The notes beneath the pieces are model-generated. The model saw nothing but the letters and a program-made list of their open reading frames with translations, was not told the DNA's origin and made no database searches. From Macrostomum lignano (taxonomy: Eukaryota), in contig NIVC01002784.1 in NCBI GenBank assembly GCA_002269645.1, forward strand, positions 1 to 44,527: DNA of 44,527 nucleotides, written 5' to 3'. Shown one piece after another: positions 1 to 44,527 of the stretch. Positions within the stretch are counted from its first letter, which is position 1. Each line of letters begins with the position of its first letter. The position numbers were made by a program, and so were the translations under genes.

Positions 1-42
<42 letters not shown>

Positions 43-273
43 CAGACAGAACACACAAAGACAGACAGACAGACACCACACACACACAGACAGAGAGACA
101 GAACAGACAGACAGACAGACAGACAGACAAAAGACAGACAGACAGACAGAGAAACACAACACACACACAGACAGACAGACAGCACAGACAGACAAACAGA
201 GACAGATAGACAGACAGACAGACACTTAGACAAACACTAAGACAGACAGACAGACAGACAGACACACAGACAC

Positions 274-339
<66 letters not shown>
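1..339. repeat. (GACA)n microsatellite filling a PNPLA6-like intron; begins exactly at the minus-strand GT donor (339-338)
   Basis: Direct reading: GACA units with occasional variants; minus strand reads ...GTGCTCAG|GTCTGTCTG. Confidence 0.95.
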
Positions 340-1965
340 CTGAGCACATCAGCGGGCAGATTATTAACGAAGCAGCCGTCAACCAGCAGGTCGCCGTCAT
401 CGCTCCAGATGGGCGGCAGTATGATGGGGTAGGACATGCTAGCCCTGACGGCTTTCCACAGGCGGCGCGCGTCATAACTCGCATCCGGCAGCTCTGCAAA
501 TCTGTGGCCACAAAATAGCAGGGCAGCCAGAGATCCTCGATGTTCAAGTCGCGATCGAACAGCTTCAGCACCAGCCGGTTCATAAGGCCGCCGCGGAAAA
601 ACGACACCAGCGCAGCGTCATGTCCAGCAGTTGCATCAGCAGGGAGCCGGCCTCGCTGAATGTCTTCTTGGAGCTGTACATGAGCGACTCCAGGCTGGTG
701 TCCATCGCCCACAGGCTGGCCATCAGCGAGCCGATGCTGGTACCGCTCAAGGCATCGATGGGCACCCGTCGATCGCACAGCAGCTTGATGACGGCCGGGT
801 GCGCTGCGCCCCTGGCCCCCCGCCGCCAAGCGCCAACCCGATCGAGGCGCCGGTTAGTCGGCGCGCCAATCGGCGCATATCCGGCGCCACGCGCAACGAG
901 ACCCGTCGAGTCCGGTGCAAGCGCAGGCTGTCGGGCAACCGCAGGTGCAGATGCTGCCGGACCCACGGCCGGCGGCCAGAAACGGCGCCGTAGAGCCGGG
1001 CGGCACCCGGGCTCGCCGCTTCGGATGCAGCAGCAGCAGCTCGATCTGCGCCCTGCTGTACCTGGTGCAGAAGTGCTCGGTGAGGCAGGGCGCTGGCGGC
1101 CCGTCGTGATCTGACAACACCAGGATGATGTCCGCCTGCCTGATGCACAGCAGAGTCCACGGCGTCAGCTCGTAGTCTGCGGCGAATATAACAAAATTAT
1201 TCTCCTCCTCCCCGGCCGTTAGCCAGCTGTGCAATGCGTCATCCCTGGTGCCCAGGTCCCACACGGACTTGTGGAATTTGCGGCAGACCAGCTCCGAGGA
1301 CAGGTGGCGCACCGGTGGCGGCAGAAGGCCAGCCAAGCAGCCGGCAAAAGAGGCGGCCGGCAGGTAGCCCTGAGCCGGGATCACTGCCACAGTCTTCACA
1401 GGAGACGACTGCGGCCGGCTGCAGCTGCTGGATGCCTGGCTGGAGTAAGAATCCAGCAAGGCGTTGGCCAGAGTGGACACCAGCAGGTGGGAGAAGCCCT
1501 GGAATCGCTGGGACAGGAAGGAGACCAGGTGTCTGCTTAATCGGATCAGCTCGGAGTCGCGCACAGACTCGGCCGGTAGCGGCACTGAGACCGGTTCAGC
1601 GCCGCTACTAAGTTAATAATCCTCCCCCGGCCGTAGTACTCGGACTGTCCGGACAGTAGCAGTCGGCCGGACAGCAGGAAATGGCAGTGCGGATCGTCCA
1701 CGCCAGTCCGGCTGGCCAGGCTGGCGCCGCATTTCAACGATACGAAGCGCAGCGCGTAGTCCAGAGTGCGCACCAGCGGGCTGATGGAGCCAAGGCAGCT
1801 GTCTGACACCCGGGCAAGGCAGGCCGCCAGCAGCCGCGGCTCCGAGGCCAGGCTGGCCGGGTCCAGACGGGCCAGGACGGCCGCGGATCGGCAGTAGATG
1901 TCCGAGGCCAGCGGCAGCTGACCGCAGTAGCTGACCATGCCGAAGAATTCGCCTGGGCCGGCCAC
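340..1965 (-). CDS. PNPLA6: PNPLA6/7 (neuropathy target esterase / swiss cheese)-like exon: cNMP-binding domains plus patatin domain; interrupted by five -1 frameshifts (about 1574, 972, 818, 612, 466); gene continues beyond the window start
   Basis: Successive frames give VAGPGEFFG, EYYGRG..., VRDSEL, LTPWTLLCIRQADIIL, HLHLR, DMRRLARRLTGASIGLALGGGG-ARG, GTSIG, IEDLWLP, VRASMS, DGCFVNNLPADV, collinear with NTE. Acceptor CAG at 1968-1966, donor GT at 339-338. Confidence 0.9.
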
Positions 1966-2004
1966 CTGGATGATTGTTAGTCAGTTAGTTAATTAAATTA
2001 TGCT

Positions 2005-2515
2005 ATCATCCAGGTAGTAATCTCTAATCAGAGATCCCATCATCCAGGTATTTTAAACTCTAATCAGAGATTACATCTACCAGGTATTGATCCTTAATCA
2101 AAGATCCCATAATCCAGGTATTAATCCCTAACCAGAGATCCCATAATTCAGGTATTGATCCTTAATCAGAAATCCCATAATCCAGGTATTAATCCATAAT
2201 CAGAGATCCCATAATCCAGGTATTAATCCATAATCAGAGATCCCATAATCCAGGTATTAATCCCTAACCAGAGATCCCATAATCCAGGTATTAATCCCTA
2301 ACCAGAGATCCCATAATCCAGGTATTAATCCCTAACCAGAGATCCCATCATCCAGGTATTAATCCCTAACCAGAGATCCCATCATCCAGGTATTAATCCC
2401 TAACCAGAGATCCCATCATCCAGGTATTAATCCTTAATCAGAGATCCCATAATCCAGGTATTAATCCATAATCAGAGATCCCATCATTTAGGTATTGATC
2501 CTTAATCAGAAATCC
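2005..2515. repeat. Intronic minisatellite, 34-bp unit ATCCCATAATCCAGGTATTAATCCCTAACCAGAG, about 14 copies
   Basis: Direct reading; lies in the PNPLA6-like intron 1966-2560. Confidence 0.95.
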
Positions 2516-2560
2516 CGACTGTGAATTCGTGAAGCGACCCCCCCCCCAAGAAGTGCTCAC

Positions 2561-3991
2561 CGATATGGGCTTGGCTCCCACCCGCTGCCACAGCCGGCCC
2601 CGCAGCACAAAGTACAGGCAGGTCAGGCGATCGCCCGCCTTGGCCACAGCATCGCCCGGCTTGCACTCGGTCACGGACACGGCGGCTTTGAATCGATCCT
2701 CTGGCAGCTCCAGGATGCGAGCCAGCTGTGGCAGCCGGGCCTCCACCGCGTCCGATCGTTGGGAGCCCCACAGACCGCAGGCGGTGGTCGTGGCGACTCC
2801 CGTCTGCTGCTGCTCCCCGCTAGCATTGGTCTCGTCCGGCACCAAGACCGGCAGCAGGCCCTGAACAAAGACTTTGCTGAACTGACGCCAGCAATAAGTA
2901 GACACGGGATTAACGGGCGGACTAAATGATGAAGAACTCAAGTTCAAGGCTTGGCACAGAGCTCGGAAAGACAGAAAGCGGATGCTAGTAGGCTGCAGGC
3001 CGGGATAAGCGCGCAGGTAGACTCGGGCATCCGGGTGCTGCGAGTCCCGGACACTTGGCCGAGACTGGCACAGATGGCCCAGCAGCATCAGAGGGCTGAA
3101 TATGCACTCCCCGGGCGGCACCACCTCAACTATGGTGTGCCTGCCGAATAGGCGGATCTCAATAGCGCCGGAGTCCACAAGCACAATGCCATTGGCTGGC
3201 TCCGCCTCCACCAGGGTGCCGGCTGGCCAGCGGCTGCCAACCAGAGCCAGCCGGTCAATCTCGGCCGCCTGGAGCGACCTGAGCGGCCAAAAAGTCTCGG
3301 CCAGTTTGTCCAGTCCGCGCCGCTGCAGAGCGGATCGAGTTTTCAACGTAGACGAAGAAGCCGACAGAGCATCGTCCTCGCTGAAGTCGCTGTCCGTGTC
3401 GGCAACAGCGGAACCGACCAAGGAACCGACGGAATTCAATCCGTCGCCGCCGCGCCCGGAGGCCAGCAATAGCAGGTCGCCTTGAGTCTTCTGCCTGAGC
3501 AGCCGCTTGCCAATGGAAGACACCCGGCGCATGTTGGTGAGTCCGAGGCCGGCGAGTTGCAGGGCCTGCTGCCGCTGCTGCAGAGCCGTCTGCTCCAGCT
3601 CTAGCTCCTGAGCCTTCTGCAGCTGAAGCCAACGCCGACGACTGCTGTAGGCGGCGGGCGTCCGCGACAGCCGGCCGAGCAGCCATCTGGCGATGCGGCG
3701 CAGATAAAAACGCAGCTGATCTCTACGTCGAAATTTTGTCACTTGGAAGCCTAAAGCGCCGGTCCGATAGGCGTAATTGCCTAGCAACAGTAGCAGGCAT
3801 GCCAGGCAGAAGGGCAACCAGGCCTCGAGTCCCGAGTACTGCAATGCATGTTTGAACGGCACTCTTGAGGGGGAATGAAATCTTCTAGCTGCATAACATA
3901 AGCAAGGACTGAAAATGTTAAGGAGGCCAGGCCAGGTTTTACCGAAAAATACTTTACGGAGATGGGGAATTTTCAGTTTTTTTCTGGACAA
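2561..3991 (-). CDS. PNPLA6: PNPLA6/7-like 5' exon (N-terminal TM helix, FRRRDQLRFYLRRI motif, first cNMP-binding region); true start codon uncertain
   Basis: Open 477 codons to phase-0 donor TCG|GTGAGC at 2560. FRRRDQLRFYLRRI matches NTE FRKRDKVLFYGRKI after a hydrophobic helix. The supplied start at 3991 is TTG; the nearest ATGs (3894, 3849) are one base out of frame. Confidence 0.8.
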
Positions 3992-4841
3992 AACTTGCTA
4001 CTGCTTTTGATAGGCGCGGCCTGACCCAATAATCATCTTTTGGTACGTTTTGCTTGTAAATTAGGATTCTATGATAATTTTATATCCTACGTGTATGTCC
4101 TATTTAAAATGAAAAATAAAAATGACACAGCTCGACTCATTCTGTTACAAAGTTTGTTACACAGTCAGCTAAGAATAACAAAACAGATTCATAAAACCAA
4201 TGAGCCGAGCCGTGCCTTATGAATATCAATAGAGCTATAAGAAAGGCACAACATAAAGATAAACACTGGATGTGCCTCCTATCGAAAGCAATAACAATGT
4301 AATATGAAAAAAGTAAAAGCTTCCTATCTCCGTTGTGTATTTTTTCGGCGAAAACCAGCCTCCTAAACATTTTCTAAGAAACGTAGTCTCCCGTCCTTCT
4401 AGTTGAGGTGAGAAGTGTCTAAGAGAGAACTGCCTTCTATCAATTCACAGATACTAAAATACATTAAAAAAGACACATCGCAATAAAAATCAAAACCAAT
4501 GAGGGGGCCGCTCGTCTTGCGAGACGGCAATTTACTAATTGTATTTTTGCATTAGAGGATGAAGCGCTTGCCATATGCAATGAGTATGGTCTTTGTGAGT
4601 CTTACATTACAGTAGCAAGCGACTGATTAGGAAATTATCGCACTATATAAGTCACTACTACAGGCGCTATATATTAATATGAGTAAGTCGATATCAATCA
4701 CAGGCAGCCAGCCTAGCCATTGGTATAATTTACAGAAATTGGTAGACTATAAGATAGAGTTTAGATTTTACTGACATGAAGCCTGCATTAGCAAGTTAGC
4801 GAAGCAGGGAAGCAGAGCTCAACAGAAATGAGGAGGAGCCG

Positions 4842-5666
4842 GCGGAGACCGGGGGGAGAGGGCGGAGACAGGGGGTGAGACAGGGGAAGGGGCGGAGACA
4901 GAGGGTAAGACAGGGGAAGGGGGCGGAGACAGAGGGTAAGACAGGGGAAGGGGGCGGAGACAGAGGGTAAGACAGGGGAAGGGGGCGGAGACAGAGGGTG
5001 AGACAGGGGAAGGGGCGGAGACAGAGGGTGAGATAGGGGAAGAGGCGGAGACAGAGGGTAAGACAGGGGAAGGGGGCGGAGACAGAGGGTAAGACAGGGG
5101 AAGGGGGCGGAGACAGAGGGTAAGACAGGGGAAGGGGGCGGAGACAGAGGGTAAGACAGGGGAAGGGGGCGGAGACAGAGGGTGAGACAGGGGAAGGGGC
5201 GGAGACAGAGGGTGAGACAGGGGAAGGGGCGGAGACAGAGGGTAAGACAGGGGAAGGGGCGGAGACAGAGGGTGAGACAGGGGAAGGGGCGGAGACAGAG
5301 GGTGAGATAGGGGAAGGGGCGGAGACGGGGGGTGAGACAGGGGAAGGGGCGGAGACAGAGGGTGAGACAGGGGAAGGGGCGGAGACGGAGGGTGAGACAG
5401 GGGAAGGGGCGGAGACGGGGGGTGAGACAGGGGAAGGGGGCGGAGACAGAGGGTAAGACAGGGGAAGGGGCGGAGACAGAGGGTGAGACAGGGGAAGGGG
5501 CGGAGACGGGGGTGAGACAGGGGAAGGGGCGGAGACGGGGGGTAAGACAGGGGAAGGGGGCGGAGACAGAGGGTGAGACAGGGGAAGGGGCGGAGACGGA
5601 GGGTGAGACAGGGGAAGGGGCGGAGACGGAGGGTGAGACAGGGGAAGGGGCGGAGACGGAGGGTCA
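4842..5666. repeat. G-rich minisatellite, 30/31-bp unit GAGACAGAGGGTGAGACAGGGGAAGGGGCG, between LCMT1 stop and the PNPLA6-like gene
   Basis: Direct reading; explains ORFs 4819..5694 and 5332..5670. Confidence 0.95.
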
Positions 5667-5718
5667 GTGATAGGCTAGCAGAAGGGCAGTACAAGAGGCT
5701 GAGCAGTGGTGGGGGAGG

Positions 5719-6048
5719 TCAGCGAACGCTAGCCAAGCGATTTGCCAAGTCGGGCTCAGACGGGAAAGGCGAGCTGGCAGCGTAGGCGATGCAGTAGTGC
5801 TCCAGCAGCTGGTCGAATCCTTCTCGTTCGTCCAGCATCTCGATGCGCTCCACCCTAGCCGTGGCCGGCTGCGGCAGGGCCGCATAAACTCGGCGCATCG
5901 TCCAGACAGCGGCCGCGGGCCAGCCGGCGCGGAGCAGGCGCTGACGCTGGGCGTCTTCGCTGGCGCAGGCGGCCGAGCCGGCGAGGTCGCAGCCGCGAGA
6001 GCGAAAATTTGATAGCATCACCTCGCCGAAACGGTCGCTGAGATTAAC
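5719..6048 (-). CDS. LCMT1: Leucine carboxyl methyltransferase 1 (PP2A methyltransferase), exon 3 (last)
   Basis: CAG|GTT acceptor at 6051-6049; VNLSDRFGEVMLSNFRSRGC...IEMLDEREGFDQLLEHYCIAYA matches the LCMT1 C-terminus; TGA at 5721-5719. Confidence 0.92.
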   Translation of the reverse strand, partial: VNLSDRFGEVMLSNFRSRGCDLAGSAACASEDAQRQRLLRAGWPAAAVWTMRRVYAALPQPATARVERIEMLDEREGFDQLLEHYCIAYAASSPFPSEPDLANRLASVR

Positions 6049-6281
6049 CTGGCGAATTAGGGATTTAACAAAAACTTTCTATATTTATATAAGTGGAAAA
6101 TATTGCATTTGCCGATCAAGCCAAATACTCGTAGTTAAAACGGCCCTTTTAGGGCACAGTTAACTCGTAAAAAGTAGCCAATCGCGAGTAGATTATGCAT
6201 GAGAATTCTAGACATAATATCCTCTTGACCCACCAAACCAGAAAGGTTACTTGACTCTCTCTTCAGACGCTATTGGACATA

Positions 6282-6626
6282 ACTTTCGATACATATCGGC
6301 TGACTGAGAAATCGTTACTTTCGATACATATCGGCTGACTGAGAAATAGTCACTTTCGATACATATCGGCTGACTTACATTGTAGAAATAGTTACTTTTG
6401 AATACACATCGCTGACTGAGAAATAGTCACTTTCAATACATATCGGCTGATTGAGAAAGAGTTACTTTTGATACATATTGGCTGACTGAGAAATAGTTAC
6501 TTTCGATACATATCGGCTGACTGTGAAATAGTTACTTTCGATACATATCGGCTGACTGAGAAATAGTTACATGTACTTTCAATACGCATCAGTTAACCAA
6601 AAAATACTTTAGATACATAACGGCTG
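6282..6626. repeat. Intronic minisatellite, 35-bp unit ACTTTCGATACATATCGGCTGACTGAGAAATAGTT, about 9 copies
   Basis: Direct reading; LCMT1 intron 2. Confidence 0.93.
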
Positions 6627-6636
6627 TTCTTCTCAC

Positions 6637-7056
6637 CTGTTCATAATGCAGCAAAGCGGATTTAGTAAACTGATTAGCTAATTGAGCCAACAGTTTCTCG
6701 CTAGACTCGACAGGCAGGTAAACCAGAACGCATTCGGCTAAGAAAATGGTAGGCAAGTCTGCATCAAGTCCGCAGCTACTCCGCAGAGTAGACACCACAG
6801 CTGCTGGATCGCGCAGATCAGCGGGCACAATGTGATACGGATCAGCGTGCAGCTCATGCCGATTGTGCACAATGTCAACCTCATCGCCACCGATAGCTTC
6901 CAATAATTGCCGATTAGAGGTCACCTGTAGAACTTTGCGGCTAGTGTTGTCTTGCAGGTCGGCGTCAACCCATTTGCATGGCAACCAGTCGGCCTGGGGC
7001 CAGCTAGTGCACAAGCACATGTAGGTTGTGTCAGACCCGGCACCCAGGTTCACTAC
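6637..7056 (-). CDS. LCMT1: LCMT1 exon 2 (SAM-binding VVNLGAGSDT; TIFLAECVLVYL)
   Basis: 140 codons, phase 0 to phase 0; CAG acceptor 7059-7057; YEQ|GTGAGA donor at 6636. Confidence 0.93.
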
Positions 7057-7145
7057 CTGTTGTGTGTGACGTAATGGTAGAATTTGAATGGAGTTAATAC
7101 GACAAGGACCGGTCAATAGAAACGGAAAGTTGGATTTTAACTCTA

Positions 7146-7447
7146 AAGTGACTGGATTTCACAGTGAATGGATTGACAGTGACTGGAGTTCACAGTGACT
7201 GGATTTCACAGTGAATGGATTGACAGTGACTGGAGTTCACAGTGACTGGATTTCACAGTGACTGGAGTTCACAGTGACTGGAGTTCACAGTGAATGGATT
7301 GACAGTGACTGGAGTTCACAGTGACTGGATTTCACAGTGACTGGATTTCACAGTGACTGGAGTTCACAGTGACTGGAGTTCACAGTGACTGGAGTTCACA
7401 GTGACTGGAGTTCACAGTGACTGGATTTCACAGTGACTACAGTGAAC
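7146..7447. repeat. Intronic minisatellite, 16-bp unit CAGTGACTGGA(G/T)TTCA
   Basis: Direct reading; LCMT1 intron 1. Confidence 0.93.
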
Positions 7448-7469
7448 TTCAGCGAGCTACACAACACAC

Positions 7470-7709
7470 CTGGCATCGGCACCCGACATCTCGCAGCAAG
7501 CTGATTAAGATAGCGCGCAGAGCGACTACTCTGGCCCAGTAGCCTCGGCTGATCTCCGGCGGTTTGCTGGCATCCCCTCCGCCCGCGAAGCCGCCGCCGC
7601 CGCGGCTAACCGCAGTTATGAACGGGTCTTCGTAGTAGCCCAGGCGTACGGCGTGTCGCTTGGAGGCGGCCGCATCGTCGTTAGTCTGCTGTACAACCAG
7701 GTCGGACAT
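7470..7709 (-). CDS. LCMT1: LCMT1 exon 1
   Basis: ATG at 7709; VQQTNDDAAASKRHAVRLGYYEDPFI...PPEISRGYWARV matches the LCMT1 N-terminus; CAG|GTGTGT donor. The three exons total 990 nt (329 aa). Confidence 0.93.
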
Positions 7710-7852
7710 GGCCAGTCAGTTGAGGAATTCACTAGCGGTTGATCGCTGCTTGGCTATGCAATGCAGCTCTCTGGAGTGCAGTAAAACTGGTTCAGCTTAG
7801 TAACACAGCTGCAATACAGCTTGCCTGCTAGGACCTGAAGGATTCCATGACC

Positions 7853-8908
7853 ACATCAAAGCCGGTCCCTAACCCTATCAAAGCCGGTCCCTAACCCTAT
7901 CAAAGCCTGTCCCCAACCCTATCAAAGCCGGTCCCTAATCCAAACAAAGCCGGTCCCTAACCCTATCAAAGCCGGTCCCTAACCCTATCAAAGCCGGTCC
8001 CTAACCCTATCAAAGCCTGTCCCCAACCCTATCAAAGCCGGTCCCTAACCCTATCAAAGCCGGTCCCTAACCCTATCAAAGCCGGTCCCTAACCCTATCA
8101 AAGCCGGTCCCTAACCCTATCAAAGCCTGTCCCCAACCCTATCAAAGCCGGTCCCTAACCCTATCAAAGCCGGTCCCTAACCCTATCAAAGCCGGTCCCT
8201 AACCCTATCAAAGCCGGTCCCTAACCCTATCAAAGCCGGTCCCTAAACCCATCAAAGCCAGTCCCTAACCCCAGCGAAGCCGGTCCCTAACCCCAATGAA
8301 GCCGGTCCCTAACCCAAACAAAGCCGGTCCCTAACCCAAACAAAGCCAGTCCCTAACCCCAGCGAAGCCGGTCCCTAACCCCAATGAAGCCGGTCCCTAA
8401 CCCAAACAAAGCCGGTCCCTAACCCAAACAAAGCCGGTCCCTAACCCAAACAAAGCCAGTCCCTAACCCCAGCGAAGCCGGTCCCTAACCCCAATGAAGC
8501 CGGTCCCTAACCCAAACAAAGCCGGTCCCTAACCCAAACAAAGCCAGTCCCTAACCCCAGCGAAGCCGGTCCCTAACCCCAGCGAAGCCGGTCCCTAACC
8601 CCAATGAAGCCGGTCCCTAACCCAAACAAAGCCGGTCCCTAACCCAAACAAAGCCAGTCCCTAACCCCAGCGAAGCCGGTCCCTAACCCCAATGAAGCCG
8701 GTCCCTAACCCAAACAAAGCCGGTCCCTAACCCAAACAAAGCCAGTCCCTAACCCCAGCGAAGCCGGTCCCTAACCCCAATGAAGCCGGTCCCTAACCCA
8801 AACAAAGCCAGTCCCTAACCCCAGCGAAGCCGGTCCCTAACCCCAATGAAGCCGGTCCCTAACCCAAACAAAGCCGGTCCCTAACCCAAACAAAGCCAGT
8901 CCCTAACC
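7853..8908. repeat. Minisatellite, about 22-bp unit AAAGCCGGTCCCTAACCC(TATC/CAGCG/CAATG/AAAC), about 48 copies, starting about 140 bp upstream of the LCMT1 ATG
   Basis: Direct reading; every unit contains CCCTAACCC. Confidence 0.95.
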
Positions 8909-9178
8909 CTTATACTCTTATCTGCAGCTAGCTAAGGTGTGATTGGAATAAACTAATAAAAAAATGAAGCTAGCAATGTAAGAATTGAAAAATCCAGTGC
9001 AGAATCACAATTGCGGCATTTATTTGCATTCGCAAAGTGTTGGCATGCAAATTTTAAGAAAACATTTTGTCCAAGGTTAAATAAAACCGAAGCTGACCAA
9101 AAAAGTTTATTGTGTTTTATGTTTTCAACAGTCGAAATACTATGCTTGATACTACTTAGTAAGTAGCCAATGCAATGG

Positions 9179-9378
9179 GGACAGAGCAGCTCAGTGATAA
9201 ACGCGCCACAACCCCTAGTTCGATCGCATTCATTTGGGGGCTCGTGTGTGCACGAAGTTTGGCCGGAAGGTTGTCGTGCGATTCACAGCTATGAGGGCCA
9301 ACCCCAAGCGCTGGTTGCGGGAAGATGTCGCCGAAGGCGTCGCGCCAGGGTGGCCGCAACCCTCCGGAGAACATTTTT
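9179..9378 (+). mobile_element. tRNA-headed SINE-like or Pol III element, copy 1 (paralog of 12628-12871)
   Basis: A-box-like AGCTCAGTGA, B-box-like AGTTCGATC, shared 3' block with copy 2, terminal T5. Confidence 0.5.
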
Positions 9379-9758
9379 AATACATATTTTTATATTATTA
9401 GTAGCTCATCAGCACTTAGGAGACATTATTAAATAAAAAATAAGTGTTTAGACTGTTGAAAACCCATTGTAAAAAGAAACATGAACACTGGACCTGAACT
9501 GGATTAATCTGGAAACAATTAAATACTGACGAGTCCAAGCTTCACTGCAGAGGATTGAAACTGCCTCAAATACCTTTAGCAACAGTACCTCCGATTGGCA
9601 GCAACGCGTGTAAAAAGCAGGGAAGTCTTAGTTACAAACTAAGTGCAGAGAGTTCAGCAGTGGAAAGGATGGTTAAGCTGTTTGGGATAACTTTAACGAT
9701 GTTATAATTAAAGTTGGGAGTGCAGATGCGAACTCAGATTGCTTTGGAATTTGGAATT

Positions 9759-9940
9759 ATGTGCAACCGACAGCTCAGCCGCAGCTATTGCGCGGCGCAT
9801 CTGAAGGCTGCGTACGGCTGTTCAGTCCAAGGACTGGGGGGTCGCCACGCACAGCCTCAATTACCCCAGCTAATGCTGGCACCCATTTTACAGCTGGGTG
9901 AACTGAAGCAATGCAGAGTTCAGTGTCTTGCTCAAGGACA
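9759..9940 (-). mobile_element. Truncated copy of the SINE at 11091-11401 (no tRNA head, no tail)
   Basis: Near-identical to about 11131-11312 by eye. Confidence 0.85.
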
Positions 9941-10493
9941 AAAATTATATTGATTTGATTATAAAAGTTAACTTTTATACCTGCTTGAGAAATAAGACTA
10001 TTTTTAAACAGTAATTTATGACTCAGAAAAATTGTTTTACTGATCTGAGCATTTAGATTACAAATAATAAGTTCACAAATAAGGCTGTTTGTGAACTTAT
10101 TTGCAAAGAAATATTTTTGTATTAACAGTGTACCGAAAACAATAAAGTTAATAAAAATCTGACATTATTATTATGCTGATGCAAACTCTGTACAGCATGT
10201 ACGGAAGCATGAATTGCTAATTAACAATTACTGCAATTACATCTAAAATCAATCAGCACTAATTAAACCCCCTAGCTAAAATCTTAGTGCAAATTATACA
10301 GACAAATCGCTATTGAATACAGAAATATCCCGTTCTGTTCCATTGGCAAATAGAAAAATCATGAGAGTAATCTAGCAGAATAAAATAGGCACCGTTTACC
10401 GCAATAGAAAATTATTAGTAATCAAACGCGTTATGATTAATTTGCACAGTAATGATTAGGTTATTCAACGCAGGCCGTGCTTGCACAAGCAGC

Positions 10494-10592
10494 TTAGGAG
10501 TAGATCAGGCTCTGCTGCTCCTCGTCAATGTCCAAGGACAGCGTGAGGGATGCCGGTCGATTGTTTCGGAATAGAAAAAACTGCACCATTAT
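10494..10592 (-). CDS. SLC66A1: PQ-loop lysosomal cationic amino-acid transporter, exon 6 (last), with acidic dileucine motif EQQSLI
   Basis: TTTCAG|ATA acceptor; IMVQFFLFR...EEQQSLIYS-TAA. Confidence 0.88.
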   Translation of the reverse strand: MMVQFFLFRNNRPASLTLSLDIDEEQQSLIYS

Positions 10593-10778
10593 CTGAAAGC
10601 GGGGCCGGGGTGGGAAGATGAGAGAAAAGAGGAGAGAAGATGAGAGACGATAGAAAAGAGCTGAGAAGAGAAGAGACAAACCTTGAGCGGGCAGGATTGC
10701 TATTTTGAATTTTCAAAAGACCCGAGGGCGGATAGAGAGGCTTCGCGTAACGCAAGTTTTCCGAACCTTAGATTAAAG

Positions 10779-11067
<289 letters not shown>

Positions 11068-11090
11068 TTGCAACTTGCAGCCTTAGCAGA

Positions 11091-11401
11091 TATAATAATA
11101 ATAATTGATTACACCCAACCAAATTGGGCCAGATGCGCAACCGACAGCTCAGCCGCAGCTATTGCGCGGCGCATTTGAAGGCTGCGTACGGCTGTTCAGT
11201 CCAAGGACTGGGGGGTCGCCACACACAGCCTCAATCACCCCAGCTAATGCTGGCACCCATTTTACAGCTGGGTGAACTGAAGCAATTCAGAGTTAAGTGT
11301 CTTGCTCAAGGACACAGATTGTTCCAAGTGGGATCGGGATTCGAACCCCCGACATTTCAGTCGTGAGTCCGACGCTCTGACCACTAGGCTACAACCCCTC
11401 C
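11091..11401 (-). mobile_element. tRNA-derived SINE with CORE/V-like central block and (ATT)n tail
   Basis: Minus strand: A box TAGCCTAGTGG, B box GGTTCGAATCC, then TGTGTCCTTGAGCAAGACACTTAAC (resembles the CORE/V-SINE conserved block), ending in (ATT)n; a second copy lies at 9759-9940. Confidence 0.85.
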
Positions 11402-11553
11402 AGTTATTAGAAAAAGAGAAGAAGGCATAAAACTAGTAATAAACACTTTGCAAGCATTTTTTAAACCAAGTTGCTACAGACTGGCGCAGCAAAAATAGTT
11501 TCCAAGGCATAAACAACACAGAAAAATGTTGGCAAGACACCAGCAACAATTAC

Positions 11554-11724
11554 CACAACGTCCAGCGTCAACACGCCCAGGGACCCCATTATCCAGGGGA
11601 AATGGCGCAGAATGAACAAGAAAGAGCTGTCCGTGAGAAAAATCTGAGTCGAGTAGGTGCTGTTGCCGACGAGGGCCAGGATGAACAGCCCGGCGCTCAG
11701 GCCCTCCGTGCTGCGGCGGAGACA
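11554..11724 (-). CDS. SLC66A1: PQLC2/SLC66A1 exon 5
   Basis: CLRRSTEGLSAGLFILALVGNSTY...RHFPWIMGSLGVLTLDVV matches PQLC2 STQGIS...HHLPWLVGSLGVLLLD; CAG acceptor 11727-11725, GTAATT donor 11553. Confidence 0.92.
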
Positions 11725-11769
11725 CTGTGGGTGGCATTGAGTGATTGGCTGGGTTAGCCTGGCTGACAG

Positions 11770-12105
<336 letters not shown>

Positions 12106-12128
12106 GAGAGACACCTTACTTTACTCAC

Positions 12129-12215
12129 ATTCTTAGTCAGCTGGGGGATTCTAGAAGACAGGTAGCAACAGGTAGACAGACAGCCCATAATGTAGCCAAT
12201 CAAATCCATGGTGTC
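12129..12215 (-). CDS. SLC66A1: PQLC2/SLC66A1 exon 4 (second PQ motif SRIPQ)
   Basis: DTMDLIGYIMGCLSTCCYLSSRIPQLTKN; TTTCAG acceptor, GTGAGT donor; 29 codons. Confidence 0.92.
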
Positions 12216-12627
12216 CTGAAAAATATTGCAGAATCGATGTCATATAAACGAACTTCCTCCGTATTTAGTACTAACAGTAGCTGGTAGGTGCGCAGGCAAG
12301 AATTCGCGCGTATATTTTTTAAACAAACATCCGCAGTGCAAGATTTCATATCTATAGCTTGTGCCAAGTTTAGAAATTTTATAATGCTAACGAGCGGTTG
12401 GCAACTAAATCTGTTTAGTAATAAATATTGTTTATCAGAAGATAGAATTCATAAGACAATCTTGTCTTCTGTGTCATTAAAATGTAAGATTTAACTTAAA
12501 AAGCTAATTATTAGTAGGTAAACGGCGAGAGTAACTATCGCTGTGAACAAATGCTTTGATTCCTCGTCACCTTTCAAGCAAGGCTTTTCAATCTGGGTTT
12601 GGTATGATGAGCAAAATTTATCTTCAC

Positions 12628-12871
12628 GGACAGAGCAACTCAGTGACTCTCGCACCACAACCCCTGGTTCGATTCCGTCATAATACAGTCAGGGCCGCTG
12701 TACACCCTGTGAGAGCGAGTGTGTGAGTGCGTGCCTGCGTGCAGTATTGGCGGGCTTGCATGTGCTCAGGAGCCAGCGGAATGGGCAGAATTGCCGTCAG
12801 CGCTGATTGCGGGACAGATATCGCCGAAGACGTTGGGCCAGGGTGCCCGTAGCCTTCCTGGGATTATTTTT
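12628..12871 (+). mobile_element. tRNA-headed SINE-like or Pol III element, copy 2 (antisense in PQLC2 intron 3)
   Basis: GGACAGAGCAACTCAGTGA...CCACAACCCCTGGTTCGATTCC head and AGCGCTG...CCAGGGTG...TTTTT tail shared with 9179-9378. Confidence 0.5.
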
Positions 12872-12929
12872 ATTTGCCGAACAAAAGCTGGTCTTCCATG
12901 GTTTTCTAAGAAACAGGGTCCAAACTAAC

Positions 12930-13185
12930 CACAAACACTGGCTGATAGAACAGCAGTCTCCGCCCGGTGCCAGTGAACGCAGGTCGGGGTGCCGTTTCAA
13001 TGGTTGGCAGCCAGACGGTCGAGGCGGCACCGCAGCTGATCAACCAGACTGTAGCGGCGCAGGCGTACAGAGATGGATATAAAGGAGTAGATGGATTCGA
13101 ACCCGGGGCCTCCTCACTGTCAGCGTTGACGGCGGGTTCATCAGATGAGAGGTCGCCGCCCCTTAGCCGGCTCAGACGGTAGTGC
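12930..13185 (-). CDS. SLC66A1: PQLC2/SLC66A1 exon 3 (cytosolic loop and central helix)
   Basis: CGCAG acceptor 13188-13186, phase 2 in and phase 0 out at GTG|GTTAGT; contains GRRLL as in PQLC2 GRALL. Confidence 0.8.
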
Positions 13186-13211
13186 CTGCGATGAAAATGC
13201 ATTTAGGGCAT

Positions 13212-14558
13212 CTGCATTGGGGCTGAGGGCGATTCTGCACTGGGGCTGAGGGCGATTCTGCATTGGGGCTGAGGGCGATTCTGCACTGGGGCTGAGGGCG
13301 ATTCTGCATTGGGGCTAAGGGCAATTCTGCACTGGGGCTGAGGGCGATTCTGCACTGGGGCTGAGGGCGATTCTGCACTGGGGCTGAGGGCGATTCTGCA
13401 TTGGGGCTGAGGGCGATTCTGCACTGGGGCTGAGGGCGATTCTGCACTGGGGCTGAGGGCGATTCTGCACTGGGGCTGAGGGCGATTCTGCACTGGGGCT
13501 GAGGGCGATTCTGCACTGGGGATGAGGGCGATTCTGCTCTGGGGCTGAGGGCGATTCTGCACTGGGGCTGAGGGCGATTCAGCATTGGGGCTGAGGGCGA
13601 TTCTGCACTGGGGCTGAGGGCGATTCTGCACTGGGGCTGAGGGCGATTCTGCACTGGGGATGAGGGCGATTCTGCACTGGGGCTGAGGGCGATTCTGCAC
13701 TGGGGCTGAGGGCGATTCTGCACTGGGGATGAGGGCGATTCTGCACTGGGGCTGAGGGCGATTCTGCACTGGGGCTGAGGGCGATTCTGCACTGGAGCTG
13801 AGGGCGATTCTGCACTGGGGCTGAGGGCGATTCTGCACTGGGGCTGAGGGTGATTTTGCAATGGGGCCGAGGGCGATTCTGCTCTGGGGCTGAGGGCGAT
13901 TCTGCACTGGGGCTGAGGGCGATTCTGCACTGGGGCTGAGGGCGATTCTGCATTGGGGCTGAGGATGATTTTGCAATGGGGCCGAGGGCGATTCTGCTCT
14001 GGGGCTGAGGGTGATTTTGCAATGGGGCCGAGGGCGATTCTGCATTGGGGCTGAGGGTGATTTTGCAATGGGGCCGAGGGCGATTCTGCATTGGAGCTGA
14101 GGGTGATTTTGCAATGGGGCTGAGGGCGATTCTGCATTGGGGCTGAGGATGATTTTGCAATGGGGCTGAGGGCGATTCAGCATTGGGGCTGAGGGTGATT
14201 TTGCATTGGGGCTGAGGGCGATTCTGCATTGGGGCTGAGAGCGATTTTGCAATGGGGCTGAGGGCGATTCTGCATTGGGGCTGAGAGCGATTTTGCAATG
14301 GGGCTGAGGGCGATTCTGCATTGGGGCTGAGGATGATTTTGTAATGGGGCTGAGGGCGATTCTGCATTGGGGCCGAGGGCGATTCTGCATTGGGGCTGAG
14401 GGTGATTTTGCAATGGGGCTGAGGGTGATTCTGCAATGGGGCTGAGGGTGATTCTGCAATGGGGCTGAGGGTGATTCTGCATTGGGGCTGAGAGCGATTT
14501 TGCAATGGGGCTGAGGGTGATTCTGCATTCGGGCTGGGAGCGATTTTGCAATGGGGCT
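13212..14558. repeat. Intronic minisatellite, 23-bp unit TGGGGCTGAGGGCGATTCTGCA(C/T), about 58 copies, occupying almost all of PQLC2 intron 2
   Basis: Direct reading; a 23-aa periodicity in the ORFs equals 3 units. Confidence 0.97.
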
Positions 14559-14561
14559 TAC

Positions 14562-14762
14562 CTGACATAGGCCAAAATCCATTGAGCTAATAAAATTACA
14601 TCGCAACCTATAGAAAACAAGGCCATATAGGTCTGCAGAGGAAGCTGGTGCGTTAGCTCGCAGCCAATCAGATTTAGCGTGTCGCCAATAGTCCAGAAAA
14701 TTAACAAGTAGATGGACATGGCCTGGTGGGCCAGCCCTGTTTTGCAGTTTGTAACCATTTGC
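14562..14762 (-). CDS. SLC66A1: PQLC2/SLC66A1 exon 2 (first PQ loop)
   Basis: (P)QMVTNCKTG...IGDTLNLIGCELTHQLPLQTY matches PQLC2 PQFIKAYKTG...GDSCNLIGSFLADQLPLQTY; CACAG acceptor, AG|GTAAG donor. Confidence 0.93.
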
Positions 14763-14772
14763 CTGTGGAGTG

Positions 14773-16055
14773 ATGAGATACTGGTGATGCAGGTGGTGGA
14801 GATACTAGCTGGTGATGCGGGTGGGGGAGATACTGGTGATGCAGGTGGCGGAGATACTCGTGATTCGGGTGGGGGAGATACTCGTGATTCGGGTGGGGGA
14901 GATACTGGTGATTCGGGTGGGGGAGATACTGGTGATTCGGGTGGGGGAGATACTGGTGATGCAGTTGGCGGAGATACTGGTGATTCGGTGGGGGAGATAC
15001 TCGTGATTCGGGTGGGGGAGATACTCGTGATTCGGGTGGGGGAGATACTCGTGATTCGGGTGGGGGAGATACTGGTGATTCGGGTGGGGGAGATACTGGT
15101 GATGCAGTTGGCGGAGATACTGGTGATGCGGGTGGGGGAGATACTGGTGATTCGGGTGGGGGAGATACTGGTGATTCGGGTGGGGGAGATACTGGTGATG
15201 CAGGTGGCGGAGATACTCGTGATTCGAGTGGGGGAGATACTCGTGATTCGGGTGGGGGAGATACTCGTGATTCGGGTGGGGGAGATACTGGTGATGCGGG
15301 TGGGGGAGATACTGGTGATGCAGGTGGCGGAGATACTCGTGATTCGGGTGGGGGAGATACTGGTGATGCGGGTGGGGGAGATACTGGTGATGCAGGTGGC
15401 GGAGATACTCGTGATTCGGGTGGGGGAGATACTCGTGATTCGGGTGGGGGAGATACTCGTGATTCGGGTGGGGGAGATACTCGTGATTCGGGTGGGGAGA
15501 TACTCGTGATTCGGGTGGGGGAGATACTGGTGATTCGGGTGGGGAGATACTGGTGATTCGGGTGGGGGAGATACTGGTGATTCGGGTGGGGAGATACTGG
15601 TGATGCAGGTGGCGGAGATACTCGTGATTCGAGTGGGGAGATACTCGTGATTCGGGTGGGGGAGATACTCGTGATTCGGGTGGGGGAGATACTGGTGATG
15701 CGGGTGGGGGAGATACTGGTGATGCAGGTGGCGGAGATACTCGTGATTCGGGTGGGGGAGATACTGGTGATGCGGGTGGGGGAGATACTGGTGATGCAGG
15801 TGGCGGAGATACTCGTGATTCGGGTGGGGGAGATACTCGTGATTCGGGTGGGGGAGATACTGGTGATTCGGGTGGGGGAGATACTGGTGATTCGGTGGGG
15901 GAGATACTGGTGATTCGGATGGGGGAGATACTGGTGATGCGGGTGGGGGAGATACTGGTGATGCGGGTGGGGAGATACTGGTGATGCAGGTGGCGGAGAT
16001 ACTGGTGATTCGGGTGGGGAGATACTGGTGGTGCAGGTGGGGCTGGGATATACTG
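14773..16055. repeat. Intronic minisatellite, 24-bp unit GGGGGAGATACT(G/C)GTGATTCGGGT, about 53 copies, occupying almost all of PQLC2 intron 1
   Basis: Direct reading; an 8-aa periodicity in the ORFs. Confidence 0.97.
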
Positions 16056-16067
16056 GTTAAAACTTAC

Positions 16068-16273
16068 GGCATGCCATTAATAGCCCAGGCAATGATGGAC
16101 ACAATTCCAAAGATAACTGCAGCATAGCGCTGAGCATCAAGTACACATTGATTAAACACAGTGAGTATCCACTGAACTCCATCAATGCAGTTACTATCAG
16201 TAAGATTATACAGTGGCACTATATCAGAGAAGTTGTCAGATGTATCCAAATTAGACCATAGAAACCCAGGCAT
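16068..16273 (-). CDS. SLC66A1: PQLC2/SLC66A1 exon 1
   Basis: ATG at 16273; CIDGVQWILTVFNQCVLD matches PQLC2 CPSGSIQWIWDVLGECAQD; CC|GTAAGT donor. The six exons total 1020 nt (339 aa). Confidence 0.9.
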
Positions 16274-17159
16274 TGTCTCAAAGATAATATTGCAGTGATT
16301 AGGATGTTATGCTGCAATATTTCATTATTGTTTCAATAACTGAGTGAAAAATGCATTTGAAGCTTTAAGGTATAAAAAGCAAAAAATTTAGCTTGCATTC
16401 AAATTCTAGTTTGTAATTAGCTGCTATATAGAGTATTCATGCAATTTTTTTGCTTAAAACACATTCTAGAAAAATATAGTTTTGCAAGTGTTATAAATTA
16501 AATGGTTTAAAAATGATGACAATTTAATATATACATGGAATATACTAGTCAATAAATAAAAATAAACACAAATTATTTTAATTACAAATTATTAAATATT
16601 GGATATACTTTTAAATAAAAAGGTAAGTTTGAGCTTTATTCAAGGATTTCAATAGCAACAAATTAAATTTGGAATTGTTAGAAGATATAAATTATAACAA
16701 AATTAGTTCAAAAATGGTAGTATAGATAAATGAGAAGTTGAATAGAAATGAATAAATGTATAAAACTATTATATCATTAGAAAGATTTGCTGTTTTTCTA
16801 AAGTTACAACTATAGCTATAGTATATTATGGCAACAATGGCAAAATAGATACCTTATATAGTTTAATTATAATGCTGTTATAAATAAAACAGAATTTTAA
16901 AGCTTTGATAACCTAAGCAAGCTAGTGCCCTCTTTGGGGTGGCCAATAAGAAAGAAACAGAAACTATTTATGCAAATCTATAAACCCCACATTTTGTTAA
17001 GAACCAATTCCTTGTTCAGTTTTATAATCACCTTATTTGAGTAAAATTATCACAGACAAAGATGTTTGCTATTAATCTCTTTTTTCTAAAAGTAGCAAAA
17101 GAACATAACAAAATAAAGCCTTCTAAAGATAGCAAGCATTCCCAATTTCACCTATATAG

Positions 17160-17435
17160 TAAGCATCCTCCCAAATAGCAAACATCCCCTAGATAGCAAG
17201 CATCTCCCAGATAGCAAGCATCCTAAATAGCAAGCATCTATATAGCAAGCATCCCTAAATAGTAAACATCCCTAGATATCTAGCATCCCCTAAGCAAAAA
17301 GTACCCCCTTTCCCAAATGCAAGCATCTTCCAATAGTAAACATCCCTTAGATAGCAAGCAACCCCAAGATAGCAAGTGCCTCCCAGATAACAAGCATCTC
17401 TTAGATAACAAGCATTCCTCCTAATAGCAAGCAAA
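17160..17435. repeat. Degenerate about 18-bp repeat (AGATAGCAAGCATCCCC-like)
   Basis: Recurrent TAGCAAGCATC cores. Confidence 0.75.
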
Positions 17436-19601
17436 TCAAATAGATTTATATTTCTTTTTTCTCCCTTTCTCTAGCTTTTAAAGTCAGTTTGCCAATTGTG
17501 CATGAAGTAGTTATGATATAATCAGTTTCTTAGTTGGTCAATATCAGTCTCAATTAAAAAACAAATTGGTTGAACACAATCAAAATCAAATTGCATGCTA
17601 TACTTCGACACTATGCTTTCAATATTGACTATTTAAGTTAGAGTCACTATATTACAATTCAATTGTGATGCAATCTTTATCAAAATAAGATTTAAACCAT
17701 GATACATGTACAAACAATAAAGAGTGAGAGGGAAAAAGGCAGAGAAAAAGAGAGTGGAAAGAGAAAGAGAAAATGGAAAAGACAGAGAGAAAATATAAAG
17801 AAAAGAGAAGGAAAGCAAATACTAGTTTTTTCATTGTGCATAAAAAATCAAAAGACTGAGTGATTGGTACTAAAAATGCTTTAGGAATGGAATGGAATAG
17901 CTAAGTTTTACTATATCTACAAGCCATTAGGTTGCTAATTAAAACCTAAAATTAGAAAAAGCACATAAAATTACAAATATTATCTATTAAGATAGACAAA
18001 TCTTAGAAATTTAGTATATTGTGATAAGCACTCAAACATTAGAAAATCAAAAGTGCTAGGAAAAGGATAATGCATTGTACTCGTATGCCATAGAAATTCA
18101 TTTTCTAAGGGAAAGCATATGCTCTTGATATTGCGAACTCTTACTACCCATATGCATAGGGGTTCAGTTTTAGTTTTTCTTCTTGCATGGGATAATTTAT
18201 TAGTAATTAATAAAATGACTAAGGTTTAAGACCATTTCATTGGCTAAGTTGACAAATCAAACAAAGAAAACTAAAACTAAGTTGAAAAAATGGCAAAATG
18301 CCAGTTGATAGAATGACTAAGGCCCATATTACATTATTACTTAACCTGTAACTAAAAGATAAAAAATAAGCCTCTAAAAAGATATAAAACTCAGATTTAT
18401 AATTTTAAACCTATTTCCTAAAAAAACACACAATAGAAATACAGACTCAAATAAAATCTAGACCCTAGCCCTTAGTAGACCAAGATAGGTCTACTCAAAC
18501 ACATTTTGAATAGGTTTTTATTATTTAATTATTAATTAATAATTTAATAATTTAATTTAAATAATTTAATTAAATAATTTAATTATTAAATATATAAGTT
18601 CTATTATTAATATTATAGAATTAATCAAATTAAATCATTAGATATGGCTATTCTTTTAATTTTTTATATTTTATTGCTAAGGTAATAGGCCTATGCTCAA
18701 CTGGGTTTATTATAGGGCTTATACTATATTTACACTATCTAGAGCTCTAAACAAATAGCCAAATAAGGAATATAAGACAATTTGATAACAGACAATTCTG
18801 TAATAGACAATTTGGTAATAAGTTGAATGCTATTTGTAATTTTTTAATATATTTATATTTAATATACAAGTATAATATACTTTAAATGATGTGATTTAAT
18901 TATCAATTATTTAATTAATCTAGGCCTACCCTGATAGAGATTAGAATAATATTGCATAAGCCTACCTAGAAATTAAGTCATCCTAGAATTAGAAAGCAAA
19001 AATTTTGCTTAAGAGTGCCAAAATGAATACCTGTTATATCAAAATGATTGCTTGTAGTACTAAAATGAATGTCTGCACCTGCGGCACTAAATTGCTAAAA
19101 TGATTTTAGGGTGTAAGACCAAGATGGCCACACACCAAGATGGCCACAGCTGAGGTGGGGGTCACGGAAAATGACAGCTGGTTTACTATTGGATAGCTTC
19201 GGGTGGGGAGATATGGGGTTGCAATGGGGGGGGTTTAGACAGGCAGTCAAAATTTTATTAGCATATTGCAGGGCTAAAGACAAAAATGGTTATGAGTCTT
19301 AATTTCCTACTTATAGTAGGGCCCTAAGAGGTAAAAATGTATTTCGCATTAAACAAATCTCTTCTTCATATAAAATCTGGTGTAGCTTTTTTCCATTTCT
19401 CTTATTTACTTGTTTAAAGGGATAAAAACTGGGTAAATTTCATGCCCTGTTCAAAATTCATTAGACAGCAGTCTAAGCACTTAGATACAAAATGGCTAGA
19501 TTACTAGAGACTAATTTACTTGTTTAAAGGGATAAAAACTGGGTAAATTTCATGCCCTGTTCAAAATTCATTAGACAGCAGTCTAAGCACTTAGATACAA
19601 A

Positions 19602-20345
19602 ATGGCTGCTGCATATCCATGTGTGGTCTGTCTGCAGCCAGTTTGCGATGGACAAGACGCAACTGAGTGTTCTCAATGCTTGAATTGGCAGCACCGTGCA
19701 TGTGATAGTCGCGTCACAATCGATCAGTATTCTGCAATGAGAAATGTCGGTGAGTTTTTCTGGCTTTGCAATCAATGCAATAGACGGGCTCCTGCAGGTA
19801 ACTTAGCAGTGTCTCAAGCTGCAGGTGCTGCAGTGGTACAATGTACAAGCCCCGAATTCTGGACCAGCGGCTGTTCCTCTGCCTGCTGAAAATCCAGAAC
19901 CAGTGCATTTGAGTCTGCACAAGCAGAAAATTTTCTTTACCAGTATCTAGATTTCAATGACCCTGATCCAGCTCTGGAAGAATCCATTCAAATTCCTCCA
20001 GCAGAGCTTGCACCGCCCTGCAGCCCACCTCCCCGGCCCCTTGAGATTCTTACAGGTGCAGGATGCAGTCACGGAAAAGACCTTCTAGTGCAGTATACCC
20101 AACGAGACCTTGGCCATCTGATGGATGAAAAAATGCGGCGAAATGGCAACACGTACTATCGCTGCACTAAGCGTTTATCACTGCATGCACTGTCATGGCT
20201 CTGCAGTCCGCCGTGCTGATGGAACCATAGAAGCCCTTGCTCCGCACACGTGCGATCCAGTAGATTGGCCAGCTCAGAAGAGAAAGGCAGCAAAGGAGGT
20301 AAAGGAGGGAGCAAAGCGCATGTTGTCATCTATCCATGCCACCCG
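19602..20345 (+). pseudogene. Frameshifted transposon ORF: PHD finger (C4HC3) followed by a FLYWCH-like zinc-binding domain; no DDE catalytic domain recognised
   Basis: CVVC-x-CSQC-x-HRAC-x-WLCNQC at 19602-19781; LEILTGAGCSHGKDLLV...NGNTYYRCTKR.../CHGSAVRR...HTCDP at about 20040-20260 across at least two frame changes. Confidence 0.7.
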
Positions 20346-21489
20346 TACCTTATTGCCATATTAGATCATAACGAGTTAAAAAGCCAAAAAATCCGCACTT
20401 ACTTATTTGCTGCACTCAATATAGCCCTGGAGCATATTTAAGAATCACTGTGCACATTTCTTGCCAGATATTACACTTTGTTTTACGCTCAAATTTGGGA
20501 TGGGGGGTTCATTGCGTCGCACTTACAGAGCAAGCAGCCTTTACTTGGGCTAGTCACTGCATGTATGTGTGACTCAGTGCACTTCTGCCTCCGTAATTCA
20601 TCATCATCCCATCATCCCCATCATTATGCATGATATTATATGAGCTACGTATACGAGCTATTAAAATGCAGATATGAGATACCTTTCGCACCCACGTTCG
20701 CAGAACAGGCCTGATGAAAGATTTCATAGAAAAACAATTTATTCATTGCTACAAGCTGTTGTCAATCCGTTGGTATCTAGAAATAATATGAAATATCGTA
20801 AATGGGTGGCAACTGATGCAGTTTTTTATTTTTGATTTCCACTTCTATTCAGTTTACATACGAGCCGTATTCTGTTGTTTAAGTTGAATACAAAAGGTAG
20901 GCGGGGTTGCTGTCAATTCAAGCTTGAATGAGCAGAGTTAATTTATGGTCAAACAGTCCTCACACTGCTCCCCTAGTGGTGGTGATGCCTCATGGATCGT
21001 TACACTCAAGCCAACCCTAGAGCAACATTTTTTTCAATCTTGGCCTATACTGATACGATACGATTGGAAGTCATAAATAGTCTAAATAACTGACTGGCTT
21101 GCGTGGAGATAAAAATCTATCTATATAAAACAGCTCACCTCAAATCAGCCATATCGTTATTTTTCGTTGCAATCTTTTTTCAGTTTTAACATTTTTAGCC
21201 AACTGCTATGGTTGGTAACCATGATAACAATTAGGCTCGTAAATAAATAACTCAATATAGTGTCTTTGCATGCAGCACTTAGCATGAAGCCTCAGATTTA
21301 TTTATGTAAATATCATTTGTACTCTTTATGCACTGCGGCAAATTTGCACAGATATGAGATGCATGTATTTTTCAGTAAGTACTGATACCCAAGAAACGCA
21401 AAGCTTCAATCAAAGTCTGACAATTCTGAAATCTCGTCAAAATAAGCCAAACCTCTAAATACATGTACAGATACAAGTCTGATGCAAAC

Positions 21490-23070
21490 AGAAGAGAGAA
21501 GAGATCAGATAGGAGAGATGAAAGAGGAGAAAGGAGAGATGAGAAAGCAGAGACGAGAAATGAGACAGTAGAGCTAGAACAGAGGAGAGAGGAAAGGGAA
21601 GAGATTATAGAGACGAGTGGAGAGAGAAGAGAAATATGTGAGAGCAGACATGAGAGACAATCTAGGAGCATAGGAGAAAGGAGAATAAAGGGGGAGAATC
21701 GAGAAGACAGGAAGAGAGGGGAAAGGAGAGAAGAGAGATGAGAGGAAATAGAAGAATGGAGAAAGGAGAGAGTAGAAAGGAGAAGAGAGATGGGAGAGCA
21801 GGAGAGATGAGAGATGAGAGGGAGGAGAGAGTAGAGAGGGGAGGTGAAAGAGTAAAGGGAAGAAAGTTGAGAGAAGAGTTGGGAGAGTTGGGAAAAAAGA
21901 GGAGAGATGTTAAAGGAGAGTACAGATGAGAGATGAGAGAGAGGAGATAAGACAGGAAGTAAAAGAAGAGAAGAGAGAGAGAGAAGAGAGAGAGAGGAAA
22001 CGAAAGAGAAGATAGAAGTTTCAAAGGATCCGAGGGACATAGAGAGAGACAGCAGGCCAGAGATTTTGCAGATACATGTTTTCGAAAGACAAGTTTTTGT
22101 TTGAGTATGACTTCAGATTTTAGAACTAGATATAAGCTGAGCTGAGAGAGAAGATGAAAGTAGAGGCTGAGAGTAGAGAGAGGCTGAGAGCAGAGAGGGG
22201 CTAAGAGCAGAGAGGGGCTGAGAGTAGAGAAGGGCTGGGGATAGAGGTTGAGAGTGGATAGAGGCTGAGAGTAGAGAGAGGCTAAGAGTGGAGAGGCTGA
22301 GAATAGAGGTTGAGAGTAGATAGAGGCTGAGAGTGGAGAGGTTGAGAGTAAAGAGGCTAGTTCACGTTGTTCTCAATCCCATTCCACTATACATGTAGTT
22401 TTTATCTAATGTGACTAAGCCAGGTACTTTTAGTGCAGGGGTTGGCAAACTTTTTACCTCAATTGAGAACCCAGCTCATGACTGCCCTTCTAGTGGCCGC
22501 TTCGTTGGCCCCCAAAGCGAAGCGAGGAGTCCTGATGACAGAGTGGGCCAGAGGTGAGGAGAGAGGGTAAGGAATAGAGAAGAGAAATACAAGCATAGGA
22601 TAAAGGAGGGGCGAAGGAATAAAGGAGAAGAGAGTTGATGAGAGGAGAGATTAAATACAAGCAGAGAGAGAGGAGAAGGGAGACTAATGGAGAGGAGAAA
22701 GGAGGAAAGGGAGAAAAGAATGAAGAGGAAAAGGAAGATGAGAGCAAAGAGGTGAGGAGAGAGGAGAGGAGAGAGGAGAGGAGAGAAGTGAGGAGAGGAG
22801 AGAGGAGAGGGCAGAGATGAGAGAGAGAATAGATGAGAGAGAGAGGGCAAGAGATGAGAGGAGAGGGCAGAGATGAGAGAGAGAAAGATGATATGGGAGA
22901 GGGCAGAGATGAGAGAAAAAAGAGAGAAGAGGGCAGACATGAGAGAGAATAGATGAGAGAGGAGAGGGCAAAGATGAGAGAGAGAAAAGATTAGAGACGA
23001 GAAGGCAGAGATGACAGAGAAAAGATAAGAGATGAGAGTGCAGATATGAGAGAAAAGATGAGAGACAAGA
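21490..23070. repeat. Purine-rich (GA/GAG) low-complexity tracts inside the MULE (21490-22050, 22140-22340, 22550-23070)
   Basis: Direct reading; source of the Ser/Leu-rich minus-strand ORFs. Confidence 0.9.
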
Positions 23071-24063
23071 GGGCACTCTAATTTTTGCTTACTTCTATCA
23101 TAACTAATACCTTTACCCTCTACCTTTAACTTTTAACATATACAAACAACATGTCAGTTTTAGTATATTGAGATAGGTTTGAAACTATTATCTATGATAC
23201 AAAAATCAAATGTCTTGTGCTAGTAGTGCTACTAGCTTTAGTAGGTAGTAATACCTGCTGTAAAGGGAAGTGTTTTATGTTTTACTTAGTCTAATTTCAC
23301 TAACAAAATCTGTTTTCTCCGAGACTTGAAGCTAGGTCATACCCCACCCCAATCACAGCCAATAGGAAATGAGGAAATATATAAACCTATTCCTATCCAA
23401 GCAGCCATTCAGAGCTGTGGCCATCTTGGTGTGTGGCCATCTTGGTCATGCGCCGATTTTAGGCCTCAGAGTTCAAAAGTCCTCCCTACTATAAAATATA
23501 TAATGACATCCCCGCTTCTCTCCCTTTCTCTTCTCTCGATTTGGCTTTCTCTTTAAACTTTAGATTTAGGCCTACTCTTTAAACTTTAGATTTTGCAATA
23601 CAAACTATAAAAGATATTTAGACTTTTAGTCCTTCCTAATGCCTAGGGTTTGCTTTCTTTATCTTAGATAAAAGAAAACTCATTTATGTACATGTACATT
23701 CCTAAAAAAAATTGAATCTTACCAAGTATTGCATATCATAAAGATTATAATACATTTTAATGAAAATAATATTGTCAAACAATATCTGTGACTAGACCTA
23801 AAATGTAAAAAAAGTGACAAAATTTGGCCAATTAGACAGGCCATTAATATAAAGTTGGTGTGAAAACATACCAACTGTTTGGTATGTCTTGGTCTGTTGT
23901 ATGTATGTTGGTAGTATGTTGGTCTTGAAATTAAATCTTGTTAACAAATTGTCATTAGAGAAATAAAAATAGTTCTTGAAGAATCATGGCGACGGCCGCA
24001 GCACTAGCTAGGATCTGGGATGATGAACATTAATCTATTAATATAGGCCCCTATTGCTATTAC

Positions 24064-24190
24064 CAATTGACGGCGATCCTGAAGATTCCCGCGTTTAATT
24101 ATTTTACGGAATTATTTCGCCCTCTATTCAAGGGTGGTGGGGGGTGGGGGTTATAATTAAACGCGGGAAACTGAGAAATCGCCCCAATTG
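24064..24190. mobile_element. Small palindromic MITE-like element
   Basis: TTCCCGCGTTTAATTAT (24086-24102) is the exact reverse complement of 24153-24169; outer arms CAATTG..GGCGAT and ATCGCC..CAATTG. Confidence 0.5.
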
Positions 24191-25323
24191 ACATGTGATA
24201 TGGCAATACTTGTATCGCTATAGAATTAAACCAATTGCATGCACCACATATAAAAAGGATAAATTTCAAATATTAGTATGTGCTGGGTTTATAGGATAAT
24301 ACTACTCTACTTTCTATTACTAGTCTTGTGCCTTGTAAAAGGAACAATAAGCTCGTATTAAAATGCAGAAATCTGGTTTTGCTTTCTTGGAAACATGTGA
24401 CCAGCTGTGATTATGCACTTTTGTATTAAACATTATAACTTATTATACCCCTTTTCATGGTTTAAAAGTTAAGTTTTCTTCTAACTTTAACCCAACGTTC
24501 TAGTTTTCTTTAAAGATTTTTTTAAACTTCATTATTTAAAATGGCAATTTACGACTTTTCAAATATTATAAAATAAAGGTCACATGTATTTTGTATGCAT
24601 GCAATTCAATTCAATATGAGAATCGTTATCCCCAATTTGCGAATTCCACACAACATATATTTCATCAATGTAACTTCTCATGTTGATTGCAATCATTCGC
24701 CACATTAATAGTAAGTTTGTGCGTGAGAAAGCTAGGGCCGTGTACCTATAGTGCCGGATGGGGATAATGCATTGGCGGCTATTGCTACAGGCCGAAACTA
24801 TGTACCACATTGACACTCTAAATAAAATTAACCTGAACCTGAGAAAGTCAACATTCCTAGAAACATTATGCAGTGTAAATTATATTGGGTTTAATCATTT
24901 CGTCATTGTGCAGTCTAGTCATGTACGTAAATTTAAAAAAATATTTTATTCCACCTGTACCTATAGCCACCGTTACATACATACATGCACATACGCGCTC
25001 AAAGGCATCGGTGTGCAGTGGCTTGATCTTCTTGTTGATACAGGCATTCCGTTTAAATGGCATATTACAGCTACAAATTACAATTCAAACAGTTTGCTTT
25101 AGGGAGTCAGGAATGCAACTTTTGAACTTTACAGCATGATTAACCAAAAGCATGTTTACTATATTGGATTGTACAGAAAAAAATCGGGGTTAGAATGTCG
25201 CTGAATCAATGTGCAGACACGCAGACCAAACACAAGTAGATAGCTTCGCGTTTATTTTACGAGTTACCTGTATGCAAAGTACATGTAGCAGTTCAGTCTG
25301 CTTTTAGATGCGCTGCTCGTCAA

Positions 25324-26520
25324 TCAGTAGGTCATATCATGGACGTGATGGGGTTCCTGGCTATAGGCAGTGCATTTTGCCGAGCAGTCGGGCGGTGAGA
25401 CCACTGGACTTCGTCGTCCTCGCATAGCCGTGACGCATCGCCACAAACAGCAGCCGTTACGCGCTCCGCTGGAAGAGCCGCATGCACTACTAAAGAACTG
25501 AACTGCACAGGTGCGAAACCGCTGACTAGCCAAATAGCTGAGACCGTTGCAAGCAAAGTTCAGGTACATTATTGAGTTTAGGAAGCCAAATAATACCCTG
25601 TGACTGTTAGGCTCCCCGCCAATACTGACCATGACCAACTGGTAGACACCCACAGGCAGGTAGGTGATTAAGAAGCTGAAGTTCATCAGCAGAAGAGTGC
25701 GAGACACGCGCTGAGTAGTGCGTGTCCGTCCTGTGGGCCGTCGACAGTACAGCACGCCAGAGATGCACACGGTGCCGAATAGCAGAAAGGCAAATATGCA
25801 CAGATTAGACAAAACAGTCTGGTAATAATAGAATGCTTTGGTGATGGGACTGTCAAAGCTCGTTAGGTTGCAGGGCGCATTCGAGTCCGGTTGATAGTCC
25901 ACCAGCACGATGCGAAATACCGGAAAAGTTAGTGCCACGCAGGTGAGCACAACTAGTACAGCAATTGAGACTCGCACAGATGGCCGACGAATAGGAAATA
26001 GAGTGATGAGCAGTCGTTGCAAGGTGAGGCCGGCTAGGTAGAACGGACATCCGCAGAGAAAGTAGTAAGTGATGGCCATGTACGCTTGACAGGCCAGGAG
26101 GCTGGAGTTCTTCAACGAACCTCGTTGGTAAGGCCACCAGTCTGCATTGTAGCTGGCCAACTCCTCCAGGTAATGGGTTGTAGCCTTCAACAGAAGAGCG
26201 AGGAGGTCGTTGAAACTGATCCAGAGCATGAAGGCGCTGGCTGAGGGAGGAAATACCTTCTGTTTGAGCATGACCACGATGCAGACTGTATTGAGGGCGG
26301 AACCCAGAATGATCAGGATGGGGAAGGCGATGAGATGCGAGTAGAAGTGCAGCTGCACAGCCAGGTTGTTGTCCAAGTCGTACTGGCTGCTCATTCTGGC
26401 TTCTGAGAACATGGACGATTTCAAGACGTTCCTGGCATTGGCGATAGATGAAAACGGGTCTTTTGTGGCCGCATGGAACGCGAAATCGCAGCGTCGTTGC
26501 ATTTTATTTAGTTTACCCAT
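25324..26520 (-). CDS. Intronless rhodopsin-family (class A) GPCR, peptide-receptor-like orphan, 398 aa
   Basis: Seven hydrophobic segments; TM1 GSALN, TM2 NDLL, Cys at the top of TM3 and in ECL2, QRL at the DRY position, TYLP in TM6, NFACNGLSY in TM7; ATG start. Confidence 0.88.
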   Translation of the reverse strand: MGKLNKMQRRCDFAFHAATKDPFSSIANARNVLKSSMFSEARMSSQYDLDNNLAVQLHFYSHLIAFPILIILGSALNTVCIVVMLKQKVFPPSASAFMLWISFNDLLALLLKATTHYLEELASYNADWWPYQRGSLKNSSLLACQAYMAITYYFLCGCPFYLAGLTLQRLLITLFPIRRPSVRVSIAVLVVLTCVALTFPVFRIVLVDYQPDSNAPCNLTSFDSPITKAFYYYQTVLSNLCIFAFLLFGTVCISGVLYCRRPTGRTRTTQRVSRTLLLMNFSFLITYLPVGVYQLVMVSIGGEPNSHRVLFGFLNSIMYLNFACNGLSYLASQRFRTCAVQFFSSACGSSSGARNGCCLWRCVTAMRGRRSPVVSPPDCSAKCTAYSQEPHHVHDMTY

Positions 26521-29384
26521 CGATAACCAAGCTTATCTATTCTTGTTCGCCGTTTTGTCGCTTAAGTTTGCAATAATTTCTGACTGGTGGCAGCAAATCC
26601 AGAGTTGGATTAGTCATATAAGCTTATCTGCTTTCGCGGGTCACCTGGACGCTGTGCAAATAACAATCACTTCAGGACTGCACGCATCTATTATTTAGGG
26701 CCCATCGAAGCGTGAGCTTTCCAAAATTGATAGTTCCACATGTGCCACGAGGCTGGTGCGTGAAATCTGCGGCCCTCCAAAGTCGAATTGGTGTCTTTAT
26801 GAAGTTTTGCATTACCTGTGTTACGAGTGTGTCGTTTTAAGACATTTACTAGTGCGAGTTTATGAAATAAGAGCTAGTACAGTAAAAGTATAGCTCGATG
26901 ACGAACGAGACCAAGGAGGGATTTGATCGCCACGCTGGCTAAGCGACCTGTGATGACTTTTGCATGTCAGGCCTAATTGTCGTTCTATGCGACAACCATT
27001 GTACAGGAGGACAGGGATTCAAGTTCGTTGTGTATAATTGAATGTGCTCCTACAATATGCGAGCCTTTATTAGCTAACAAATGGAAGTCTTTTCCGTAGG
27101 AAAAAGCAGGTTCGTAGCTACTCTTATTTCGAAGTTGGTATATCAAGGCTGGATATAAAAACCAGAAAAAAGCTTCCCCTGGCTAATCGAGAAAATCAAG
27201 TATTCGCAACGTTATAAATTTAAAGAACATTCGCATACATGTACAACACCGCCCCAGGACAAGGGTTCGAGCTTCCTAAAGGCTAAAAGCTTCGGAAATT
27301 TTTCCGAAGTACGACGATTCGAGGAAATTTTCCAGTAGAAACTGCGGATCCCCGATCCCCTGCGCCGGTCTTTTTGTGTCTTCTTCAAAGCAGAAGCAAC
27401 AAGGAAATAGGCTGGCAAAGAAGAAGTCAGAAGTACTCGTTAGCTAAACTGTAACAGAAGTGTCAATATTCTTCAGCATTGAGCTGCATTCATCCACCGT
27501 GGAATCAAATTCTATACGTATAGAGAAAAACCAAAATATTCTATCAGTGCATCAGTGCAGTAGTCTGGTACCCCAGCTAGCAGTTGCAGTGTACCACCTG
27601 CACAGATGTCAACAATATGACTGCGGTTAAGTTGCACTCGTAACTGAAATTGCTATTATTGTTGAATTAAATAAATGCGGATACTTGCGATAATACGACT
27701 ACAAGAGGTAGAATTTTGCAAGCTGCATGTAGTGGAGCTTACGAACAATCGTATGAATCCAATATAGAAAAATTGCATGCACTTTTATCCTCCATGCTTG
27801 TTATTGTCTATGGTAAAAACTGAGTCAAATCTTCAAGCGCACGTTTAAGCACCTTCTGTGCATCTTCTCTGATTTCCAGCTTAAATGTGTGCCTAAAGGA
27901 TTCATTCGCTTGACAATTTGACACAGTTTTTACCATGGAAAACTGGCAAGGCGGGTACGAACGCATGCACTTTTTCTAAATTGGATTCATTTGTTTGTCC
28001 ATAAGCTCTACTAGCTTGCAAAATGCTATACAGCTGGGTGGTGCTACATGTATTTATTGTTGAATACACTTCCCTGTACTAGTTCACGGATTTCTGATGG
28101 ACTCAGACCATTGCACTGCGTAGAGAGACTTCTCATATATTCAACAGAATATTTTGGCGTTCTGGACGTTTCTAAGCCTCCTTACAAGCAGACCAGCTAT
28201 TTTTAAGACTTAGGATTTTAAACCATAACAGCCAAGCAGAGTCTGCTCTCCAATACTGTGGTCGAATATTCCTACCAATGTCCCAATCATCGATGCTTCT
28301 CCCCTGCTGCGCCCAGAAAGGAAGTCGAAGGCTGCCCCTTGGGGACGGGCCAATGCCATGGGCACAGTAGCGTGGGGGGGGGGGCTGGGCAGAGCAGAAG
28401 GCTTTCACGCATCGAAGAACTCGGCAGATTTTCTGAGGCTCCGTTCGGCTCTGCAGCGCTTGGCTGCAGATTCTGGGTTCAAGTGCTGCCCCGCAAGTCA
28501 GTTGTATTGTTTTATTAGCAAGAGATTTGGGTAATGTGTATTTATTTTTTGGTAACCAATGCTTTTTCTTCTTTTGAATTGTACAGCGACATGTTTCTTT
28601 CTGGAAAATATGAAAACCGATAAGCACTAGGTTTTTGGTTCGGTGGAGCAGCAGATGAGATTTAAAATATTAGAAGGGGCGGTCACAAAAACTATTGCTG
28701 CTTACAACTGCATCAGGGTAAGAAGAGAAGATTAAAACAAGGAGCTGCTTTGATTGACTTCAAAGGAGTACATACGGGTACTAAGGTAGATTTGCTCGAT
28801 TCCAGAAAAGTGACAGCAAAATGAAATTGATAGGATAGAAAGCTGACAATGTTAAATAAGCTGCATTATAAATATCTGAGTACTTTTTCAGATAGTAAAT
28901 ATAGAGTGCACAGCAATTTTCGCCAGTCCAGTTTACTCGTGTGACTGTACTCACTCACGTGTTTTTCGGTTTGTTGTATGCAAAAATTGTTAACATCGGT
29001 TAATCAATGATTTTATGAATAGTTTGAAACTTTGCCCGAGAAAATATAATTAGTTAAGATGTCCAGACCAAGGACGACTAAGTATCGTTAAATTAAGTAG
29101 TCCTTGGATCAGGCGGCTACTATACCATTGCTATAAAAAAACACATCAGGATAGGCATGTGCAGAAAAGTATCTTGTTCCGACAAGAATACAGATATCTA
29201 AATAGATGGTCGTTCTTCCAGCTTCTCTATCTCATCATCATTGTCATTTTAAAAATAATTTTAAGTCAGAATGACGAGCTCAATGCGAATGGAAATTATC
29301 AGCAACTGAAACGCTTTGCCTTTAGCACATTTTTCAATTTCTGCTGTTTTCTTTCGTTATTTTTCTGGTTGTAAATTGGGTTGG

Positions 29385-29885
29385 CTGTGGGTGTGCACAG
29401 GATAGAGTGAGGTGGGGTTTGGGGGTAGGAGACGGTGAAAGTTTGATTGGGTTGGCTGTGGGAGTGTACACAGGATAGAGTGAGGTGGGGTTTGGGGGTA
29501 GGAGACGGTGAAAGTTTGATTGGGTTGGCTGTGGGAGTGTACACAGGATAGAGTGAGGTGGGGTTTGGGGGTAGGAGACGGTGAACGTTTGATTGGGTTG
29601 GCTGTGGGAGTGTACACAGGATAGAGTGAGGTGGGGTTTGGGGTAGGAGACGGTGAACGCTTGATTGGGTTGGCTGTGGGAGTGTACACAGGATAGAGTG
29701 AGGTGGGGTTTGGGGGTAGGAGACGGTGAACGTTTGATTGGGTTGGCTGTGGGAGTGTACACAGGATAGAGTGAGGTGGGGTCTGAGGGTAGGAGACGGT
29801 GAACGTTGGATTGGGTGTGGGAGCAGAATAGAGTGAGGTGGGGTCGGCGAACCTTGGATTGGGTGGCTGTGGGAGTGCACACAGG
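29385..29885. repeat. 73-bp minisatellite, about 6.5 copies, downstream of the stomatin stop codon
   Basis: GATAGAGTGAGG recurs at 29401, 29474 and onward. Confidence 0.93.
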
Positions 29886-30382
29886 GATGGAGTGTGGTTG
29901 ACTTTAACAAGTGGAAAGGAATTGCATAAAAGTGGAACAACTGAGTTTACAAAGTTTGACTTTTTTGGTTGTTATTATTCCTATTTCAGAGATAAAATAT
30001 ACGTATAAGCGAGTGGTTCGCTTCCTTGTTCTTAAAAAAATTAACTTATTGACGACTCAGAGGTGGAGAAGCTTAACGTTCGTAAGTTGCAATCGGCTTG
30101 CCGATCACCAGAATCGTGGATTCGGGTTCATTGGATCAGACAATTCATGATGAGAGCATCAGAATGGGGGGGGGGGCAAGTAAGCATTTTGCTGTGAAGC
30201 AAAGGATGTACTTTTGATGAGGTGGCGAATTCAGTTCCGTCGCTATTTAACATGCATACATTTGGTGGCCCCCCACGGTGCATAGCAGTTGTGAATTTAC
30301 ACGATTATTAAGGTTCATCTGCGTTCGTTTTTAACACAGCTCGCTCGTCAACTGCGCTGAGATTCGCCTTCAGGCCCGGCCA

Positions 30383-30580
30383 TCACAGAGGCGGCCTGTG
30401 CATGAAGTTGGACAGAATCTCCAGAGGCAGCGGGAATATGATGGTGGAGTTCTTCTCGGCCGAGATCGTGTTGAGCGTCTGCAGGTAGCGCAGCTGCAGC
30501 GCGAACGGCGACTCGTTGATGACGTCGGCGGCCTCCTTCAGGGCCCGGGAGGCCTTCTGCTCGCCCTCAGCTGCGATCAC
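30383..30580 (-). CDS. STOM: Stomatin/MEC-2-like (band 7/SPFH), last exon
   Basis: VIAAEGEQKASRALKEAADVINESPFALQLRYLQTLNTISAEKNSTIIFPLP; CAG acceptor 30583-30581; TGA at 30385-30383. Confidence 0.95.
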   Translation of the reverse strand: MIAAEGEQKASRALKEAADVINESPFALQLRYLQTLNTISAEKNSTIIFPLPLEILSNFMHRPPL

Positions 30581-30769
30581 CTGAATTGTCGGTTCGGCTC
30601 TCGCTTTGCTGACTTTGTTAATCAATCCAAGAGAATTGTTTCCCGATTAAGTTTTATAGCAGCTTCTGTAGTCTTTCTGGACCATTTCATTCTGATTATT
30701 GATTTTTTGATTACTGTTTCTGGGCTGCTTTGCCAGCTCATTTTTCCTCTCAACCGAGCCGTACACTTC

Positions 30770-31295
30770 AGCCCAGCCCCCTGTCCAGATCCAAACTCCC
30801 AGCCCCAGCCCCTGCCCCAGCCCTAGTCCCAGCCTCAGCCCCAGTCCCAGCCCCAGCCTCAGCCCCATCCCCTGCCCCAGCCCCAGTCCCAGCCTCAGCC
30901 CCAGTCCCAGCCCCAGCCTCAGCCCCAGCCCCAGCCCCAGCCTCAGCCTCAGCCCCAGCCCCAGCCTCAGCCCCAGCCCCAGCCCCAGCCCCAGCCCCAG
31001 CCCCAGCCCCAGCCCCAGACCCAGCTCCAGACCCAGCCCCAGCTCTCACCTTGGCGCGAGCCTCTCTCGCAGCCCCAGCCTCAGCCCCAGCCCCAGCCCC
31101 AGCCTCAGCCTAGCCCCAGCCCAGCCCCAGCCCCAGCCCCAGCCCCAGCCCCAGCCCAGCTCCAGCCCCAGCCTCAGCCTCAGCCCCAGCCCCAGCCCCA
31201 GCCCCAGCCCCAGCTCCAGCCTCAGCCCCAGCCCCAGCCCCAGCCCCAGCCCCAGCCCCAGCCCCAGCCCCAGCCCCAGCCCCAGCCCCAGACCC
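30770..31295. repeat. (GGGGCT/GAGGCT)n hexamer array on the stomatin sense strand, containing a duplicated exon end
   Basis: Direct reading: plus strand (CCAGCC)n; 31041-31074 repeats 31296-31329. Confidence 0.95.
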
Positions 31296-31304
31296 AGCTC
31301 TCAC

Positions 31305-31383
31305 CTTGGCGCGAGCCTCTCTCGCAGCCTCGGCCTCGGCAGCCATGGCCCGTTGCAGTTGCACTGGCAGTCGGACATCTTTG
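31305..31383 (-). CDS. STOM: Stomatin-like exon ([26 protein letters not shown])
   Basis: CCAG acceptor 31386-31384, phase 2 in; AAG|GTGAGA donor. Confidence 0.95.
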
Positions 31384-32207
31384 CTGGAATGCGGAGTGGC
31401 GGAGGCGGGGCGGTGCGGACAGACGGGCGAAGGCGAGCGGTCGGCTAGGATAGGAAAAAAAGAGCGAGCGGGAAACCGGGCCGCCGGCTACTGCGGCTGG
31501 AAGGAGTTTGTCGCAGACGCCGGTGCAGCCTTGGCCTGCCACTCTCTACACTTTCCCCTCTCCCTCCTCTCCACTTATCCCTCCTCCTCTGGGCCCCGGG
31601 GAGGAAGCTGGGCGACTGACTGATGGAGACCGTGAGCTCTAGTAAATAGAGAAGCGAGAAAGGAAAGTGCAAAAAAACTGAGTGGATGACTGGATGGAGA
31701 AGCTTAAAATGTGTTTGATGAAAAGAATAGAAGCTTTGAATATAGGTGATCAGGATACAGATTCTCTGGCTCAATGCAGCAACAACAAACAGCTTGGTAA
31801 GAAAGAAAAAGCCAGCAATGGTGCTTCGGACTTCCTGGATAAGCAGCGTCAGTTACAGGCCGCCAGTCAGTCCTGTGGCATGCTGGGCGCAAGCATCAGC
31901 AATAGCAGCTACATACAGTTGGAGAGGAAGGTGTTTAAAATAGCATGAAACTGTCGATTGCTATGGGATATAAGAGCGCTAAATTTTCCGGATTTTTTGG
32001 TTCAATTTGTTTTACTGAAACTGTATAAAATGTGCAATTTTTTAACTGATCAGTAACTAAATTACTGCTTAATTTTGAAGCAAATTATAAAAACAAGAGG
32101 AAAGTTGCACACTAAATGAGGTTAACATCCGATGGGAAAGGGCTTACAATGAGTGCGATTTCTAAATTTGAAAATGAAATCGAATTTGCGGTAACGGCTA
32201 TTGGACT

Positions 32208-33176
32208 GATCAACTGTAGGTCACTCCGACACTAGCTATTAGTCATAGTGACATACTGATCAGCTCTATAGTTCACTCCCACACTAGCTATTAGTCATAG
32301 TGACATACTGATCAGCTCTATAGTTCACTCCCACACTAGCTATTAATCATAGTGACATACTGATCAGCTCTATAGTTCACTCTGGCACTAGCTATTAGTC
32401 ATAGTGACATACTGATCCGCTCTATAGTTCACTCCGACACTAGCTATTAGTCATAGTGACATACTGATCCGCTCTATAGTTCACTCCGACACTAGCTATT
32501 AGTCATAGTGACATACTGATCAGCTCTAGTTCACTCTGGCACTAGCTATTAGTCATAGTGACATACTGATCAGCTCTAGTTCACTCTGGCACTAGCTATT
32601 AGTCATAGTGACTTACTGATCAGCTCTAGTTCACTCTGGCACTAGCTATTAGTCATAGTGACTTACTGATCAGCTCTAGTTCACTCTGGCACTAGCTATT
32701 AGTCACAGTGGCATACTGATCAGCTCTAGTTCACTCCGACACCAGCTATTAATCATAGTGACATACTGATCAGCTCTAGTTCACTCCGACACTAGCTATT
32801 AATCAAAGTGACTTACTGATCAGGTCTAGTTCACTCTGGGACTAGATATTGGAGTGACCTATACTGATCAGCTCTAGTTCACTCTGACAATAGATATTGG
32901 AGTCACCTATACTGATCAGCTCTAGTTCACTCTGACACTAGATATTGGAGTGACCTATACTGATCAGCTCTAGTTCACTCTGACACTAGATATTGGAGTG
33001 ACCTATACTGATCAGCTCTAGTTCACTCTGGCACTAGATATTGGAGTGACCTATACTGATCAGCTCTAGTTCACTCTGACACTAGATATTAGAGTGACCT
33101 ATACTGATCAGCTTTAGTTCGTTCTGACACTAGCTATTGGAGTGACCTATACTGATCAGCTCTAGTTCACTCTGAA
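32208..33176. repeat. Intronic minisatellite with 52-, 50- and 48-bp unit variants
   Basis: Core ACTGATCAGCTCT(AT)AGTTCACTC in every unit. Confidence 0.95.
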
Positions 33177-33475
33177 AGTATGAAGAATTTGAAACTAGGG
33201 CACAAATTCGCACATTTTCCAGCACTACATCAATAATCGAGTATTCATGAACAGTAAACAGAGATTAACCAGACCGCGAACGCGCCGTGCCGCCACCAGT
33301 GAAGCACAGTGCAATGCCAGCCAGTGCAGTGCAGGAAAGCCGCCACTGACAAGCCGGGTGCCGCTAATATCATCCCCTCGCCCCGAATTTCCCCACAGAA
33401 GCGACAAAAATAGCAGCTCAGAATTTGCTTTCCCTACGCCTACGAGGGTCAGCAGTCCAGATCGTTTTCACTTAC

Positions 33476-33531
33476 ACCTCGACCCTCTCCACCTTGACAC
33501 CCCAGGGGTCTGTGGCGTCGTCGAGGGACTC
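33476..33531 (-). CDS. STOM: Stomatin-like alternative exon D2 (ESLDDATDPWGVKVERVEV), 56 nt
   Basis: CTGAC branch-like site plus CGCAG acceptor; GT|GTAAGT donor; same phases as exon D1. Confidence 0.85.
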
Positions 33532-33633
33532 CTGCGAGTTGCGTCAGCCGTCGGAAGAAAAAAATAGGAAAAGTGGGAGGGGCGGGAGGGGCGTCGAGTT
33601 AAAATTAATATAATCAAAGTGTCTGAGACTTAC

Positions 33634-33689
33634 ACCTCAACTCGCTCCACCTTGACACCCCAGGGGTCTGTGGCGTCATCCAGCATGGC
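33634..33689 (-). CDS. STOM: Stomatin-like alternative exon D1 (AMLDDATDPWGVKVERVEV), 56 nt
   Basis: TTCTAG acceptor; GT|GTAAGT donor; phase 0 in, phase 2 out. Confidence 0.88.
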
Positions 33690-33819
33690 CTAGAATTGCA
33701 AGCAGATTCGGGCGATGGGGGTGCCCTCCATCGAGTTCGATGAAGACTTTTGTTGGCCAACTGGCCGCTACATGCTTGATCTTGTGTCCACAGAGTCGGG
33801 CCCAGTCAAGATGGCATTC

Positions 33820-35390
33820 GATGGTCAGGGAGGGTGAAGGCGATCGAGAGATGGTCAGGGAGGGTGAAAGCGATCGAGAGATGGTCAGGGAGGGTGAAGG
33901 CGATCGAGAGATGGTCAGGGAGGGTGAAGGCGATCGAGAGATGGTCAGGGAGGGTGAAGGCGATCGAGAGATGGTCAGGGAGGGTGAAGGCGATCGAGAG
34001 ATGGTCAGGGAGGGTCAAGGCGATCGAGGGAGAGTCAGGGAGGGTCAAGGCAATCGAGAGATGGTCAGGGAGGGTCAAGGCAATCGAGAGATGGTCAGGG
34101 AGGGTCAAGGCAATCGAGGGAGAGTCAGTGAGGGTCAAGGCAATCGAGAGATGGTCAGGGAGGGTGAAAGCGATCGAGAGATGGTCAGGGAGGGTGAAGG
34201 CGATCGAGAGATGGTCAGGGAGGGTGAAGGCGATCGAGAGATGGTCAGGGAGGGTCAAGGCGATCGAGGGAGAGTCAGGGAGGGTCAAGGCAATCGAGAG
34301 ATGGTCAGGGAGGGTCAAGGCAATCGAGAGATGGTCAGGGAGGGTCAAGGCAATCGAGGGAGAGTCAGTGAGGGTCAAGGCAATCGAGAGATGGTCAGGG
34401 AGGGTCAAGGCAATCGAGAGATGGTCAGGGAGGGTCAAGGCAATCGAGGGAGAGTCAGGGAGGGTCAAGGCAATCGAGAGATGGTCAGGGAGGGTCAAGG
34501 CAATCGAGGGCGACTCAGGGAGGGTCAAGGCAATCGAGGGCGACTCAGGGAGGGTCAAGGCAATCGAGGGAGAGTCAGGGAGGATCAAGGCAATCGAAAG
34601 AGTGTCAGAGAGGGTCAAGGCAATCCAAAGAGGGTCAGGGAGGGTCAAGGCAATCGAAAGAGGGTCAGGGAGGGTCATGGCAACCAAGTGAGTCAGGAAG
34701 GGTCAAGGCAATCAAGTGAGTCAGGAAGGGTCAAGGCAATCAAGTGAGTCAGGAAGGGTCAAGGCAATCAAGTGAGTCAGGGAGAGTCAAGGCTATCAAG
34801 TGAGTCAGGGAGGGTCAAGGCTATCAAGTGAGTCAGGAAGGGTCAAGGCAATCAAGTGAGTCAGGGAGGGTCAAGGCAATCAAGTGAGTCAGGAAGGGTC
34901 AAGGCAATCAAGTGAGTCAGGAAGGGTCAAGGCAATCAAGTGAGTCAGGAAGGGTCATGGCAACCAAGTGAGTCAGGGAGGGTCAAGGCAATCAAGTGAG
35001 TCAGGGAGGGTCAAGGCAATCAAGTGAGTCAGGAAGGGTCAAGGCAATCAAGTGAGTCAGGGAGAGTCAAGGCTATCAAGTGAGTCAGGGAGGGTCAAGG
35101 CAATCAAGTGAGTCAGAGAGGGTCAAGGCAATCAAGTGAGTCAGGAAGGGTCAAGGCAATCAAGTGAGTCAGGGAGAGTCAAGGCTATCAAGTGAGTCAG
35201 GGAGGGTCAAGGCAATCAAGTGAGTCAGGAAGGGTCAAGGCAATCAAGTGAGTCAGAGAGGGTCAAGGCAATCAAGTGAGTCAGGAAGGGTCAAGGCAAT
35301 CAAGTTAGTCAGGAAGGGTCAAGGCTATCAAGTGAGTCAGGAAGGGTCAAGGCAATCAAGTGAGTCGGGAAGGGTCAAGGCTATCAGGTG
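33820..35390. repeat. Composite intronic minisatellite: 30-bp unit GATGGTCAGGGAGGGT(G/C)AAGGC(G/A)ATCGAGA (33820-34680) grading into 28-bp unit GTGAGTCAGGAAGGGTCAAGGCAATCAA (34681-35390)
   Basis: Direct reading; explains ORFs 33740..34747 and neighbours. Confidence 0.96.
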
Positions 35391-36694
35391 AATCCCCTAG
35401 TTTACGAGCTAGCATCTAGATGAATATGGATGGAAAATATCACTTCGGACACAAATATGACAAATAAAAACATACTTTATTGCTTCCTTTCTAGATAATG
35501 CAGAAAAATTCACTTAAGCGAGTGCTGCTACACTGAGCATGTCTCAAAAGCATCAAGCAAGCAAGAAAATTGGCCTGTTGCGGTAAAATCAAGGCAAAGA
35601 ATAAATTTTGGCCTCCCCAGCAAAGGCAGCAAAAAAGGCAGGACGTCTTTGATGGCAAATTTCCTGGTTAACACCCACTTTCAGTCTGAAAACGGATGCT
35701 GGCGGCCCAGTTCAGGAAATTGAACACGGAGTGTGGCGCCTCCGGCTTTGAGCCGCATGCAACCAATTTGTTCTCAGACGCGATGGATTGGAGCTTTGAC
35801 TGGGCTTTAAATTGGACTGGCTGGCTTGCGTGTGACTGACAAGCTGACAAAGGAGATGGACTGGACACTGAAACGCTGCAGCAGGACTACTGTTTGAGCA
35901 CTGAGAAGTGAGGTGAAAAAAAATTAAATTACTCGGTCGGAGAGGCGGCGGACGGAAGGTCCGGGATAAACTTTCCCCGACACTTTTTCATGATCAGAAA
36001 AGTTGCTGCTGATGGCTGGACGGCTGGCGGGTAGCGCAGTTTGACCGTCACTAAAAAGGCAATCTTCCATGCGCCCTGCAGCTGCGGCTGAGGGTGGTGG
36101 CCAGCAGATGACCGGGGAGGGCAATGTTTGCTCAGCATCAGTCACGCAAAGCTGACAAGCCTTCCTGGCACCAGCTGACGCCGCGCGCCGCCACCTCTGC
36201 GCCGCCCTCCCAGCTGCCCTGCTCTTCCTCCTCATCGCCGCTTCCTCGTTGCCTCTCACCCTGCATGCCCTGCGCCCTTCTCTCCGCCTGTCTGCTTTTT
36301 GTGCATTTCGCTTTTAGTTTGTAGAGTTGCCAGGCGGATCCATGCATAGTAGCGATGCGGACTGAGGCACAGACAGGCACTTCGCGCCAAGAAAAATGCT
36401 ACACACTACAGTAGTTCAGTGGGCGCTTTCTCAGCCAGAGGCAGGGATGCCGTGAGAGCTGAGTAGGAAGCATGAGAATGCGTGTAGATACAGTAGACTG
36501 CAATGCCTTCGCTGTTTCACTTTTTGCCTCGAGCAACAGACCGATTTGCTGCCAGACCCGACAGTTTTAGCGATGCAATGTAGCAAAAAACGCAAAAGCA
36601 ACTCTTTGAGACTGAGAGCAGCACCTCTTTGAGCTCAATTCAACATGGCATTATTAGGCATGAGAAATGGCAAGCACAATTCCTGAGCACTCGC

Positions 36695-36898
36695 CTGCAT
36701 CATGTTGCTGATGCTCTCGCGTTCCGACAGAATCTCGGACAGGTTCTTCGTGCCCAGCACGTTGCGCAGGGTGGTGGCGGCCAGCAGGCGGGTGGACCTG
36801 TCCGCGTCTTCAACGTTAGTTACGGCGATCACTGGGTTGTAGATTCTGTAGTACACGACCGCGTCAACGGCCACCGTGACAGAGTCCTTCGTGAGCAC
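36695..36898 (-). CDS. STOM: Stomatin-like exon C (VLTKDSVTVAVDAVVYYRI...ISNMMQ), ending at a GC donor
   Basis: 68 codons; CAG acceptor 36901-36899; CAG|GCGAGT at 36694. Confidence 0.93.
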
Positions 36899-38439
36899 CT
36901 GCACCGGACAGACAAAGTCAAGGATTCTTAGAATATTGCAAGCATTTCCACTTGAATAGAAAGCATGCACTGAAAATCATCTTGCACTCATTGCGGTGAA
37001 AAAAATATGATAAATCATAAAGAGAATGCGTCACGGCAAAAATGAACACTCGGTGTGGTACAGCCCTGCCCGCCTCTCACCCAGCCCCTTAGATCCGTCC
37101 ATCATCGCGACGCGCTGCACAAGACGACGGACGACGGGGCTGCATTCACGCACTCGTCGCTCACACTTGAGAGGCCCAGATTAACGCGGCAGACTGAGAG
37201 GTCCCGGGTCAAAGGAGGAAGGCCTGACCGGATTAATGGATCGGTGTTGCATGAAGGGACGACAGGCGAGAAACAAGATAATTCCCATTTGGGATTTGGG
37301 AAGGTGAAGGGATGATGATTCTGGTCACAGGCGCGGGATGGCCTAGGTGGTAATTGAGATGCGGAATAATGAGGAGATTTGACTCTGGGAGATGGGGGGG
37401 CATCCCAGCCAGTCAGCCCGAGGTGGCCGCACTATAGAGCAGGATGAAGATGTGCGCAAACTGCAAAGCTCCATCATTACTGTGCTGACACCCCAGCATC
37501 TCTGAACGGACTCATCATCAGTCAGTGTGCGGCCTATGCAAGCAAACACAGCTACAGTGTGTCCGCAATGTGATTCTATCACTCCCGTCTCTGTTAGTTC
37601 GTCAGCCAACCAAAAAGCCTGCCTGATCGGCTTTGCTTTCTTTTTACCAAATTCGACGCTCCATACTTGTCCAACGCCTGAGGTGGAGACGTTTTTGCGC
37701 TGGCTTTTTAATGGATTTTTTCTGTAAATATTCAGGAGTAGTCAGACCCTAGACTCTGGAACAAATCCTACTCACCTGAAGCCTGAAGTGCTCTCTTCAT
37801 TCTCTCTCCCTCTCCGCCCTCTTCCAGACTTCACTGGCGTACCTTCCTGCATCCTCCTTCCCAGCAACCCCCCCCCGCCTGGCCAGCCCCGGTCTGGCAG
37901 CGGCGGAATTGATTAGAAAAATAAGACAGAAATGCGGAGTCCCCGCCCTCCATGCACGCGACCGGCCGACTCGCTCCGACACTGAGGGCCGAAGCCCGGC
38001 GGCCCCTCCCTCATGAGGCGCTCGCCGCGAAACAATGAATAATAAGAAATCCAATTACCCCAGCGCGGAGCGGCGCCCTTCGGGAAATTTATCCTCACTT
38101 TATAGAACTGAACTGCCTTGATTGGCTTTGCTATTTCAGAAAATAGCCACTCGCGCTGCTATTATTTTTGTGACCGCTAAAAACCCCAGAAGTTAGTCCA
38201 GTCAGCTATTTTTGTAACCTTGGCCAGATGCTCAATGCATCGATTGCGCCATAGACCTGAGTTCGATCCCCGTTGTGGCATACCTTTAATAACACTTAAT
38301 AATCATATTTCAGACAATTGACATAAAAACCATGGCCTGTCGTTTGCTACTGTTGTCCATGGTCTGGCGTCCTGTCAAATTTTAGTTGTCTTTGGGGGTC
38401 CTAGCTTTCGCAATTAGCAACCAGTTGAAGCTTGCTCAC

Positions 38440-38595
38440 CTCCTGCGGCGGCACATCGAAGGTCACTGTGCGCAGGTCCACCTTGCGAATGATGTCCATG
38501 CAGGGCACAATGAAGAACAGGCCGGGGCCTTTGGCGCCGCCTTCGAGTATTCGACCAAGGCGGAAGATCACGGCCCGCTCGTATTCGGCCACCAC
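38440..38595 (-). CDS. STOM: Stomatin-like exon B ([15 protein letters not shown]...[13 protein letters not shown])
   Basis: 52 codons; CAG acceptor 38598-38596; GAG|GTGAGC donor. Confidence 0.95.
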
Positions 38596-38699
38596 CTGGT
38601 CAGAGTGGGAAGGTTTGGGTTGGTAGCATCGATTTCCCTACTGGTAGCTCTGCACCTGATGATGCGCGCTAAAACGGGGTTGCTTCAGTGTAGCGCATC

Positions 38700-39365
38700 T
38701 TTGGGTTGCCAGCTCCTCCCCCAGTCCATCTGTGGGTTGCTAACACCTCCCCCAGTCCATCTGTGGGTTGCTAACACCTCCCCCAGTCCATCTGCGGGTT
38801 GCCAGCTCCTCCCCCAGTCCATCTGTGGGTTGCCAGCTCCTCCCCAGTCCATCTGTGGGTTGCCAGCTCCTCCCCAGTCCATCTGCGGGTTGCCAGCTCC
38901 TCCCCCAGTCCATCTGTGGGTTGCCAGCTCCTCCCCCAGTCCATCTGCAGGTTGCCAGCTCCTCCCCAGTCCATCTGTGGGTTGCTAACACCTCTCCCCA
39001 GTCCATCTGTGGGTTGCTAACACCTCTCCCCAGTCCATCTGTGGGTTGCTAACACCTCCCTCAGTCCATCTGCGGGTTGCCAGCACCTTTTCCAATTCAT
39101 TTGTGGGTTGCCAGCACCTCTCCCAGTCCATCTGTGGGTTGCTAACACCTCCCCAGTCCATCTGTGGGTTGCTAACACCTCTCTCAGTCCATCTGCGGGT
39201 TGCCAGCACCTTTTCCAATTCGTTTGTGGGTTGCCAGCACCTCCCCAGTCCATCTGCGGGTTGCCAGCACATTTTCCAATTCGTTTGTGGGTTGCCAGCA
39301 CCTCCTCAGTCCATCTGTGTGTTGCCAGCACCTCCCCAGTCCATCTGTGGGCTGCCAGCACCTGC
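38700..39365. repeat. Intronic minisatellite, about 30/31-bp unit CAGTCCATCTGTGGGTTGC(TAACA/CAGCT)CCTCCCC
   Basis: Direct reading. Confidence 0.94.
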
Positions 39366-39583
39366 CCCAACCATAACAAGCTTTCAGTGCTATCGGCTTT
39401 TAGGAATCGTTTCGCTGATTATCTGATATTGAAAATTTAATTGAAACCAAACCCAGACAGTTAATTTTCATATAGCCCACGAATTCCTTTAACACTCACT
39501 CAGTATCTCGGTTCAATAAAATCATAATATGTTTCTAAGCTATTTATAGAGCTAAATTGGAAGTCTTATTAGTTTGTGCTTAC

Positions 39584-39693
39584 CTTGATGCAGAGGCACA
39601 ATGACAGCGGTAGAGTCACCACAATGAGCGCGTACGACAGGATGATGAGGACGCCACCGCAGAATCCCATGCCCTGAGAGTCCCGCTGCTGGC
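39584..39693 (-). CDS. STOM: Stomatin-like exon A (membrane hairpin: GMGFCGGVLIILSYALIVVTLPLSLCLCIK); upstream first exon not located
   Basis: Not in the ORF track; read by hand. CCGCAG acceptor 39696-39694 (phase 1), AAG|GTAAGC donor; matches stomatin CG-x-L-x-x-LS...TxPxS-x-x-xCIK. Confidence 0.9.
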
Positions 39694-40639
39694 CTGCGGT
39701 GGGCAATGGAGAGATGGGGTATTATAGGCACTGTTCCCGTGTTAATAAGTCTCGAGCATTTTGTTCCGTTAGGATTGAACTATAAGCATTTGAAAGCAGT
39801 CGTATCTTCGTGCCGTCTTAGTTTGTCTGTCTGTCTGTCTGTCCCAGTATACTCGTATTTATATGTGTCCATCTAATCTTTTTCCAATCGTACCATTGTG
39901 AATAATTTTGTAGCTTTATTAAAGTGCTCTCTAGCTATTTTTAGCGCAGTGATATAATTTTAAATAATATTCGCAACGTCAAGATTTCATTAAGGCCAAC
40001 CCCCAAAGGGGGGAGTGTGCTAGTCCACTATACTAAAAACGGTTTGTCTCTATCTACAGATTTTAACATGTAGTTATCTGGAGAAAATAGATAAAATACA
40101 AGTTAAATAGCACATAAAAGTGTGTCTATCTTCAGCTGTAATAAAGCTTCCCAAAGAGCTCACTGGGATCACTCAGAGGTCCTGTGGCTGGCGGTTTCTC
40201 TCTACTTCGCATGGCGGCGGCGTGCATTATTGTCTCGCAGCTTTATTTGTTCTATCGTTTAGTATTTGTCACTTTAGAAGGCTCGCTGTTCTAGAGAGCG
40301 GGCCTCACATATTTATACTAGCTTCTGCACTTCTCGCTCTGACTTTGGATTGAACTCTGGGCAAATCGATGAGGTTGCCATATGATTGGACAGCTGGTCT
40401 GGCCCTATCCCTTATCCAATTTCGCTTGCCCACGGCTTGGGTCCAAGAAGCTAAGGCCAGTGCTAAGGCTAAGGCGATCTGGCAGATTGGCAGCCCAACA
40501 CCTGCTGCGAGCGACAAGTGAAAACAGGTGCAGAAACTCCCATCTACATTCTATTTAATAAACTTCCCTGTAGAAACTCAATACAACTATAAATTCGCTC
40601 CCTATTATTGATAACTAAGTAGTATGGAAGGGTGAAAAG

Positions 40640-41482
40640 AGAAAGGGGGAAGAGACAAGAGAAGGGGGCAGAAGAGACGAGAGAAGGGGCGGAAGAGATG
40701 AGGAAAGGCGGAAGAGACGTGAGGGGGCGGATGAGACGGGAGAAGGGGGCGCAGGAGACGGGAGAAGGGGCGGAGGAGACGGGAGAAGGGGGCAGAGGAG
40801 ACGGGAGAAGGGACGGAAGAGATGGGAGAATAAATCAGAAGAGACGGGAGAAGGGGGCGGAAGAGACGGGAGAAGGGGCGGAAGAGACGGGAGAAGGGGC
40901 GGATGAGACGGGAGAAGGGGGCAAAGGAGACGAGAGAAGGGGGCGGAGGAGACGGGAGAAGGGGCGGAGGAGACGGAAGAAGGGGGGGCGGAAGAGACGT
41001 GAGAAGAGGCGGAAGAGACGGAAGAAGGGGCGGAGGAGACGGAAGAAGGGGCGGAGGAGACGGGAGAAGAGGCGGAAGAGGCGGAAGAAGGGGGCGGAGG
41101 AGACGTGAGAAGAGGCGGAAGAGACGGAAGAAGGGGCGGAGGAGACGGAAGAAGGGGCGGAGGAGCGGAGAAGGGGCGGAAGAGGCGGAAGAAGGGGCGG
41201 AGGAGACGGGAGAAGGGGTGGAAGAGACGGAAGAAGGGGGTGGAAGAGACGGAAGAAGGGGGCGGAGGAGACGGAAGAAGGGGGCGGAGGAGACGGGAGA
41301 AGGGGCGGAAGAGGCGGAAGAAGGGGCGGAGGAGACGGGAGAAGGGGTGGAGAACGGAAGAAGGGGCGGAAGAGACGGAGAAGGGGCGGAAGAGGCGGAA
41401 GAAGGGGGCGGAGGAGACGGAGAAGGGTGGAAGAGACGGAAGAAGGGGCGGAAGAGACGGGAGAAGGGGCGGAAGAGACGGG
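40640..41482. repeat. Purine-rich about 21-bp minisatellite GGAGAAGGGGCGGAAGAGACG
   Basis: Direct reading. Confidence 0.93.
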
Positions 41483-41809
41483 TAATAGAAAATAGAAATA
41501 GCAATAGGAAATCGAAAAACTAAGATCAATTTGCACACGACACCGGTCAATGTGCCAGTCATTTTGCCTCTTCAGCTGGATGGCACTTTGAAAAGCAGTT
41601 GTGCTAACAAAAGTAAGTGGGGCAATCGTTGCAGAGTGCCTTGAACCGAGAGACGGTGCTTGCACAGCCGAAATACGTGGCTGCCAATTAATTACTGAGC
41701 AAATCGATAGTGGGAGAGCACGCTTCACTGTGCGATAAGTCTCTGGGGTGATTTTTGTTGTGACAATTGGTTGTCCTTTGCTTCATATTGATTCTAGGCT
41801 GAGCATAGG

Positions 41810-42600
41810 CTGATCCTAAACTGTTTATTGACTGATCATAAACTTTTTATTTTTTTATCCTAAAATGTTTATTGATTGACCATAAACTGTTTACTGCTTG
41901 ATCCTAATATGTTTGCTGATTGACCATAAACTGTTTACTGCTTAATCCTAAACTGTTTGCTGATTGACCATAAACTGTTTACTGCTTGATCTTAAACTGT
42001 TTATTGACTAATCATAAACTGTTTATTGATTGATACTAAACTGTTTATTGACTGATCATAAACTTTTTATTTTTTGATCCTAAAATGTTTATTGATTGAC
42101 CATAAACTGTTTATTGATTGACCATAAACTGTTTACTGCTTGATCTTAAACTGTTTATTGACTGTTCATAAACTGTTTACTGATTGATCTTAAACTGTTT
42201 ATTGACTGATCATAAACTGTTTACTGATTGATCATAAACTGTTTACTGCTTGATCTTAAACTGTTTATTGACTGATCATAAACTGTTTATTGATTGATCA
42301 TAAACTGTTTATTGATTAATCCGAAGCTGTTTATTGATTCATCCGAAGCTGTTTATTGATTAATTATAAATCATCATAATCTTGATTGATCATAAACTGT
42401 TTATTGACTGGTCATAAACTGTTAATTGATTGATCCTAAACTGTTTATTGATTGATTAGAAAAAAAAACTGTTTATTGACTGGTTATAAACTGTTAATTG
42501 ATTGATCCTAAACTGTTTATTGATTGATTAGAAAAAAAACTGTTTATTGATTGATCATAAACTGTTTATTGCTTGATCATAAACTTTTAATTGGCTGATC
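41810..42600. repeat. AT-rich 22-bp minisatellite TAAACTGTTTATTGA(T/C)TGATCA
   Basis: Direct reading. Confidence 0.92.
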
Positions 42601-43404
42601 ATAGAACCTTATTAGCTGTTCCAATTGACTAATAGACTTAAATAGAATCAGCTTCGGTCCGAGCTACACCACTGAATTTATTCACTTAATTCACTACTAA
42701 AAGCAGCAACCAAAGCAAATTTCAGCTAGAAGCCGAGTTTTGAACCTACTGGGAGAGATGCCCGCATGCGCCACTGATAAAAGCGTTGAAGATTCGGGAG
42801 TTGAAGCAGATTCTGTTCCAACTTCAAACAGAATTTTGATGCAAAGAAAGTAAACAGGGAATAGCACGCCCCGGCCAAGCGGGAACCCTCCCTTGAGCAC
42901 TGCTCAGCGTGGTCGAACAAAAATGAAGTTGTTGATATTCCATTATAAAATGCGAGAGCGGTGACAGAGCGTGTTTTTGCGTCAAGGGGCTTCGCATAGT
43001 TTGCAGCAACAGGGGGTCGGGCGAAGTCGGCGACTTCAGCGACACTTCCCGCTCTCTCCCATAGCCTTTTATCTCGCCGCGACTGTAGCGGAGGCAGTCG
43101 CTGGGGGGATCAAGAAAACCCATTGCTCCGCGCGATATCCAGAAAATGAGGGATAGAGAGAGAGAGAGAGAGAGAGAGAACTCCAATGGCCGATTAAATA
43201 ATTCACGGCTCAATCAACACTAAAAGAATCGGAGGGACCACTCTCTGTGAGTGTGAATTGAACTGCTGGCTGTTACAATCTCGATAGCTAGATCTAGCAG
43301 TCAATGCTGAACTGTTTTGGCATCTTCCTGTCACAGACTGGTTTGAACTAACTATATTTCAGCAAACCTGACTCAGGGGAGAGAGCTGAAGTAGGGTCAG
43401 GCGT

Positions 43405-44527
43405 AGACAAGTGGCTAATAGCGATAGACACCTTGAGAAGACCAAGAGGCTAATAGCGATAGACACATTGAGAAGACAAGTGGCTAATAGCGATAGACAC
43501 CTTGAGAAGACAAGTGGCTAAGAGTGGTAGACACATGGAGTAGACAAATGGCTAATAGCGATAAACACTTTTGAGTAGACAAATGACTAATAGCGATAGA
43601 CACTTTGAGGAAATAAGTGACTAATAGCGATAGACACCTGGAGTAGACAAATGACTAATAGCGATAGACACCTGGAGTAGACAAATGACTAATAGCGATA
43701 GACACCTTGAGAAGACAAGTGGCTAAGAGTGGTAGACACATGGAGTAGACAAATGCTAATAGCGATAGACACCTTGAGAAGACAAGTGGCTAAGAGTGGT
43801 AGACACATGGAGTAGACAAATGCTAATAGCGATAGACACCTTGAGAAGACAAGTGGCTAAGAGTGGTAGACACATGGAGTAGACAAATGCTAATAGCGAT
43901 AGACACCTTGAGAAGACAAGTGGCTAAGAGTGGTAGACACATGGAGTAGACAAATGCTAATAGCGATAGACACCTTGAGGAGACAATGGCTAAGAGTGGT
44001 AGACACATGGAGTAGACAAATGGCTAATAGCGATAAACACTTTGAGTAGACAAATGACTAATAGCGATAGACACCTTGAGGAGACAAGTGGCTAAGAGTG
44101 ATAGCCACATGGAGTAGAAACTTTGGAGTAGACATTATCGCTAATAGCGATAAACACTTTTGAGTAGACAAATGAGTAATAGCGATAGACACCTGGAGTA
44201 GACAAATGCTAATAGCGATAGACACCTTGAGTAGACAAATGCTAATAGCGATAGACACCTGGAGTAGACAAATGACTAATAGCGATAGACACCTGGAGTA
44301 GACAAATGACTAATAGCGATAGACACCTTGAGTAGACAAATGCTAATAGCGATAGACACCTGGAGTAGACAAATGACTAATAGCGATAGACACCTTGAGT
44401 AGACAAATGCTAATAGCGATAGACACCTGGAGTAGACAAATGACTAATAGCGATAGACACCTGGAGTAGACAAATGCTAATAGCGATAGACACCTTGAGT
44501 AGACAAATGACTAATAGCGATAGACAA
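43405..44527. repeat. About 33/34-bp minisatellite GAGTAGACAAATG(A)CTAATAGCGATAGACACCT(G/T) with alternating variants; runs off the window end
   Basis: Direct reading. Confidence 0.93.

Follow-up and report, generated by a model that had tools for sequence, protein, structure and literature searches.

A tandem duplicate of a 56-nt exon in the SPFH domain of a stomatin-like gene of the flatworm Macrostomum lignano and its probable use as a mutually exclusive pair

The stomatin-like gene and its two 56-nt exons

The minus strand of Macrostomum lignano contig NIVC01002784.1 (GCA_002269645.1) carries a stomatin/MEC-2-like gene with two adjacent copies of one 56-nt exon, here called exon A and exon B. 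The whole stretch of 44,527 nucleotides that was analysed is referred to as the window. The exons of the gene (Table 1) were mapped by tblastn with human stomatin as the query and by manual inspection; the ATG exon lies beyond the end of the window. The 266-amino-acid product encoded in the window is 100% identical to two M. lignano GenBank proteins, P0002 (BOX15_Mlig015086g3) and P0003 (BOX15_Mlig019436g1). Since the window DNA is 91-99% identical to the contigs of P0002 and P0003, the window represents a third copy or a haplotype of one gene in a redundant genome.

The initial annotation, made from the letters alone, had assigned the gene to the stomatin family and placed the exon pair inside the SPFH domain, and both assignments were confirmed. 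Pfam Band_7 (PF01145) matched residues 37-208 of the 266 amino acids with an E value of 3.3e-39 for the isoform with exon A and 7.5e-40 for the isoform with exon B, and residues 4-259 aligned with the human stomatin cryo-EM chains 9wkz and 9oh9 (E ~2e-121). The product has the architecture of the stomatin subfamily, with an N-terminal hydrophobic hairpin, SPFH1/2 and C-terminal oligomer-building helices.

Table 1. Exons of the stomatin-like gene and the intron between exons A and B, in window coordinates
Feature	Position	Strand	Remarks
Coding exon, hydrophobic membrane hairpin, GMGFCGGVLIILSYALIVVTLPLSLCLCIK	39584..39693	minus	
Coding exon, start of the SPFH domain, ends DVPPQE	38440..38595	minus	
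Upstream constitutive exon, ends LSERESISNMMQ	36695..36898	minus	GC donor after it
Exon A (AM), AMLDDATDPWGVKVERVE(V)	33634..33689	minus	56 nt, phase 0 to 2
Intron between exons A and B, GTAAGT...CAG	33532..33633	minus	102 nt
Exon B (ES), ESLDDATDPWGVKVERVE(V)	33476..33531	minus	56 nt, phase 0 to 2
Downstream constitutive exon	31305..31383	minus	first base completes the Val codon begun by A or B
Last coding exon, VIAAEGEQK...FMHRPPL	30383..30580	minus	stop at 30385-30383

Exon A is preceded by an AG at 33691-33690 and followed by a GTAAGT donor at 33633-33628, and its coding part is AMLDDATDPWGVKVERVE plus GT. Exon B is preceded by an AG at 33533-33532 and followed by a GTAAGT donor at 33475-33470, with ESLDDATDPWGVKVERVE plus GT as its coding part. 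Reading the minus strand base by base thus bears out two complete exons with these signals at the 102-nt spacing first proposed, and the proposed edges of the flanking exons, 36695 and 31383, agree with our exon map. In the intron between the two exons, a pyrimidine-rich tract and a CTGAC branch-point-like motif precede exon B. With exon A or with exon B the frame is open to the stop codon, and both isoforms are full-length; their sole differences are two mid-helix residues, Ala-Met in A and Glu-Ser in B.

The donor after 36695 is CAG/GCGAGT (36694-36689), a GC donor that the initial annotation had missed. CAG/GCGAGT is found at this upstream intron in 3/3 copies of the window gene, and GTGAGT stands there in three paralogue loci. 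Because P0002 and P0003 read MMQ/AM, the GC-AG intron is the one that is used. P0012 (UniRef A0A1I8INZ9), a UniProt/WormBase model of the window gene, reads past the GC donor to a GT 17 nt downstream (window 36678-36694; MMQASAQEF/KDV) and skips both 56-nt exons, which removes half of helix alpha4 and strand beta3. The skipping of both exons in P0012 is probably a prediction artefact.

Minisatellite arrays make up most of the introns of the gene (30798-31298, 32205-33175, 33824-35391, 38696-39369, 40639-41482, 41811-42603 and 43403-44526). One of them, immediately upstream of exon A, has 54 copies of a 30-nt unit, one downstream of exon B has 19 copies of a 50-nt unit, and another consists of 84 copies of CCCAGC. 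These arrays may lie behind the strong GC and AT skews of the composition profile. Neighbouring coding pieces, all on the minus strand, are found at 854-3991, 6589-7116 and 25324-26520 of the window. The neighbours comprise exons of the neuropathy-target-esterase family (NTE_Ploop, E 1.5e-20, with a weak cNMP-binding match), a leucine carboxyl methyltransferase exon (LCM, E 2.7e-15) and an intronless 398-aa ORF with a sub-threshold match to the rhodopsin-type 7TM family.

Paralogues, age of the duplication and gene conversion

Exons A and B are identical at 46 of 56 nucleotides, with unbroken identity over the 33 nt of exon positions 13-45 (window 33645-33677 in A and 33487-33519 in B). Besides the two replaced codons, they differ in CTG/CTC, GAT/GAC, CGA/AGG and GTT/GTC, so that the four synonymous codon differences and two amino-acid changes are exactly those reported at first sight of the sequence. 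Their flanks have chance likeness to each other (9/40 upstream and ~10/34 downstream past the shared GTAAGT). The early description of unrelated flanks around an identical centre therefore withstood base-by-base comparison. Adjacent, equal in length and phase, homologous and furnished with their own splice sites, the two exons have the features of a tandem duplicate.

The pair occurs in other M. lignano contigs. L003 and L004, from the same assembly (GCA_002269645.1), are copies of the window gene in which both exons are 100% identical to those of the window. L001 and L005 represent a paralogue with 94% amino-acid identity, which has an NM exon and an ES exon, each with AG and GTAAGT, at a spacing of 263 nt and 260 nt, respectively. 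L002 (BOX15_Mlig018945g1) is a third paralogue with the NM exon alone; its 3.4-kb intron (17582-21010), examined by local alignment and six-frame pattern scans, showed no remnant of exon B above chance, and L002 has either lost the second exon or never gained it. The three copies of the window gene differ at 2 sites in the 102-nt intron and at none in either exon, but with copies so nearly identical, the contrast between no change in 112 exonic nt and ~2% in the nearby intron has no statistical power as a sign of constraint.

The initial annotation had itself named an assembly artefact as a danger. That exon B is an assembly error, a chance likeness or a young neutral duplicate without a role is, however, hardly credible. 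M. lignano assemblies are highly redundant and repeat-rich (PMC5730564), and minisatellites fill the adjoining introns; nothing else speaks for such an origin. On the other side, five contigs carry the pair, namely the window, L003 and L004 with identical copies, and L001 and L005 with diverged ones, and the paralogue has an intron of 263 nt between its exons and differences at other synonymous sites. The flanks of A and B are unrelated, hence there was no recent block duplication.

The age of the pair can be judged from the three paralogues, whose pairwise dS is 0.83-1.03 with a dN of 0.02-0.03. When the window gene is compared with L001 from the upstream to the downstream exon, only the exons and 6-7 nt of splice signal are alignable, and the 263-nt intron between the exons of L001 cannot be aligned with the 102-nt intron of the window. 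Since both exons are kept in the paralogue while the introns are unalignable and dS is ~0.8, the duplication predates a paralogue split that is near silent saturation. The ES exon of the window differs from the ES exon of L001 by 9 synonymous and 0 non-synonymous changes, and when nine substitutions were placed at random the peptide was preserved in 0 of 200,000 simulations. Between the NM exons of L001 and L002 there are 12 synonymous and 0 non-synonymous differences. The ES residues are kept between the paralogues despite a synonymous change, TCC versus TCA. Changes that are all synonymous in both comparisons (9/9 and 12/12) indicate purifying selection on both copies, including the one that the annotation leaves unused. 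These results agree with the proposal of an old duplication with both copies under purifying selection. Exon B is the derived copy, and its ES is common to the second exon of the paralogue. Taken together, the comparisons argue that the tandem exon duplication is genuine, old and selectively maintained.

The identical 33 nt call for an explanation of their own. Over these 33 nt there are 5 differences between each window exon and its counterpart in L001, and 8 between the NM and ES exons of L001. Because A equals B over 33 nt in the window gene, yet the L001 pair differs at 8 sites, a short exon-to-exon gene conversion is suggested; conversion in the lineage of the window gene, rather than selection alone, probably explains the identity. 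The conversion would have left untouched the 3' end of the exon and the two 5' codons by which the isoforms are told apart. A copy that is not used may, through gene conversion, appear better preserved than it truly is.

Exon usage and the control of exon choice

The GenBank annotation of GCA_002269645.1 was not made ab initio but was built from StringTie/TACO RNA-seq assemblies and a mapped de novo transcriptome; TransDecoder called the ORFs, and TACO was run with an isoform-frac of 0.75 (PMC5730564). We read this setting as keeping dominant isoforms only, and with such a filter one isoform per locus is expected anyway. Among the RNA-seq-derived GenBank models, P0002 and P0003, from both other copies of the window gene, have AM, and P0006 and P0121, from both copies of the L001-type paralogue, have ES. 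P0004 from L002 has NM. P0005, a UniProt/WormBase model of the paralogue protein that is otherwise identical to P0006, has NM as well. Since P0006 and P0121 carry ES, an ES-type exon is spliced into real transcripts within the family. The dominant exon choice differs between the paralogues. Exact look-up in a collection of 15 billion proteins found no ES-for-AM versions of P0002 and P0003 and no match for an NM-substituted P0121. For M. lignano, protein-database searches returned GenBank and UniProt models only and no transcript-derived sequences.

These models can also be explained by a fixed choice in each paralogue, with the window gene always using exon A, the L001-type gene always using exon B, and the unused copy being a relic kept by conversion and slow decay. 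We regard this as rather improbable, though to be taken seriously. Both models of the window-gene copies are AM and both GenBank models of the paralogue are ES, as such a choice predicts; the central 33 nt, identical in the window pair and 8 sites apart in L001, point to conversion; and L002 lost or never had the second exon. However, a 56-nt exon out of use should have become unrecognisable over a divergence of dS ~0.8 that has left the introns unalignable. Exon B is conserved with the paralogue also where conversion by exon A was impossible, namely in the ES codons, CTC GAC, the AG acceptor and the GTAAGT donor, and the 12 changes between the supposedly unused NM exon of L001 and the functional one of L002 are all synonymous. 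In addition, the second annotation of the paralogue (P0005) uses NM, and the TACO filter, as we read it, leaves one isoform per locus whichever exons are used. We consider it likely that the window pair is used as mutually exclusive exons. If so, some cells or stages would express the exon B form of the window gene as well; against this stand the sole use of exon A in both RNA-seq-derived models of its other copies and the negative look-up of their ES-for-AM versions.

Mutually exclusive exons that arose by tandem duplication are widespread in animals. Exons 5N and 5A of vertebrate voltage-gated sodium channels form such a pair, whose usage and regulation have been established by experiment. 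The two systems have in common adjacent, homologous exons of equal length that differ in one to few residues of a conserved structural element, and use of one exon per transcript is proposed for M. lignano as well. The difference is that usage in the window gene is deduced from conservation and from the annotation of the paralogue.

The claim that including both exons or neither breaks the reading frame, so that exactly one must be used, holds in its first part. The product with A and B stops after 220 amino acids and the product without either stops after 186, but the frameshift stops come 1 and 11 nt after the start of the last exon, and degradation of these transcripts by classical EJC-dependent NMD is thus not assured. 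The wall and cap helices hold the stomatin 16-mer together (PMC12344292), and the proteins made with both exons or with neither would lack them.

How one exon is chosen may be considered against the known mechanisms of mutual exclusion. Dscam exon 6 and 14-3-3 zeta rely on docking-site/selector RNA structures, and alpha-tropomyosin exons 2 and 3 on steric hindrance. The outcome in these systems, one exon of the cluster per mRNA, is the same as that proposed here. Unlike alpha-tropomyosin, the M. lignano genes have 102 nt (window), enough for an intron to be spliced, or 263 nt (L001) between the two exons, and an RNA-seq-derived model of L002 has an intron of ~80-85 nt between its exons 2 and 3; steric exclusion is therefore unlikely. 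Incompatible U12-type and U2-type sites do not account for it either, as both exons have GTAAGT and AG and no donor of the ATATCC/RTATCCTT type. As to a docking-site/selector structure like those of Dscam and 14-3-3 zeta, no significant local structure and no conserved intronic complementarity were found at the pair. The local fold of the 301-nt region around the pair is not unusual (z = -1.0), a search of 5.4 kb for inverted repeats gave short pairs at chance level only, and comparison of the paralogues gave no conserved intronic complementarity, the introns having no similarity. In L001 (18114-18209) the 3' end of the first exon, CAAGGUUGAGCGA, can pair with the intronic UCGCUCACCUUGG ~50 nt downstream and enclose the donor (z = -2.5), which it might thereby mask. 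The equivalent hairpin in the window (~33564-33658, minus strand) is weak (z = -0.95), so that hairpins at the exon-A donor are not consistently significant. None of these comparisons revealed a mechanism that would enforce exclusivity. It appears that exon choice may depend on trans-acting splicing regulators and splice-site competition rather than on steric or RNA-structure constraints, and the weak upstream GC donor may contribute to it.

The two-residue switch and its counterparts in other animals

The 56-nt exon corresponds to human stomatin residues 176-194, with the two switch residues at human S176/T177, and encodes the C-terminal half of SPFH helix alpha4 and most of strand beta3. In the AF2 model of P0002, which has a long N-terminal helix (36-66), an alpha/beta core and long helices at 208-269, the exon residues 183-201 span the second half of helix 174-192 and the first part of strand 194-205; the block-mean pLDDT is ~94-96 over residues 171-200. 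According to Brand et al., Leu178 and Thr182 form the lining of a hydrophobic pocket, and ASIC3/ASIC2a modulation is lost with T182W (PMC3433786). Leu178 and Thr182 are both encoded by the exon and are the same in A and B, and the switch residues immediately precede Leu178. Helical periodicity suggests that residue 183 (A/E) shares a face with Asp187 and Asp190, and residue 184 (M/S) with Ala188 and Trp192. Glu would then extend an acidic stripe with two Asp at i+4 and i+7, and Ser would restore the second-position residue of most non-flatworm animals. In the oligomeric stomatin cage the two-residue switch might tune the binding of partners or lipids, or packing near the pocket. The stomatin cryo-EM papers searched make no mention of residues 175-185.

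The two switch positions show the lowest conservation of a segment that is almost invariant elsewhere, with SS, TS, TM, AM, NM, ST, AT, KL, VA and others across animals. Because these positions vary so widely, the functional difference between A and B may be small, and at least one member of the family, L002, can dispense with the ES form, as it lacks a second exon. It could even be that both exons are used, that the protein difference is neutral and that the pair is kept for regulation, for example as an on/off switch through a truncated inactive protein. The tolerance of the two positions for many residues is compatible with this, and including both exons or neither truncates the protein before the oligomer-building wall and cap helices (PMC12344292). 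Yet the conservation of ES between the paralogues through TCC versus TCA, and of the second-position Met of the first exon across flatworms, argue for constraint on the residues, and we hold a neutral protein difference to be very unlikely.

Outside M. lignano, the Spirometra, Clonorchis and Schistosoma japonicum loci have the exon with the same boundaries and AM or TM, and no second copy of the exon was found in these three loci. The xM form is the flatworm-typical version of the exon, its second-position Met being flatworm-specific and conserved across flatworms, and a second-position Ser is the common animal residue. Among 287 collected homologues, ES was seen in Macrostomum only.

The initial annotation had named no earlier mutually exclusive exon at this position, without excluding one. 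No descriptive paper was found, and a literature search on mutually exclusive exons with stomatin, Mec2 or band 7 returned nothing on the equivalent exon, but a mutually exclusive pair at exactly the equivalent exon is already in public gastropod annotation. RefSeq isoform pairs that differ solely in the equivalent 56-nt exon are found for two Babylonia genes and for Patella vulgata. In Babylonia areolata 'mechanosensory protein 2-like', isoform X1 has SSLDEATDPWGVKVERVEV and X2 has TSLDECTDPWGIRVERVEI; in Patella vulgata, X2 differs from X3/X4. The Babylonia pair was confirmed genomically through the X1 locus (L010), where the copies lie at 52308-52363 and 56688-56743, both of 56 nt and bounded by AG...GTGAGT, and the Patella pair is taken from annotation. 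A 'C...IR...I' version of the exon is found in Patella, Babylonia, Nucella and an Aplysia-like transcript fragment. This alternative version brings in one or two cysteines (xC/xS-LDxC-T...IR...I).

The gastropod pair matches the flatworm pair in length (56 nt), in phase (0 to 2), in its equivalence to human residues 176-194, in being a tandem duplicate and in giving isoforms that are otherwise identical. On the other hand, the gastropod copies are ~4.3 kb apart and the flatworm copies 102 nt, and the gastropod copies differ at 5-7 residues that are scattered over the exon (S to C, A to C, V to I, K to R, V to I), whereas the flatworm copies vary only at the first two residues. Since the varying residues differ and the duplicate is absent from the neodermatan loci, independent origins in flatworms and gastropods are the most economical explanation; as far as sequence comparison can tell, the two duplications are most likely independent.

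Isoforms of stomatin-family genes that are cell-type specific and functionally distinct are known from C. elegans mec-2A/B/E (PMC8934639). There the isoforms arise from an alternative 3' splice site and a large cassette exon and vary in a disordered C-terminus, the stomatin domain being common to all, and they probably co-assemble as heteromers (PMC8934639). The M. lignano switch, by contrast, is inside the SPFH domain. The annotation of the equivalent snail exon as alternative suggests a preferred site for functional diversification.

The stomatin family (stomatin, MEC-2, STOML3, podocin) regulates DEG/ENaC/ASIC and other channels. Its members have recently been found to form 16-subunit membrane cages (PMC12344292). 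An alternative SPFH exon beside Leu178/Thr182 would be a natural two-residue experiment on the surface of the pocket, in a flatworm that is capable of transgenesis. We would go further only as an unlikely conjecture: the equivalent SPFH exon, duplicated independently in macrostomids and gastropods, might be a recurrent stomatin 'specificity cassette' that tunes the channel or lipid partner, or that allows mixed-isoform 16-mer cages whose properties vary between cell types. The M. lignano pair itself belongs to a known class and makes a minimal difference to the protein; it is useful for structure-function work on stomatin and for annotation, and not surprising. For annotation, the lesson is that filtering for dominant isoforms hides such pairs and that ab initio models can mis-splice them, as P0012 probably did.

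Doubling of the same segment was also seen in a different form. In P0001, P0007, P0009, P0010 and P0015 (Rotaria, Brugia pahangi, Acipenser, Adineta), LD.AT..WG.KVERVE occurs twice in one protein at least 70 residues apart, and these models look like fused tandem genes or larger duplications, not alternative exons.
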